Origin: an uncultured Alphaproteobacteria bacterium
Lineage (GTDB): Bacteria > Pseudomonadota > Alphaproteobacteria > Rs-D84
DNA: 64,000 nucleotides
Reading direction: 5' to 3'
NCBI GenBank assembly: GCA_934230415.1
Contig: CAKQEW010000001.1
Location: 12,258-76,257 of the forward strand
Part shown: in pieces, positions 1 through 64,000 of the stretch
How positions within the stretch are numbered: the first letter of the stretch is position 1
How the letters are laid out: each line of letters begins with the position of its first letter
Notes under the pieces: generated by a model
Database searches by the model: none
What the model was told of the DNA's origin: nothing
What the model saw: the letters and a program-made list of their open reading frames with translations, nothing else
Translations under genes and position numbers: made by a program

Positions 1-1019
1 CACGTTTCTGTTTGGCCAAATCCTTCGCGTAATTTAATCCCTGTCTGTTCCAGGAATTTATAATACACCTCTGGATTCAGTGCTTCGCCTGCGATATCAA
101 CCTTGGTCAATGATGACAAGTCATACTTGCTTAAATCGCCATGGATTAACATTTTGTATGCCGTCGGTGGTGCACAGAACGACGTTACGTGATTTTCCGA
201 CATCGCCGTTAATAAATCGTGTGCGGTCGCAATACCGGAAAAGTCATACACAAACACCGTTGCGCCCGCCATCCACTGGCCATACATTTTACCCCACGAA
301 CATTTCGCCCAACCCGATTCAGACACCGTCAGATGGATATCACCATCGCGCAGACGTTGCCAAAACACGGCGGTATTAATATGCCCCAACGGATATGTGA
401 AATCGTGTGCAACCATTTTTGGTAAATCTGTGGTGCCACTGGTGAAATAAATCACCATTGTGTCCGTGTTTTCATTTGGGACACGCGCAAACGTTGTTGG
501 CTCCGTCTGGGTCGCATTTGCGATTTCATCACTGGAAATTAATTGAATCGCACTGTCGCCAATGGCGGTCTTGATTTCATTCATAACCGAACCATCATCA
601 AACGCAACAATCGCCACGACACCGGCCGTATCAATACGATATTTGATATCTTCGGCCTTTAATTGATTGGTTGATGGAATTGGAATCGCCCCCAATTTGT
701 GCATCGCCATCATCAAAATCCAATATTCCCAACGGCGACGCATAAACAGTAACGCAGTGTCACCCTTCTTTAACCCACGCGCGGCCAGAAAGTTCGCCAC
801 GGAATTTGACATCAATGATAAATCACGAAATGTAAAAGTCTTTTTTTCACCACTGTCATTTGTCCACAACAATGCAACATGATCAGGATCTTCGTTCGCC
901 AAAACATCAATAACGTCATAGGCGAAATTAAATTTGTCCGGGACGATTGGCACAGCGTTTTCCAGATAATCCTCATAGCTGTCAAATTTGTCCTTGGACA
1001 GGAATCTTAATGCAAACAT
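1..1019 (-). CDS. AMP-dependent acyl-CoA synthetase/ligase, 5' part only (continues beyond window start)
   Basis: Manual reverse-strand translation from ATG at 1017-1019 gives MFALRFLSKDKFDSYEDYLENAVPIVPDKFNFAYDVIDVLANEDPDHVALLW...VIYFTSGTTDLPKMV. This carries the AMP-binding signature (YFTSGTTGxPK-like). No stop before position 1. Confidence 0.7.
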   Translation of the reverse strand, partial: MFALRFLSKDKFDSYEDYLENAVPIVPDKFNFAYDVIDVLANEDPDHVALLWTNDSGEKKTFTFRDLSLMSNSVANFLAARGLKKGDTALLFMRRRWEYWILMMAMHKLGAIPIPSTNQLKAEDIKYRIDTAGVVAIVAFDDGSVMNEIKTAIGDSAIQLISSDEIANATQTEPTTFARVPNENTDTMVIYFTSGTTDLPKMVAHDFTYPLGHINTAVFWQRLRDGDIHLTVSESGWAKCSWGKMYGQWMAGATVFVYDFSGIATAHDLLTAMSENHVTSFCAPPTAYKMLIHGDLSKYDLSSLTKVDIAGEALNPEVYYKFLEQTGIKLREGFGQTET

Positions 1020-1156
1020 ATTTTTCCTTTCTTTTGTACCTGATAAAATATGACAAATTTTTTGATATTTACAAGTATAAAAGGCAAATAAAAGTTGTTG
1101 ATTTTTTGTTCCATGCGTTGCATAATCCCTGGCGCATATTTGATATACCCAGTTTT

Positions 1157-1216
<60 letters not shown>

Positions 1217-1233
<17 letters not shown>

Positions 1234-1485
1234 GAAAAATATACCATGCGATTTGCATGGTATTTTTTATAGGCGGAATTGTACGGTTCAATCACACATT
1301 ATGAAATAATGTCCTGGTTCGTAACGCAGCGCGTCAGCGCAGCCCAGTCACTCCGACCAGAAAAATATACCATGCGATTTGCATGGTATTTTTTGTGGGC
1401 GGAATTGTACGGTTCAATCACACATTATGAAATAATGTCTGGTTCGTAACGCAGCGCGCCAGCGCAACCCAGTCACCCCCGACCA
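1217..1485. repeat. Tandem direct repeat (~125-126 bp unit, 2 full + 1 partial copy) of the tRNA-Pro 3' end (cccagtcactccgacca) plus a downstream terminator hairpin
   Basis: cccagtcactccgacca occurs at 1217 and 1343, and as cccagtcacccccgacca at 1468. Each full copy carries ataccatgcgatttgcatggtat followed by a T-run. The intervening ~70 bp are nearly identical. Confidence 0.8.
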
Positions 1486-1658
1486 TGTGACCATAAAAAA
1501 CACGGAATTTTTTATTAGACAAAATACAGTAAAATCAATTAGACGAAAAATCAAGAAAACCGTTATTCGCCTGCTGTCCTGTTGGTGGCCAACCAGACGG
1601 TTACGTGCCACAATCAGAACCAAACTGGAACACGCATTGAATTATAAACAACTGCATT

Positions 1659-1687
1659 AAAAAACGCGCCATTGGCGCGTTTTTTAT
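1659..1687. terminator. Bidirectional rho-independent terminator (aaaaaacgcgccattggcgcgtttttt)
   Basis: Perfect GC-rich palindrome flanked by an A-run and a T-run. Lies downstream of the fabF operon on the minus strand. Confidence 0.6.
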
Positions 1688-1890
1688 TTCTGTTTCGTTT
1701 TGCTTTTTGGGCAACCTGCCTTCTTTCTGAACGCATGTTCCATGAAAATATACAGCAATGCCACATAAAATATCGCCAATGAATCCACACCAGATACGGA
1801 AAAATCACCCCAGACGCATTTTATCACACTGGCCGTCAGAAAAATTCCCATAGCGACAATTAAACAAATAATTTTTGTCTTTCTTGTCAT
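1684..1890 (-). CDS. small hypothetical membrane protein (2 predicted TM segments)
   Basis: ORF MTRKTKIICLIVAMGIFLTASVIKCVWGDFSVSGVDSLAIFYVALLYIF... immediately downstream of fabF. Weak RBS. Could be spurious. Confidence 0.2.
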   Translation of the reverse strand: MTRKTKIICLIVAMGIFLTASVIKCVWGDFSVSGVDSLAIFYVALLYIFMEHAFRKKAGCPKSKTKQK

Positions 1891-1900
1891 GTGTGATGCC

Positions 1901-3154
1901 TTACTGTTCAACACGTTTCAGAACCAAACTGGCGTTTGTTCCACCGAATCCGAAACTGTTGCTGATGGCGACATCAACCTTGCGCTTCTTGGCGACATTC
2001 GGCACCAGGTCAAAATCACCAACGGCATCTTCTGGGTTTTCAAGGTTGATTGTTGGTGGCACAATGCCATCGCGGATGGCCAATGTGCAGAATATCGCCT
2101 CTACGGCGCCGGCGGCCCCCAGCAAGTGTCCCGTCACAGATTTCGTTGACGACATTGAAACCGGTGCATCACCAAACAATGTTTTCACCGCCGCCAATTC
2201 ACCAATATCCCCCAGACCGGTTGATGTACCATGTGCATTGACGTAATCAACATCTGACGGCTGCAAACCGGCATCACGCAATGCCGCGCGCATCGCACGC
2301 AGGCCACCCTCGCCACCTTCGGCTGGGGCGGTGATATGATACGCATCACCCGACAGACCGTATCCGGCAACCTCGGCATAAATCTTGGCACCACGCGCAA
2401 CGGCGTGTTCGTATTCTTCCAGGATTAAAATTCCCGCACCCTCTGACATGACGAAACCATCACGATCCTTGTCCCACGGACGCGATGCCGCGGTTGGATT
2501 ATCATTGCGTGTGGACAATGCCTTCATTGCATTAAAACCGGCAATACCAATTACATCAATTGCGCCTTCGGTTCCACCGGCGACCATAATATCGGCATCC
2601 CCATGTTCAATCAGACGGGCCGCTTCGCCAATAGAATGCGCCCCGGTCGCACATGCGGTCACAACAGCCAAATTCGGTCCCTTTAATCCATACTTTATGG
2701 AAATGTGTCCCGCCGTCATGTTGATAATTGATTTCGGAATAAAGAACGGACTGATACGGCGTGGGCCACCAGTATACAGTTCAACACAATTTTCGTAAAT
2801 AGATGTCAAACCACCGATACCGGCACCAACAGATACGCCAAAGCGTTCTTTGTCGCCATCATAATCAATCAATCCAGCATCACGCAACGCCTCGTCTGCG
2901 GCGACAACACCATACGCGATTGATTTGTCCATTTTACGTAATTCTTTTGGATTCAACACAGATTCCGGATTATATTGGCCCGGTTCGGTCCCATGAATCG
3001 GCATACCGGCAATCTGGGTCGCCAGCGCAGACGCGTCAAACGTATCAATTTTACGAATCCCAGACTTACCCGCGACAACATTCTGCCACGCATATTCAAT
3101 CCCCGTACCAACCGGCGATACAATCCCCATACCTGTGATAACTACTCTTCTCAT
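1901..3154 (-). CDS. fabF: 3-oxoacyl-[acyl-carrier-protein] synthase II
   Basis: 417 aa. MRRVVITGMGIVSPVG N-terminus, active-site Cys context (TACATGAHSIG), His-His pair (YVNAHGTST...GHLLGAAG). Typical KAS II length. Confidence 0.9.
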   Translation of the reverse strand: MRRVVITGMGIVSPVGTGIEYAWQNVVAGKSGIRKIDTFDASALATQIAGMPIHGTEPGQYNPESVLNPKELRKMDKSIAYGVVAADEALRDAGLIDYDGDKERFGVSVGAGIGGLTSIYENCVELYTGGPRRISPFFIPKSIINMTAGHISIKYGLKGPNLAVVTACATGAHSIGEAARLIEHGDADIMVAGGTEGAIDVIGIAGFNAMKALSTRNDNPTAASRPWDKDRDGFVMSEGAGILILEEYEHAVARGAKIYAEVAGYGLSGDAYHITAPAEGGEGGLRAMRAALRDAGLQPSDVDYVNAHGTSTGLGDIGELAAVKTLFGDAPVSMSSTKSVTGHLLGAAGAVEAIFCTLAIRDGIVPPTINLENPEDAVGDFDLVPNVAKKRKVDVAISNSFGFGGTNASLVLKRVEQ

Positions 3155-3275
3155 ACCTTTTCCTTTGTCAGAGTTTAACCATATGCCAATATCATAGACC
3201 GTTTATGCAATAAAATACAGCAAAAAAAATCCGCCGACAAATTTGCCCGGCGGATATATTTACAGAAACACAGGA

Positions 3276-3509
3276 TTATTTCTGGTGCGCTTCAATATAT
3301 TTCACAGCATCACCAACTGTATTCAATTTCGCAGCTTCTTCATCTGGAATTGTGATATCAAATTCTTTTTCTACTTCCATAACGAATTCTACAACATCCA
3401 AAGAATCAGCACCCAAATCGTTAACGAATGTAGAAGTTTCTGTAATCGTATCTTCCTTTACATTCAATTTTTCAGCTACGATTTTTTTTACTTTTTCAAA
3501 AGTTGTCAT
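3276..3509 (-). CDS. acpP: acyl carrier protein
   Basis: 77 aa with the LGADSLD phosphopantetheine attachment motif. Directly upstream of fabF. Confidence 0.9.
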
Positions 3510-3596
3510 TTTTTATCCTTTGTTTCGGTTAAATTTGTGGCCCACCCAGGGGCGTCATTACTTAAAACTATCATTTTACAGGACGGGTGTCAAGAA

Positions 3597-3626
3597 ATTA
3601 TAACAAACGATAACAACACTTGACAA
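3597..3626 (-). promoter_or_regulatory. candidate sigma70 promoter for acpP-fabF (TTGTCA-18-TATAAT on minus strand)
   Basis: Minus strand reads ttgtcaagtgttgttatcgtttgttataat, about 90 bp upstream of the acpP start. Confidence 0.3.
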
Positions 3627-3642
3627 AAACACATTTCGGTGA

Positions 3643-4641
3643 TTACGCCATTACATCTGATAATAATGTGTTCATATTTGCACGCAAATCTTCGCGATCA
3701 GACGCCCAAACCAATTGTCGCATCAGGAATTTGTTTACATCATCCATTGTGACATTTGGTGCGCCCGCCGATGCGGCCACCGCGCGCCACGCATGACGCG
3801 GATCGGTCAAATGACCGCGCCCACGCCCCGGGAAAACCCAGCGACCATTTTGTGGCAAATCCTGCAATAACACCACCGCCGCATCTGATAACGGCCGATC
3901 ACACCACGTATCATGATTAAAATCCAAATCAGCCCAGCGCATTGCAAACACCTGGGATTTTGGTGCAAATCCATAAATCAGCATAAAAAACGCCGCACGC
4001 AGATTCTGGTTTTTCATATGTTTGATTTCACGAACCAGACGATAAAACACTGATTTATTCATCGGACGCACGCGGCGGTTCTGGGGAACCTCTGGCAAAT
4101 CGTCAATTGGCCCAGACGAAACATAGCCAACATCACGCGCGTATGAAAACATACTCTGTAATAATTCCTGCATACGACCACGAATTGCCGGCCCAGATAT
4201 TTTTTCAATCACGTGCACACAGTCATCACGCGTAATATCTGAAATATTTTTTGCGAACAATTCCGACAAATGCATATTAATCGCCCGCATCAATTTGTCA
4301 CGCGACGCTGGCGTGCGACGAACCCGCGCCGTCATATACATGTCTATGAATTTACGAAATGTAATTTTACGCCGGCGAACCGCAATCGGTGCATCGGCAC
4401 GCGCCAGCGCATCAGATACCGCGCTGCGCGCATCTTCTATGTCCATATCTGGATAATTACCGATGATAATGCGACGGTCACGCCCACGCACGCGATGGCG
4501 CACAAAAAATGTTTTGACCCCACGACTGGTTATATACATGCGCAGACGTGGTTCTGACAAGTCTTGGACAACATCAAAACCCGCACCAGGGGCCGGCAGA
4601 TTATCCAAAATAAACGGATTAAAAAAGAATTGATGTGCCAT
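3643..4641 (-). CDS. P4-type tyrosine integrase homolog, apparently C-terminally truncated or degenerate
   Basis: N-terminus matches the P4-integrase arm-binding domain (DUF4102-like): ...PRLRMYITSRGVKTFFVRHRVRGRDRRIIIGNYPDMDIEDARSAVSDALA. The central region resembles the core-binding/catalytic fold (LIYGF..MRWADLDF). The protein ends about 35 aa after the region aligning to the pre-HxxR segment, and no catalytic Tyr is evident. Confidence 0.6.
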   Translation of the reverse strand: MAHQFFFNPFILDNLPAPGAGFDVVQDLSEPRLRMYITSRGVKTFFVRHRVRGRDRRIIIGNYPDMDIEDARSAVSDALARADAPIAVRRRKITFRKFIDMYMTARVRRTPASRDKLMRAINMHLSELFAKNISDITRDDCVHVIEKISGPAIRGRMQELLQSMFSYARDVGYVSSGPIDDLPEVPQNRRVRPMNKSVFYRLVREIKHMKNQNLRAAFFMLIYGFAPKSQVFAMRWADLDFNHDTWCDRPLSDAAVVLLQDLPQNGRWVFPGRGRGHLTDPRHAWRAVAASAGAPNVTMDDVNKFLMRQLVWASDREDLRANMNTLLSDVMA

Positions 4642-4665
4642 GGCGGCCTCTTTCGTTTTTTATGT

Positions 4666-5082
4666 TTATTTCACATTTGCATATTTTCGCGACCAGAAAT
4701 ATTTTTTTGCATTTTCCAGTTCTTCGTACCGACGTTGTTTTACAAAATACATTCTGTTATTTGCATGGTTGGCACAGCGCATCTGGCAACACGTACGTTC
4801 CGGTTCAAAGAACCAGCACTGGTCACGCAACACGATTGGCGCCGGGCTGGAACCAAAAAACGGCGCATCAATCACAGAATCTATTTTCTGGTACTTTATG
4901 CACGCACAGACAGAATATGATTGTTCCAAACGTTCCAACCGGTGCGTTATCGCATCAAACGCCATATCCGCACCGACACGCGCACGTGCACACCGCGAAA
5001 CCAACGCATTGTATTCTGCACGATCGGCCGCGCGTTTATCGGCACTGGTTTTCAAATAATATCTGATTTTTTCAACAAGCAT
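4666..5082 (-). CDS. Cys-rich paralog family protein P1 (unknown function)
   Basis: 138 aa. N-terminus MLVEKIRYYLKTSADKRAADRAEYNALV and C-terminal ..ANH..YFWSRKY tail shared with 6 neighbouring paralogs. 8 Cys. Confidence 0.6.
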   Translation of the reverse strand: MLVEKIRYYLKTSADKRAADRAEYNALVSRCARARVGADMAFDAITHRLERLEQSYSVCACIKYQKIDSVIDAPFFGSSPAPIVLRDQCWFFEPERTCCQMRCANHANNRMYFVKQRRYEELENAKKYFWSRKYANVK

Positions 5083-5083
5083 A

Positions 5084-5476
5084 TCATCGTTCCTGTGAAT
5101 ATTTTGTGGGCCAAAATGCCTTTACCTGGCGACACATATCCTGGTATTCATGCAATTTTTCAATGTATGTGTGATTCGCCGCCGAAAAAGAACAGTTTTT
5201 CTCACGACATGGACTGTCCCATTTAAAGCAACTGCATTCTGACTGGGTCGTAAACGCATCGCAGCCGATGATATCCACCACCCGTTCCTTGACACAGGCA
5301 TGCGCAAAAAACATATCTTCATCCGGCAACAAATCCAAGCATATATCCTGGTATGCCAAATCCATTTCAGAATATGCACGATTACATTTACCAACCAGCG
5401 CAATATATTCCGCATGATCCGCCAGGCGTCGTGCCCGTGGTGTATTCAAACGATATTTGATTTTTTGTATTAACAT
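5084..5476 (-). CDS. Cys-rich paralog family protein P2 (start taken at MLIQKIKYRLNT)
   Basis: Family N-terminus after the internal Met. GGGGG RBS upstream of ATG at 5474-5476. The longer six-frame ORF extension is probably not used. Confidence 0.55.
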   Translation of the reverse strand: MLIQKIKYRLNTPRARRLADHAEYIALVGKCNRAYSEMDLAYQDICLDLLPDEDMFFAHACVKERVVDIIGCDAFTTQSECSCFKWDSPCREKNCSFSAANHTYIEKLHEYQDMCRQVKAFWPTKYSQER

Positions 5477-5487
5477 ATGTACCCCCG

Positions 5488-5901
5488 TTATCTGACACGC
5501 GAATATTTTTTCGCCCAAAAATTATCCACCGTACGCATCAGTTCACGCAAACGACCACGCGCCAAAAAGAATGCATGATTTTTTTCATGACACGCACAAC
5601 TGACCCGGCCACAGAAACCATTTGCCTTTTGCGGTGCAAAAAATGGGCAATAATCATTACGCACGATTATCGGCAAACATGCATTCAATGAATCCTGTAA
5701 ATATTCATCCATACGATACGGGATGCGCATAATACATGCCGGCGCCCCAGATTCAGAATTACCCTGCAATTCATCCTGGCGTTGTTTGCACAGTTTTTTC
5801 ATATTGGCCAATTTTCTGTTCAGCGCATTGAATTCTGCCAAATCTGCGTCGCGTTTTTTCTTGTCCGTTTTTATATAGTAAATTATTTTATCAATCAACA
5901 T
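5488..5901 (-). CDS. Cys-rich paralog family protein P3
   Basis: MLIDKIIYYIKTDKKKRDADLAEFNAL... AAGAGG RBS. C-terminal FWAKKYSRVR. Confidence 0.6.
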   Translation of the reverse strand: MLIDKIIYYIKTDKKKRDADLAEFNALNRKLANMKKLCKQRQDELQGNSESGAPACIMRIPYRMDEYLQDSLNACLPIIVRNDYCPFFAPQKANGFCGRVSCACHEKNHAFFLARGRLRELMRTVDNFWAKKYSRVR

Positions 5902-5924
5902 ATCTAGAACCTCTTTGTACTACT

Positions 5925-6344
5925 TTACTTGCCGTGGGTGCCACGCCATTTTTTCCCGGTAAAATTACGATACGCACGACATGCCGCATCATACTCCTGT
6001 TTTGCCTGAATCAGTTTTTGGTTTGCCGCATAGTGTTCGCAATCCACCTGGTCACACGCGTGTTTTTCTGAAAAATGCGAACAATGTTCTGGGACAAAAA
6101 TATCCAACGAATGATCCGCGTCTGGACAATATTCTGACGAGTCATAGCGAACACGTTTCACACAATTTTCACAATCAAATCGTGGTGTATCTGGCCCAAC
6201 AAACAACGTTGTTGTCACCGCATCACGTGCAAATGACAGATTAGTCGCCGCAATTTGGCACCCAATTGTCAGCATTTTTACCTGGTTATCATCCTGGCGA
6301 CGGCGCCGTGCCCCTATGAAGTATTTAATTTTTTCAAATAACAT
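5925..6344 (-). CDS. Cys-rich paralog family protein P4
   Basis: MLFEKIKYFIGARRRR... AAGGAG RBS. Cys-rich middle. Confidence 0.55.
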   Translation of the reverse strand: MLFEKIKYFIGARRRRQDDNQVKMLTIGCQIAATNLSFARDAVTTTLFVGPDTPRFDCENCVKRVRYDSSEYCPDADHSLDIFVPEHCSHFSEKHACDQVDCEHYAANQKLIQAKQEYDAACRAYRNFTGKKWRGTHGK

Positions 6345-6360
6345 TTATACACTCCTTTGC

Positions 6361-6711
6361 TTATTTTTCTTTTGCCATACATGACTGCATTTTATTTTTC
6401 CAAAACATTCCCATATGCCATTCGTACAGTGTGCGATATTTACGCGCACGAACAATATTACGTACATCTGGGAAAATCGGACATGTATGATTCTGGCAAC
6501 CTGCCCCGTTTGCATTCAGACAATAATCATCGTCCAAGAACATCATGCATGAATACACACATGTATTCTGGGCCGCAATATTTGCGAATGCATCACGTTC
6601 TGCACGCAATGTATCTGCATATTTTTGCCCCAGGTATTTAAAATCCGCCCGATGCATGGCACGTGTTTTATGGTCTGTATTTAATAAATATTTTACTCGT
6701 TCACAGAACAT
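6361..6711 (-). CDS. Cys-rich paralog family protein P5
   Basis: MFCERVKYLLNTDHKTRAMHRADFKYL... ...FWKNKMQ C-terminus. Confidence 0.55.
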   Translation of the reverse strand: MFCERVKYLLNTDHKTRAMHRADFKYLGQKYADTLRAERDAFANIAAQNTCVYSCMMFLDDDYCLNANGAGCQNHTCPIFPDVRNIVRARKYRTLYEWHMGMFWKNKMQSCMAKEK

Positions 6712-6719
6712 TGTTTTTC

Positions 6720-7115
6720 CTATTTTTCACGACGCGACTTTAATTTATTTGCATAAAAATTTGCCAGCATTTTATCGTACACTTCGCGTTGCTGGCGTGC
6801 CAGACACCACTGATTAATATACGACTGCATTGGACAACACGTATATGTTGCCCGACATCTATTCGCCTGAAAATTCTGGCAATCATGGCGTTCCTGAATC
6901 TGACCTGTCTTTGGATTTTCCACAAACACCTGGCATGCTGTTTCACGCCCAGTATATTCACCGCACGGGACATGCACGGTCATTTTTTCATATGCATCCA
7001 TTTCATCCCTGTACGTATCAAAATATCGCCGAAATAATTCACCGTATTCCGCCCGATCAGCCAAACGTGTTTTTTTATCAGTCTTTAATAAATACACAAT
7101 GTTATCCAGTATCAT
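6720..7115 (-). CDS. Cys-rich paralog family protein P6
   Basis: MILDNIVYLLKTDKKTRLADRAEYGELF... ...NFYANKLKSRREK. Confidence 0.6.
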   Translation of the reverse strand: MILDNIVYLLKTDKKTRLADRAEYGELFRRYFDTYRDEMDAYEKMTVHVPCGEYTGRETACQVFVENPKTGQIQERHDCQNFQANRCRATYTCCPMQSYINQWCLARQQREVYDKMLANFYANKLKSRREK

Positions 7116-7130
7116 TTTGCACCCCCGGCG

Positions 7131-7520
7131 TTATTTGCTGTTGTTTTTATGCGCGATACGGGCATCACGCCAGAAATGTTTTACCATATCATGCGCCACG
7201 CGCCATTTTTCATATGCGATGTCATATTTGTGCCGTGCAGGATACGATTTGCATCCGGTTACATTGCACATACAATCACCCCTGAAATGCGGGCAAATAT
7301 CTGTATTGTAATACGAGAAGCAAGGAAAATCATCCGCAGGATTTTCGCCTTCGTGAAACGTCACGCGAACACAGGCGCCTTCTCTCATTTCAGTGTATGC
7401 ATCAGACGCCACCCGCGCCAGTTGCTGTTCCTGCTGTTTCAGTTCTTGATAACGCAAACGATCGGCCACGCGCGTTTGTGCATCAGTTGCTATACGGTAC
7501 CGTATCATATCAATCAGCAT
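7131..7520 (-). CDS. Cys-rich paralog family protein P7
   Basis: MLIDMIRYRIATDAQTRVADRLRYQEL... AAGGAG RBS 7 nt upstream of ATG. ...HFWRDARIAHK. Confidence 0.6.
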   Translation of the reverse strand: MLIDMIRYRIATDAQTRVADRLRYQELKQQEQQLARVASDAYTEMREGACVRVTFHEGENPADDFPCFSYYNTDICPHFRGDCMCNVTGCKSYPARHKYDIAYEKWRVAHDMVKHFWRDARIAHKNNSK

Positions 7521-7538
7521 CGCAGACTCCTTTATCTA

Positions 7539-9335
7539 TTACGACACTTTCAGTGCATTGATAAACGCACTCTGTGGGATTTCAACATTCCCAAATGTGC
7601 GCATACGCTTTTTCCCCTCCTTCTGCTTCTCCAACAGTTTGCGCTTGCGGGTGATATCCCCACCATAACATTTCGCGGTTACATCCTTGCGATATGCCGC
7701 GATTGTTTCACGCGCAATAATTTTGCCACCGATTGCCGCCTGCAGTGGAATCTTGAACTGGTGACGTGGAATTAAATCTTTTAATTTTTCCACAATCTGA
7801 CGGCCACGCCGTTCGGCGAACATGCGATGACACATAAACGATAACGGTTCAACATTTTCATCATTGACCAGAATTGAAACCTTGACCAAATCAGACGGCT
7901 GGTACCCATTGACGACATAGTCAAACGATGCGTACCCCGATGATATAGATTTCACCCGATCATAGAAATCAAATACAATTTCCGCCAATGGCAACTGGTA
8001 CACCAATACGGCGCGATTACCAACATACGACACATTTTCCTGGACCCCACGGCGTTCCGAACACAGCGACATAATTCCGCCCATGTATTTATCAGGCATC
8101 ATAATCGTTGCGCGTACCCATGGTTCTTCAATAGATTGAATTTTCGTCACATCTGGCATATCCGCCGGATTTTCCAAATCAATGGTCGTGCCATCGCGCA
8201 TATGCACCTTGTACAACACACTGGGTACCGTATTTATCAGTGACAGATTGAATTCCCGCGCCAGGCGTTCACTGATAATTTCCATATGCAACAATCCCAA
8301 GAAACCGCAACGCAACCCAAACCCCAGCGCAGACGACTTTTCCGTTGTAAACATAAATGACGCGTCATTCAATGCCAGTTTTTCCGCACTGTCGCGCAGG
8401 TCTGGATAATCATCGGCGGATACCGGGAAAAACGACGAAAACACCACCGGCACCGATGGCTTGAATCCCGGCAATGGTTCAGACGCACCGGCCGATTTTG
8501 CATCGGCAATCGTGTCGCCAACCCGGCAATCATGAATTGTTTTCATCCCGGTAATAATAAATCCGATTTCACCCGTATCCAATGCGTCCGTATCAACCAT
8601 TTTGGGGGTAAAGTATCCGATTTTTTCAACCGTGTATTCGGCACCTGTTGCCAAGAATTTTATTTTCTGGCCACGCGACAGGCGCCCATCAACCACGCGC
8701 ACCAACACCACCACGCCCAGATATGAATCATACCACGAATCCACCAACAGTGCGCGCGTTGGCGCATTTTCATTTCCATGCGGGGACGGTAATTTTTTTA
8801 CAATTTCTTCCAGTAATTCTGGGACGCCGGCACCGGTCTTGCCCGAAACACACATGGCATTTTCCGCGTCCAGCCCGATAACATCGGCAATCTGTTCACG
8901 CGTTGCGGCAACATCACTGGATGGCAAATCAATCTTGTTCAGCACCGGCAGCATTTCCAAATCATTGTCCAACGCCAGATACGCGTTTGCCAGCGTCTGG
9001 GCCTGGACCCCCTGGGTCGCGTCAACCAGAATCAACGCGCCTTCGCACGCGGCCAGGCTGCGCGATACCTCGTACGAAAAATCCACATGTCCCGGCGTAT
9101 CCATCAAATTCAGCTGATACACCTGCCCATCACGCGCATGATAATTCAGACGCACCGTCTGGGCCTTTATCGTGATACCACGTTCACGTTCAATATCCAT
9201 AGAATCCAGAACCTGGGCCTTCATCTCGCGCGATTGCAGACCGCCCGTATACTCAATCAACCGGTCAGACAGTGTTGATTTACCATGATCAATATGCGCA
9301 ACAATGGCAAAGTTTCTGATATTTTTCTGATGCAT
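7539..9335 (-). CDS. lepA: translation elongation factor 4
   Basis: [18 protein letters not shown]1 motif, [13 protein letters not shown]. Full-length LepA-like C-terminus. Start chosen at MHQKNIRNF by analogy with E. coli LepA. The ORF extends to 9410. Confidence 0.9.
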
Positions 9336-9422
9336 GCGGCAATGATACACCAGTATATGATGATTTTCAACCGTATTTTTTGCAAAAAACCGGTGCACCA
9401 TTTGGCGCACCGTTCAATCTGA

Positions 9423-10013
9423 TTAAAACAGCAACACCATGCATATTCCCAGCCCAGCGGCAATAATCGCCCCCAGCGTCAGCGGCCAAAAATATTTTTT
9501 CACAATTACGTTTGCGCGATTCTGGAATCGCCACAGCAAATACCCAACAATTGCGAACCGTCCAGTGCGGAATATCGCCGACACGCCCAAGAACAGCAGT
9601 ATTGGATACCCAATGAACCCCAACCATATCGCCAACAATTTGTACGGTATCGGTGTCACCGCGGTCAGCACGATAATAAATATCCCGTATTTTGAAAACA
9701 TTGGTTTTATGGCGGTTTCTATTAATTCCGGGTTTGAAAATGTATTTATCAGCCACACCCCAACCGAATCATATAACCATGCGCCAATCATATACGCAAT
9801 TGCGCCACCAACAATGGAACCCAACGCCGCCGCCACTGTGATTGGCACGGCGCGATTTTTGTTTGCGATAATCGGCGGTGTCATAAAAACCTCTGGCGGG
9901 ACGAACAGGAACACCGATTCACAAATTGTCAGCAAAAACACAATCCAGGAATAAATGGGACTTTCGGATTTTTTCAGTATGTATTCAGCAAATTTCATGG
10001 ATTTTTTCCCCAC
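9423..10013 (-). CDS. YqaA/DedA (VTT-domain) family inner membrane protein
   Basis: 196 aa with 4-5 predicted TM segments. Sequence pattern typical of SNARE-associated/YqaA-like proteins. Confidence 0.55.
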   Translation of the reverse strand: MGKKSMKFAEYILKKSESPIYSWIVFLLTICESVFLFVPPEVFMTPPIIANKNRAVPITVAAALGSIVGGAIAYMIGAWLYDSVGVWLINTFSNPELIETAIKPMFSKYGIFIIVLTAVTPIPYKLLAIWLGFIGYPILLFLGVSAIFRTGRFAIVGYLLWRFQNRANVIVKKYFWPLTLGAIIAAGLGICMVLLF

Positions 10014-10089
10014 TGTTTAAAAATTTACTTGATTGTAATTGAATATTTACTAATTTACAATCAATATATGAATACAAAGGGTATAGTTA

Positions 10090-10443
10090 ATGCCAAACAG
10101 AAAAACAGGTAACAATTCTAACCGTGCCGGGCGCGTCGCGTCCAAGGTCCAAACACTGGTCGCAGAAATTCTGCGCGATGATTACAGTGATGATAAATTA
10201 CTGGGCGGTGTGTCATTGGTTGGGTCGGTTGCGCACGGCGGATTGCAATTTGTACGCCTGTTTTATTATTCACGCAGTGACGATATCCCCGCGGTCCAGA
10301 AACGCCTGGATGATGTTACACGCATGGTGCGTTTTGAATTGGCGTCGCGCATGAACCAGAAATATGTCCCTGATATTCGTTTTGAATACGATGACACATT
10401 GGACCGCGCCACACGTATTGATAAATTGCTGGAAAATTTGTAG
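10090..10443 (+). CDS. rbfA: ribosome-binding factor A
   Basis: 117 aa. RVASKVQTLVAEILRDD...VSLVGSV resembles RbfA. Confidence 0.8.
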   Translation: MPNRKTGNNSNRAGRVASKVQTLVAEILRDDYSDDKLLGGVSLVGSVAHGGLQFVRLFYYSRSDDIPAVQKRLDDVTRMVRFELASRMNQKYVPDIRFEYDDTLDRATRIDKLLENL

Positions 10444-10444
10444 T

Positions 10445-10640
10445 TCCCCCACAACACACCATGTCCCACCGTACCCCCGGTGTCAGGGGTCGGTCAAATA
10501 GCATAAAGAACGTAATAAGTTCCACCCGCAAAATCATGCGATTTTGCGGGTGGTGTCCCAGGGTTCCAGGTCATTAAAATCGTCCGCCAAAGGCGGACTC
10601 AAACATTGCTCTCTTTATTGCGGAGACGGGATGCCACCTC
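10445..10640. repeat. GC-rich intergenic repeat element, copy C (family with elements at 18538-18990 and 39400-39610)
   Basis: Ends in cattgctctct next to a gcgccaatggcgc terminator. Contains ccacccgcaaaat and gttcccc/cccc tracts shared with the other copies, and the perfect hairpin cacccgcaaaatcatgcgattttgcgggtg. Confidence 0.45.
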
Positions 10641-10644
10641 TAAT

Positions 10645-10674
10645 AAAAAAATGCGCCAATGGCGCATTTTTTTA
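10645..10674. terminator. Bidirectional terminator (aaaaaaatgcgccaatggcgcattttttt)
   Basis: Palindrome with A-run and T-run between convergent rbfA and the 237-aa surface protein gene. Confidence 0.65.
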
Positions 10675-11385
10675 TTCAATCCAAATACTGGCATATGTCG
10701 TTGCAGTGGCACTGCCCACAGGAACCTGGACGTTGGCCTTGGAAACCGTCACCGTGCCGGCATTGGCCGTCACACTGGTCACCATGTTACCAGAACCAGA
10801 AACCGTAACATTGCCACCCGTACCAGAATTTAATAAATTTTGTTTCTTGTCAATGTTGCCCTGTAATGTCGTATCAGCGGCCTTGTACGCAGTGTCCATA
10901 TCGTCTACTTTGCTTTCCAGGTCACTAATATCTGCCCCAACCAGGGATGCTGCCTGCTTGGCCATTTCATTCGCAACCGCCATTGATGGATACTTGTCCG
11001 TAGAATTTATATCTGCAGAAAAACCTGTCTTATCCGTTACCTTGTTCAGATTTGTTTCGGCAACCTTTTGCTGATACGTACCATCAGTATTCGTGCCAAC
11101 CGTATCATACAACATGGTCGTTCCAGAATACGTTGGCGTACCGGTTGTATACGTTGTATCCGTGGCAGAAATAACAACCTTACCCGCATTTGTACCGCTG
11201 GTCGGTGTGGTAACCGCAACGTTGGACCCCGCAACAATGTTCGTTTTGGACACGATATCCGCGAATGCGGGCGCCGCCACAAACAATGCAACAAACGAAC
11301 CGATAAAGATCTTCTTAATAAAATTCATATCTCTACATTCTGCTGTACACAATATTACCAGAAATTCCCCAAACGGGGCAAGCAC
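10672..11385 (-). CDS. secreted surface repeat protein, paralog 1 (237 aa)
   Basis: Signal peptide MNFIKKIFIGSFVALFVAAPAFA. Shares a ~70-aa identical block with the 521-aa paralog. C-terminus ...ATTYASIWIE. Confidence 0.6.
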   Translation of the reverse strand: MLAPFGEFLVILCTAECRDMNFIKKIFIGSFVALFVAAPAFADIVSKTNIVAGSNVAVTTPTSGTNAGKVVISATDTTYTTGTPTYSGTTMLYDTVGTNTDGTYQQKVAETNLNKVTDKTGFSADINSTDKYPSMAVANEMAKQAASLVGADISDLESKVDDMDTAYKAADTTLQGNIDKKQNLLNSGTGGNVTVSGSGNMVTSVTANAGTVTVSKANVQVPVGSATATTYASIWIE

Positions 11386-11435
11386 CTTTTACGGTATGGC
11401 GCAAATTTTTTACGCCATACCATATTCGTCATGCA

Positions 11436-13001
11436 TTAACGACCGATTTTTTCCCATGCGTATGTTTTTACGTTATCAACAACTTTCATCGTCAATGTAT
11501 ATGTACCGTCACTGGTGATATCGGCATTGGCTGTACCAGGGGCCGTAATTTTATCTGTAATATCGACTGCCTGCAATGCTGTATCTGCTTTGCCCAATGA
11601 TGTCTGAACATCAGGTGCCAACTTTGCCTTAGTAACATTCTTATCAGGAATCTTTACTGTTATCACTGCGTCATTTGCAATCATACCTGTCGCAATCTGA
11701 CCAGTGGTAACTCCGCCGCTAGCATTCGTGATAAGGGCTTTGTTCGCTGCGTCCGCACCCTGGGCCGTACTTACCTTGCCAGCGATACTAGTTTTATTGG
11801 TTGCAATATCGTTCTTGTTCGTTGTGATTTGCGTAACCAAGTCTTTCGTTACACCAGAGTTAACTGCAGCCATCTGGTTTGTGTCCAACGCCGCCTGCTT
11901 GTTATTCCATGTCGTCTTTTGTTCAGCTGTAACATGGATATCCCCATTTTTAATGTGGGTATCGTATGATGCTACCTTGGTACTGTTGATACCAGATTTG
12001 TATGCGTCACTGCCTTCAATAGTTGTGACACGATTTGTCAATGCGTTTACTGCATCTGATGTCGCAACAGTGGCTTCCTTGGTAATTGTGACATTGCCTT
12101 TGCCGTCAGCGGTAATCCCAGTAACAACATTACCAGTACCAGAAACCGTAACATTGCCACCCGTACCAGAATTTAATAAATTTTGTTTCTTGTCAATGTT
12201 GTCCTGTAATGTCGTATCAGCGGTTTGCAATGCTGTAATGGCACTTGCATTTGTTGATATCCCCGATTTATTGGTTGCAATATCGTTCTTGTTTGTTGTG
12301 ATTTGATCAACCAAGGCTTTCGTCGCACCAGAGTTAACTGCAGCCATCTGGTTTGTGTCCAACGCCGCCTGCTTGTTATTCCATGTCGTCTTTTGTTCAG
12401 CTGTAACATGGATATCCCCATTTTTAATGTGGGTATCGTATGATGCTACCTTGGTACTGTTGATACCAGATTTGTATGCGTCACTGCCTTCAATAGTTGT
12501 GACACGATTTGTCAATGCGTTTACTGCATCTGATGTCGCAACAGTGGCTTCCTTGGTAATTGTGACATTGCCTTTGCCGTCAGCGGTAATCCCAGTAACA
12601 ACATTACCAGTACCAGAAACCGTAACATTGCCACCCGTACCAGAATTTAATAAATTTTGTTTCTTGTCAATGTTGCCCTGTAATGTCGTATCAGCGGCCT
12701 TGTACGCAGTGTCCATATCGTCTACTTTGCTTTCCAGGTCACTAATATCTGCCCCAACCAGGGATGCTGCCTGCTTGGCCATTTCATTCGCAACCGCCAT
12801 TGACGGATATTTTTCTGTGGAAGTTGCATCTGCAGAAAAATTTGTCTTATCCGTTACCTTGTTCGCTTTCTGTTCGGCGGCGGCGGTAATCGCATCAGCT
12901 TTATCATTAACATATGATACAGATGCGATATCGGCGCGGGCGGCAGATGCCGTCATAACTGTGATTACAGAAATCGCCAGAATGCTTGTTAATCTTTTCA
13001 T
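11436..13001 (-). CDS. secreted surface repeat protein, paralog 2 (521 aa) with internal 158-aa tandem duplication
   Basis: Signal peptide MKRLTSILAISVITVMTASAARA. Ser/Thr/Asn/Gly-rich repeats (NSGTGGNVTVSGTGNVVTGITADGKGNVTITKEATVATSDAVNALTNRVTTIEG) present twice. C-terminus ...KTYAWEKIGR. Confidence 0.6.
   Translation of the reverse strand: MKRLTSILAISVITVMTASAARADIASVSYVNDKADAITAAAEQKANKVTDKTNFSADATSTEKYPSMAVANEMAKQAASLVGADISDLESKVDDMDTAYKAADTTLQGNIDKKQNLLNSGTGGNVTVSGTGNVVTGITADGKGNVTITKEATVATSDAVNALTNRVTTIEGSDAYKSGINSTKVASYDTHIKNGDIHVTAEQKTTWNNKQAALDTNQMAAVNSGATKALVDQITTNKNDIATNKSGISTNASAITALQTADTTLQDNIDKKQNLLNSGTGGNVTVSGTGNVVTGITADGKGNVTITKEATVATSDAVNALTNRVTTIEGSDAYKSGINSTKVASYDTHIKNGDIHVTAEQKTTWNNKQAALDTNQMAAVNSGVTKDLVTQITTNKNDIATNKTSIAGKVSTAQGADAANKALITNASGGVTTGQIATGMIANDAVITVKIPDKNVTKAKLAPDVQTSLGKADTALQAVDITDKITAPGTANADITSDGTYTLTMKVVDNVKTYAWEKIGR
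11790..12737. repeat. ~474-bp near-identical tandem duplication inside the 521-aa surface protein gene (copies ~11790-12263 and ~12264-12737)
   Basis: Antisense six-frame ORFs 11704-12306 and 12355-13026 share more than 110 identical residues at a 474-nt offset. Confidence 0.7.
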
Positions 13002-13089
13002 TTCCCAAAACCTTTCTATATTTTAACCCAGTATATAAAGCCTGACCTGTGGGGATGTGACGTGATGCGCCCCACCCCACAGTTTTTTA

Positions 13090-14160
13090 TTATTCTGCTG
13101 TACGTGAAATATCTTCCCACTGATAACCAATTGTTGAATCCCACGTCAGAACATATTTTGCATTAGAGCCAATTTTGTCAGCGGCCGGTGCTGGGATGGC
13201 TGCTTCGGCTGTTGTTTTGGCAACATTTGCTGTGCTCTGTGCAGCTGCGGCGGCCTCTGTATTGGCCTGGATTGTCGCAGCATAACCGTTATAGGTCGTT
13301 ACTTTGTCTGCTGTGATACCAGATTTCATAACCGCACTGTCATTGATTGTCGTGATGTCAGATGTGTTCTTTTCAACCGCTGTTTTCAAGGCTGTTTCAT
13401 CGTACTTGTCGGCCGCAATGGTGATTTTGCCATCTGCAATAGAAACCGTAACATTATCCCCACCAACCAAGTTTTCAGCTGTCAACTTGTTCTGTTTTTT
13501 ATCCAATTCAGTACCAACTTCTGTCTTGGTATATGCATCCGTGATGCCATAGCCCGCCAATGTTGTCGCCTTGTCAGCTTTCTTTCCAATTTCTGTTGTC
13601 AATTCTGTCTTTACAGCATCCGCAGCGCCCTTGGCTTCATATGTATTGCCCAAATTCAATTCGGTAATTGCATCAGCAATGGATTTCGCAACAGAACCGT
13701 CTTCTGTGGCAGTGCCGTTCAACTTTGTAATGGCGGCGGTGTTACTTCCAACTTTTGCTGTCAAATCAGTCAATCCTTCGGTCGTGGCGATACCCACTGT
13801 GCTGATTGTACCATCTTCTTTGATTTCAATGTTTGTACCAGCTGTCAGCTTGTTCTGTTTTTTACCCAATTCAGTATTCATGTCAGTGGTGGTTGTATAG
13901 TTTGCAAATTTACCATCAACCGTGCTGATTTTGCCTTCCAATTCTGTTTTGGTCGCAGATGCGGTCTCTTGTGTTTCAAACTTTGCATTGGCGGCTGCCT
14001 GTGTATAAACATCAGCGGTATTTGCCTTTAATGCAATCGCGTCTGCATTTGTCTTTGCCTTGGCATCAACATATGCGGTTGATGGGATGGCGGCGTTGGC
14101 AGAGTTTGCAGCAACAACACCCAGCATCACGGTTAAAATACCTGCGGTTAATTTTTTCAT
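13090..14160 (-). CDS. secreted surface repeat protein, paralog 3 (356 aa)
   Basis: Signal peptide MKKLTAGILTVMLGVVAANSANA. Repeats ...KKQNKLTAG...TDLTAKVGSNTAAITKL... C-terminus ...YQWEDISRTAE. Confidence 0.6.
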   Translation of the reverse strand: MKKLTAGILTVMLGVVAANSANAAIPSTAYVDAKAKTNADAIALKANTADVYTQAAANAKFETQETASATKTELEGKISTVDGKFANYTTTTDMNTELGKKQNKLTAGTNIEIKEDGTISTVGIATTEGLTDLTAKVGSNTAAITKLNGTATEDGSVAKSIADAITELNLGNTYEAKGAADAVKTELTTEIGKKADKATTLAGYGITDAYTKTEVGTELDKKQNKLTAENLVGGDNVTVSIADGKITIAADKYDETALKTAVEKNTSDITTINDSAVMKSGITADKVTTYNGYAATIQANTEAAAAAQSTANVAKTTAEAAIPAPAADKIGSNAKYVLTWDSTIGYQWEDISRTAE

Positions 14161-14208
14161 TTTTCTTTCCTTTCTTTCGTTTTTTTAATTGTTATTTTAT
14201 TTCTTGAA

Positions 14209-15216
14209 TTATTCACCCGTTGTGGTGCCATCGCTCTGGGTTACATCCAACCAAACCATTGCATCGCCCTGAACAGCCAATACACACTGCTTTACGCCGG
14301 TCTGGCAATCAACGCTTGGATATGGGATAACCTTGCTGAAACGCTGGTTCAATACATCTGAACCACCCTCTTCGGTCAATGCCTTGGTAATCGCGTCCGT
14401 AACATCTGTGGATGTCTGGGCACCGTTCACCTTGTTTGCCAATGCAGAATCCAGTTTGGCTTCGGTTACCGCACCATCTTGAATCTTGACCGATGTGATT
14501 GCGCCATCTTTGATTTTATCTGTGTTAATTTCAATACCTTCGGTAATCGCCTTGTTCAATTCTGTGTCAACGTATGACATTACCGCACCGGCGGTCGGGT
14601 ATGTACGCGCTTTGTCTGCTTCACTGGCGGTTGCGTTCAATTCCGCAATCTTGTTCGCAGCGTCTTCAGCGGTATATTCCAGTTTATCCTGTTTGCCACC
14701 AACCGCTGTTTTCAATGCAGTGATTTCACCCGCGTTTGTTGATGCGGCTGTTTTTGCTTCGTTTGCGGTCGTTTGCGCATTGCCGGCCTTGGTATCCGCA
14801 GCAGCAGCAGCAGCAGCAGCCTTATCTGCGATTGTCTTGGTCGCGGCCAAACCGGTCTGGGCGTCATTAACCGTTGTTGTCAGTGATGTTAAATCCGCCG
14901 CATTGGCCTTGGATTCTAATTCTGTTTTGGTTGCCAGGTTGTCCAATTCCGTCTTGTTCGCCTTCTTGTCCAATGCGGTTTTAATCACACCATCATCAGA
15001 TGTAATTGCGTTGGTAATCTGGTTGGTTACTTCGGTTTTGCTGGCATAATCAGCGTCGGTAATTTCTGTTTTCAACGCAGTCACCGTTTCCGCAACAGCA
15101 TTTGCTTTGTTATCAACGTACCCCTTGCTGGCAATCTGGGGTGCCGCCATCGCCGAACCAGTGGACAGCATAATCGCCGCCATAAATCCAGAGAATGCAA
15201 TGTTCTTTACTTTCAT
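14209..15216 (-). CDS. secreted surface repeat protein, paralog 4 (335 aa)
   Basis: Signal peptide MKVKNIAFSGFMAAIMLSTGSAMA. Ala/Thr-rich coiled-coil-like repeats, an AAAAAAAA tract. C-terminus ...MVWLDVTQSDGTTTGE. Confidence 0.6.
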   Translation of the reverse strand: MKVKNIAFSGFMAAIMLSTGSAMAAPQIASKGYVDNKANAVAETVTALKTEITDADYASKTEVTNQITNAITSDDGVIKTALDKKANKTELDNLATKTELESKANAADLTSLTTTVNDAQTGLAATKTIADKAAAAAAAADTKAGNAQTTANEAKTAASTNAGEITALKTAVGGKQDKLEYTAEDAANKIAELNATASEADKARTYPTAGAVMSYVDTELNKAITEGIEINTDKIKDGAITSVKIQDGAVTEAKLDSALANKVNGAQTSTDVTDAITKALTEEGGSDVLNQRFSKVIPYPSVDCQTGVKQCVLAVQGDAMVWLDVTQSDGTTTGE

Positions 15217-15281
15217 TTTCGTTCCTTTCTTTATTTTTGTCCTAATCTCCGTTATGGCGGGAATTTAGACACAAAACTGTT

Positions 15282-17153
15282 TTATTCACCTACTATCTCT
15301 ATCTGGGTCCACGCTTTGCTGGTGCCATCATATACGTACAGACCACCAGATGTTGGCGCCGCAACGCCCTGGTTTTCCAAGGCACGGTTCGCGGTTTCCT
15401 GGGCCGCGGCCGCCGCATCTGCCGCATCTGCCGCCGTCTGGGCCGCCGTATCTGCCGCCGTTTTGGCCGATTCCGCCAGTGTATGGTTTGTCGTTATATC
15501 CGTGGACAGCGCAACCAATTTGCCATCAATCACCGTTTGTGAATATGTTTCAGATTTCTGGTAATAGTTACCCAATGCACTGGCGTCAGCCTTGGTCGCC
15601 AGGGCATCCGTTGTCGCATAATCCGCCAGCGACGATTTTAATGCGTAATCATTTAATTCAGACTTGTCCGCCTTGGTCGTCAGGGCATCCGTTGTTGCAT
15701 AATCCGCCAGCGACGACTTTAATGCGTAATCATTTAATTCAGACTTGTCCGCCTTGGTCGTCAATGCATTCGCCAGGGCATCCGTTGTCGTCGTATCAGC
15801 CTTGGCATCCAATGCAGTCTTTAACGCATAATCGTCCAGCGATGTTTTATCAGCCTTGGTGTCCAATTGTGCATTAACGTATTCGGTCTTGGCATAGTTG
15901 GTCAATGCAGATTCCATATCACCCGCAACAACATTGGCGATTTTATCATCAACCTCTGTCTGGGAATATGTCTGTTCCTTGGTATAATAATCGCCCAGTG
16001 CACTGGCGTCAGCCTTGGCCGCCAATTTTGTATCAACGTCTGTAGTTGTGGCATAATTATTCAGTTCGGATTTATCCGCCTTGGTCGCCAGGGCGCCCGC
16101 CAACGCATCCGTTGTCGTTGTATCCGCCTTGGCCGCCAATTTCGTATCAACGTCCGCGGTCGTGGCATAATCCGCCAATTCAGACTTGTCCGCCTTGGTC
16201 GCCAATTTTGCATCAACGTCCACGGTTTTTTCATATTCACCCAGCGCCAAACTAATTGCGTTGTTAATCGCGTTGTTCATTGCGGTGATATCCGCCTTTA
16301 ACGCCAATCCACTTTCCACATCGGCGGTTTTTGCATATGGTGTCAGGTCAACATCCGCACCATCACCCTTGGGCCCTTGGGGACCAACCGGCCCCTGTTC
16401 ACCCTGGGGTCCCTCTGGCCCGACCGGTCCTTCGGGTCCGACCGGACCAATCGCACCAGTAATCGCAGATTTCGCAATCAATGGTGTCCAACCAGATTCA
16501 CCACGATAGCGCCAATTGATATATTCGTCGTCGGCATCAATTTCAATTTCACGCCCATCACGACCCGCAATCGTACCAATTGCATCCTTTAAATTTTCCA
16601 AATCAACAGAAATTTCGTTTGTTACATCATCAATCAGAACGAAACCGTCACTCTTGGGTGACAATGCATCTTGTTTATTCTGCAACTGGCCCGCCAAATC
16701 ATCACCACGATCGTTCAAGCCATCAACATCACGACGCAGCTGATCAACGTCCGCCTGGAGCGCCGCCGCCACCGATGGAACCAATGTTGAATTTCCACCA
16801 CCAGACGTGCCAGGATTTTGTGGCTTTATTGCTGTTGTACCACCCGTTGTGCCACCACCCAAATACTTACCAATTGATAAACGTGGCGTTGTGCCCGCAC
16901 GCACCGTTCCCGACGCGGTCGTGGTTGTTGCGCCCGTCGTCGTGCCGGTTGTTCGCGTTGCCGTCGGTGTCACACGTACAGAACCACCACGAACGGCCGT
17001 TGTCGTACCATTTCCACCCGTTGCAGATGCCGCAGATGAATACGTTCCGGCACCACCCAACGTACGCACAGTGGACGCGCCATATGCCCCAGAAACCGCG
17101 GCACACAGCACACACACAATCGCAACCGTTGAAATTTTAAGGTCTTTTTTCAT
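15282..17153 (-). CDS. secreted collagen-like repeat surface protein, paralog 5 (623 aa)
   Basis: Signal peptide. Gly-X-Y collagen-like tract GPVGPEGPVGPEGPQGEQGPVGPQGPKG. 27-aa tandem repeats (TKADKSELNDYALKSSLADYATTDAL). C-terminus ...KAWTQIEIVGE. Confidence 0.6.
   Translation of the reverse strand: MKKDLKISTVAIVCVLCAAVSGAYGASTVRTLGGAGTYSSAASATGGNGTTTAVRGGSVRVTPTATRTTGTTTGATTTTASGTVRAGTTPRLSIGKYLGGGTTGGTTAIKPQNPGTSGGGNSTLVPSVAAALQADVDQLRRDVDGLNDRGDDLAGQLQNKQDALSPKSDGFVLIDDVTNEISVDLENLKDAIGTIAGRDGREIEIDADDEYINWRYRGESGWTPLIAKSAITGAIGPVGPEGPVGPEGPQGEQGPVGPQGPKGDGADVDLTPYAKTADVESGLALKADITAMNNAINNAISLALGEYEKTVDVDAKLATKADKSELADYATTADVDTKLAAKADTTTTDALAGALATKADKSELNNYATTTDVDTKLAAKADASALGDYYTKEQTYSQTEVDDKIANVVAGDMESALTNYAKTEYVNAQLDTKADKTSLDDYALKTALDAKADTTTTDALANALTTKADKSELNDYALKSSLADYATTDALTTKADKSELNDYALKSSLADYATTDALATKADASALGNYYQKSETYSQTVIDGKLVALSTDITTNHTLAESAKTAADTAAQTAADAADAAAAAQETANRALENQGVAAPTSGGLYVYDGTSKAWTQIEIVGE
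15600..15762. repeat. 81-bp tandem repeat (2 identical copies) encoding the 27-aa TKADKSELNDYALKSSLADYATTDAL unit
   Basis: Identical DNA blocks visible at 15601-15681 and 15682-15762. Further degenerate copies lie upstream. Confidence 0.6.
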
Positions 17154-17216
17154 AACTCTCTCTGAACGATTTTTATTTTATCATATTTTGCGAATCGGCG
17201 TCAATACCTTTCTGTG

Positions 17217-17951
17217 TTAAAATTCATATCTGATACCAACGGATATAGAATTATCCAGAATCAGGCCGATTTTATTTTCAAACGATGCCGTGAATGTACC
17301 CGCGTGCCCCGGTTCTGTGGAAACATATTCAAACCGACGCGTGTGCGTTGTGCCATTCAAACCCGCCAAACGATAGCGAACATCCAACACCAAATTGTCG
17401 TCCAATTCCTGGGTAAATCCAACCATCAGACCCGCCATCGGCGATACAGATGTCTTGGTTCCATCACCAGATACAAAATTTTCCCAATCCAGTTTTGTCG
17501 TCGGCGCCGCCAAGCCCAGGCCACCACCAACATACAGACCATTGGTGAAATCATAATACGCATTCGCCATCAAATACGGCACAGACAACTTAAAATCAAA
17601 TCCATTATCGCTGTCTGAAAATTGCGTGATATAGCCGGCTTCAACCTCGCCCCGCCAGAAGTAACCAAAGTGGCGACCGGCAGACAAACTGGCCCCGAAT
17701 ACCGGTTCAAATGAATAACTGTCCGAACTGAAATCCGCATCTGTCCCAGGATAATCCGACGAATACTTGTTTTTCCAATTCAGGAAATTCATTTCGGCAC
17801 GACCGGCGATGTACCAGCCTGTTTTTTCTTTGTCTGTGTAATTATATGTGACGTTATATCCACCGTTTTTGTCCGGCTGAACATAGCTGGGTGCCGCAGA
17901 TGCCGCGGATGTCAGCCCCACCAGAACAAATAATGACACTAATTTTTTCAT
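17217..17951 (-). CDS. outer-membrane beta-barrel protein (OmpA-like/OmpW/Opa-like porin family)
   Basis: Signal peptide MKKLVSLFVLVGLTSAASA. Alternating amphipathic beta-strand pattern, aromatic girdle residues. C-terminal ...GIRYEF ending in Phe. Confidence 0.65.
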   Translation of the reverse strand: MKKLVSLFVLVGLTSAASAAPSYVQPDKNGGYNVTYNYTDKEKTGWYIAGRAEMNFLNWKNKYSSDYPGTDADFSSDSYSFEPVFGASLSAGRHFGYFWRGEVEAGYITQFSDSDNGFDFKLSVPYLMANAYYDFTNGLYVGGGLGLAAPTTKLDWENFVSGDGTKTSVSPMAGLMVGFTQELDDNLVLDVRYRLAGLNGTTHTRRFEYVSTEPGHAGTFTASFENKIGLILDNSISVGIRYEF

Positions 17952-18096
17952 GGTATTTTACCCTCCCCCGAATTTTTTTAGCAGTATATCATATTTTGAC
18001 GCGGTTTCCAAAGGCTAAAAAACAAAATATTGACATCTTTTTATAAAATTTGCTAAATTTGTTGCGTACATTAAATGTGTAAAGAGGAAAAAGGTT

Positions 18097-18501
18097 ATGA
18101 AAAAGATTCTGATTGCATTCACTGTTCTGGGACTGGCCGCGTGTGGTGGCACACCGCGCGATATCAATGATGACCAGGTTTATTACGCATTTGATTCTGC
18201 GGATGTATCGGACGCGGCACGTCGTGAATTGCGCGCACAATCCCGCTATATGAAAAAAAATCCAACCAAAAATGTTGTTATGGAAGGACACTGTGACGAA
18301 CGCGGGTCAACCGAATACAATCTGGCATTGGGCGCGTTGCGCGCGGGTAATGCGGCACACGTTCTGATGAAAAACGGAATTGAATCCGAACGTATAAAGA
18401 CAATTTCATACGGCAAAGAAAATCCGCAATACCCCGGCAGTGGCGAAGAAGTATGGGCAAAAAACAGAAACGCCACAACCAAGGTTGTTGAAAAGAAATA
18501 A
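18097..18501 (+). CDS. pal: peptidoglycan-associated lipoprotein
   Basis: Lipobox LAAC. OmpA C-terminal-like domain (NVVMEGHCDERGSTEYNLALGALRA...SYGKENP). Confidence 0.85.
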   Translation: MKKILIAFTVLGLAACGGTPRDINDDQVYYAFDSADVSDAARRELRAQSRYMKKNPTKNVVMEGHCDERGSTEYNLALGALRAGNAAHVLMKNGIESERIKTISYGKENPQYPGSGEEVWAKNRNATTKVVEKK

Positions 18502-18527
18502 AAAATGCGCCAGTGGCGCATTTTTTA
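18500..18527. terminator. Terminator downstream of pal (aaaaatgcgccagtggcgcatttttt)
   Basis: Same palindrome family as at 1659, 10645 and 22427. Confidence 0.6.
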
Positions 18528-18537
18528 TTAGAGAACA

Positions 18538-18990
18538 ATGAGCAGAGAGCAATGCCGACACCCCGCCCTGCGTCGGGGTGACGAATGTTGTGTAATTGAA
18601 CGCCATTTTTGCTGAATATTGTACAACAGCGAATGGGAGTATTTTTAGAAACCCTATTCCTGCCTGCGCAGGAATGAATCCAAGCGAAGCGCAGGATGCG
18701 GCAAGGACGCAGTCCGCAGGCGACACGTTTGAAAACAGACTACAAAAAAACTCGTCACCCCGACACCCGGGTCCCGAGGACACCACCCACGGAATCCAGG
18801 TAATATAAATGTTGCGAGCGAATACGAGTGCAAATACAAAACGTTGCGGGCTCTCAAGACCACCCCGGCACTCCGTGCCACCCCTCCACCGGAGGGGAAC
18901 TTGGTCCACGACAGTAAGAAACAAGTGCGCCGAATGGCGCACTTCATTGCTCTCTGCACTCTGCTCTTTGCTCTCTTTCTTGTTGTGGCA
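18538..18990. repeat. GC-rich intergenic repeat element, copy A, with terminal inverted repeats gagcagagagcaatg ... cattgctctctgc(ac)tctgctc
   Basis: Unusually long (550 bp) and GC-rich pal-ftsE intergenic region. Internal palindromes (cctgcgcagg, gtcggggtgac/gtcaccccgac). Shares ggaggggaacttggtcc (inverted) and aactcgtcacccc with the element at 39400-39610. Overlapping six-frame ORFs are judged spurious. Confidence 0.5.
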
Positions 18991-19049
18991 CACAATAAGA
19001 AAAAACTTTTCTTTTGACCGGGATTTCTTTTTTTACTAATATCCAAATC

Positions 19050-19841
19050 ATGACAGACAAGACCGCAATATCTTTCGCAAATGTTGGCGCCGCATATGAC
19101 GGCGGACGCGAGGTTTTAACCGATGTATCTTTTAACATCAGTGCGGGCGCATTCTATTTCCTGTCGGGGGCATCGGGCGCGGGTAAAACAACATTGCTGC
19201 GACTGATTTACCAATTACATAAACCATCGCGTGGCCAGATTAAGTTATTTGGTGCCACAACAAACGATATGTCGCGCGATGATATTGCACGTTTGCGCCA
19301 TAAAATGGCAATTGTGTTTCAGGAATATTCACTGCTGTCGCACCTGACTGTGTTTGATAATATCGCATTGCCACTGCGCGTGCGTGGTGTTGCCGAAGAT
19401 AAAATAAAAAAACTGGTGGACAAGGTTCTGGAATGGGTCGGATTGGCAAAATACGCCGACGCAAATCCGTTGGCGCTGTCCGGGGGCCAGCAACAGCGCG
19501 TGTCTGTGGCGCGTGCAATTATTGTTCAGCCGGCGATATTATTGGCGGACGAACCGACTGGAAACCTGGACGATGAAAATGCATCGCGACTGATGGAACT
19601 GTTTATCCAGATGAACAAGATGTTTGGCACAACAATTATTCTGGCCACACACAGTCAGAAATTAATGGACACGTATAAATTCCCGGTTATTCGCGTTGAA
19701 AACCACCGTGTGGGTTTCGTTGGCGGCGATAAAAAATCCACCACGACCGAATCGGAACCGCGCAAGGTGTGGAAGGGTCCAAAACCACAAAACTATTTTA
19801 CAGAATTATCAAAACAATTTGACGATATCGGAAACGCATGA
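19050..19841 (+). CDS. ftsE: cell-division ABC transporter ATP-binding protein
   Basis: Walker A GASGAGKTTLL, ABC signature LSGGQQQRV, Walker B ILLADEPTGNLD. Start taken at MTDKTAISF. The ORF opens at 19014. Confidence 0.85.
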   Translation: MTDKTAISFANVGAAYDGGREVLTDVSFNISAGAFYFLSGASGAGKTTLLRLIYQLHKPSRGQIKLFGATTNDMSRDDIARLRHKMAIVFQEYSLLSHLTVFDNIALPLRVRGVAEDKIKKLVDKVLEWVGLAKYADANPLALSGGQQQRVSVARAIIVQPAILLADEPTGNLDDENASRLMELFIQMNKMFGTTIILATHSQKLMDTYKFPVIRVENHRVGFVGGDKKSTTTESEPRKVWKGPKPQNYFTELSKQFDDIGNA

Positions 19842-20680
19842 AAAAGAAACCTGTTGTATTTTCATTGGTTCACAGCCAGTCGGCATTTATGACCGCGATT
19901 ATGTCATTGCTGACGTTCTTGGCCGTGTTGGCGTTTGGAATCAGCCTGGCGATTGGAACCGGCGTGGCACGCTGGAACGCACAATGGGAACTGTTCGCAA
20001 CGGTTCAGGTTATGAATTCTGACAATGGCGCGGCGGTCAAAAAAATCATAAATGAAAACCGCGATAAGATGACATCTGTGAACGAAATTTCCGAATCGGA
20101 AATGACCGAATTAATGCGACCATGGATGGCAGGAAATGCGGGGGCACTGAAAAACTATCTGCCCCAGATGTATGAAATAAAATTTAAATCGCGCGATGAT
20201 TTGAAAACCGTGGGCGATTTGATTTCACCACGTGCGCGTTTTTTAACACACAGCACCGCCCTGCGCACCAGTACGACCGCCGGATGGTACATGATAATGA
20301 TTTCAACATTGGTGTTGATTATGGTACTGGGGACAATTACATTGTGCGTGTCATATATTGCACGCAACACGGCAATGCTACACCGGCGTGAATTGGAAAT
20401 ACTGAATCAAATTGGTGCATCCGATTCGTTCGTTGCACGTCAAATGCAAATCATTGTCGCGCGTATATCGGCCGTGGCGGCACTGACCGGTTTTGCGGCG
20501 GCGTCATTTGTACTGATGATGATTATTGGCACCGCGCACAGTGCACGTGTCGGCCTGATGGCGATGATTGGATTATCTGGTGCGGGCTGGTTTGCGATGA
20601 TCGGCCTGGCGGTTGCGATTGTTATTTTGGCAATACGCGTAACACGCCGCACAACGTTAAAGATTCTTGAAAACGACTGA
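19838..20680 (+). CDS. ftsX: cell-division ABC transporter permease
   Basis: Overlaps the ftsE stop. 4 TM segments with a large periplasmic loop, typical of FtsX. Confidence 0.8.
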   Translation: MKKKPVVFSLVHSQSAFMTAIMSLLTFLAVLAFGISLAIGTGVARWNAQWELFATVQVMNSDNGAAVKKIINENRDKMTSVNEISESEMTELMRPWMAGNAGALKNYLPQMYEIKFKSRDDLKTVGDLISPRARFLTHSTALRTSTTAGWYMIMISTLVLIMVLGTITLCVSYIARNTAMLHRRELEILNQIGASDSFVARQMQIIVARISAVAALTGFAAASFVLMMIIGTAHSARVGLMAMIGLSGAGWFAMIGLAVAIVILAIRVTRRTTLKILEND

Positions 20681-21189
20681 TGAAATTATTACCCCCCTCT
20701 TTGCTGTTTCTGGCACTGTTTTTAATTGGTGGCATGATATTTAAGTCAATGGCACCGACCCAGTGCGGTGAAATATTACCGGATGACAGTATATTTGTTC
20801 TGACTGGTGATATGCGACGGATTCCATTTGCCATGCGGATGATGCACGCGTACCCCGATGCCGACCTGTATATCATTGGTGCGGGCGCGGTTGGCACATA
20901 TGAAATGACCGGACGCGTGACGATTGAATCTGAATCAAAATCAACATATCAAAATGCGCGCGCAATTCGCGATATTGTGACCCAACGCGGACTGGATCGA
21001 ATCGTTATTGTCACAACCGAAGATCATATGAATCGCGCACAATACCTGGTGCGTGGGGAATTACCCAGTACCCAGATTGTTGCATGTCCAACACGTCTGT
21101 CGGGCATGCCGGCACCACGCCGCCTGGAACGATGGGCGACCGAATACATTAAATACATCGTGACACTGATTGGGATAAAGGAAGGATAA
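20680..21189 (+). CDS. DUF218 (YdcF/ElyC/SanA-like) domain protein
   Basis: N-terminal TM, then ...YIIGAGAVG...DRIVIVTTEDHMNRAQ. This resembles DUF218 proteins. Confidence 0.45.
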   Translation: MKLLPPSLLFLALFLIGGMIFKSMAPTQCGEILPDDSIFVLTGDMRRIPFAMRMMHAYPDADLYIIGAGAVGTYEMTGRVTIESESKSTYQNARAIRDIVTQRGLDRIVIVTTEDHMNRAQYLVRGELPSTQIVACPTRLSGMPAPRRLERWATEYIKYIVTLIGIKEG

Positions 21190-21193
21190 CGCT

Positions 21194-21901
21194 ATGTTGC
21201 GAACACTGTTATTTAAATTGATTTTGGCATTGTATTACATCGTGTGGTCACCAATTATTTTAATTGGCCTGGTGTATAAGCCATTAAATAATTTTCTGGT
21301 GCTGTCGTGCGCCGGTGGCGTGTTGGTCCTGGCGCGGTTGATTGCCGGTATCAAATACAAAATTCATTTTCCCCCAACCGAAGAAAACGGTATCCCATTT
21401 GCCCCAGATGAAAACGCCCGCACCGATGGCAAGGCAATCATCGCAGCAAAACATATGTCCATATTGGAAATTGCGATTTTATCCACGCATATTCCGAATT
21501 CATTTTTTATTGTAAAGCGTGAAATTATGTGGTTACCGATTTACGGTTGGGCGTTTTGGCGCATGGGGCTGCAGCCTGTTAACCGTGCACGTGGCGCAAC
21601 TAATATGAAAAAATTATCGCACGCGGTTGCAAAAAAAATTATGGACGGACAAACACTGATTATTTTTCCAGAAGGCACCCGTGTTAAACCCGGTGCCCGT
21701 CCGGCGCTGCGACGTGGGCTGCTGTTTTTGGCACACGAATTAAAATTACCAATTATCCCGGTTGGTACCGATGCCGGTCTGTATTGGCCAAAGCGCGGTC
21801 GCATGCACAGTGGCACCGCAAACGTCTGGATTGAACCAATGTTGCCGTGCAACGCAACACTGGATGAAATCAGTGCGGCAATAAATCGCCACAGTGCATA
21901 A
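21194..21901 (+). CDS. plsC: 1-acyl-sn-glycerol-3-phosphate acyltransferase
   Basis: N-terminal TM. HxxxxD/E-like motif (AAKHMSILE). FPEGTR motif. Confidence 0.75.
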   Translation: MLRTLLFKLILALYYIVWSPIILIGLVYKPLNNFLVLSCAGGVLVLARLIAGIKYKIHFPPTEENGIPFAPDENARTDGKAIIAAKHMSILEIAILSTHIPNSFFIVKREIMWLPIYGWAFWRMGLQPVNRARGATNMKKLSHAVAKKIMDGQTLIIFPEGTRVKPGARPALRRGLLFLAHELKLPIIPVGTDAGLYWPKRGRMHSGTANVWIEPMLPCNATLDEISAAINRHSA

Positions 21902-21905
21902 ATCA

Positions 21906-21932
21906 AACCCGCGCCCGCAAAACGCGGGCTTT
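21906..21932. terminator. Terminator after plsC (cccgcgcccgcaaaacgcgggcttttt)
   Basis: GC hairpin plus T-run. Confidence 0.55.
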
Positions 21933-21999
21933 TTTACTTCTGGGTATCTGGGGGTGTTTTCCTGGGCGCGTATTGATATGGTTTGAATAAATTTGCACA

Positions 22000-22410
22000 T
22001 TATTTGCACCAACCGGCACGGCGACCACCGCTGTATGGCCGCCCCAGTTTTTCAGAAATCAAAATCCCGCCAATGTCGCGACCTGTTGTATCAAATACGC
22101 GCGCATCAATTCGCCCCAGGTATTTATCATCCTTGATTTCACGCAAATCAACAATTGTGCCAACCGGCGCCAGTTCCCCCAGCCGATTTCGCGCGGCATT
22201 TGCCGCGGCAATTTCATCTGCACATTGACCATGTATTTCCGGCGTATCCACATTTATCAATCGCACCCGCACAGAAATCTGGGTTTCATCCGCCAACATA
22301 ACGCGCCCCGCGAACGTATCACCATCAATAATATAATCCACCACCGCCGGCGTGGCGTGCGCCGCCCCGGTCACAAAACAAAATAATAAAAATGAAAATA
22401 TTTTCCGCAT
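22000..22410 (-). CDS. secreted thermonuclease (staphylococcal nuclease-like) protein
   Basis: Signal peptide. DGDTF...VRLINVDTPE resembles the SNase catalytic core. Confidence 0.65.
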   Translation of the reverse strand: MRKIFSFLLFCFVTGAAHATPAVVDYIIDGDTFAGRVMLADETQISVRVRLINVDTPEIHGQCADEIAAANAARNRLGELAPVGTIVDLREIKDDKYLGRIDARVFDTTGRDIGGILISEKLGRPYSGGRRAGWCK

Positions 22411-22426
22411 CTGTTATCTATTCTCT

Positions 22427-22455
22427 AAAAAATGCGCCATTTGGCGCATTTTTTA
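22427..22455. terminator. Terminator after tolB (aaaaaatgcgccatttggcgcatttttt)
   Basis: Palindrome family member. Confidence 0.55.
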
Positions 22456-23790
22456 TGGCAAACGTGGCGACCACGTCGGTTCAACACCGTTGACATTTTC
22501 AGGCAATTCAATGTCATACACATTTTGACCGGTGATATCCACACTGCGGATATGACTGATACGTTCTATGTCATCAAACGCCTTTTCTGTTTCATAATAT
22601 ACCAGGCGGCGCGACCCCGGGGCCCAGGATGGGGCCTCCATATACCAGCCACCGGCCAAGATTTTTTCATTACGGCCACGCGGGTCCATAATGCCGATAT
22701 AGAACGTATCGTCTGCAATTTTCGTAAATGCAATAAATTGCCCATCTGGCGACCACGCCGGTGTGGCATAGCGCCCCGCCCCGTACGTCAGGCGCGATGG
22801 TTCCAATTTATCCAAATCCATAATCCAGATTTGCTGATTACCACTGCGGTCTGAATTGAACACCATTTTCTTGCCGTCTGGGGAATATGACGGACTGGTA
22901 TTCAGTGAATGTCCAAATGTTAATTGGCGCAACTGTTTGGATTCAATATCATATTCATATATATGCGTAATGCCATTTTTTACTAGTGACAATGCGACCC
23001 GCGAACCATCTGGCGAAAAACGCGGTGAAAAATTCATCCCACCAAATTGTCCCAGACGACGCTGTTCACCCGTATCCAAATCCAACGTCCACACCATCGG
23101 GTCATCGTTGCGATACGACAGGAACACAACCGTCTGCATATTTGGCGAAAAATGTGGCGACATCACAAACGTTTTATCATCTGACAGGTACCGCAACCCG
23201 AAACCATCCTGATCCATAATGGCCAAACGTTTTACACGATTGTTCACCGGCCCGGTTTCGGCAATAAACACAATTTGTGTATCAAAATATCCTACTTCAC
23301 CCGTCAGGCGTTCGTAAATTCCATCCGCCATAATATGTGCCAAACGGCGCACTGATTTTTTGGACGATACCAACGATTGCGCCTCTATCTGTTCTTTGCC
23401 GGCAACATCCCATACGTAAAATTCCAATTTATATTTGTTTCCCGGTTCGGCATATAATTTCGCCTGAACCAGAACCTGGGCCTTTATCGCCGACCACAGG
23501 TTAAATTTCGGCATATCACCCATCTTGACATATTCTGGGAATGCATCATGATTTGCAATACGGAACAGTCCCGTGGATTTTAAATCTTTTTCAACAACTT
23601 CTCGTATCATTGCGGCATCTTTGGGCGATGCGGTACCGGCAACCTCAAACTTTTCAACTGCAACAGAAATTGGCTCGGTCGCGCCGGCGATAATATCAAC
23701 CTTTAATTCCGCATGCGCCGGAATTACCAGCCACGCGCACAATATAAATAATGACAAAATTTTCTTTAACATCCGTTCGTTCCTTTCCAT
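22453..23790 (-). CDS. tolB: Tol-Pal system beta-propeller protein TolB
   Basis: Signal peptide. N-terminal TolB domain and repeated PxWSPDG / FSPDG beta-propeller blades. Confidence 0.85.
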   Translation of the reverse strand: MERNERMLKKILSLFILCAWLVIPAHAELKVDIIAGATEPISVAVEKFEVAGTASPKDAAMIREVVEKDLKSTGLFRIANHDAFPEYVKMGDMPKFNLWSAIKAQVLVQAKLYAEPGNKYKLEFYVWDVAGKEQIEAQSLVSSKKSVRRLAHIMADGIYERLTGEVGYFDTQIVFIAETGPVNNRVKRLAIMDQDGFGLRYLSDDKTFVMSPHFSPNMQTVVFLSYRNDDPMVWTLDLDTGEQRRLGQFGGMNFSPRFSPDGSRVALSLVKNGITHIYEYDIESKQLRQLTFGHSLNTSPSYSPDGKKMVFNSDRSGNQQIWIMDLDKLEPSRLTYGAGRYATPAWSPDGQFIAFTKIADDTFYIGIMDPRGRNEKILAGGWYMEAPSWAPGSRRLVYYETEKAFDDIERISHIRSVDITGQNVYDIELPENVNGVEPTWSPRLP

Positions 23791-23870
23791 GAATATTACG
23801 CCAGTTATTCTATATTCATCAATTCAAAAAATCAAATATCTATTATCTGCACAAACGCACACACAACCGC

Positions 23871-23966
23871 CATTACACACGTGATTACACCCGTAATTAC
23901 AGCCGCCATCACATTTGTATTGACAAACGTCAACACAATGTTATAGTCACTTGTAAAGACACAGGT
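23871..23966. repeat. Eight tandem degenerate 12-bp repeats (consensus ~NATTACACNNGT) overlapping a TTGACA-16-TATAGT promoter
   Basis: Unit-by-unit read: cattacacacgt / gattacacccgt / aattacagccgc / catcacatttgt / attgacaaacgt / caacacaatgtt / atagtcacttgt / aaagacacaggt. Confidence 0.6.
23920..23947 (+). promoter_or_regulatory. candidate sigma70 promoter (TTGACA-16 bp-TATAGT) for the RHH gene, embedded in the 12-bp repeat array
   Basis: Consensus -35 at 23920-23925 and -10 at 23942-23947. ATG at 23993 with AGGAG RBS. Confidence 0.4.
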
Positions 23967-23992
23967 ATTGCAGTTAGTATAGGAGTCTGTCT

Positions 23993-24217
23993 ATGCCAAA
24001 CGTTATGCAACAGTTGTTCATTATGAACATTGAATCATTGCTGCGTGAATATGCGGCGTACCGCACGTTTAATAAATCTGATTGTGTTATAAATATGCGA
24101 ATTCCGCGCCCTATTCTGGACCGGATTAAACAACTGGCTGAACAGCAACACGTCCCGTACCAATCCCTGATATCGTCTGTATTATTTTCCCTGGCGAATA
24201 TAGAAGAACCAAAATAA
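23993..24217 (+). CDS. small ribbon-helix-helix (CopG/BrnA antitoxin-like) DNA-binding protein
   Basis: 74 aa. ...RIPRPILDRIKQLAEQQHVPYQSLISSVLFSLAN resembles BrnA/CopG-type RHH proteins. No cognate toxin gene adjacent. Confidence 0.4.
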   Translation: MPNVMQQLFIMNIESLLREYAAYRTFNKSDCVINMRIPRPILDRIKQLAEQQHVPYQSLISSVLFSLANIEEPK

Positions 24218-24305
24218 CACCGTCCGCATTCCACCTGGACGCGCAAAGACATAAAAAAAAACGGATGACATACATCATCCGTTTTTTTATTTATATATGT
24301 GGATT

Positions 24306-24671
24306 TTACCAGCTCTTTAATGCATCAACGGCGCATCCACCAATTGTGCCATTCATAAACAATGTCAGCACGGTACCGATACTGAACAGTAAAACAAAGC
24401 CAACCAGCATACCAATACCCTTGCCCTGAACATCTTTCAATTCAACTTTACCAGACGAGATATAACCCCACGCCCATCCGGCGATAATAAATGCCGCACC
24501 AACAAATGCCAATGTACGCAATGTGCTGAATAAACCACCCAGTTCATCCAACAGTTTGCACAGCCCTTCCTCGTTAATGCCGGTCATTTGTCCCGACGGT
24601 GCCGCAAATGCCGGCACAGACGCCATCAGACCAATCAGTGCAAAGTTAAATTTTTTTATCAGTTTTTTCAT
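24306..24671 (-). CDS. VirB2/TrbC-family T4SS pilin-like protein
   Basis: 121 aa. Long signal peptide (MKKLIKKFNFALIGLMASVPAFA) followed by two hydrophobic helices separated by a short loop, the VirB2 topology. Resembles the scattered RvhB2-like paralogs of Rickettsiales. Confidence 0.4.
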   Translation of the reverse strand: MKKLIKKFNFALIGLMASVPAFAAPSGQMTGINEEGLCKLLDELGGLFSTLRTLAFVGAAFIIAGWAWGYISSGKVELKDVQGKGIGMLVGFVLLFSIGTVLTLFMNGTIGGCAVDALKSW

Positions 24672-24805
24672 ACAAAACCCCTTTCCTTTTCCGTAATTTT
24701 ATCATAAATTTCGCCCCCATTCAAATACATTTTATAAACAATTACGCGCACCAAACAGTGCGCGTAATATCTATCATTTGTGAAACGCACCGATGGCGCA
24801 TTTTT

Positions 24806-25171
24806 TTACTGTGCAACAATCACATAACGGCGTTTCAAAACCGGTTCGCCACATTTTGGCGCATGTGCCTGGCACGCATTACATGGTGCCGGCTTGGCCG
24901 CTGGGACAATTGCCTGGCGATCATGACGTGGGGCCTGGCCCAGGTTGTCGCGTGCATACAAATCCGCGCAGCGTGTGTTGCGATAAACAATCTTTTTACC
25001 ATTGTTCATATCGTAAATATCGTTGTTAAAGTGACGGCCACGTTCACCCATTGTGTAAACGCAATCTTCGCCATCCTGGGTGTACTGAATACCCCCCTGG
25101 TAATAATCATAGCTGCCACCGCATGCCGCCAGGGCCGCCAGCGCAAAAACAGAAACCAAAACCTTTTTCAT
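24806..25171 (-). CDS. hypothetical lipoprotein
   Basis: Lipobox ...LAALAACGGS. 121 aa. Antisense to the spurious N-terminal extension of the fba ORF. Confidence 0.4.
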   Translation of the reverse strand: MKKVLVSVFALAALAACGGSYDYYQGGIQYTQDGEDCVYTMGERGRHFNNDIYDMNNGKKIVYRNTRCADLYARDNLGQAPRHDRQAIVPAAKPAPCNACQAHAPKCGEPVLKRRYVIVAQ

Positions 25172-25324
25172 GTTATCCCCCGTTCAGAGTTTCAATATTC
25201 CCAATCCGGCCCCCGATTCGGATATTATTGTTGCACAAAAACGCCTGTTGTCAAGGCACACAAAAAACATCAATCGCACATGCACCATAAATATGATATA
25301 ATTGCCGCAAAAGGATGGAACGAT

Positions 25325-26269
25325 ATGAAGTATTCTGATTTTGGTCTGACAAATACCCGCGACATGTTCGCAGATGCAATTCATCGCCACTATGCCGTGC
25401 CGGCATTTAACTTTTACAATATGGAAACCATGCAGGCAATTTTGTCTGCCGCACGCGACATGCACAGCCCGGTAATCCTGGCCGTGTCTGAATCCGCCCT
25501 GAAATACATGGGTGGCGACATGCTGATGGGGATGATACGTGGCGCAAAAATCACGCCAGAACAACGTGTGGCATTGCACCTGGACCATGGTGCCAGTTTC
25601 CAGGCATGCCAAACCGCACTGGAATTAGGTTTTTCATCCGTCATGATTGACGCCAGCAAATTGCCATTTGACGAAAACGTGGACCTGTCGCGCCGGGTTG
25701 CCGAATTGGCACACAAATACGATGCCACGACCGAGGCTGAACTGGGCACCATATCAGGCATAGAAGACGAAAATACCTTTTCAGACCATTCCAGCTATAC
25801 CAACCCCGATGACGTAATAAAATTTGTAAACGCAACCGGGATTGATTCACTGGCCATCGCCATCGGCACCAGCCACGGCGCATACAAACGCAAAAACGCA
25901 AATGAAAAATTGCGCCTGGATATATTGGAAAAAATTGCCCAACAATTGCCTGAATTTCCATTGGTATTGCATGGCGCATCCAGCATTCCGCAACACTTTG
26001 TCAAAACCATAAATGAATTTGGTGGCGCATTACCCGGCGCATTGGGAATTGACCCACACCAGTTGCGCGCAGCAACCGAAATGAACATTTGCAAAATAAA
26101 TGTGGACAGTGATTCCCGCCTGGCGTTCACCGCGGGCGTCCGTGAAACGTTGGCACACCACCCAGAAATGTTTAACCCTCGTGATTTTCTGAAACCCGGG
26201 CGTCAGAATATCTATGATAACTGCATAGATGAAATCAAAAACATCATGGGTTCAGATAATAAGTTATAA
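25325..26269 (+). CDS. fba: fructose-bisphosphate aldolase, class II
   Basis: MKYSDFGLTNTRDMFADAIHRHYAVPAFNFYNMETMQAIL..., HLDHG zinc-binding motif. The N-terminal 190 codons of ORF 24758-26269 are not part of the gene. Confidence 0.85.
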   Translation: MKYSDFGLTNTRDMFADAIHRHYAVPAFNFYNMETMQAILSAARDMHSPVILAVSESALKYMGGDMLMGMIRGAKITPEQRVALHLDHGASFQACQTALELGFSSVMIDASKLPFDENVDLSRRVAELAHKYDATTEAELGTISGIEDENTFSDHSSYTNPDDVIKFVNATGIDSLAIAIGTSHGAYKRKNANEKLRLDILEKIAQQLPEFPLVLHGASSIPQHFVKTINEFGGALPGALGIDPHQLRAATEMNICKINVDSDSRLAFTAGVRETLAHHPEMFNPRDFLKPGRQNIYDNCIDEIKNIMGSDNKL

Positions 26270-26306
26270 AAACAAACCACGCGCCGAAAGGCGCGTGGTT
26301 TCTTAT
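26270..26306. terminator. Terminator between fba and efp (aaccacgcgccgaaaggcgcgtggtt)
   Basis: 11-bp perfect stem with GAAA loop. Confidence 0.6.
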
Positions 26307-26408
26307 TTCAAAATGAATTAGAACGGCGCAGATTGTGGGTGTGACGAAGGCGAAGTGTATTGAACATACACGAGCCGCCGCCACGCCCGCCAGATGTGCC
26401 GTTATAAT

Positions 26409-26978
26409 TTATTTGGCGCGTTCAACGTATTCCAGGGTTTCGGTATTGACCACGATTTTTTCACCGGATTCAACGAACAAAGGAACCTGGACGCGAATAC
26501 CGTTGTCCAAAACGGCCGGTTTGCCACCACTGCTGGATGCGGTCTGACCCTTTAATGCTGGTTCGGTTTCTTCAACCGTGGCGATAACTGTTTTTGGCAA
26601 TGAAATGGATACTGGTTTGCCTTCTACAAAGTTCGCCTTTACATTCATTTCTGGGGCCAAGAATTTCATCTGTTCGCCCAGTGAATCAACCGGCATCGTA
26701 AACTGCTCATAGTCAGACAGGTTCATAAAGAACGCGTCAGTGCCATCAGAATACAAATACTGGCATTCAAAATCTTCAACCATCAGTTTTTCAACCTTGT
26801 CTTCGGCGCGCCAGCGATCGCCACCCTTGTTGCCAGAATCAATATCACGCAGGTCCGCCTGGACGAACGCGCCGCCCTTGCCCGGTTTAACCTTTGTAAT
26901 AGATGTAACAGAATAACGGCGGCCATTGTGCGAAATCACCCAACCCACGCGCATATCATTTGCAATATATGATGCCAT
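26409..26978 (-). CDS. efp: elongation factor P
   Basis: 189 aa. KPGKGGAFV loop with the conserved modified-Lys context. Three OB-like domains. Confidence 0.9.
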   Translation of the reverse strand: MASYIANDMRVGWVISHNGRRYSVTSITKVKPGKGGAFVQADLRDIDSGNKGGDRWRAEDKVEKLMVEDFECQYLYSDGTDAFFMNLSDYEQFTMPVDSLGEQMKFLAPEMNVKANFVEGKPVSISLPKTVIATVEETEPALKGQTASSSGGKPAVLDNGIRVQVPLFVESGEKIVVNTETLEYVERAK

Positions 26979-27041
26979 TGTTTTACCTCTTTGATTTTTG
27001 TGTTTGAATTATAAAAACGCAACCGCCACTATGCAAGGTTT

Positions 27042-27584
27042 TTATTGCGCTGTGCGCTTGTGTTCCCAGTACCGATCAATGCTGTCCATAATCAGTTTGT
27101 CGGCCGTATCACGATCCGCCCAACCGGACACCTTGGACCATGAATTCGGTTGCAAATCCTTGTAGTGCTGGAAAAAGTATTCAATTTTTGAACGCAGAAT
27201 TTCCGGCAACTGTTCAATGTATTCTGTATTGGTGTAAAATGGGTCAATCCGATCCAATGGCACACAGATGATTTTTTCGTCACCGCCCGCCTGATCTTCC
27301 ATAACCAGGGCGCCGATTGGGCGAACCTCTATCAACACACCGGGACGTAATGGCGCATTACACACAACCACACAATCCAACGGGTCGCCATCGTCCCCCA
27401 ATGTTCCCGGGAAATATCCATAGTTTGCCGGATACGCCATTGGCGCATGCAAAATTCTGTCCACACGTGGCAGTCCGGTTTCTTTATCAATTTCGTATTT
27501 TACAAATCCATTTTCTGGAACCTCTATAATTGCGTTCATCTTTTTCGGGGGCATTTTCCCCGGCGCAATTTCTGCTATTGTCAT
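27042..27584 (-). CDS. ppa: inorganic pyrophosphatase
   Basis: DRILHAPMAYPANYGYFPGTLGDDGDPLDCVV family signature. Start at MTIAEI with AAGGA RBS. The ORF extends to 27686. Confidence 0.9.
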   Translation of the reverse strand: MTIAEIAPGKMPPKKMNAIIEVPENGFVKYEIDKETGLPRVDRILHAPMAYPANYGYFPGTLGDDGDPLDCVVVCNAPLRPGVLIEVRPIGALVMEDQAGGDEKIICVPLDRIDPFYTNTEYIEQLPEILRSKIEYFFQHYKDLQPNSWSKVSGWADRDTADKLIMDSIDRYWEHKRTAQ

Positions 27585-27649
27585 ACTGCTATCCTTTGTT
27601 TGGGCTGGCAATGGTACCAGAAAAAATCTGCAATGCAAACGAATCGGCC

Positions 27650-27672
27650 AACAAAAAAAGCGCCCGCAACGG
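27650..27672. terminator. Terminator downstream of dnaN (gcgcccgcaacggggcgc + T-run on minus strand)
   Basis: GC hairpin in the ppa-dnaN gap. Confidence 0.4.
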
Positions 27673-27692
27673 GGCGCATTTTTCATACAGAA

Positions 27693-28811
27693 CTACATCC
27701 GCATTGGCATCAGAATGAACAACGCATCTGTATCCTTGTCTGTGGATTTGATGATTGTCGGCGATAACGGATCCTGCATTTCCATCTGGAATTTTTCACC
27801 TTCTACCTGGCCGGCAACATCCATCAGGAACTTTACATTAAATGTAACCGTGAACGATGCATCGCCATTGTATTCAATATCCAATTCCTGGGTCGCCGTA
27901 CCGGCATCCGGACTGGATGCATTAACAACCAATTTGTTCATGGAATACGTCAACTGAACCGATTTGGTTTTATCAACACTGGCAACAGACACCAGGTCAA
28001 CCGCATTCAAGAATTGCTTTCTGTCCAGAACGGCAATCTTGTCATTACCCTTTGGAATAACAACACGATAGTTTGGATACTGGGCATCAACCAATTTGCT
28101 GGTCAAAATTGCGGCACCAACGGTAAAGCGCGCCTTGGTATCAGACAATTCAACCATCACATCATCAACAGTCGCGTCTTCCAATAACTTGGACAATTCG
28201 CCAATCACACGGCGTGGCAAAATCACCGCCGGCATTTCTGCACTGCCCGCGGGGGCCGGCATCGCACACAGCGCCATACGCTGGGCATCGGTTGCAACCG
28301 CGGTCAACATTTTTTCTTTGCCCTCGTCTGCGATATGGAAATAGATACCGCCCAGGTGGTAACGAACATCATCGGTCGGAATTGCAAACTTGGTCTGGTT
28401 AATCAGATGCGCCAGGTCACCTGTGGTCATCTGGAATTTTGTGGTCAGATTGCTGCCCGCCATGGCTGGGAAATTTTCCGCCGGCAACGTTGGCAAACGG
28501 AACACCGCACGACCACTGGATACGACCAGTTGATCGCCCGCCTGTTTAAATGTGATTTCGGCATCATCCGGCAATTTACGAACAATATCGTACAACATCT
28601 GGACCGGGACTGTTGTTTTCCCACCCAATGTGATATCGGCCGCCACATGTTCAACCAATTCCAAATCAACATTTGTCGCCGACAGAATCAAATCATCAGC
28701 AACCTCTAATTTAACATTCATCAATATCGGCAATGTCGCACGCTTTTCCACAATGGACTGCATATGTCCCAGCGCACGGATTAAAACCTGACGAAATACC
28801 GAAAATTCCAT
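27693..28811 (-). CDS. dnaN: DNA polymerase III beta sliding clamp
   Basis: MEFSVFRQVLIRALGHMQSIVEKRATLPILMNVKLE... Three-domain clamp length. AGGAG RBS before the chosen start. Confidence 0.85.
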   Translation of the reverse strand: MEFSVFRQVLIRALGHMQSIVEKRATLPILMNVKLEVADDLILSATNVDLELVEHVAADITLGGKTTVPVQMLYDIVRKLPDDAEITFKQAGDQLVVSSGRAVFRLPTLPAENFPAMAGSNLTTKFQMTTGDLAHLINQTKFAIPTDDVRYHLGGIYFHIADEGKEKMLTAVATDAQRMALCAMPAPAGSAEMPAVILPRRVIGELSKLLEDATVDDVMVELSDTKARFTVGAAILTSKLVDAQYPNYRVVIPKGNDKIAVLDRKQFLNAVDLVSVASVDKTKSVQLTYSMNKLVVNASSPDAGTATQELDIEYNGDASFTVTFNVKFLMDVAGQVEGEKFQMEMQDPLSPTIIKSTDKDTDALFILMPMRM

Positions 28812-28948
28812 TATTTTGCTCCTAGGTATCTTATGGTTTCCCACATTCTTTTATCTGATTTTACCAAAAAATGCCGATTCGGTGCAAGGGTAAATACAGT
28901 TGAATTTTGTTGACAAAAAACCGCCCATTTGGGCGGCGATTATTTTGG

Positions 28949-29707
28949 TTATTTTGCCAAAACCTTGTCCAATTTTGCACGCAATTTTTTCATATCATCG
29001 TATTTTGTGAACTTGCCCTTTTCGGCAATTGATATGTCGCCGCTTTCTTCGGATACGACCAGCACGGTTGCCTGGGAAACCTCTGACAAACCCAATGCCG
29101 CGCGATGACGCGTACCGTATTTCCAATTCAAATTATTTTGCGACAGTGGCAATATCGCCCCGGCATACGCAATGCGCCCATGTTCAATTATCACCGCCCC
29201 ATCATGCAACGGTGTTTTATTAAAGAATATGGTCAGCAATAATTCACTGGTAATAACCGCATCAATGCGAACGCCTTTTTTCTCTATCACACTTTCGTCC
29301 AGTGTTGTTGGAAACACAATCAATGCCCCCGTATGTTTTTCAGACATATATTCAACCGCACTGCATATCGCGTCCAGATTACGTGTATCACGCGTGGCAA
29401 CCGCCCCCGTATGAAACATTCGGGTCCAGCCTTCTATATTTCCCATCAATGCCATAAATTTGCGCAATTCCGGCTGAAATATAACAATCAACCCCAGTGA
29501 CAGGAACAACGCCGCCCAATGCAAAAACGCCCCCAACAAATCCAGATGCATCCATGTTAATGCAAAACTGACCACCCACAACGCCGCCAGTCCAAACAAG
29601 CCACGCACTAATTTTTCTGATGATGTATTTCTGATAAAGCTGCGATAAAACAGCCACACAACAACTGCAATTATTACAATCTGAATCAACCCCAACCAAT
29701 TAAGCAT
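28949..29707 (-). CDS. cdaA: diadenylate cyclase (c-di-AMP synthase), CdaA/DacA type
   Basis: Three N-terminal TM helices, then a DAC domain with ...LHDGAVII... and GTRHRAALGLSE motifs. Confidence 0.75.
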   Translation of the reverse strand: MLNWLGLIQIVIIAVVVWLFYRSFIRNTSSEKLVRGLFGLAALWVVSFALTWMHLDLLGAFLHWAALFLSLGLIVIFQPELRKFMALMGNIEGWTRMFHTGAVATRDTRNLDAICSAVEYMSEKHTGALIVFPTTLDESVIEKKGVRIDAVITSELLLTIFFNKTPLHDGAVIIEHGRIAYAGAILPLSQNNLNWKYGTRHRAALGLSEVSQATVLVVSEESGDISIAEKGKFTKYDDMKKLRAKLDKVLAK

Positions 29708-29710
29708 TTT

Positions 29711-31825
29711 TTATTGTTCCTTTTCTGTTTCGTTTGTATTTTGTGTTTCAATTTTCATCACGGTTGCCTGTAATTCATCAATTGGTCGTGACATCCATTC
29801 TGGGTCATCACGCAAATCCGGCGCACCGCGTTGCATCGCGGTTTCACACGGATGATCATCCGCCAACCAATTTTCCAGCAAGTCCCCCGCCAGCAGGCCA
29901 ACACCCGCCCCCGCGACCAGACCAATTCCACCCGTAAATGGCGCCAACAATAACCCCAATCCTGTTGCAGATGCAACGCGACCCGCCACCGCGGCGCCGC
30001 TGATTTGTACATCAGGTTCTGCCAAATTTCCAGTGATTTCTATGGAATTTACAACATTTCCCGTCAGGGATAATTTCAGTCCACGTACCGGCACCGTGGT
30101 TAATGCCATTTTCATGGTTTCACCACCTAAATTCAAGCTGCCCGCCAGACGCAGATTTATCGCATTTGTCTCCACCGCCACGCCCTGTTGCGTTTCGGCA
30201 ACACCATTGCGTAATTTCGTATTTAACGCGATGCACTTTAATGAAATATTGTTGTACTTCTTTTCAGAACGCAACGAATCCTGAATTGCATGCCGCAATG
30301 ATGTCAGGAAATCGGTTCCATACATATATGACACCAGCGCAGAATGCGCAACACCACCACCGGCCGATTTTATCTGGACCGGGCCTGTCACTGTTGACAT
30401 TAATTCAGACAGGTTTGTGCCGTTACCTTCCACGTACAAATCAAAATTTGTTGGCAATCCAGAAATCAGGTCTGTTTCACGAACCTCACTCAAAATCTGT
30501 CCAATGGCAATATCGCGCCCGGTCGCACCGGCACGTGCGAATATGCGTCCTTCGCCATCAATCTGGCCATCGGCACCAATTACAATCTGGCCCCCCGCCA
30601 TGGACAACGACAAATCAACGCGTGCGACATTATCATTTAATTTCGCATTCAGATTTATGTCGCGCAATGCCAAATCACGGTACACAACCAGATTACCAAC
30701 CTGGGCCGTCAGATTAATATTAAATGCAGATAATTCACGCCCATACAGTGGCGTATCACGAAAAACATTTAATTCACGATCTGGGCGCACCCACCCGCCA
30801 GAATACCATTCTGGGAAAACCTGAACCAGATTTACGCCATTGGATGACAATTTCAGGTTTATCGTCGGACGCGCACGCCCCCAATCAAATGAACCCGACA
30901 CATCCAGTGAATTGCCCCGCACCGCAATGGACGATTTGCGCAATGTTAATTTATTTCTGTCAATGCCACCGGCAATATTTACCTGAACCGTTGGCATCTG
31001 GGACAAATCCATATTAATCAATCGTCCCACCGCCGCGATATCAGGGATGTCACCCTTTACAATAAAATCAATCGGGGCGCGACTGGTTCCTTCCAGTGCG
31101 ATATTCGCAATCAGTGCATTCCCGCCGGTGGAAAATGCCACACGCACAGGATATATTTTGCGTTCTGAATTATACGGCGAATACGTCAATATAAATGGGA
31201 AAATATCATCACCATTTTTTATCCACCCAGAATATTCACGCGCATCATTATTTGGCATATACCGCAATGAAAATCCCGACAACAGGTAGGTATCGTCTAA
31301 AATGTGCGCTGTCAGATTTCGCACCTCTATGCCGCCCAGGCCCGGATCATCAAACGGATACTTTTTGGGTGCGGGGGTGCTGGTTGCACCATCTGGGGTT
31401 GTTTTCTTGGACAACTTTGACGACAGAACAGAATAAACGCCATCTGAATTTTGTTCAAAACAAACCGTTGCATCATAAATTTTTACATTTTGAATTGTTG
31501 GGCGCGCCTGGAACAACGACAGTAAGTTTAATGTAACATCAATTTTATCTGCACTGAATGCATATTTATGTTTCGCCCAATCTGCATTCGGAACACGAAC
31601 CTGGTTTAGTTCAATACGTGGGCGCAGCGATAATTTCCACGATACCGCACCATCAATTTCAACCGGCATCCCGGTTGCATTTTGCAATACAGACAAAATA
31701 TTTCCACGCAATGATTCCAAGTCAACCTGGCTGATGGCAATTACAAATGCAATAACCAGCCCCATGCAAAACAGCATGACGATACGCGCGATTGCCAAAA
31801 AAGAACCTTTCTTACGTTTTGCCAA
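29711..31825 (-). CDS. AsmA-family (outer-membrane assembly) protein
   Basis: 704 aa. N-terminal membrane anchor, then a long beta-rich periplasmic region. Architecture consistent with AsmA/YhdP-like proteins. The assignment is tentative. Confidence 0.45.
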   Translation of the reverse strand: MAKRKKGSFLAIARIVMLFCMGLVIAFVIAISQVDLESLRGNILSVLQNATGMPVEIDGAVSWKLSLRPRIELNQVRVPNADWAKHKYAFSADKIDVTLNLLSLFQARPTIQNVKIYDATVCFEQNSDGVYSVLSSKLSKKTTPDGATSTPAPKKYPFDDPGLGGIEVRNLTAHILDDTYLLSGFSLRYMPNNDAREYSGWIKNGDDIFPFILTYSPYNSERKIYPVRVAFSTGGNALIANIALEGTSRAPIDFIVKGDIPDIAAVGRLINMDLSQMPTVQVNIAGGIDRNKLTLRKSSIAVRGNSLDVSGSFDWGRARPTINLKLSSNGVNLVQVFPEWYSGGWVRPDRELNVFRDTPLYGRELSAFNINLTAQVGNLVVYRDLALRDINLNAKLNDNVARVDLSLSMAGGQIVIGADGQIDGEGRIFARAGATGRDIAIGQILSEVRETDLISGLPTNFDLYVEGNGTNLSELMSTVTGPVQIKSAGGGVAHSALVSYMYGTDFLTSLRHAIQDSLRSEKKYNNISLKCIALNTKLRNGVAETQQGVAVETNAINLRLAGSLNLGGETMKMALTTVPVRGLKLSLTGNVVNSIEITGNLAEPDVQISGAAVAGRVASATGLGLLLAPFTGGIGLVAGAGVGLLAGDLLENWLADDHPCETAMQRGAPDLRDDPEWMSRPIDELQATVMKIETQNTNETEKEQ

Positions 31826-31839
31826 AATACATCCCTTGC

Positions 31840-32808
31840 CTATGGTAATTGAAATTCAAACAATTCCATAACCGATGTCATAAATGCCGGCGGCGTTGCA
31901 CGCAACGTCATTATACGGCCAGTTGTCGGATGCTGGAACGTTAACCGATATGCGAACAGGAACAAATTGTTCGTCGCAACGACCGGCACCAATGCATCCG
32001 GCGTCGCATATGCCCCACCATACAGCCCATCACCAACAATTGGCGCATTCAGTACATACGCACTGTGCACGCGCAACTGGTGCGTGCGGCCCGTTTTTGG
32101 TGAAAACATAACCCACGATAAATGTTCACCCGCATGCGATAATACGCGATATTCTGTGATGGCACGTTGTGGACGCTGGCCGGTACCATTGTTTGTGCGC
32201 GCCGGGGTGTCAAACACCTGGCCCTTTATCATATAATCATCAATCAATCCATGATCAGGACGCACATCGCCATTCAACAACGCCAGGTATTCCTTGTGCG
32301 CGGTCTTGGCCTGGAACGCCGTGGCCAGGTTCTGTGCCGCCCGCAGATTTTTCGCCACCACCAACAATCCAGATGTTTCACGATCCAAACGATGAACCAG
32401 CGATATTTTATCATACGGGAATAACGCCGCCGCCATCTTGTCCACAGATTTACGAATACCACTGCCCCCCTGGACCGCCAGACCGGCCGGTTTATTAAAC
32501 ACAACAATATCATCGTCATTGTGAATTATACACCGACGTAAATCCTCTAAATCTGCCAGGGAAAAATTATCGCCACTTTCGGTTTTCTTGGCACGCACGG
32601 CATAGCCTGCAACCGTTGGGGGCACGCGAACCGCATCACCAGCACGCAGGATTTCCTGGCCATGAACACGGCGGGAATTTACACGAATTTGCCCACCACG
32701 GCACAACCGATAAAATTCACGTTGTGGCATAGATGGAAAATTACGCAGAAACCAGCGCAACAAACGTACGCCATCTTCTGTTTCTGGAATTGTCATTATT
32801 TCTGCCAT
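31840..32808 (-). CDS. 23S rRNA pseudouridine synthase, RluA family (RluC/RluD-like)
   Basis: S4-like N-terminus. Catalytic motif HRLDRETSGLLVVAKN. Confidence 0.8.
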   Translation of the reverse strand: MAEIMTIPETEDGVRLLRWFLRNFPSMPQREFYRLCRGGQIRVNSRRVHGQEILRAGDAVRVPPTVAGYAVRAKKTESGDNFSLADLEDLRRCIIHNDDDIVVFNKPAGLAVQGGSGIRKSVDKMAAALFPYDKISLVHRLDRETSGLLVVAKNLRAAQNLATAFQAKTAHKEYLALLNGDVRPDHGLIDDYMIKGQVFDTPARTNNGTGQRPQRAITEYRVLSHAGEHLSWVMFSPKTGRTHQLRVHSAYVLNAPIVGDGLYGGAYATPDALVPVVATNNLFLFAYRLTFQHPTTGRIMTLRATPPAFMTSVMELFEFQLP

Positions 32809-32836
32809 CGCACTGTGCCTGAAAATTTTATGGGGA

Positions 32837-33316
32837 TTAATCGCCGTATGTTATTTCAACCGTGTTATTTGCCCCGGTGTTATTACAGTTACCCGATGCA
32901 CCACCATCACGACCATCCGAATTAATGTACCCAACCGAATCAGACCACGCCTTGGTTGTGAAATATTCACAGTCTGATTGGGACAATCCGGAAATAGACA
33001 CAACGAATTGGTGCGAATTTGACGGATCAACCGACAGCGCATAGGTTCCACCATATGGATTCTTGTTTGTCATGCCAATCGCACCAAAAATTGTCGCGTT
33101 GTTAATATGGGAATAATCGTCATATTCGCCCAACAACGTACGAACCTGGGTCACCATCTGCAATACTTCGTCATTGATTGCATTACGTTTCTGGGTTCGC
33201 ATTGCGGTTGAAATCATACCAATCGCGCCAACGGTTATAACACCCATAATGGCCAGAACACCCAACATTTCAATCATGGAACGTCCAGATTCTTGTTTCA
33301 TATTTATATCCCCCAT
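32837..33316 (-). CDS. type IV pilin / pseudopilin-like protein
   Basis: N-terminal prepilin motif G-RSMIE-MLGVLAIMGVIT (Gly, Glu+5, hydrophobic helix). Confidence 0.5.
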   Translation of the reverse strand: MGDINMKQESGRSMIEMLGVLAIMGVITVGAIGMISTAMRTQKRNAINDEVLQMVTQVRTLLGEYDDYSHINNATIFGAIGMTNKNPYGGTYALSVDPSNSHQFVVSISGLSQSDCEYFTTKAWSDSVGYINSDGRDGGASGNCNNTGANNTVEITYGD

Positions 33317-33351
33317 TTGCTATTTGTTTTTTTTATTCTATCATATTTAGT

Positions 33352-34776
33352 ATGAATATTCAATTTTCAGATTTAATCGCCAGCAGTCCAAATGCCCCCG
33401 GCGTCTATAAAATGTATGATGCCGATGGCAATCTGTTGTACGTGGGCAAGGCCAAGAATCTGGCCAACCGCCTGCGCCAATACGTGGATGTGTCAAAACT
33501 GGAATTGCACAAACAGGTCATGCGCAGTCTGGTTGCACGTGTTGATTGGGAAATCGTTCCGACCGAATCGGACGCCCTGATACGTGAACAGGAACTGATT
33601 AAAACACTGCGCCCGAAATATAACATTATGCTGACCGATGGGAAAATGTACCCCATGTTGGCACTGACGAATTCTGAATATCCACGTCTGTTAAAATTCC
33701 GCGGTAAAATTTCCCAACGACGCGATGTGTATGGTCCATATCCGTCGGTTGGCGCACTGAACGAAACAATCAAAACAATTCAAAAGGTATGCCAGATTCG
33801 CACATGCACCGATACATTTATGCACAACCGCGTGCGACCATGCCTGTTACACCAAATTGGACGTTGCAGCGCACCATGCGTATTACCACAATCTGATTAT
33901 GGCACGCGTGTTGGTCTGGCACGAAAAATTCTGACCGGGGACAGTGAACCAATCATCGCAGATTTAACACAACAAATGCAAAAATATTCGGCGGAAATGG
34001 ATTTTGAATCTGCCGCCGCCGTGCGTGATAAAATTGCCGAATTAACACATACATCAAATCGCGGTATACAGCGGAAACGTGCACATAGCGCAGATTTTGA
34101 TTGGACCGGTGCAACCGATGATTTGGAAAAATTTACCAACACAAAAATCACAATGGCGGGGGTATTTGATAACTCTCATTTATTCGGGCGAAATCCTGTT
34201 GGCGCAATGATAACATTCGGGCATGATGGATTTATAAAAACAGGCTATCGTCATTTCAAATTACGTAACGCGGCGGCCGCTGGAAACGATATCGCGATGA
34301 TGGCCGAATTTGTTGACCGTGCAAATAAACAAAACCTGAAACTGGATTTAATCATTGTTGATGGTGGCATGGCCCAATGGCGCATTGCGCATAAAACCGT
34401 ACCGAACATTCCTGTGCTGGGCGTAACAAAGGGCGAGGTACGAAACGGCGACGAACACTTTATTATGCCAGACGGTACAATCAATCGTGATGTACCAAAA
34501 GATTCACGTCTGTTTTTGCTGTTGCGTGCCGTCCGTGACGAAGCGCACCGTTTCGTTATCACATATCACCGCACCGTCCGGGCCAAGGCGATGACATCAT
34601 CTGTATTGGATGATATTGATGGCATCGGCCCAAAACGTAAACATGCATTACTGACCCATTTTGGTTCTGTGCATGCAATCGCCGATGCCGATATGACCGC
34701 CCTGTTGCGCGTGCCTGACCTGGGACGTGGGGCCGCTGAAAAAATTTATGCATATTTCCATTCTGGGGTGGTATAA
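33352..34776 (+). CDS. uvrC: excinuclease ABC subunit C (compact form)
   Basis: GIY-YIG (GVYKMYDADGNLLYVGKAKNL...R), UVR domain, RNase-H-like endonuclease region (IIVDGG) and C-terminal HhH. The uvrC-pgsA synteny is as in alphaproteobacteria. Confidence 0.85.
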   Translation: MNIQFSDLIASSPNAPGVYKMYDADGNLLYVGKAKNLANRLRQYVDVSKLELHKQVMRSLVARVDWEIVPTESDALIREQELIKTLRPKYNIMLTDGKMYPMLALTNSEYPRLLKFRGKISQRRDVYGPYPSVGALNETIKTIQKVCQIRTCTDTFMHNRVRPCLLHQIGRCSAPCVLPQSDYGTRVGLARKILTGDSEPIIADLTQQMQKYSAEMDFESAAAVRDKIAELTHTSNRGIQRKRAHSADFDWTGATDDLEKFTNTKITMAGVFDNSHLFGRNPVGAMITFGHDGFIKTGYRHFKLRNAAAAGNDIAMMAEFVDRANKQNLKLDLIIVDGGMAQWRIAHKTVPNIPVLGVTKGEVRNGDEHFIMPDGTINRDVPKDSRLFLLLRAVRDEAHRFVITYHRTVRAKAMTSSVLDDIDGIGPKRKHALLTHFGSVHAIADADMTALLRVPDLGRGAAEKIYAYFHSGVV

Positions 34777-34813
34777 TATGGGTATTCATGATTTATAAAT
34801 AAAGGAGAAAACC

Positions 34814-35413
34814 ATGAAATTTTTTGTAAACTTTTTATCAGCGTTCCGCATTGCGGCGGCATTTGCGATAATTCCAACCATCATGTTCGGCATGTACAAA
34901 ACGACATTCGTGCTGTACGTACTGGCGGCGGCATCTGATTGGTTTGATGGATACCTGGCACGCAAATATGATGTATGCAGCAAACTGGGCGGCGTATTAG
35001 ACCATATCGGCGACAAATTGTTAGTATGCAATACGCTGATTATGCTGGCGGTTATGATGCCGGTGTGGTTTGTTGTTGTGCCGGTAATATTGATGATTGC
35101 CCGCGAATTATACATCAGTGGTCTGCGTGAATTCTTGGGCACCCAGAAAATTGAAATGCCGGTTCCAAAGTATCGCTTTTCAATGGGCAAAATTAAAACA
35201 ACATTCCAGATGATTACCATCGCGGCATTCTTGGGAATCTTTGCAATTGGCACAATGGTTACACCACAAACAACCAGTCGCGCAATCATGTTCTTGATTT
35301 ACACGTTGCCACAAATTGGTCTGTGGGGCCTGTGGATTTCGTTGGGCGCATCATTAATCAGTGCCACACAATACACCCGCACATTCGCAGAAAAATTAAA
35401 GAAAATTAAATAA
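34814..35413 (+). CDS. pgsA: CDP-diacylglycerol--glycerol-3-phosphate 3-phosphatidyltransferase
   Basis: CDP-alcohol phosphatidyltransferase motif DWFDGYLAR...G...DHIGDKLL. Multi-TM. Confidence 0.8.
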   Translation: MKFFVNFLSAFRIAAAFAIIPTIMFGMYKTTFVLYVLAAASDWFDGYLARKYDVCSKLGGVLDHIGDKLLVCNTLIMLAVMMPVWFVVVPVILMIARELYISGLREFLGTQKIEMPVPKYRFSMGKIKTTFQMITIAAFLGIFAIGTMVTPQTTSRAIMFLIYTLPQIGLWGLWISLGASLISATQYTRTFAEKLKKIK

Positions 35414-35418
35414 CAAAA

Positions 35419-35447
35419 ATACCGGCAAAATACGCCGGTATTTTTTT
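35419..35447. terminator. Terminator after pgsA (taccggcaaaatacgccggta + T-run)
   Basis: Hairpin plus TTTTTTT. Confidence 0.55.
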
Positions 35448-35458
35448 GCATAAAAAAT

Positions 35459-35494
35459 GCGCTATGTGCACGATTTTATGCACATAGCGCGATT
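35459..35494. terminator. Terminator after dnaJ (gcgctatgtgcacgattttatgcacatagcgc)
   Basis: 12-bp perfect stem. The 13-mer gcgctatgtgcac recurs at 63311. Confidence 0.5.
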
Positions 35495-35495
35495 T

Positions 35496-36629
35496 TTAGA
35501 ACCATCCTTTTTTACCAGATTTTGTTTCTGCAAACTCTGTCAAAATCTTCTTTTGTTTTTCGGTTAACTTGGTCGGAATCGCAACGGCAACATCAATGTA
35601 TAAATCACCAAAGCTGCCGGCGCGACGTCCCGGCATTCCATGACCGCGTACGCGTAATTTTTCACCAACCTGGGTACCAGACGGAACCTTGACCGATAAT
35701 TTTTTATCGTCAATGGTTTCAATTTCTATCTCGCCCCCCAGTGCCAATGTTGTGAACGGGATTTCCGTGTGTGCAATCAAATCCGCACCAACACGCTGGA
35801 AACGCGCATCGGGCGCAACATGGATATCCAAATAGAAATCACCCGGTGTACCACCGTTCGGGGCGGCTTCGCCCTGGCCTGCCAGACGCAGACGCGCGCC
35901 ATCATCAATCCCCGCCGGGATTTTTACATCCAGTGTTCTGGATTTACGTACCGTACCGGTGCCGTCACATGCACTGCATTTTTTATCAATTTTGCGCCCC
36001 AGGCCGCCACAATCTGGGCACGGTGTTTCCATTGCGAAAAATCCCTGGCGCGTGTGAACATATCCCGAACCACCACACGTTGGACATACCGGTGCCGGTT
36101 TACCATCATCGGTGCCATTACCGTGGCATTTTTCACATGTCACATTACTGGAAAATTTAACCGTGTGTGTTGTGCCGAAATATGCATCACGCAGGGAAAT
36201 CGTAACCTCGTCCAATAAATCACGCCCGCGATTTGTTTGCGCACCGCGCGCCGCCGATGCACCAAAATCGCCAAATCCGAAACCACGCATTGCCTCGCGC
36301 AAAATATCATCCATACCGGCACCACCACCCATATCAAAATGGAATGCGCCATTACCGAATGGATTTGCACCCCCGAATCCCGCACCCGCCGACGCACCAT
36401 TACCACCGGCAAACGCCGCATCACCGAATCGGTCATACGCCGCACGTTTTTGCGGGTCTTTCAAGATATCAAATGCGTTATTTACCTCTTTAAATTTCTC
36501 TTCGGCTGACTTGTCCCCCGGATTTTTATCCGGGTGATATTGCATCACCAGTTTATGGTACGCCTTTTTAATATCAGCATCCGTCGCATCGCGTGCGACC
36601 CCTAAAACTTCATAAGGATTTTTATTCAT
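35496..36629 (-). CDS. dnaJ: molecular chaperone DnaJ
   Basis: J-domain with HPD (YHPDKN), Gly/Phe-rich linker, four CxxCxGxG zinc-finger repeats. No dnaK adjacent. Confidence 0.9.
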   Translation of the reverse strand: MNKNPYEVLGVARDATDADIKKAYHKLVMQYHPDKNPGDKSAEEKFKEVNNAFDILKDPQKRAAYDRFGDAAFAGGNGASAGAGFGGANPFGNGAFHFDMGGGAGMDDILREAMRGFGFGDFGASAARGAQTNRGRDLLDEVTISLRDAYFGTTHTVKFSSNVTCEKCHGNGTDDGKPAPVCPTCGGSGYVHTRQGFFAMETPCPDCGGLGRKIDKKCSACDGTGTVRKSRTLDVKIPAGIDDGARLRLAGQGEAAPNGGTPGDFYLDIHVAPDARFQRVGADLIAHTEIPFTTLALGGEIEIETIDDKKLSVKVPSGTQVGEKLRVRGHGMPGRRAGSFGDLYIDVAVAIPTKLTEKQKKILTEFAETKSGKKGWF

Positions 36630-36744
36630 ATCTCAGGCCTGTATTTTCTTGTTGCTGAATATATAGGCACAATACAGAAAAAATCAAGCCCTGAAAACTG
36701 TTTCGCTTGCGAAAAATGAAATTTTGCGCTAATAATATGGTGCT

Positions 36745-38724
36745 ATGACAGAAAATAATACACACACATATGACGCATCAGATATTCAGGTATTGGAAGG
36801 ATTGGAACCCGTCCGTCTGCGCCCCGGCATGTACATTGGCGGCACAGATGAAAAGGCGTGGCACCACCTGCCAATTGAAATCATGGATAACTCTATTGAC
36901 GAGGCTGTGGCCGGCTTTGCCAAGAAAATTACCGTTAACCTGATTGACGCCACGACAATTGAAATTACCGATGATGGACGCGGAATTCCGGTGGATGAAC
37001 ATCCGAAATACCCAGGCAAGTCCGCACTGGAGGTTATTTTGACCACCCTGCATTCGGGGGGCAAGTTTAATAATAATGTTTACAAAACCAGTGGCGGTCT
37101 GCATGGCGTGGGCAGTGCGGTTGTTAACGCCCTGTCGCGGGAAATGATTGTAACGATTTCGCGCGATGGATACGAATGGCACCAGTCTTTTTCGCGTGGC
37201 AAACCAACAACACCAATGACCCGTGGCGATGCGACAAAAAATCACGGCACCAAGATTCGCTTTACCATTGATGACCAGATATTCGGTGCAAACGCCGTGT
37301 TTAAACCGGTCAAGATTTATCGCATGGCGCGCGCAAAATCGTTCCTGTCGCGCGGTGTTCGTGTTGAATGGCATTGCAATCCAGAATTACTGACCGACGA
37401 TATGAATATCCCGGCAGATACGACGTTTTATTACCCGGGTGGCGTGGCAGATTTCTTGGATGAAAAAACCCGTGACAAGCCGCGCATTTTGCCAAAAATT
37501 TTCAGTGGCAGTGTTGATTTCCCAGACGATACCGGCCGCGTAGAATGGGCGCTGACTGTGCTGACCGACGAAAATGGTGCGGCGTCTGACGATGGATTTT
37601 TTGCATCATATTGCAACACGATTGCAACGATTGATGGTGGCACCCACGAAACCGGGTTCAAGGCCGCAATTACCAAGGGAATAAAGGCATACGGGGAAAA
37701 AATAAACAACAAATCCGCGGCGTCTATTATTGGCGATGACGTATTTGATTCTGTGGCGGCGATTGTTTCTGTATTTTACAAGACCCCACAATTTTTGGGC
37801 CAGACCAAGGAGAAATTATCCAACCCTGAAATTGCACGTTACACCGAAAATGCGCTGCGCGACCCGTGGGAAATTTTCCTGGCATCTGATCCGAAAACTG
37901 CAAATGCATTGTTGGATTTTGTGGTAAACCTGGCAAACGCCCGTATCAAGACCAAACAGGTCAAAGATATCGCGCGCAAAACCCCAACCAAGCGCGCACG
38001 CATGCCGGCGAAATTGGCGGACTGTTCCAAACACGGGATTGACGGTACAGAATTATTTATCGTTGAGGGGGAATCGGCGGGTGGTACCGCAAAACAGGCA
38101 CGCGACCGTGCAACCCAGGCGATTATGCCCCTGCGTGGCAAGGTTTTAAATGTTATATCTAATTCCGACGAACGATTCGGCGCGAACAAGGAATTAAACG
38201 AACTGATTGACATTATCGGCGCCGGCACGGCCAAGGATTGGGATGATTCCAAATTGCGTTATGAGAAAATCATCGTCATGACCGATGCCGACGTTGACGG
38301 CAGCCATATTGCATCACTGCTGATGGCATTTTTCTATCAGCATATGCCACAATTGATTTACGGTGGACATTTGTACCTGTCATGCCCACCACTGTATAAA
38401 TTCACATGCGGCACAGAATCATTTTATGTGGACAGTGATGAAGAACTGGACGCCCTGCAAAACGGCAAATACAAGAATAAAAAGGTGGAAATTTCCCGAT
38501 TCAAGGGTCTGGGCGAAATGATGCCGAACCAATTAAAGGAAACAACCATGTCACCCAAGACGCGGCGTCTGATTCGTGTTGAATTGCCACCGCGCACGGA
38601 CGATGGCGCCGAAGACACGGAAAAAACACGCACAATCGTGTCTGAATTAATGGGTAAAAAGCCAGAATTTCGTTTCCGCTTTATCACCGAACATGCCCAG
38701 TTTGTCAAAGATTTGTTTGTCTGA
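36745..38724 (+). CDS. parE: DNA topoisomerase IV subunit B
   Basis: GHKL ATPase and TOPRIM domains (EGDSAGG-like LFIVEGESAGG). 659 aa, lacking the GyrB-specific insertion. Confidence 0.8.
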   Translation: MTENNTHTYDASDIQVLEGLEPVRLRPGMYIGGTDEKAWHHLPIEIMDNSIDEAVAGFAKKITVNLIDATTIEITDDGRGIPVDEHPKYPGKSALEVILTTLHSGGKFNNNVYKTSGGLHGVGSAVVNALSREMIVTISRDGYEWHQSFSRGKPTTPMTRGDATKNHGTKIRFTIDDQIFGANAVFKPVKIYRMARAKSFLSRGVRVEWHCNPELLTDDMNIPADTTFYYPGGVADFLDEKTRDKPRILPKIFSGSVDFPDDTGRVEWALTVLTDENGAASDDGFFASYCNTIATIDGGTHETGFKAAITKGIKAYGEKINNKSAASIIGDDVFDSVAAIVSVFYKTPQFLGQTKEKLSNPEIARYTENALRDPWEIFLASDPKTANALLDFVVNLANARIKTKQVKDIARKTPTKRARMPAKLADCSKHGIDGTELFIVEGESAGGTAKQARDRATQAIMPLRGKVLNVISNSDERFGANKELNELIDIIGAGTAKDWDDSKLRYEKIIVMTDADVDGSHIASLLMAFFYQHMPQLIYGGHLYLSCPPLYKFTCGTESFYVDSDEELDALQNGKYKNKKVEISRFKGLGEMMPNQLKETTMSPKTRRLIRVELPPRTDDGAEDTEKTRTIVSELMGKKPEFRFRFITEHAQFVKDLFV

Positions 38725-38912
38725 TGCGCAACTGCACCCACTGTGGGTGCGGCGCGCATTCGGCACGCAACCATTACCCGATGCGGAAAAAATTACTATG
38801 CACAAACCGCAGATTTTGTGATTACAATAAACGCACATTCACACACAATCATACTTGACAATTTTATTTTTTGTACTATGTTATAAACAACAAAAACCAA
38901 AGAGGATACAAA

Positions 38913-39356
38913 ATGGCATTCGGTCCAACACACAAAAAGAAAAACACATATATCGTCAAGGTCAACAACCTGATGGCGGACACATCGGTATTTGAGTTGT
39001 GCAAATATACGCCACTGCCGGTGACCGTGCTGAATGGCAAAGATGTTCAGAAACCACATAATATATGGATGGGCGCCACAAAATTCCCTAACCCTGGGGC
39101 GGTCTGCATGCAATCCGAATTTAAAACAATCGCGCCGGTTATGGGCCAAAAAATTGCGTCCACAGTTATTGAATACCTGGACAAGGCCAACAACCGCCCT
39201 GTTCTGACATTGTTTCCGACATCGGCATATGTTCACGACGGTTATGAAAACGATTATATGTCACACCTGAATCACGCGTCACGTCGCGATTTAGCGCACC
39301 AGATAAAGATTCGTGAACAGATGATGAATCAAATTTTATGCGACCGCCAGAAATAA
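38913..39356 (+). CDS. hypothetical protein
   Basis: ORF with AGAGGA RBS (start at MAFGPT). No recognisable motif. Confidence 0.4.
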   Translation: MAFGPTHKKKNTYIVKVNNLMADTSVFELCKYTPLPVTVLNGKDVQKPHNIWMGATKFPNPGAVCMQSEFKTIAPVMGQKIASTVIEYLDKANNRPVLTLFPTSAYVHDGYENDYMSHLNHASRRDLAHQIKIREQMMNQILCDRQK

Positions 39357-39399
39357 CCTGCACAACGAATAAAGCAAGAAACGTGTCTGCACCCGCAGA

Positions 39400-39610
39400 C
39401 ACGTTTTTTTTACCGTTGCGGACCAAGTTCCCCTCCATGGAACCACCCACAAAATTTGTCCCTGCGGGGGCAATGGCCCCCGGCCTGCGCCGGGGTGACG
39501 AGTTTTTTGTAGATGGTTCCTGATTACAATATTATTTTGTAGACCTGGGCGCCGGTATGACGGAATAAAAATCATTGCTCTCTACTCTTTGCTCTCTACT
39601 CTTTGCTCTC
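39400..39610. repeat. GC-rich intergenic repeat element, copy B, ending in a (actctttgctctct)x3 tandem and cattgctctct
   Basis: Contains ggaccaagttcccctcc (inverted match to 18898-18914), ccacccacaaaat, and ggggtgacgagtt. Confidence 0.5.
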
Positions 39611-39616
39611 TAAAAA

Positions 39617-39641
39617 AAGCACCGGCGAATGCCGGTGCTTT
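39617..39641. terminator. Bidirectional terminator (gcaccggcgaatgccggtgc + T-run)
   Basis: Perfect hairpin directly after the stop of the 39658-41055 gene. Confidence 0.6.
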
Positions 39642-39657
39642 TTTATTTATTGCACTT

Positions 39658-41055
39658 TTACTGGATTCCAACACTGAACTCGTCACCCCAACCGGCAACG
39701 GTCTGGCCACCAACCGTGCATTGGATATCCTCAAATCCTTTCTTTATCTGGTTCTTTTTTACAACGTGACTGGTTACCAGACCACCTGTTGTCCCCAATA
39801 CAACCGCCGCAATGGAATCTGATGCCAGACGTGCGGTATTAAATTTACCTTCCTCGTCACGCCATACCGTTACTTTTAACTGGTCTTGCATCCCGCGCAG
39901 TTCACTGACCAATTGCGATACGCGACCGGACGTTGTTGTCTGATTTTCACGCAGGATGGTCGCGGCCTTTTTGACGCATTTGCCACCGTCAAATTCATAG
40001 TCCCGGTCGTTGCATATGCATTCGCCACTTATCCATCGTGCATCAGATGCGGCCTCGCACGGGGCTTTGTTTGCCTTTATGACACATCTGTCATGCGTCC
40101 ATTCCATGTCCACGTCCCGACAACGGCACTGATTATCAACCCAGTATGCGACATCGCCGCCAACCGCCACACAGCGTTCATACGCCAGCGTGGTTTCGGT
40201 CTTGACACAATTGCCGGTGGCGTCGCGTTCACTGCCGTTGGTGCAATCGCATGTACCATCGGTCCCCAATGTCAGGTTTTTATTTGCATCGCATACGCAT
40301 GCATTGTTTTTCCATTCGCCACCCGATTGTGTACATATTTTGCTTTTTTCTTGTTCAGTGGCGGCTCTCTCCTGTTCTGCCTGAATAGTGGCAGCCGTTT
40401 TTTTGCATTGTTTTATGCTGGGATCCCATTCATAGTCAGCGCTGATGCATTCACATGTCTTTCCGTCACCGGATGTCCGCATAAAGGCGCCATTACATTC
40501 GCACGCACCATTGCCCCAGGTGCCACCCGTGTTGGAACATGCGCGACGGGCCGCAGATTCAGTTTCAGAAACACATTTCCCACCAATATTTTGGTAACCA
40601 GATTTGCATGCATACCCCAAACAAACCGTTCGGCCTGGAACCATCGTGTATGACGAACCATTTGTCCTAACATAGTCTACAAAATCTGGATTGTATACTG
40701 CTTGCAGTGCATTTGGGTCATTCGCCAGCTCCATTTGTCCACCATCTGTACATTGTTTGATTCTGGATGGTTTCCACTCGTTGTCATACATAAATTTTCC
40801 GCGATGACATTCATATAGATAGTTGGAATAATATCCTCCACCGTTGCGAATTTGTGCGGGACCAATAACCGCAACAGTGTCAAGATTATGACAATATTCC
40901 CCCGCACACAGGTAACAGCCAACATCTGGCACGGCCAATACCTTGTCATTACTTTGATTACACTGACTATCGTTTACTGCTATGCATCCGAATTTGTTTG
41001 CATTGGCATTGCCAACAGATAAAAACACCATCAGTATAAATAATAATTTTTTCAT
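39658..41055 (-). CDS. secreted cysteine-rich modular protein with conserved ~95-aa C-terminal module (paralog A)
   Basis: Signal peptide MKKLLFILMVFLSVGNANA. Repeated Cys modules (GGxWxNxACxCxxN...). C-terminal 95 aa nearly identical to the gene at 41235-42407. Confidence 0.6.
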   Translation of the reverse strand: MKKLLFILMVFLSVGNANANKFGCIAVNDSQCNQSNDKVLAVPDVGCYLCAGEYCHNLDTVAVIGPAQIRNGGGYYSNYLYECHRGKFMYDNEWKPSRIKQCTDGGQMELANDPNALQAVYNPDFVDYVRTNGSSYTMVPGRTVCLGYACKSGYQNIGGKCVSETESAARRACSNTGGTWGNGACECNGAFMRTSGDGKTCECISADYEWDPSIKQCKKTAATIQAEQERAATEQEKSKICTQSGGEWKNNACVCDANKNLTLGTDGTCDCTNGSERDATGNCVKTETTLAYERCVAVGGDVAYWVDNQCRCRDVDMEWTHDRCVIKANKAPCEAASDARWISGECICNDRDYEFDGGKCVKKAATILRENQTTTSGRVSQLVSELRGMQDQLKVTVWRDEEGKFNTARLASDSIAAVVLGTTGGLVTSHVVKKNQIKKGFEDIQCTVGGQTVAGWGDEFSVGIQ

Positions 41056-41234
41056 AATGTCTCTCTCGTTCTTTGGTACAAGGGCCCATTTATATTATCG
41101 TAATTCTATCATAATTTTGTCGTTCATACAACGCCGAAATAATGTTATTTATTTTTGTGTAATTGCTTTTTGCATTTGGTTGGCGCGCTAATTTATGATA
41201 AAATCACATATAATAATGCAGGGGAAAATACATC

Positions 41235-42407
41235 ATGAATAAATTATGGCTGTTTTTGTTTATCGCACTGATGCCGGTGGCGGGATTTTGTGTGGACAGC
41301 GATGTTACACGTGCTAGCATGCAAAGAATTAGCAAGCACGAACATATGCCATACAGTAAATTTCATGTGCTGTTCCCAGACCAGATACAATATCAAGCTT
41401 TCATGGATGACTCGCCCGAATTTTATTCTGCATATGAATGTGGCTGGGGCGACATAAAGGTGGGCAACACAGTCAAATTAGGTGCAGGCCATGTATTCGA
41501 TGGGCGAGTAATTGATCACGATGTTCGCTATCTGTGTACCAGTAGCGGTTGGGTTTCGGATAACAGTAAAACGACTAAAAACAAAACAGAAGCGAATGGC
41601 GGTGCGGCCGCGTGCAGTCTGCAGATACGTAGTTTTACCGACACATCTGACTATGACATGGATGAATATTTATACCAGGATTCTGGTACGTGGGAATTCT
41701 ATGCATCGTCACGTGTGCGGCCGGTTGGTTCTGCGGTCCAGGTATATGAATGCAATGGGCGCAGCAATGCCCCCAGTGCGGCATGTGGTGTTGGCGCAAA
41801 AATTATACTGAATTCGGGTGCTGGGATTGGAAATCAGACGGTCGCCGAAAAGGGTGAATTTGTATTTGAATGCACAAACAACAGTAAGATAAAGAGTGAC
41901 AGCTATAAATGGCAATATACCAAGATTGTGCCCCGGTGTCCGTATGTTTCTGGAAATACCCCCACGTCAGAGGCAATCAATGGGCGCACACTGTATTTTA
42001 TGTCTGATTACAATGTGTATTGTGGGGATGTGTACCAGGTCGCCACCCAGGCCGAGGCCGATAACCAAATGGAATATGTTAAAACGGCAACGGCGACGAT
42101 AAACACCAGTGTCAGCACTGGTCCCAATACGGCGTCTGGTCGCGTAACACAATTGGTCAGTGAACTGCGTGGGATGCAGGACCAGTTAAAAGTGACGGTA
42201 TGGCGTGACGAGGAAGGTAAATTTAATACCGCACGTCTGGCATCAGATTCCATTGCGGCGGTTGTATTGGGGACAACAGGTGGTCTGGTAACCAGTCACG
42301 TTGTAAAAAAGAACCAGATAAAGAAAGGTTTTGAAGATATCCAATGCACGGTTGGTGGTCAAACAGTTGCCGGTTGGGGTGACGAGTTCCGTGTTGGAAT
42401 CCAGTAA
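41235..42407 (+). CDS. secreted cysteine-rich protein with conserved ~95-aa C-terminal module (paralog B)
   Basis: Signal peptide MNKLWLFLFIALMPVAGFC. Unrelated Cys-rich N-terminal region. C-terminus SGRVTQLVSELRGMQDQLKVTVWRDEEGKFNTARLASDSIAAVVLGTTGGLVTSHVVKKNQIKKGFEDIQCTVGGQTVAGWGDEFRVGIQ. Confidence 0.6.
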   Translation: MNKLWLFLFIALMPVAGFCVDSDVTRASMQRISKHEHMPYSKFHVLFPDQIQYQAFMDDSPEFYSAYECGWGDIKVGNTVKLGAGHVFDGRVIDHDVRYLCTSSGWVSDNSKTTKNKTEANGGAAACSLQIRSFTDTSDYDMDEYLYQDSGTWEFYASSRVRPVGSAVQVYECNGRSNAPSAACGVGAKIILNSGAGIGNQTVAEKGEFVFECTNNSKIKSDSYKWQYTKIVPRCPYVSGNTPTSEAINGRTLYFMSDYNVYCGDVYQVATQAEADNQMEYVKTATATINTSVSTGPNTASGRVTQLVSELRGMQDQLKVTVWRDEEGKFNTARLASDSIAAVVLGTTGGLVTSHVVKKNQIKKGFEDIQCTVGGQTVAGWGDEFRVGIQ

Positions 42408-42425
42408 ATGTGCAATAAATAAAAA

Positions 42426-42452
42426 AACACCGGCATCCGCCGGTGATTTTTT
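42426..42452. terminator. Terminator (caccggcatccgccggtg + T-run)
   Basis: Hairpin with TTTTTTTT after the stop at 42407. Confidence 0.6.
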
Positions 42453-42493
42453 TTAAGAGCGTGCGGCCGTCTCCGCTGGCGCACTATCTATCT

Positions 42494-43318
42494 TTATCGG
42501 CGTTCCAACGCGGCCATATGTTGCAGTATTGCCTGGTATTCTGCCTGGGCCTGGTCATATACATCTGAATCAATATAATCACGGCTGTCCAACGTAATCT
42601 GCAATCTGTCCAGCGCATCTTCCATGCGTTCACGTTCGGCGGCAATTGACCGCGATTCCGCCACAACATAACTTGGCACAATCGGTGTTGCGGCGCCCCG
42701 CCCTGTTATCGGCAAATATGGACGCACACCGTCCGGATGACGTTTTGCAACCGCATCTGCAATAGATGCACGCAGCCCACCACGTTTGCGTTCAAAATCC
42801 TTGACATTTTGGCGCGCAACCGCCGCGATTCCATCGCGCAGGCATGCCAATTTTTTATACGTTTTGTTTGAATGCCCATTTTCCTGTTCAATGCGGACGT
42901 ATCCATTTGCAGATACCGGCAATTCATCGCGCCATGCATTGTTTATCGGGTTCGCATTCAGCGACATATAGTCAACCAGCGTGCCGTGAACACTGGCCAA
43001 TACTTCATCCTGGAAATTCGCCACATCTGTGCGGCAGAAATGGTAAATGTCATTCTTGCCATTGTGCACGAATGGCGACACGGTTCCAAAGCGCCCCGGA
43101 TTATACGACATTTCGCGCCACAGTGCCCCACAAATCACGTCGCCATCAATCCGTCCCACCAATAACGGAACAGATGTAATCGGCCGGTCATGGTTGCGAC
43201 TGACCATTATCTGGCCGTATGCCTGGCCCAACTTGCGCGAGGTCAACATACCAAAGTACGGACGATCCACATCGTACTGCAATATAATTTTTATCTGATT
43301 ATCTGTTAATCCTGACAT
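42494..43318 (-). CDS. hypothetical protein
   Basis: 274-aa ORF with coding-like composition. No recognisable motif. Confidence 0.45.
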   Translation of the reverse strand: MSGLTDNQIKIILQYDVDRPYFGMLTSRKLGQAYGQIMVSRNHDRPITSVPLLVGRIDGDVICGALWREMSYNPGRFGTVSPFVHNGKNDIYHFCRTDVANFQDEVLASVHGTLVDYMSLNANPINNAWRDELPVSANGYVRIEQENGHSNKTYKKLACLRDGIAAVARQNVKDFERKRGGLRASIADAVAKRHPDGVRPYLPITGRGAATPIVPSYVVAESRSIAAERERMEDALDRLQITLDSRDYIDSDVYDQAQAEYQAILQHMAALERR

Positions 43319-43429
43319 ATGGGCAACTCCATCTTCACACTATAAATATAATACATATTTATATTTTGTCAATATAAGGATAACAAAAGACACTGTCCGC
43401 ACGTAAATGCGGACAGCGCCGTGTGTGAC

Positions 43430-45016
43430 CTACTGTTCTGCGCGGGTGAATGCCCCGTGGTCCAGCATATCGCGCACCGCGAAATGCTTTATCTTGCGCG
43501 CCGATGTTTGCGGTAATTCTTCCTCTGTAATCGCAAAGTGTTTTACCCACTTGTACGGTGCAATTTTCAGATTAGACGCCTTTAACAGCAACGCCACACG
43601 CGCAACTGTGGTACCTGGTTTAACCTGGAATACGGCAAATGGCACAATCTTGCCTGCGATGACATATTCAAACACCGCCGCCGCCAAGATTTCTTCATTT
43701 TGCAGATACAGGTCTTCCAGTTCATCAGGGTACACGTTTTTACCACTGTCCAGGACAATCACCTGTTTCTGGCGACCCTTGACAATCAGGCGACCATATT
43801 TATCCAATTTGCCCAAATCGCCCGTTTTAAACCATCCGTTTTCAAACGCAGCCGCATTGGCATCATCGTTATCCAGGTAACCCGGCATAACCATGTTGCC
43901 ACGCATCCAGATTTCGCCCACACCATCACGGTCTGGGTTGTGAATCTGGATTTCATTGCCCGGCAATGGCCCCGCATAATACATGGAACCATCCGCACGA
44001 CGAAATGCAAAGTTAAAGTTCGCCGGCCCTGTTGTTTCGGTCAGACCATAGCAATCACCAACCACAAAATCCAAACTCTCAAAGAATTTACGTATTGTTG
44101 GCTTCAGGGTTGCACCCGCCGATACCAGAACCTTGGTATTGCCGCCGAATATTTCATGGACTGGTTTGGTAACCTTGTCCACGATGCACCCCAAACCAAT
44201 TGCGCGCAACACGCGACGCGATGACATTACCATGCGCATAATCGTGTACATATGCTTTTCCCGCGCAGTGTCCACAATCTTTTTATAAAAACCTTCCCAA
44301 ATACGGGGAACGGCGGGGATAACCTCTGGTCGGTACTGCTTAAAATCTTTCAGGAATTCACGCGGATTCAAAATCGGCTGCAACAGCAACTGGCCCCGCA
44401 AAATAATCGGTGCGATGATATTAATGACCACACCATATATGTGATACAGCGGCAAGAATCCATAGAACGTATATCCCGGATGAATCACCGGTGTATAGAA
44501 CAATGCCCCATCTGCCAACGACAGCAGATTATTGTGCGTCAGACCCACAACCTTGGGATTGCCGGTTGAACCCGACGTGAACGACAGCATCGCGATATCT
44601 TCGCGGGAAACATCAGCGGCGACAAAATCTTTTTCGTCTGTATCGTCCACTGATTCAATGTCGTACATTTGCGGTCCACCATCAATAAAATGTGACGTTT
44701 GCGCCATTGCCAATTTGCAATTTGTACGCGCCATCATATTCAGGTGTTCAGATTGGGACAATCCGGTATCCAGCATCAGCGCACGCGCCCCCTGGGACAA
44801 AATAGCAAAATACGTTTTGATAAATTCTGGGGTGTTACCCGACAGAATCGCGACCGTATCGCCCTTTTTAATACCAAATTTTTTCGCCAATAAAACAGCA
44901 CGCTGTTTTACCTTTTTTAACAAATCTGCATATGTTTCGTTCTGTCTGACAAAGAAAATACGGTCTTTATTCTGGGAACACACATCACGCAGCATTTCAT
45001 ATACATTTTTCATCAT
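43430..45016 (-). CDS. long-chain-fatty-acid--CoA ligase (AMP-binding enzyme)
   Basis: AMP-binding motif SFTSGSTGNPKVV. ~530 aa FadD-like. Confidence 0.8.
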   Translation of the reverse strand: MMKNVYEMLRDVCSQNKDRIFFVRQNETYADLLKKVKQRAVLLAKKFGIKKGDTVAILSGNTPEFIKTYFAILSQGARALMLDTGLSQSEHLNMMARTNCKLAMAQTSHFIDGGPQMYDIESVDDTDEKDFVAADVSREDIAMLSFTSGSTGNPKVVGLTHNNLLSLADGALFYTPVIHPGYTFYGFLPLYHIYGVVINIIAPIILRGQLLLQPILNPREFLKDFKQYRPEVIPAVPRIWEGFYKKIVDTAREKHMYTIMRMVMSSRRVLRAIGLGCIVDKVTKPVHEIFGGNTKVLVSAGATLKPTIRKFFESLDFVVGDCYGLTETTGPANFNFAFRRADGSMYYAGPLPGNEIQIHNPDRDGVGEIWMRGNMVMPGYLDNDDANAAAFENGWFKTGDLGKLDKYGRLIVKGRQKQVIVLDSGKNVYPDELEDLYLQNEEILAAAVFEYVIAGKIVPFAVFQVKPGTTVARVALLLKASNLKIAPYKWVKHFAITEEELPQTSARKIKHFAVRDMLDHGAFTRAEQ

Positions 45017-45129
45017 AATGATTATGCTCTCTTTGTTAATTAACCCGGGTAACCATTACCCAGACCTATAACCACTATAATCATTTTTTCCCAGGAAACA
45101 CAACCTATTTTATGCATGGGGACACTCGG

Positions 45130-45930
45130 TCAATATGTGCACATGCTGGTTTCTATCTGGAATGTACCCTGCGCATCGTAATACGTTCCCGCCGGCAGAT
45201 AGCAGCTGCTCTGGGCGGTGGCGCCGGCACTGGATGTTCCGGTTGCCAATGTTGTCTTGGCCACATCGGTATAAACGCCCGTGGCACTGGGGCATTTTGT
45301 ACACGATGACGCCCCGGTTGTCGCGGAATATGTCCCCGCACTGCACGTCGTGCATGATATGGCAACGCCCGCCGACGCCGTTCCCGCACGACACTTTGTG
45401 CACCCCAGCCCAGATGCACTGTCACTGTTGATGGCCTGGACATTGCGCGATGCTGGATAATATCCAGCGGCGCACGCATATATATCCTGGTATTCATCAG
45501 ACGTGCTGTATCCACCAACCCCCGCCCTGGCGCAACTGAAAAAATATCCACGTGGCGGATTTACCGCCCCGCTTGAACTGGATGATGACCAGGACAATAA
45601 CTGTGACCGGACAGAATTACAATCCGATTGTGTGCTAAAACATATAATCCAACGACTGCTGGGGATGTTTTCTGAATCCTGATTTGTGGCCAGGTACAAT
45701 CCACCATCTGGGATACAATATACATATGAGCCTGTACCAATTTCTGTTGATTTAACACACCACCGTGCCACAGTGTCACAAAAGCTGCTGCTACTGGAAC
45801 TCTCGTACGTGCCACACGTCTGGCTGCAATACACACGGCTGGCCGCAGACGCCGCACCAAACATCATCACCCCCGTCACGATTATTGCAAAGAAAACCTT
45901 TCTCATTATGACGCCCCCACATTTATTCAT
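45130..45930 (-). CDS. secreted Cys/Ser/Thr-rich protein with furin-like CxxC...G.Y repeats
   Basis: Signal peptide. Repeated C-x2-C-x-x-GT(Y/A)S modules (CTKCRAGTAS, CTTCSAGTYS, CTKCPSATGVY). Confidence 0.5.
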   Translation of the reverse strand: MNKCGGVIMRKVFFAIIVTGVMMFGAASAASRVYCSQTCGTYESSSSSSFCDTVARWCVKSTEIGTGSYVYCIPDGGLYLATNQDSENIPSSRWIICFSTQSDCNSVRSQLLSWSSSSSSGAVNPPRGYFFSCARAGVGGYSTSDEYQDIYACAAGYYPASRNVQAINSDSASGLGCTKCRAGTASAGVAISCTTCSAGTYSATTGASSCTKCPSATGVYTDVAKTTLATGTSSAGATAQSSCYLPAGTYYDAQGTFQIETSMCTY

Positions 45931-45954
45931 AATAAATAACCGCCATATGGAAAC

Positions 45955-46200
45955 AGGCGGTCGGGTGAGTTCGAAAATCAGTTAGTGATGATTCTGTTGG
46001 TCTTTCGGTTACCCGTGTTTTATATACCAACAGCCCCCCGACCGTTCGTCAGGGACGACCATCCCAGTGCAGAAGCACTGAAACGTCGGATTACAGTGCT
46101 TTCGCACCACACTAACAAGGCTTTCGACAGCCCGAAGCCACATCCCTATGGTTTCACAAGAAATAATACCCTAAAAAACACTTTAACGCAAGCCATCTGA
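45955..46200 (-). ncRNA. candidate structured RNA / 5' leader (GC-rich, nested helices, GAAA and UUCU loops on minus strand)
   Basis: Long-range pairing ggtcggg...cccgacc enclosing ctgttgg...ccaacag. Hairpins gtgc-gaaa-gcac and cagtgc-uucu-gcacug when read on the minus strand. Not matched to a known family by eye. Confidence 0.2.
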
Positions 46201-46284
46201 AAAAATCTGGGGTTGATATAGGAATTTTTTTTGATACAGTTTGCCAAAAATTCACGAAACAACACGCATAACAGGAATAAACTC

Positions 46285-46899
46285 ATGAACTTTGCAAACG
46301 ATAATATGGTGATGCCTGAATCAGAATTGAACGCAATGCAAGCGCGCATTGAAGGCCACATGACCCAGATACTGAATGACCTGGGGATTGACACCGCGCA
46401 CGATCACAATACACGTGAAACCGCACACCGTATCGCAAAAATGTGGGTACGCGAAAAATTTAATGGCCGCTATGTCCCCGCGCCAAAGATAACAATTTTT
46501 CCAAATGTTCAAAACATTGATCAATTGATGACGGTCGGCCCCATAAACGTGAAATCTGTTTGTTCACATCACTTTGTTGATTTCACAGGCCGCTGTTGGA
46601 TTGGTATTTTGCCCGGGAATAAATTAATGGGACTGTCCAAATATGCACGCATTGTTGATTGGTTCGCGCGCCGCCCACAAATCCAAGAAGAATTAACCGC
46701 CCAAATTACAAACTGGATTTCCCAGAATTTGGAACCACGCGGGGTGGCGGTCGTTATTCGCGCAAAGCATGAATGTTGTTCATCGCGCGGAATCCAAGAT
46801 ACAAATATGGAATTTTTGACCACAGAAATTCGCGGATGTTTTCGTAACAACCCCAGTATCAAGGATGAATTTTATAAACAAATTCAATTAACGTTATAA
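46285..46899 (+). CDS. folE: GTP cyclohydrolase I
   Basis: SVCSHHFV zinc-binding signature. Start at MNFANDNMV with AGGA RBS. The ORF opens at 46231. Confidence 0.9.
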   Translation: MNFANDNMVMPESELNAMQARIEGHMTQILNDLGIDTAHDHNTRETAHRIAKMWVREKFNGRYVPAPKITIFPNVQNIDQLMTVGPINVKSVCSHHFVDFTGRCWIGILPGNKLMGLSKYARIVDWFARRPQIQEELTAQITNWISQNLEPRGVAVVIRAKHECCSSRGIQDTNMEFLTTEIRGCFRNNPSIKDEFYKQIQLTL

Positions 46900-47086
46900 A
46901 AGTGTTTTTTAAAACATCATACAACACGTCTGGGCCAGGATATAACACATAACAATACCGGCATCACGTCTTATACGACATTGTTCAGATACAATATGTG
47001 ACAACTCTTGCATAATTTTCCCCCATTGTTTGCGGTTTGTGGGCCGCGACCGACCTGCCCCAATTATCCGCCATGGGGACAGATGG

Positions 47087-47335
47087 TCAGTTGCCTTGTG
47101 CCCCCGAAAAGAATTTTGTCAGACCAGTGATATTTTCGTTCATCGCCGATAATATTTTGGCAATGCTGCCTGTGGACGGCCAACGTGGCTGGCCATATTT
47201 TGACCAACGCTTGCTCTTGTTAAAAATGGTCGGGTCCAGACCACTGCGACGCGCCAATCCAGAACAAGACAAATGATGTTCACTGGCAAAGCAATCAATT
47301 GCATACCAAATATCATTATGTGTCATTTTTATCAC
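47087..47335 (-). CDS. small HTH (Cro/C1-type) transcriptional regulator-like protein
   Basis: 82 aa. ...HLSCSGLARRSGLDPTIFNKSKR resembles a phage-repressor-type HTH. Confidence 0.35.
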   Translation of the reverse strand: MIKMTHNDIWYAIDCFASEHHLSCSGLARRSGLDPTIFNKSKRWSKYGQPRWPSTGSIAKILSAMNENITGLTKFFSGAQGN

Positions 47336-47624
47336 CTTTTGTTTTCTTGGTTTGTATTCACACTATAAACCAATGATGGAAAAATTCGGCTATACTGAAT
47401 TTATATCTGGCCGGTTATAAATCGGGGCCGGCGGGCAAAAATCCCAGGAATCCGGGCGTTTTATGGGTATTTTTGCAAAAAAGCAGAGATTTATTTCTTA
47501 CGCTTTTTAAAAAAAATCTCTCTTTTTAACTGTTTTTTGAGATTAGATTCAAGTATAATTAGAACATAGACACATTGTCGCTTGTTTTATTTTTTTCTAT
47601 ATCTGTTCCTAAAGGAGTTGCATT

Positions 47625-48527
47625 TTGTCCACAATAAAAACTAAATTAACATTGTTAAAAGAATTACTGGCACTGAAAGAAGTTATTGATGCAGGACAGA
47701 TTCAAATTGCGGCAAATAATAACGGAATAAAGCATTCTAATTTATCAAAAATGATTTCTGATTTGGAATCACGTATGAACGCAACATTGTTACAACGCAC
47801 CCCCACCGGGTGTTTGGCGACAAATGCAACACCAGAAATATATTCACACATTGAAACAATATCCAAGGCATTGGATGCGATACTGGACGTTACCAGTCCA
47901 CACGAAGAATTGACCGGATACATATCTATTATGGTTGCCGAAGGATTGGTTGGCAGTTACCTGTTACGCGACCTGTCAAAATTCTATGCCATCCACCCGA
48001 AAATCCGCCTGGATTTATTAACGAATCGTCAACAGAATTTATCCAACGTTGAACTGGCAATCGTGGATGCGCGTTCTAATAATACAATTCTGGGTAAAAT
48101 ATTGTACAGAATGCTTGTCAAGGCGCACTTCTTTGCGTCCCAACAATACCTGGATGCGCATGGCATGCCTCGCGATTTGGATGATATGCTGGAAAATTTT
48201 GACATATGCATGTACCAGCCATATCTAAATACACCAGAATTTGCATTCCTGGCAAAACGGGCACGCAAACTGAACACCACCACCGATTCGGTTGGTATGA
48301 TATTCCGCCTGATACATGATGGCGATGGGTTGGGCCTGTTGCCCGGATGGTCTGTGCCACGTGAACCATTGTTGGTGCGCGTACCAAACATAGACGTGGA
48401 ATACGAACATGTTATTGTGGTCGTATGTAATCCAAAGCTGGCCGATACACCAAAAATTGTGGCGTTTAAAAAATTCTTTGAACATTTCTGTACCCAGCAT
48501 AATATAAACATAGAACGATTGGATTAG
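47625..48527 (+). CDS. LysR-family transcriptional regulator
   Basis: N-terminal wHTH (LKEVIDAGQIQIAANNNGIKHSNLSKMISDLES) plus C-terminal substrate-binding-like domain. Confidence 0.8.
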   Translation: MSTIKTKLTLLKELLALKEVIDAGQIQIAANNNGIKHSNLSKMISDLESRMNATLLQRTPTGCLATNATPEIYSHIETISKALDAILDVTSPHEELTGYISIMVAEGLVGSYLLRDLSKFYAIHPKIRLDLLTNRQQNLSNVELAIVDARSNNTILGKILYRMLVKAHFFASQQYLDAHGMPRDLDDMLENFDICMYQPYLNTPEFAFLAKRARKLNTTTDSVGMIFRLIHDGDGLGLLPGWSVPREPLLVRVPNIDVEYEHVIVVVCNPKLADTPKIVAFKKFFEHFCTQHNINIERLD

Positions 48528-48538
48528 CGCAGGTTCAC

Positions 48539-49021
48539 ATGTATACAGCACAATATAATTCACCGATTGGCGTATTAACATTGGCGGCAACGCGTGATGC
48601 ATTATGCGGCCTGTGGATTTGTGGCCAGAAATATCATGGCACAACCGATGGTGCGGCGCGTGATACGGACAACATCGCATTGCGTCGTGCCATGCATTGG
48701 CTGGATGAATACTTTGCGGGCCGCGCCCCAGAAATCAATTTTAATATTAATCCCACAGGGACCGTATTTCAGCGGCGTGTATGGCATGAATTAAGCCTGA
48801 TTCCACACGGGCAAACCGTAACATATGGCGATATCGCACACCGCATCGGTTGCAAATCCGCGCGCGCGGTTGGTATGGCAATTGGCCACAACCCGATTTC
48901 AATTATAATCCCATGCCATCGCGTAATTGGCGCAAACGGCAAACTGACCGGATATGCCGGCGGAATAAAAACAAAAGAAAAATTATTAAAACTGGAACGC
49001 GGTGCTATGCGCGCCAAATAA
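48539..49021 (+). CDS. ogt: methylated-DNA--protein-cysteine methyltransferase
   Basis: Active-site IPCHRVIG motif. Confidence 0.85.
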   Translation: MYTAQYNSPIGVLTLAATRDALCGLWICGQKYHGTTDGAARDTDNIALRRAMHWLDEYFAGRAPEINFNINPTGTVFQRRVWHELSLIPHGQTVTYGDIAHRIGCKSARAVGMAIGHNPISIIIPCHRVIGANGKLTGYAGGIKTKEKLLKLERGAMRAK

Positions 49022-49706
49022 CCGACGCAAACATTGCATTTATGGCATTGCGCAGATTGTCATCATTAAAAAACTGGTCACGCTGGGCGGGCGTTGTACC
49101 ATGTTCATTATCCTCAAAATGTGGAATGTATTTCTGGATGGCAATTTTTGCCACACCACGGGCATTTAAATCGCGCGTTATTTCCATTAAATCCAGTTTT
49201 GTTACAAATCGCGGGTCGCATGTAATACGAACCTCATAATCCTTGCCGGTGGCCTGCCATATATCCAGACTGTGTATCATGCGGTCATGTGCGATATTTT
49301 GCCCCGCCAGCGCACCATATTTATCACGCGTTGTTTTATAATCCAATCCAATCCAATCAACCGTATCCGCCGCACGCTGTAAATTTTCGGGATAAAATCC
49401 GTTTGTATGCAGTCCGATTTTGAACCCCAGTTCACGTACGCGCCGCATATAATCAATTGCGGCATCACCCTGCATTAACGCCTCGCCCCCGGAAAAGACG
49501 ACCGCCTCTAACTTTCCAACGCGGTCGCGCAACCAATCCAGAACTTTGCCCGGGTCATATTCACCATCGCCAACATTCAACAAATGGGGATTGGAACAAT
49601 ACACGCACCGCAACGGACACCCGCGCAGGAACAGCACCGCCGCCAATTTCCCTGGATAATCAATTGTTGTGAACGGGACCAATCCCCCAATTTGAACGTC
49701 TGGCAT
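49005..49706 (-). CDS. nrdG: anaerobic ribonucleoside-triphosphate reductase activating protein (radical SAM)
   Basis: CxxxCxxC (CPLRCVYCSNP) radical-SAM cluster motif. Adjacent to nrdD. Confidence 0.85.
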   Translation of the reverse strand: MPDVQIGGLVPFTTIDYPGKLAAVLFLRGCPLRCVYCSNPHLLNVGDGEYDPGKVLDWLRDRVGKLEAVVFSGGEALMQGDAAIDYMRRVRELGFKIGLHTNGFYPENLQRAADTVDWIGLDYKTTRDKYGALAGQNIAHDRMIHSLDIWQATGKDYEVRITCDPRFVTKLDLMEITRDLNARGVAKIAIQKYIPHFEDNEHGTTPAQRDQFFNDDNLRNAINAMFASVIWRA

Positions 49707-49710
49707 TTTA

Positions 49711-49890
49711 TTATGCAGCCTTTTTCAACAATTCGCTGTGACGCAACCCAGTGGTCAGGCTGTTCGCCTCTGTGAATGTTTTTCTTTCACAGAATTCAGA
49801 ATACTTGCCAATGTTAAAACCAGACACTGGTCTGATAAATCCCATAGAACGCGAGAATACTTCACATGGTGTTCTTGTTGCTGCCTGCAT
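49711..49890 (-). CDS. small ORF (59 aa) resembling the detached glycyl-radical C-terminal segment of NrdD
   Basis: Manually translated as MQAATRTPCEVFSRSMGFIRPVSGFNIGKYSEFCERKTFTEANSLTTGLRHSELLKKAA. Strong GGGAGGA RBS. RSMGF...NIGK resembles the NrdD C-terminal RVCGY...NRGK glycine-radical region. Below the 60-aa ORF-track cutoff. Confidence 0.45.
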   Translation of the reverse strand: MQAATRTPCEVFSRSMGFIRPVSGFNIGKYSEFCERKTFTEANSLTTGLRHSELLKKAA

Positions 49891-49935
49891 AATTATTTCC
49901 TCCCTTTCGTTTATTTTTTGTAATGCATGGTTATT

Positions 49936-51975
49936 TTATTGTTCGTCTGTGCCATTTTGATTTGCGGCAATTTCCGCATCACATTTCGGACAGAATTCGT
50001 GACGTCCCGGCAAATATCCGTGTTTCGGACATATTGAAAACGTCGGGGTCAGCGTCATATACGGAATCTTGTAGTTTTCAAAGATTGTACGTACAATTTT
50101 CTGGGCGGCCTCGCCACTGGACACAGGTTCCCCCATGTACAGGTGCAACATTGTGCCACCGGTATATTTACGCTGCAGTTCTTCTTGGTGTTCCAGGGCG
50201 ACAAACGGATCGTCCGTGAAATTCACCGGCAATTGGGTTGAATTTGTATAATATGGCGCATCGTGCGTTCCTGCCGTGATGATGTCTGGGAAATTCTTGA
50301 CATCGGTCTTGGCAAAACGGTACGAGCAACCCTCGGCTGGTGTCGCCTCCAGATTATACAGGTTGCCGGTCTGTTCCTGGAAATTAGCCAGATTTTCACG
50401 AATAAAGTCCATCACATCCAGAACCAACTTCTTGCCCATTGGGGTCGCGATATTTTCACGGTCCCCTGTAAAATTACGTACCATTTCATTTGCGCCATTC
50501 ACACCAATGGTTGAAAAATGGTGGTTCCAATTCCCCAGGTAACGACGCGTAAATGGGTACAGGCCACGTTCCATGTTCTTGGAAATAATCTTACGCTTAA
50601 TTTCCAGCGAATCGCGTCCCAAATCCAGCAACCGTTTCAGTTCACGGAACAAACCATCGCGGTCACCCTTGTGCATATACCCCAAACGCGCCAGGTTAAT
50701 CGTAACCACGCCGATTGACCCTGTTTTTTCCGCGCTGCCGAACAGACCACCACCACGCTTTAACAATTCACGTACATCCAGACGCAGACGGCAACACATA
50801 GAACGCACATCCGTCGGATTCAGGTCAGAGTTTAAGAAATTCTGGAAATTCGGAATACCATACTTTGCCGCCAAATCAAACAATGGCTTTACATTCGGGT
50901 GTTCCCATGGGAAATCATCCGTGATGTTGTATGTCGGGATTGGGAATGTAAATGGACGTCCCTGGGCATCGCCTTCGGTCATAACCTCCAAAAACGCCTT
51001 GTTAATTGTGTCCATTTCTGCCTGCAGGTCACCATACGTAAAATCAACCTGCTTTTTACCAATAAATGGATGCTGGTCACGCAAATCCTTTGGACATGTC
51101 CAGTCAAATGTAAAATTGATAAACGGCGTCTGGGTTCCCCAACGGCATGGCACCGCACAGTTAAATATCAATGTCTGCATTGCGTTTTTAACATCCGCAT
51201 ACGACAGGTTATCAATTCTGACATATGGTGCCAAATACGTATCCACAGACGAGAACGCCTGGGCCCCCGCAAATTCATTCTGTAACGTACCCAAGAAATT
51301 CACCATGTGCGAAATCGCGGTCGCCATATGTTTGGCCGGTTCGCACTGCAGATATCCTGGGACACCATTGAATCCTTCGTACAGCAATTCGCGCAATGAC
51401 CATCCGGCACAATAGCCCGTCAGCCACCCCAGATCATGAATATGAATTGCGGCGTTCTTGTGTGCCTCTGCGATTTCACGCGGATACAGATTCAACCAAT
51501 ATTCCGCGGTCACACGTTCACTGGTGCGCAAAATCAGGCCACCAATTGAATATCCGATGTTTGCATTTTCCTTGATACGCCAATTTGACCCACCGACATA
51601 GCCTTCTATGACCTCTACTGCATCAACGTACGAATCGCGAATTTCACTGCGTTTCTGGCGATAAATAATATATGATTCGGCGGTCTTGTATGCATGGGCA
51701 TCCATCAGCATTTGAATAACAACATCTTGGATTTGTTCAACCGATGGAACCTTGTCCGCATATTCCGCATCCAGTTTATTCAGCACATTTTGTGTAACAA
51801 CTGCAATCTGGGAATCCTGGATTTCATGTGTAACTGCAACCGCCTTGGCAATCGCATCATAAATCTTTTTCGCATCAAACGGAACTGTTTCACCGCCGCG
51901 TTTTTGAACCGCCACCAGTTTTGTGGTCAGTGTTGGGATAACCTGTATTTTCGTTTCGTTCAATGTTTCAGACAT
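49936..51975 (-). CDS. nrdD: anaerobic ribonucleoside-triphosphate reductase (class III) large protein, ending after the zinc-ribbon
   Basis: ATP-cone N-terminus. Class III core with SMCCRL. Ends ...CPKHGYLPGRHEFCPKCDAEIAANQNGTDEQ with no RxxGY glycine-radical motif. Confidence 0.85.
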   Translation of the reverse strand: MSETLNETKIQVIPTLTTKLVAVQKRGGETVPFDAKKIYDAIAKAVAVTHEIQDSQIAVVTQNVLNKLDAEYADKVPSVEQIQDVVIQMLMDAHAYKTAESYIIYRQKRSEIRDSYVDAVEVIEGYVGGSNWRIKENANIGYSIGGLILRTSERVTAEYWLNLYPREIAEAHKNAAIHIHDLGWLTGYCAGWSLRELLYEGFNGVPGYLQCEPAKHMATAISHMVNFLGTLQNEFAGAQAFSSVDTYLAPYVRIDNLSYADVKNAMQTLIFNCAVPCRWGTQTPFINFTFDWTCPKDLRDQHPFIGKKQVDFTYGDLQAEMDTINKAFLEVMTEGDAQGRPFTFPIPTYNITDDFPWEHPNVKPLFDLAAKYGIPNFQNFLNSDLNPTDVRSMCCRLRLDVRELLKRGGGLFGSAEKTGSIGVVTINLARLGYMHKGDRDGLFRELKRLLDLGRDSLEIKRKIISKNMERGLYPFTRRYLGNWNHHFSTIGVNGANEMVRNFTGDRENIATPMGKKLVLDVMDFIRENLANFQEQTGNLYNLEATPAEGCSYRFAKTDVKNFPDIITAGTHDAPYYTNSTQLPVNFTDDPFVALEHQEELQRKYTGGTMLHLYMGEPVSSGEAAQKIVRTIFENYKIPYMTLTPTFSICPKHGYLPGRHEFCPKCDAEIAANQNGTDEQ

Positions 51976-52280
51976 TCATGACCCCTATTCTTTATAAAAT
52001 ACAACATATAGTGGTTATTTTTCTTGTTTAGTACCAATATATAGTTTTATAGGTTTTCCATCAACATTGAAAAGCATATTTTTTTTTATTTTTTACTTTA
52101 CTTTTTTTTATGGCGGTTTTCTGGGGGATTGCGGGCGATATGAATCGGTCTATCCGCATACTAAATATTTTTTTGTGCAAAGATTTTTTTCATATTTGTA
52201 TAAAAACGATTCGTTTTTAGGCAAAAAAACACAAAATATTGACACGAATCACGACAAAACATCTATATGTTGACAAAAAA

Positions 52281-52300
52281 ACACCCCGTACAGGGTGTTT
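52281..52300. terminator. Terminator after dnaA (acaccccgtacagggtgt flanked by A/T runs)
   Basis: Hairpin 20 bp after the dnaA stop. Confidence 0.5.
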
Positions 52301-52320
52301 TTATCTGTTCAGAATATTTA

Positions 52321-53595
52321 TTATTTGCATTCTGCAATCAATTGATTGATTTGCGCCGCCAGAACCAAATCAGACTGTTTCAATTTTTCAATTTGGGCAA
52401 TCGCATACACAACCGTGGCATGATCACGATCACCAACATATTTACCAATTTCTGCCAATGACAAATTCGTTGCAGATTTCAAAACCGCCATCATTGTCTG
52501 GCGCGCCATAACCAGGCTGCGCGCACGACCACGACCACAAATTGCATCGTACGACACACACAATTTTTCACACATATTGCGAACCATGGCCAGTGGTGTC
52601 TTGGCACGCTGCAGTGTGTCCGCCAACAGACGTGATGCAACATCCATATCAACCGCCGTACCCATCAATTCTGAATATGTTTTGATTTTTGTTGCAATGC
52701 CCGCAACCAAATGTCCATCAGATGCTGTACGTGCCGCCAATTCACCCGCGACATCTGATGCGACGCCCGCACGCATCAACATAACACGACGCACATTTGC
52801 ATTTGGTGCCGCAACATCTGCAACCAGACCAGACGCCAACAACGACTGGGCACGACGATCAAATCCGGTCAGGTTATTTGGTGCCGCATTCGCCGTCAGC
52901 ACAATGTTTTTGCCCGCCGCACGCAAATCAACAATCAGTTGCATAAATTCTTCGCATGTTGCGCGTTTGCCGGCCAACATCTGGACATCATCCATAATAA
53001 ATGTATCACAGTTGCGGCAATAATCTTTGAATGCAAATACCGTGCGGTCATGCAATGCGCGTGTGAATTCGGAAACAAATGTTCCGCCCGTCATGACGAT
53101 TGTGCGACCAGATGCGGCACCATCAATACAATGCACCAACAATGATTTACCACAACCCGCCGGTCCATAAATAAATAACGGCGAGAAAGATGCCCCACCC
53201 GCCGCCAGTTTCTTGCATGCAGACAATACGAATGCGTTTTCATCTGATGCAACAAATTCGTTAAAGTTTGCAACAGTGTTTTCTGTGGCCACCGGTGCAA
53301 AGGATTGCACCGCATTGTCATTCGCCACAGGTGCCGCAACCGTTGTCGCGCCACGCACCGCGATACGCACCACCAAACCAAATGTCGCCGCCACAGATGA
53401 CAAAACCGCACCGTGCACACCAGAAATAAAATCAGCAGAAAACTGATTCTGGGCGGTCAGTACCAATGTGTCATTTTCAATTTCAAACTGTAATGGGGAA
53501 ATCCAGGACACGAACGCAGCAGAATCCATTTTTGCGGCAATGGCCCCCTTGATTGTTTCCAAGTCAGTCATTTTTTTTGTCGCCGCTGCCTGCAT
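52321..53595 (-). CDS. dnaA: chromosomal replication initiator DnaA (divergent)
   Basis: AAA+ core (SPLFIYGPAGCGKSLL Walker A, DDVQ Walker B). C-terminal DNA-binding signature LSLAEIGKYVGDRDHATVVYAIAQIE (DnaA domain IV). Confidence 0.75.
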   Translation of the reverse strand: MQAAATKKMTDLETIKGAIAAKMDSAAFVSWISPLQFEIENDTLVLTAQNQFSADFISGVHGAVLSSVAATFGLVVRIAVRGATTVAAPVANDNAVQSFAPVATENTVANFNEFVASDENAFVLSACKKLAAGGASFSPLFIYGPAGCGKSLLVHCIDGAASGRTIVMTGGTFVSEFTRALHDRTVFAFKDYCRNCDTFIMDDVQMLAGKRATCEEFMQLIVDLRAAGKNIVLTANAAPNNLTGFDRRAQSLLASGLVADVAAPNANVRRVMLMRAGVASDVAGELAARTASDGHLVAGIATKIKTYSELMGTAVDMDVASRLLADTLQRAKTPLAMVRNMCEKLCVSYDAICGRGRARSLVMARQTMMAVLKSATNLSLAEIGKYVGDRDHATVVYAIAQIEKLKQSDLVLAAQINQLIAECK

Positions 53596-53900
53596 GCCGT
53601 TTCTCCTTTCCTTTCAGAGTTTCCTGCCAGCGCAAGAGTATAAAAATCACCTGCACATAAACGCTAAATTTTACTGCCTTATAAAATTTAGTGTTTATGT
53701 TAGCCCTACTTTAAACTCTCTCGCTTTTGTGACTGAGATTTTTGTTCTCAATCGTTTTGGATACGTCAGTTAAGTTATAAGATAAAATTTGATTTTCAAC
53801 AAAATGTTAAACAATTTTTGAACATTTATTTTTTGACAACGATTCGTTTTTTTGCCAGTTTTCCGCCCGTTGTATATACATTGTATAGACAAGAAAATAT

Positions 53901-54926
53901 TCACATACGAATATATCCACCGTCTACTTTTTGCACCAAACCCTGTAATTCCAGCACTACCAAATCTCGCTTTATTTCCGAAATACTTTTTTGGACAATT
54001 TCTGCCAATACAGATTCGGACACTGGAATCGCCCCCAATTTATCCAACAAGGAATTTTCACCCGTTTCTTTTTTTGATTTTTTTTGCAACGATTGGGAAT
54101 TATTTTCCAGTTCTGGGAAATCATTCACCCCGGTGCACAATTCTGCGATGCCTGATTTTATTAATGAATTTGGACCTGCCCCCCGGGAATCTGCGGGATG
54201 CGATGGGATTGCATATATTTTACGACCAATTTCATTTGCGAATCGGGCGGTGCGCATACTGCCAGAATTCATATCCGCTTCGCCCAGAATTAATTTCTCG
54301 CTGATTCCTGCAACCCAGCGATTACGCTGCACAAAATTTGTTGCAACCGGCACAAAACCGACCGGCATTTCACTGATAATCACGCCACGCGCAACAATTT
54401 CCCAATACAACGATTCGTTTTCCAGTGGCCATATATAATCCACCCCACCCGCCAGAACCGCAATTGTCTGGGTATTGCCATCGGCGCGCAGTGCCCCGCG
54501 ATGCGCCGCCGTATCCGTGCCAATCGCCATTCCTGACACGACCGCGCGCCCCGCCATTGCAAACTTTGTCGCCAAATCTGCGATAAAATTCATACCTGTG
54601 GCGGTTGCGTGGCGCGTTCCCACCATTCCGATTGCCGGGCGACGTAATGTTTCCAGATTTCCACGTGCCGTAATGACGGGTGGCCGATTACGCACATCGC
54701 GCAACATCGCCGGATACAATTCATCGTCATCACATATATAATGTATATTTAATTCATCCGCACGCGCCATTTCACGCCGAACACTATCAACATGTGATTG
54801 TGACGCATTCAACATTGCGGCGGCCGCCGCAACATCACCATCGGTGCGTCGTAACAATTCACGATACCGTACGGGACCGATGCCCGGGTTGCGCAATATT
54901 AATAACTTATTAAATAATTCGTTCAT
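53901..54926 (-). CDS. dprA: DNA processing protein DprA/Smf
   Basis: Rossmann-like DprA core (GMAIGTDTAAHRGAL, VVSGMA...). C-terminal wH-like region. Confidence 0.8.
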   Translation of the reverse strand: MNELFNKLLILRNPGIGPVRYRELLRRTDGDVAAAAAMLNASQSHVDSVRREMARADELNIHYICDDDELYPAMLRDVRNRPPVITARGNLETLRRPAIGMVGTRHATATGMNFIADLATKFAMAGRAVVSGMAIGTDTAAHRGALRADGNTQTIAVLAGGVDYIWPLENESLYWEIVARGVIISEMPVGFVPVATNFVQRNRWVAGISEKLILGEADMNSGSMRTARFANEIGRKIYAIPSHPADSRGAGPNSLIKSGIAELCTGVNDFPELENNSQSLQKKSKKETGENSLLDKLGAIPVSESVLAEIVQKSISEIKRDLVVLELQGLVQKVDGGYIRM

Positions 54927-54967
54927 ATCTGCACTATAAGAAATATATCACATATATTAAAAGTAAA

Positions 54968-54990
54968 AAATGCCCCGCGCAGGGGGCATT
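54968..54990. terminator. Terminator (tgccccgcgcagggggca)
   Basis: Hairpin after the stop of the 55016-55885 gene (minus strand). Confidence 0.45.
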
Positions 54991-55015
54991 TAATTATACT
55001 TTATGCCGGAACATG

Positions 55016-55885
55016 TTATTTCATCACTTCCAACAGGCTGGCATAATCATACTCTGTGCATGCCGACGGCTTTTCCGTACCGGCCGGCCACAGACTCTCA
55101 TCATTACACAACTTTTTTATTTCTTTTAACTTGTCCTGGAATTCCGCATATGTTTTCGGATTTTGTTCTTGCAATACGGCCAGCTGACTCTTTAATAATT
55201 TTGTTTTATCATTTGCAAAGGTCTTTTGTCCCTGGACATCGCCACCAATCAGTTTATTACCAAACAATTCCATTATACCGACGCCAACGCCCGCGCCACC
55301 AACAGAACCGCCAACCGTTGCCCATGTGCGCGCGGTCTTCTTGGCATCCAGAATACGCTGTTCCAGTTTATCCGCATCGGCCCATTCACCACAGGTTATT
55401 GTCTGGCCCCATTCAAAATATTTTGTTGGGACATCCGAAACATTTATACGTGAATCATTGGATTTAACACCAACCAAAACAAAACACGTGTTGTTTTCCG
55501 GATTTTCAACATCTTCAACCATGGCGGCATAATTGTTCAGGTTGCTGTACCGTGATGCCCAAACAAACGTGTTACCAATACCAACATTATTATTTATGCA
55601 CGCGTTCTTTTCCTTTTCACGATCATCAACCGATGGTTTGTTGTTATCCGTATCATTGCCGGCATTATTACCATTATCATTTGAATTATCCGATTGCCCC
55701 AGGTCAACACGTGCGGTCGCCATTGATGATACCGCCGAAATCTGGCCGGTGGATAACGTTGCACGACGTGGCGCACTGGTCACCATCTGGGTCTGCATAG
55801 AACGACGCGCCTGGGTTGCCGGTGTGGCGGCAATCGCCGGTAACGCAATCAAACCGCACAAAAATACGGATAAAAATTTATTCAT
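55016..55885 (-). CDS. hypothetical secreted protein
   Basis: Signal peptide MNKFLSVFLCGLIALPAIA. Asn/Asp-rich low-complexity N-terminal region. Confidence 0.5.
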   Translation of the reverse strand: MNKFLSVFLCGLIALPAIAATPATQARRSMQTQMVTSAPRRATLSTGQISAVSSMATARVDLGQSDNSNDNGNNAGNDTDNNKPSVDDREKEKNACINNNVGIGNTFVWASRYSNLNNYAAMVEDVENPENNTCFVLVGVKSNDSRINVSDVPTKYFEWGQTITCGEWADADKLEQRILDAKKTARTWATVGGSVGGAGVGVGIMELFGNKLIGGDVQGQKTFANDKTKLLKSQLAVLQEQNPKTYAEFQDKLKEIKKLCNDESLWPAGTEKPSACTEYDYASLLEVMK

Positions 55886-55995
55886 TTCTGAATTCCTCTC
55901 TCTATGAACTATCGCGCATATTATACCACAAAACGGACCAAAAATAAAGGATAAATAAAAAATCAGGCCGCTGATAAATGTGCGGCCCGGTTAAT

Positions 55996-56583
55996 TTATT
56001 TTTTCCATTTCCACGTTATCTTTGATTCGGTTCCATGAATCAGACGACTAATGTTTTCACGATGCCGCCACATACACAAAATTCCCATCGCCAGAAATGC
56101 AAAACCAATCCATGTTCCCATACAAAATCCCAACACAGGCATCAGGCTGAATACGACAACCGCCCCCAGCGATGAATACCCGAACGATAATGCGACAATC
56201 AACCATTCAATGCCGCATATAACAAACGCCAACGGACTGACCGCCAGGATGACCCCAAACAACGATGAAATCCCCTTGCCCCCATGAAAGCGCAACCATA
56301 CGGGATAGCAGTGACCCACAATCGCCACAAACCCGCACCATGCACCAAACGCATCACCTGCGACCGCGCGTCCAATTAAAACCGCGGCAATCGCCTTGGC
56401 CATATCCAGCAACCATACCGCACCCGCCATACGCAGACCGCCAACGCGCATCACATTGGTTGCGCCGATGTTACCACTGCCAACCTGGCGCAGGTCACCC
56501 CGCCCCATCATACGTGTAAAGATTAAACCCATTGGGATTGAACCCAATAAATACGAAATAATAATTGTGAATACATATACCAT
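55996..56583 (-). CDS. plsY: glycerol-3-phosphate acyltransferase PlsY
   Basis: ...LLGSIPMGLIFT...GSGNIGATNVMR family motifs. 5 TM. Confidence 0.85.
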   Translation of the reverse strand: MVYVFTIIISYLLGSIPMGLIFTRMMGRGDLRQVGSGNIGATNVMRVGGLRMAGAVWLLDMAKAIAAVLIGRAVAGDAFGAWCGFVAIVGHCYPVWLRFHGGKGISSLFGVILAVSPLAFVICGIEWLIVALSFGYSSLGAVVVFSLMPVLGFCMGTWIGFAFLAMGILCMWRHRENISRLIHGTESKITWKWKK

Positions 56584-56655
56584 TTATTTTTCCTTGATTT
56601 TATGTTTGTTTTTTATAGAATATCAGGAAACTTGACTAAATAAAAGGAAAATAAA

Positions 56656-56916
56656 GTGGCAAATCATAAGTCATCTGAAAAAAGAATTTTGGTCACGGCA
56701 AAGAAAAACACCGTGAACACCGCACGCCGCAGTGCTGTTAAGACAGCGACAAAGAAGGCGTTGGTTGCAATTGAATCTGGGGACAAGGTTGCGGCGACCG
56801 CTGCTGCCCGTGCCGCAGAAAGCAAGATTATGAAATCCGCCGGCAAGGTTATGCCAAAACAGCGTGCCGCCCGCAAGATTTCACGTCTGGCGAAAAAAGT
56901 TTCCAAAATGGCATAA
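56656..56916 (+). CDS. rpsT: 30S ribosomal protein S20
   Basis: MANHKSSEKRILVTAKKNTVNTARRS... Basic 86-aa protein. Confidence 0.9.
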   Translation: MANHKSSEKRILVTAKKNTVNTARRSAVKTATKKALVAIESGDKVAATAAARAAESKIMKSAGKVMPKQRAARKISRLAKKVSKMA

Positions 56917-57042
56917 TCCCGTTTGGTGATATCTATTGGCGCACATTTTTGTGCGCCTTTTGCTGTATAAAAAACACCCAATGGGCGTTTTTTTTTAATG
57001 GGTATTAGCGGGAACAGATTACCCAATTTATAGCCTAAAAAT

Positions 57043-57064
57043 AAAACCGGCAAATGCCGGTTTT
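57043..57064. terminator. Terminator (aaccggcaaatgccggtt)
   Basis: Hairpin between rpsT and the secretin gene. Confidence 0.5.
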
Positions 57065-57069
57065 GTTTT

Positions 57070-58695
57070 TTAATTCAGTGGTGCGCCCCAATGCTGTTGG
57101 ATACTGCGTTCTGCATCCATTGGGCTGACCAATACCTGGGGCGTCAGGATAACAACCAATGTATCACGCGTTGCCGATGTTTCACGCGATCCCGACAGCG
57201 CCATAAAGTCTGGATCACCCAAGCCATAGCGCGTATCATTATTGGTCTGTTTTTCAAACCCAGATACAACCAACATCTGGCCAGATTCCATAATAACTTC
57301 CTGCATGAAACTGCGTTCTTCAACCTCTGGCAACTGTAATGTAACCTCGCCAATTGTCTGGGTTGACATTTTCAGCAATTCACGCACAGACATACGGAAC
57401 AGCAACAAAATCTTGCCATTTTCCAAAACATTCGGCAACAGCTGCATAGAGAAACCTGTTTCCAAATCGTCCTGGTCAACCGTGCTGGATTCAACCGTTG
57501 TGAAATTACGTGATTCAAAACGTTTGATATATCCAGTGGTCTTGGTGTTATTAACAGGTGCAACACGGTTGCTGCGTGTGGTCACCCCAACGTTTGTAAC
57601 CAATGATACCTTGCCCTGCTTTGCCAACGCCTCTATCAATGCGGCACTGCCTGCGGCGCGGGCCAACGAACCATTCTTTATCTGGTCTGGGGTATATGCA
57701 CCGGCAACCGTTGACGAACCTTCTGTATGTGTGGCACCGGTCAATGCCGACACAGAATTTGACAGAACTGCGATGTTCATAGAACTGGCCTCGGTCGTGG
57801 CCAAATTATTCTTTGGATTCGCAACAATGTTCAAACCCGACGCACTGTTAATCGCCGCTGCCAGATTCAATCCAAACGCCGAATCATTTGATATAGATAC
57901 CTGCAAAACCTTGACATCAATTGTCACCAACTGGGACAGACGTTTGTTCTGGCGCGTAATATAATCACCAACACGTGCCAAAACCGATGGTGGCGCCGTC
58001 ACAGTAATTGTGCCCAAGCTGCGTGATACAGTGAAATCAGAATTATCTGATTTGCCGATAATCCCTGAAATCGCCTTTTCAATTTCATCCCATTCTTTTA
58101 ATGTGGATTCCAATGCGACCTGGTTTCCATCATCTGTCTGAACCGCGGTCTGGTATGAAACATCGGTTCCCAACGCATATAATGTAAATGTACGTGTTTC
58201 TGTTTCGTAAAACACAATGGATGTTTTGTCATAGTACCACAACAAATCCAAATCCGTTGCGACCTGGGACAACAGGCCAGACAATTTACCAGTATACGCG
58301 ACATTAATCGTCTTTTTCAATTTCTCAGAATTAACCTGGCTGTCAATCTTGACCGGGATGCCGGTAATAGAATGAATATCGTTTGCCAATACCTGTAACG
58401 TAACCGGTTCATTTAATAAAATTGTAACCCCAGTATCCGTTTCAAATTCAGATGGCAAGTTATTACGATGTTCCAACACGGTTGACTTGTTCCCCAACCA
58501 AACCCCTTCTGACATAGAAACGGTATCGCCACTGGCAACCTTGGCGCGTGGATTTTTCGCCATTTCAAACGCATCATATGCATTAATAAAATCCTGGTCC
58601 ACCGACGCGGCCACCTTGGCAGATTCGCGCACCGTACATCCCGCCAGTGCAACCGTCGCCGCGGCCAACATTAACATTCTTATTGTCTTTGTCAT
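57070..58695 (-). CDS. lipoprotein secretin of type IVb-pilus type (PilN/TcpC/BfpB-like)
   Basis: Lipobox LAGC. C-terminal secretin domain (VTIDVKVLQVS..., ...GQMLVVSGFEKQT...RDTLVVILTPQVL). Confidence 0.7.
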   Translation of the reverse strand: MTKTIRMLMLAAATVALAGCTVRESAKVAASVDQDFINAYDAFEMAKNPRAKVASGDTVSMSEGVWLGNKSTVLEHRNNLPSEFETDTGVTILLNEPVTLQVLANDIHSITGIPVKIDSQVNSEKLKKTINVAYTGKLSGLLSQVATDLDLLWYYDKTSIVFYETETRTFTLYALGTDVSYQTAVQTDDGNQVALESTLKEWDEIEKAISGIIGKSDNSDFTVSRSLGTITVTAPPSVLARVGDYITRQNKRLSQLVTIDVKVLQVSISNDSAFGLNLAAAINSASGLNIVANPKNNLATTEASSMNIAVLSNSVSALTGATHTEGSSTVAGAYTPDQIKNGSLARAAGSAALIEALAKQGKVSLVTNVGVTTRSNRVAPVNNTKTTGYIKRFESRNFTTVESSTVDQDDLETGFSMQLLPNVLENGKILLLFRMSVRELLKMSTQTIGEVTLQLPEVEERSFMQEVIMESGQMLVVSGFEKQTNNDTRYGLGDPDFMALSGSRETSATRDTLVVILTPQVLVSPMDAERSIQQHWGAPLN

Positions 58696-58742
58696 ATTGT
58701 TCTTCTCCCGATGTTCCCAGGTTTATTCTGCCCCGTGCTATA

Positions 58743-59642
58743 TTATTCTTCTGATGTTGTAATCACCAATACGCGGTTACCCTTGTAAAACTTTGCATAT
58801 GGAACGGGGGTTGCGCGTCCGAAATTACGCACCAACGCAGACGAAACGTCAACAAAGCGTCCCTTGAATACCGCGCTGGCCTCTATTGGATATTCACGTG
58901 ATGTTCCCCATACCAGGTCCCAACCTTCCTTGTCGCACCAATTCTGTAAAACCTCGCGCAATGTTTGACCACTGGCAACAACCCACGAACGGACCTGGTC
59001 CGTTAATTTTTGTGCAGGTTCTGCGTCCGCCGATGCATTAACAGACATTTCCGTGTCATCTGTGGCCGCGGTATCTGTTGCGATTGTGTTCATACCGGTC
59101 TTGGCTGCGAATGCCGCATACGCATCAGAATATTTATTGCAATTCTTGCGCCCACTGCGCGACACTGCCAGAACAGAACCACCATCATCTTCTAGCATTT
59201 CACGGTGTAACAATGGCATTTCAGAACCATTGGCGCATTCATCATCAAAGCCGACCGGAATCTGGGTCCCGTGCAACATGTTTGCACCACCAGACCAATC
59301 ACCATAACCGCCATTTGCACCCAAATTAAAATTATTTTCAACAACCAAATCTGTTCCGATTTTGGACACGATGCGAATACTGTCCGTGTCCGCCGTTTTG
59401 GCACATGCACCATCTTCGCATGCAATCTCTACATCCGCATCAGAACCTGCAATCGGCCACACCGGAACCACCGTTTGCGTTGTATCCAACACATCCGTTG
59501 TCTGGACATCCTGGTCATCATAAACCGTTGCATCCTGGGTATAGAAAACCTCACTCGTTACCACCTGGGGCAACGATTCCGCGGCAAAGCAATAGCCCGC
59601 CGCCGTTGCAAACATTGCGACAATGAATATCTTGCGGAACAT
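58743..59642 (-). CDS. secretin-associated periplasmic protein, TcpQ/PilL-like (tentative)
   Basis: Signal peptide. C-terminal region ...SWVVASGQTLREVLQNWCDKEGWDLVW...REYPIEASAVFKG.FVDVSSALV resembles TcpQ-type domains. Directly upstream of the secretin gene. Confidence 0.4.
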   Translation of the reverse strand: MFRKIFIVAMFATAAGYCFAAESLPQVVTSEVFYTQDATVYDDQDVQTTDVLDTTQTVVPVWPIAGSDADVEIACEDGACAKTADTDSIRIVSKIGTDLVVENNFNLGANGGYGDWSGGANMLHGTQIPVGFDDECANGSEMPLLHREMLEDDGGSVLAVSRSGRKNCNKYSDAYAAFAAKTGMNTIATDTAATDDTEMSVNASADAEPAQKLTDQVRSWVVASGQTLREVLQNWCDKEGWDLVWGTSREYPIEASAVFKGRFVDVSSALVRNFGRATPVPYAKFYKGNRVLVITTSEE

Positions 59643-59809
59643 AAAAACTTCCTTTCCTTGTTATTTATTGTCTTATTATAACAATTTGACCGAATCTGTG
59701 CAAGACCAAATCGCACACATGTAATTTAACTTTTGCCAAAGATAAAATCGCACGAATCGGTAAAAGATGTTATACTGGATGCAACACAAAAACAATTCAG
59801 GGGTAAAAT

Positions 59810-60355
59810 ATGTACAGCACATTGATTTTAATCGGTATTTCCATCGTAATGGTTGCCACACTGGGGATGGCGGGCGCAATGTTTTTTATTAATCGCCGCA
59901 TGCGCGATATGGCAAAAACATTGACATACCAATACAACCTGATTGTAAAAATCCAGTCCGTACTGAAAAACAAATCTGCAACAAACGCCGTCGTTGAAAA
60001 TGCAGAGGTTGTATACCAAGACCTGTTGCAAAATCTGATTCCAATTATGGCGGCAATTGATGTTATGCCCCGCCAGACGTCAGAGCACCCGTTGTGGCGC
60101 GCCCTGGGCGGGATTATGGATGAATATGCCAAGAACCCATTTGTGTTGGAAAAATTACGTCGCTGTATCAAATTAAATCCGGATGTTTCACGCAATACGG
60201 ATAATTACATGAACCGCGCCGACGCATTGTTACAGCACCTGACGGCGACCGATCCTGATGGAATTTTAACTGCAACATTTACCGACGGTTTGCTGGGACA
60301 ATCACTGACATTCTTTGCCCAGGCGCGTGCCCTGGCGGCCCAGAGTAATGATTAA
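59810..60355 (+). CDS. hypothetical membrane-anchored protein
   Basis: N-terminal TM, 181 aa. Immediately precedes sufB. Confidence 0.4.
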   Translation: MYSTLILIGISIVMVATLGMAGAMFFINRRMRDMAKTLTYQYNLIVKIQSVLKNKSATNAVVENAEVVYQDLLQNLIPIMAAIDVMPRQTSEHPLWRALGGIMDEYAKNPFVLEKLRRCIKLNPDVSRNTDNYMNRADALLQHLTATDPDGILTATFTDGLLGQSLTFFAQARALAAQSND

Positions 60356-61690
60356 ATGCCAAAACTGACAGAAAATCTTGTACGCGATATATCCGCACGC
60401 CGTGGCGAGCCAGCGTGGCTGACCGATTGGCGCGTGGCGGCGTTTCATGCATGGACAAAAATGCAAGAACCACATTGGTCCGAATTTGAATACGCACCAA
60501 TTGATTATGACGCACTGAATTATTACAACGTTGCGCGCCCGATTGATAATTCTGATTTAAAGGCAACATATGATAAAATGGGACTGCCGGAATCAGAACA
60601 ACGCGCATTACTGGGAATGGCAACCGATACCGTCATTGACAGTCGTTCTGTGCATACGTCATATTCTGATGAATTGCGCAAACGTGGGATAATATTTTTG
60701 CCATTTTCAGACGCGGTTGTTCAATACCCAGAATTGGTAAAAAAATACCTGGGATCTGTGGTGCCGGCAACCGATAATTTCTTTGCCGCATTGAATGCCG
60801 CAGTATTTTCAGATGGTACATTCGTTTATATCCCGCCACATGTTAAATGCCCAATTGACCTGGCCAGTTATTTCAGAATAGAAACGGCGAAAATCGGTCA
60901 ATTTGAACGCACACTGATTATCGCGGACCATGGCGCAGAATTATCGTATATGGAAGGATGCAGTGCCCCCCGTCGCCCCAATCACCAATTGCACAGTGGC
61001 GTTGTTGAAATTGTTGCACTGGACGGCGCACATGTAAAATATGCCACGGTTCAGAATTGGTACGCAGGCGACATACGTGATGGCAAAAACGTTGGCGGGA
61101 TTTTAAATTTTGTTACCAAACGTGGTCGCGCCGAAACAAACGCAACCATTGACTGGACCCAGGTGGAAATCGGTTCTGCGATGACATGGAAATACCCGTC
61201 AACCATACTGGCGGGCGATGGCGCACACAGTGATTTTTATTCGCTGACCATCACGCGTGGGGCGCAAATGGCCGACACCGGAACAAAAATGATTCATATT
61301 GGAAATAACACTGTTTCCAACATTGTTTCATACGGGGTCGCAACCGAACAATCCAACCAAACATTTCGCAGCCTGGTATCGTTTTCTGGTCACGGCGGAA
61401 AAAATGCGTCAAAGTGCGACACACGCATAATTGGCGATCACGCCATTGCAAACACATTACCAACAATCATTCACACAAACGCCGATAATATCCAGAGTCA
61501 CGAGGCCACGACCGGTGCCATTGACGCAAACCAATTATTGTTCTTGACCCAATCGGGAATCGCCGAAGACCAGGCAACCGCACTGATTATTGGCGCATCG
61601 GCCACACCAATATTATCACGTCTGCCGATGGAATTCTTGGTTGAATCAAAACAGCTGATTCAAATGGCATTGGCAAAATCACAGGAATAA
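60356..61690 (+). CDS. sufB: Fe-S cluster assembly protein SufB
   Basis: SufB/SufD beta-helix domain with SufB-typical GGILNFVTKRG and C-terminal region. Confidence 0.8.
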   Translation: MPKLTENLVRDISARRGEPAWLTDWRVAAFHAWTKMQEPHWSEFEYAPIDYDALNYYNVARPIDNSDLKATYDKMGLPESEQRALLGMATDTVIDSRSVHTSYSDELRKRGIIFLPFSDAVVQYPELVKKYLGSVVPATDNFFAALNAAVFSDGTFVYIPPHVKCPIDLASYFRIETAKIGQFERTLIIADHGAELSYMEGCSAPRRPNHQLHSGVVEIVALDGAHVKYATVQNWYAGDIRDGKNVGGILNFVTKRGRAETNATIDWTQVEIGSAMTWKYPSTILAGDGAHSDFYSLTITRGAQMADTGTKMIHIGNNTVSNIVSYGVATEQSNQTFRSLVSFSGHGGKNASKCDTRIIGDHAIANTLPTIIHTNADNIQSHEATTGAIDANQLLFLTQSGIAEDQATALIIGASATPILSRLPMEFLVESKQLIQMALAKSQE

Positions 61691-61693
61691 AAC

Positions 61694-62371
61694 ATGCTGG
61701 AAATAAAAAAATTATCTGTATCACTGGACGGCAAAGAATTATTGCACAACATTAATATGACGGTTGCGCGCGGGGCACGTCAATTGCTGGCGGGTCATAA
61801 TGGTTCTGGGAAATCAACCCTGGCCCAGGTTATTGCCGGCAACCCGATGTACCATGTGGATGCGGGCGAAATTATTTTTGATGGGCGCGATATAACAAAC
61901 GAAAACCCAACCACACGCGCATTGTTGGGCATATTCCTGGGGGCACAAAATGTCCCAGAAATTCCCGGTCTGACCGTGTTGTCATTTCTGAAACATTCCG
62001 CCGCCGCACACACGCATTTCAAAACGGGTCGCGATTTATCAATGGGTGAATTTTTGCAGAAATTGGAACACGTGCGCACAGAATTGAACATACCAAAAGA
62101 ATGGCTGAACCGCAGTGTGAACGTCGGTTTTTCTGGCGGTGAACGTAAACGATTGATGCTGTTGCGATTACTGATGACTGAACCCGCATTTGCAATATTG
62201 GACGAACCTGATTCCGGGGCCGACGCCGATACACAACGGCAGATTTCTGATACAATTCACAATATGCCAAACACAACATTCTTGTTTATCAGCCACCAAA
62301 CGAATTTTACAGATATGGTTGGCCCAAGCGCGATAACAACTTTGTCAAACGGTGAAATTGTGGTAAAATAG
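61694..62371 (+). CDS. sufC: Fe-S cluster assembly ATPase SufC
   Basis: Walker A GHNGSGKSTL, ABC signature SGGERKR, Walker B ILDEPDSG. SufC size. Confidence 0.85.
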   Translation: MLEIKKLSVSLDGKELLHNINMTVARGARQLLAGHNGSGKSTLAQVIAGNPMYHVDAGEIIFDGRDITNENPTTRALLGIFLGAQNVPEIPGLTVLSFLKHSAAAHTHFKTGRDLSMGEFLQKLEHVRTELNIPKEWLNRSVNVGFSGGERKRLMLLRLLMTEPAFAILDEPDSGADADTQRQISDTIHNMPNTTFLFISHQTNFTDMVGPSAITTLSNGEIVVK

Positions 62372-62396
62372 AAATCAAATAACGAAAGGATTACAT

Positions 62397-63311
62397 ATGT
62401 CAGAAAACAAATCACAATGTCTGTTGTCTTGGATTTTATGGCAACCATTAAAATTTGCGTTGATACTGCTGTGCCTGGGATTCGCGGTTATGATACCATA
62501 TGAAATTTGTATTCTGACATTGGGGCCTGTGGCGGCACAGTGGACATTGGGTGTGTTGTCTGTGGCGGCAATTGCGTATTCGTTGTATTTTCTGTTTCGC
62601 CGTCTGCCATGTGCAAATTTGGACCAACACAGTTTTATCGCCCTGGAAAATGCCCAGGCTTTTGTCCTGGCCATGGCGGTATTTGTGGCGGCATTTGCCG
62701 GGATGCAGGCCCAACGTTTTCTGTTTACATTGGCCATGATGGGAACCGCGGGTAACGTAATATTTGTCGCACTGGCGGCGGTACTGTTTGTATTTTATAT
62801 GTATTTAATTGGATTAAGTTTGGCAAATGTGTATGCAAAATTCCGGCGTGCACGCGCAATGAATATCCCAACATGGAAAATTATTTGCAGTATTCCGTTC
62901 GGTTTTAACCTGGTATGGATTCCTGGATATATAATGCCAGACGCCAAACGTACAACACCGGTAATTCCAATACATGCCGAATGGTACGAAAACCTGACAC
63001 GTTGGATTGCATCACGTGTGTCATACACCGTATTGGCATTTGTTATAATAACATTGTTTTCTGGATTTATGTTCGGCACCCAGACGATGCTGATGTCTGG
63101 AATTGCGCTGTTGGTGTTTATCATGTGGGCATACCTGGCCGGGATGACCAAATTCCGCAACAACATTGGTGGTCTGTATTCAACATTTGCGGTGTTGATT
63201 AATATCGTACTTATTGTGACACTGGGGTGGATGATTGCACGCGCACCAATTTCTGTCCCAGAAAATATGCAGATAAACATATCAGATACCATGATAACCC
63301 AGAACAACTAA
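62397..63311 (+). CDS. hypothetical polytopic membrane protein (about 8 TM)
   Basis: 304 aa, very hydrophobic. Occupies the position where sufD is normally found. Confidence 0.5.
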   Translation: MSENKSQCLLSWILWQPLKFALILLCLGFAVMIPYEICILTLGPVAAQWTLGVLSVAAIAYSLYFLFRRLPCANLDQHSFIALENAQAFVLAMAVFVAAFAGMQAQRFLFTLAMMGTAGNVIFVALAAVLFVFYMYLIGLSLANVYAKFRRARAMNIPTWKIICSIPFGFNLVWIPGYIMPDAKRTTPVIPIHAEWYENLTRWIASRVSYTVLAFVIITLFSGFMFGTQTMLMSGIALLVFIMWAYLAGMTKFRNNIGGLYSTFAVLINIVLIVTLGWMIARAPISVPENMQINISDTMITQNN

Positions 63312-63363
63312 AAAAACGCGCTATGTGCACTATTTACTGGCATACAGAACATAGAAGGACAAT

Positions 63364-64000
63364 ATGAACGGATTAGTTTTATTTATTGGCGGAATGTTTT
63401 TACTGTGGCTGGGACGGTCAATTCTAATCCCGCTGTTGGTGGCAACATTCTTGTGGTACCTGATAAATGCAATTGCAACATATTGCCGTATGATTTTGCC
63501 ATTGCATTCCAGTATTCAACGCGTTGGCAATCATTTTATTGCACGTGTATTTGATTGGGTTGCAAATATAATATCTGTGGCGGCATTGGCGGGATTATTG
63601 TATCTGTTCGCAACCCAGGTACGACCGATGTTTTCGGAATTACTGGTTGCCCTGCCCGCGATTCAACATAAACTGGTTGATTTTGGTATCGTGCTGTCCG
63701 ATGCAATCGGGGTACGTTTTGACGCATCACTGTTACCGAATGTAACAAGAATTGCCAGCAGTGTCGGTGCATCCCTGGCGGGGATTGCAACATCTGTTGG
63801 TATGATATTTATTTACCTGCTGTTTATGTTCATTGAACAAACAACATTTGATAAAAAGTTTTCTGCCCTGTTTCCAAACAAGGCGCAGTTTAAAAAGATG
63901 CGTTATATAATCGGCAGCATTGATACAAACATGAAAAAATATTTATTCATGAAGACATTAATATCTGCCGTGACCGGATTGTTATCCTATGTATGGTTAC
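63364..64000 (+). CDS. AI-2E family (PerM/YdiK-like, UPF0118) transporter, 5' part (continues beyond window end)
   Basis: Manual translation MNGLVLFIGGMFLLWLGRSILIPLLVATFLWYLINAI... Multi-TM. No stop before 64000. Confidence 0.55.
   Translation, partial: MNGLVLFIGGMFLLWLGRSILIPLLVATFLWYLINAIATYCRMILPLHSSIQRVGNHFIARVFDWVANIISVAALAGLLYLFATQVRPMFSELLVALPAIQHKLVDFGIVLSDAIGVRFDASLLPNVTRIASSVGASLAGIATSVGMIFIYLLFMFIEQTTFDKKFSALFPNKAQFKKMRYIIGSIDTNMKKYLFMKTLISAVTGLLSYVWL

Follow-up and report, generated by a model that had tools for sequence, protein, structure and literature searches.

To our knowledge, glycyl-radical enzymes have been regarded as single-chain proteins that carry the radical glycine at their own C-terminus, and GrcA is the sole known exception. 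The single-chain NrdD proteins of Thermotoga maritima (PDB 4COI/4U3E) and Neisseria bacilliformis belong to the family PF13597/NF006126 (PMC4493059), as does the split enzyme described here. They also share with it a zinc motif, an R-x-x-G-[YF] motif, and an adjacent NrdG, and the double-cysteine stretch of the split enzyme looks similar to SCCR when judged by eye. In contrast, the glycine loop of single-chain NrdD is its own C-terminus, whereas here the loop is predicted to be a protein of its own, 59 aa in length and translated independently. The glycyl-radical domain of Prevotella copri NrdD runs from a zinc site through a buried glycine loop to a surface tail and is dynamic (PMC11226230). 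Spare-part proteins are known for formate lyases only, and whether other glycyl-radical enzymes have them was posed as a question in a 2026 review (PMC13450708). Like the small protein here, GrcA/YfiD of Escherichia coli and Y06I of phage T4 are small stand-alone radical-glycine proteins, presumably docking in the barrel of a large subunit. However, GrcA is a homologue of the pyruvate formate-lyase C-terminus, whereas the small protein here is a homologue of the NrdD C-terminus. In addition, GrcA acts beside a complete enzyme and only after oxygen damage, whereas the partner here lacks a glycine loop. The NrdJa/NrdJb reductase of Pseudomonas aeruginosa is likewise encoded by two consecutive ORFs with a separate C-terminal module (PMC4520616, PMC4009431), but it is a B12-dependent class II enzyme, and the split enzyme here is predicted to be class III. 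In the literature that could be searched, split NrdJ was termed the "unique" split reductase, and no paper describing a split NrdD was found. The β/γ subunits of benzylsuccinate synthase, the γ subunit of HPAD, and the β/γ/δ subunits of MASS are also small polypeptides on a large glycyl-radical subunit; however, they are iron-sulfur or rubredoxin-like proteins without a radical glycine (PMC13450708).

In the window, the whole 64-kb stretch of DNA that was analyzed, an nrdD gene for a large subunit is followed by a small ORF and then by nrdG (Table 1). The same gene order was found in the related loci L001 to L004. The nrdG product matched TIGR02495 (NrdG2) at 175 bits (cut-off, 131), and Radical_SAM and Fer4_12 matched as well. 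We consider it very probable that the three genes encode a genuine class III (anaerobic, glycyl-radical) ribonucleotide reductase, an oxygen-sensitive enzyme that supplies precursors for DNA, made of two polypeptides with the radical loop provided in trans. This view is based on five observations: the two ORFs tile one family, the split is conserved, the small ORF has separate signals for translation, it is under purifying selection, and the small protein was detected in P. stutzeri.

Table 1. Features of the split nrdD operon and its upstream region in the window
Feature	Positions	Strand	Remarks
Two NrdR-box-like palindromes, 16 nt each	52032-52047 and 51999-52014	minus	upstream of nrdD
nrdD large subunit, 679 aa	49936-51975	minus	ATP-cone, catalytic barrel, and zinc motif predicted; without glycyl-radical loop
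TAA stop of nrdD large ORF	49936-49938	minus	same frame as downstream small ORF (three-frame translation of 49690-50060)
Spacer, 45 nt	49891-49935	minus	contains Shine-Dalgarno GGGAGGA; sequence read directly
Shine-Dalgarno GGGAGGA	49898-49904		7 nt 5' of the small-ORF ATG
Small ORF, 59 aa, ATG start	49711-49890	minus	predicted glycyl-radical loop and C-terminal tail
Codon of predicted radical glycine Gly17	49840-49842		
nrdG, predicted radical-SAM activase, 233 aa	49005-49706	minus	begins 4 nt past the small-ORF stop

The large ORF covered positions 1 to 529 of the 562 positions of Pfam NRDD (PF13597; E = 3.8e-171) and matched the ATP-cone model PF03477 (E = 1.8e-20). It scored 1037 bits against NF006126 (cut-off, 548; profile positions 4 to 656 of 684). 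Class III models were its best families, and class II models matched the ATP-cone only. The ORF was aligned to residues 101 to 609 of T. maritima NrdD. A double-cysteine stretch, RSMCCRL, was read from the translation at residues 391 to 397 (Cys394/Cys395) and was invariant in alignment A2. Judged by eye, its RSMCCR part resembles the SCCR motif (finger-loop cysteine, thioredoxin-type enzymes) reported for T. maritima NrdD (PMC4493059); its catalytic role is putative, and the motif suggests that thioredoxin may be the reductant of the split NrdD. The zinc motif, C649-x2-H652...C662-x2-C665, with predicted metal binding, was also invariant in alignment A2 and was found in at least 70 loci. The initial annotation had described an NrdD ORF that stops after the zinc motif without a radical glycine, which agrees with the end of the Pfam match. 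The ORF stops 14 residues past the CPKC of its CPKHGY...CPKC motif, and a radical glycine motif was absent from its C-terminus. Among the matches listed, at least 120 of the closest homologues of the large ORF were 676 to 713 aa in length with 88 to 91% identity, and the four homologues that were read to the end all stopped directly past CPKCDAEIAANQN.

The missing end of the family profile was found in the small ORF, which covered positions 531 to 562 of 562 in PF13597; tiling of the two ORFs on NCBIfam models agreed with this result. The predicted loop reads R14-S-M-G17-F...R20-P21...N26-x-G28-K29. A profile of 46 small proteins was aligned to residues 615 to 645 of T. maritima NrdD, and Gly17 fell on Gly621, the radical glycine of that enzyme (PMC4493059). 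T. maritima NrdD was reached from the small proteins only by this profile and not by a single joined sequence; a PDB sequence search in which the small ORF was appended to the final 67 residues of the large ORF gave no match. Thus, the likeness of the small ORF to the NrdD radical loop that had been noticed initially was borne out, as were the spacer and its ribosome-binding site, for which coordinates and sequence agree. Judged by homology, the break falls within the canonical glycyl-radical domain, with the predicted zinc site on one side and the buried glycine loop on the other.

All 46 small proteins matched PF13597, and none of the 46 matched PF01228, the glycyl-radical domain of pyruvate formate-lyase. 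The initial annotation had proposed a radical subunit for NrdD acting in trans, in analogy to YfiD/GrcA; a real and selected split stands, the small protein is not a homologue of GrcA, and the analogy is functional only. R14, G17, P21, K29, E32, and R36 were invariant in the small-protein alignment, and the proteins often end in Ala-Ala. The small ORF is under purifying selection, with a median dN/dS of about 0.09 among nine genomes of the clade of the window, where dS was saturated. Stand-alone small proteins, roughly 50 to 90 aa in length, were represented by 272 close matches of 57 to 92 aa and by 891 matches among 50%-identity representatives. Among the best small-protein matches, 146 of 148 begin with M, V, or L and have no upstream zinc motif. 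Charge pairing between the chains was weak, with a basic large-subunit tail and an acidic small N-terminus in 35 of 72 pairs, and it was not used as evidence.

The 45-bp gap between the ORFs had been taken initially as an argument against a simple error. This argument fails, since the large and small ORFs lie in one frame, separated by a single TAA and then 15 sense codons (three-frame translation). Because of this arrangement, a nonsense mutation or stop-codon readthrough had to be excluded by genome comparison. Related loci were found by a genome scan with alignment of the large subunits, and 79 of them (54 to 86% NrdD identity) were classified together with the window. Similarly split nrdD genes, with the small ORF between a truncated nrdD and nrdG, were found in 75 of the 80 loci, and the remaining 5 were fused; beyond the 80 loci, an HMM added one fused and three split cases. 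The relative frame of the small ORF in the 75 split loci was 0, +1, and +2 in 16, 28, and 31 cases, respectively. The gaps between the ORFs ranged from -32 to +298 nt, ATGA overlaps included, and nearly all of these loci had an SD-like motif ahead of the start codon that was chosen.

These comparisons bear on two alternatives that would reduce the split to a normal NrdD. In the first, a pseudogene or an assembly error, one nonsense change (e.g., CAA to TAA) would have cut a normal nrdD and left a remnant downstream, as the shared frame and lone TAA of the window would allow. However, the frames and spacers differ among the split loci, the small ORF is preceded by an SD sequence of its own and shows a low dN/dS, and the fused homologues have short linkers (e.g., CPECGGRCEVW) with nothing that corresponds to the 45-nt spacer. 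Moreover, 10 contigs, drawn from several sources, carry the identical 59-aa protein, indicating that the split is not an error of one assembly. We therefore regard a broken gene or faulty assembly as extremely unlikely. In the second alternative, programmed stop-codon readthrough or frameshifting would yield one canonical NrdD chain. The window and 16 of the 75 split loci have the in-frame arrangement that would suit it, and given the single in-frame TAA, some readthrough product is possible in the genome of the window. In contrast, 59 of the 75 split loci would need a +1 or +2 shift, the gaps vary widely (-32 to +298 nt), and two or more stops separate the ORFs in several of the in-frame loci. 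No slippery site or structure appeared to be conserved, unlike the start codon and its SD motif. Recoding into a single chain is thus very unlikely.

As read from the ORFs of the classified loci, the split is the norm within a large NrdD subfamily rather than something peculiar to the genome of the window. The split had been called unusual initially; this does not hold in the sense of a peculiarity of one genome, and it stands insofar as papers describing the split were not found. Dozens of bacterial lineages, Pseudomonas included, share the split nrdD. Cultured taxa among the loci were Pseudomonas brassicacearum, P. fluvialis, Stutzerimonas stutzeri, Achromobacter, Thiobacillus denitrificans, Hydrogenophaga, Ottowia, and Duganella. 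P. aeruginosa PA1920, which we take to be about 675 aa in length, would also fit the split. A neighbor-joining tree from identity distances, without support values, was compatible with one ancient fission and re-fusions or with repeated fissions.

The two chains could also be rejoined after transcription or translation, through protein trans-splicing by a split intein or through intron-based RNA joining. Phage reductase genes are often interrupted by introns or inteins (PMC3653736), and a Cys close to the N-terminus of the small protein is near-invariant. However, the tails at the junction are 14 residues in the large protein and 8 residues, those preceding this Cys, in the small protein, which is far too short for intein halves. 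Intein halves are much larger than this. Pfam searches of the junction ORFs returned NRDD only and no intein, and Rfam gave no match at the junction of nrdD and the small ORF. An intron was ruled out because the spacer of 45 nt, and of -4 nt in L003, leaves no room for one. Restoration of a single chain by splicing is thus so improbable as to be almost negligible.

As another alternative, the small protein might be a spare part like GrcA, which would rescue an oxygen-damaged complete NrdD encoded elsewhere, the large ORF being otherwise used or useless. GrcA/YfiD sets a precedent for this with pyruvate formate-lyase (PMC13450708), and the view of the genome here spans 64 kb. However, the large ORF retains the ATP-cone, the barrel, the double-cysteine stretch, and the zinc motif at the high identity seen within its clade, and it always adjoins the small ORF and nrdG. 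Besides the small ORF, no other glycyl-radical-like ORF was found within the 64-kb window. A rescue role beside a second, complete enzyme therefore has a very low probability. Because the partner large subunit lacks a glycine loop, the small protein appears to be obligatory rather than spare.

In P. stutzeri, the 51-aa homologue WP_003279708.1 is encoded between a 672-aa NrdD and NrdG. For this protein, a published proteomics supplement contained 28 shotgun PSMs, with 59% coverage, together with 113 digest-free PSMs. Digest-free PSMs were obtained for the 672-aa NrdD as well, so the P. stutzeri peptides are no proof of a separate polypeptide.

In the two-polypeptide enzyme that we favor, the 679-aa chain would hold the ATP-cone, the zinc motif, and the catalytic barrel with the double-cysteine stretch. 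The Gly17 loop and the C-terminal tail would come from the 59-aa chain, made from its own ribosome-binding site. NrdG would abstract a hydrogen atom from Gly17, and this activation may occur on the free or loosely tethered peptide. Since the glycine loop must leave the barrel to reach the activase, the small peptide may be activated off the enzyme. The loop would then dock in the barrel beside the cysteine loop, as in single-chain NrdD. In this proposal, oxygen would cleave the protein at the radical glycine, as in glycyl-radical proteins, so only a 6.6-kDa peptide of the split enzyme would be lost, leaving a 77-kDa subunit that could be re-armed. Such re-arming would be a built-in version of the role of GrcA for pyruvate formate-lyase. 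We infer chain assembly, activation in trans, and the repair advantage.

A bolder and more tentative reading, which we hold to be possible although rather less than even in probability, is that the radical loop is a consumable, exchangeable mini-subunit. It would be activated by NrdG off the enzyme, dock in the large subunit, and be discarded and replaced after oxygen cleavage; the C-terminal Ala-Ala possibly acts as a degradation signal. This reading spans many facultative and denitrifying Proteobacteria, including Pseudomonas, and gut Alphaproteobacteria. If true, it would provide the first spare-part system outside pyruvate formate-lyase and account for a class III reductase in organisms frequently exposed to oxygen.

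Across most of a large subfamily, a separate gene product is predicted to carry the glycine loop of an essential enzyme. Such mini-proteins are already present in RefSeq, where they are generically and misleadingly labeled as "oxidoreductase," as "hypothetical protein," or with the name of the full enzyme; neither Pfam nor NCBIfam has a model for them. Because the split nrdD looks truncated and the mini-ORFs are misnamed, annotation pipelines, heterologous expression, and phylogenetic surveys limited to the large ORF would miss an essential part. The presence of genetically tractable Pseudomonas in the subfamily makes the action of the activase on a free radical-domain peptide testable in vivo, along with the entry of the loop into the barrel and the repair of oxygen damage by subunit exchange.

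In addition, we examined the region upstream of nrdD. The two palindromes there were scored against the NrdR-box consensus ACACWATATATWGTGT and showed 4 and 3 mismatches. The pair is likely the operator of the nrdD operon, with a putative regulatory role. A pair of NrdR-box-like palindromes with the same 33-nt start-to-start spacing was also found in L001, L002, L006 to L008, and L011.

The nrdD gene, the small ORF, and nrdG follow one another head to tail, all on the minus strand. The large ORF matched NCBIfam NF006126 with 1037 bits and Pfam NRDD with an E value of 3.8e-171, and an ATP-cone was also found. Its coverage of the NRDD profile ended at position 529 of 562, and the small ORF matched positions 531 to 562, exactly the part that the large ORF misses, with a weak score on its own (E = 2e-4). 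The zinc motif of the large ORF is C649-x2-H652...C662-x2-C665, and the chain stops 14 residues later. These results agree with the initial annotation, which described NrdD as ending right after its zinc ribbon without a glycyl-radical motif and the small ORF as resembling the NrdD C terminus; the strong GGGAGGA ribosome-binding site that it reported is located 7 nt upstream of the small-ORF ATG. However, it took the 45-nt gap as a sign that a simple error is improbable, and this argument fails because the two ORFs share one reading frame (...GTDEQ*NNHALQKINEREEIIMQAATRTPCEVFSRSMGF... in translation). The trivial alternatives that had to be ruled out were thus a single nonsense mutation and readthrough of the stop codon.

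Features of the nrdD operon and its surroundings (window positions)
Feature	Position	Strand	Remarks
tRNA Pro-CGG	1157-1233		sole tRNA in 64 kb
nrdG activase, 233 aa	49005-49706	minus	TIGR02495, 175 bits
Small ORF, 59 aa	49711-49890	minus	Pfam NRDD end segment
Ala-Ala ending of small ORF	49711-49716		..KKAA*
Cys9 codon of small ORF	49864-49866		8 residues ahead of radical glycine
nrdD large ORF, 679 aa	49936-51975	minus	class III ribonucleotide reductase catalytic subunit
Two NrdR-box-like palindromes	51999-52014, 52032-52047	minus	upstream of nrdD
Hairpin and T-run after dnaA	52274-52299		terminator-like
dnaA	52321-53595	minus	TIGR00362, 244 bits, under curated cut-off of 344
PilN/secretin-like outer-membrane protein gene	57070-58695		5 kb upstream of operon

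The small-protein profile aligned to residues 615 to 645 of Thermotoga maritima NrdD (EYMRIVGYLVPVSAFNK...), and Gly17 coincided with Gly621, which carries the radical in the T. maritima enzyme (PMC4493059). The large ORF aligned to residues 101 to 609; by alignment, the large and small ORFs together tile one canonical NrdD. The glycyl-radical domain of Prevotella copri NrdD runs from a zinc site through a buried glycine loop to a surface tail (PMC11226230). In the window, the chain is broken after the zinc site and before the loop. Compared by eye, the RSMCCR stretch of the large ORF is similar to the double-cysteine motif SCCR found in the enzymes of T. maritima and N. bacilliformis, and this resemblance suggests an enzyme of the thioredoxin-dependent type (PMC4493059, PMC9669993).

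The small protein had 272 close homologues of 57 to 92 aa, mostly from uncultured Alphaproteobacteria, and an identical sequence was present on 10 contigs. The best 120 homologues of the large ORF showed 88 to 91% identity and were 676 to 713 aa long. In all four that were read, the chain ended just past CPKCDAEIAANQN, and one 713-aa homologue was its 682-aa counterpart with only an N-terminal extension. When 1.84 billion cluster representatives were searched, the small protein had 891 matches; among the best 148, 146 were short, with an M, V, or L start, the consensus ERQPCEVWTRVMGYHRPVSSFNIGKKGEF, and no zinc motif upstream. The order of truncated nrdD, small ORF, and nrdG was also found in distant lineages, in one case with an ATGA start/stop overlap.

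As the initial annotation had proposed, related genomes were searched for similarly split nrdD genes. One genome per GTDB species was scanned with aligned large subunits as the query, which returned 80 loci (54 to 86% identity), and glycine-loop ORFs were located by HMM before the ORFs were classified. Among the 80 classified loci (79 fetched plus the window), 75 were split and 5 were fused; beyond these, one more was fused, three more were split by HMM, one was cut by a contig end, and one lacked a glycine-loop ORF in its vicinity. Among named genomes, those of 'Candidatus Enterousia' and rumen Alphaproteobacteria are closest to the window. Split loci were also present in the cultured organisms Pseudomonas brassicacearum, P. 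fluvialis, Stutzerimonas stutzeri, Achromobacter sp. M1, Thiobacillus denitrificans DSM 12475, Hydrogenophaga taeniospiralis, Ottowia massiliensis, and Duganella. Measured against the large ORF, the small ORF was in frame 0 in 16 split loci, in frame +1 in 28, and in frame +2 in 31, with gaps of -32 to +298 nt and a GGAG-like motif ahead of nearly every chosen ATG. Taken together, the survey results rule out an assembly error and a recent pseudogene, as well as any conserved readthrough or frameshift mechanism. In a Holosporaceae MAG (locus L048, 271-2316), NrdD is 682 aa and ends past CPKCD, and a glycine-loop ORF was absent on the same strand within approximately 3 kb downstream; its small gene may lie at another site or have been lost.

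Expression was examined in the supplementary master table of a published proteogenomic study of P. stutzeri ATCC 14405. Three adjacent genes encode a 672-aa 'ribonucleoside triphosphate reductase', a 51-aa 'oxidoreductase' (Pstu14405_04655, WP_003279708.1), and NrdG, which overlaps the end of the 51-aa ORF; this ORF lies 74 nt downstream of the 672-aa gene in another frame. The 51-aa protein, which is not discussed in the main text of that study, was represented by 28 PSMs in the shotgun data, with three unique peptides and 59% coverage, and by 113 PSMs from digest-free sequencing. Translation of the small ORF in an organism of the split type is thereby shown; by themselves, the peptides do not establish a separate chain. 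The median dN/dS of the small ORF was 0.09 over nine genomes from the window's clade, with saturated synonymous sites. R14, G17, P21, K29, E32, and R36 were invariant in 46 diverse aligned small proteins, and C9, R20, N26, and G28 were nearly so.

Altogether, a heteromeric class III reductase of two polypeptides, with the glycyl-radical loop supplied in trans, is the best-supported reading, and we hold it with high confidence. The trans-acting subunit proposed in the initial annotation is essentially right, and the arrangement is far more widespread than the window alone reveals. The large chain would carry allostery, the barrel, and the double-cysteine stretch, and the small chain would carry the radical glycine and be activated by NrdG. 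The glycine loop of glycyl-radical enzymes has to exit the barrel to meet the activase, and oxygen cuts the chain at the radical glycine. For the steps after translation, we infer that activation would be easier with a free loop and that oxygen damage would be limited to the 6.6-kDa peptide. Cheap replacement after such damage is a tentative, somewhat doubtful candidate for the selective reason behind the split.

RefSeq already includes the mini-proteins in Pseudomonas (e.g., WP_003174546.1, 51 aa), named 'anaerobic ribonucleoside-triphosphate reductase' or 'oxidoreductase', and in the window's clade they are named 'hypothetical protein'. No dedicated model was found in Pfam or NCBIfam, and the searchable literature, which included Crona et al. 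and did not extend to Wei et al. 2014, yielded no report of a split class III enzyme. Split domains were regarded as distinct to class II (Burnim et al. 2022), and a June 2026 review described spare-part proteins for formate lyases only, their existence for other glycyl-radical enzymes being 'yet to be determined' (PMC13450708). The interruption of phage nrdD genes by introns or homing endonucleases is another phenomenon. The two-polypeptide class III reductase is in the databases yet apparently unrecognised.

Because every other NrdD family and the other glycyl-radical enzymes are, to our knowledge, single chains, fission near the base of this NrdD subfamily is likely. In a crude neighbour-joining tree, six fused genes (loci L023, L036, L047, L064, L071, and L081) were dispersed among the split ones. 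Four of the six have very short linkers (e.g., CPECGGRCEVW). In L081 and L023, the linker still looks like the tail of a large subunit joined to the N terminus of a small one, which hints at re-fusion. A second sequence type (EVYSRIVGYLRPVQNWN, locus L005) is likewise split.

The dnaA gene lies immediately upstream of the operon, and a replication origin may be close by. The 33-nt start-to-start spacing of the palindromes was common to the window and six related loci, and such a pair was present in only 18 of 59 loci of the wider family. Rfam returned nothing over the 64 kb besides the one tRNA.

Several small ORFs (loci L001 4001-4273 and L002 4001-4267; proteins P0014, P0015, and P0066) were called too long, at 78 to 92 aa. 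The excess is the nrdD 3' end in another frame (e.g., ISVQNVMLKSLLIK from ..FCPKCDAEIAAN..), and an internal ATG with a Shine-Dalgarno motif gives the conserved 59- to 62-aa protein. The 90%-identity cluster of these proteins also includes 233-aa NrdG proteins, one being its representative, probably an artefact of how the collection was clustered. The near-invariant Cys9 lies in the context P-C-E-V-[WFY], and many small subunits have an extra Cys in the C-terminal tail (e.g., ..ESKCGLSK, ..EGRCALG, ..KCGCSK; loci L059, L082, L083, and L030); together they may form a redox relay for a thioredoxin-type enzyme. C-terminal Ala-Ala was strongly enriched in split loci (18/74 small and 14/74 large subunits), occurring in the window and in L006-L011, L029-L031, L037, L044, L058, L067, L074, L082, and L085. 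An -AA or -AAE ending was found in 16 of 146 representative small proteins. For all these counts, an Ala frequency of 5 to 8% would lead to an expectation below 1%. The ending looks like the ssrA-type ..LAA degradation signal.
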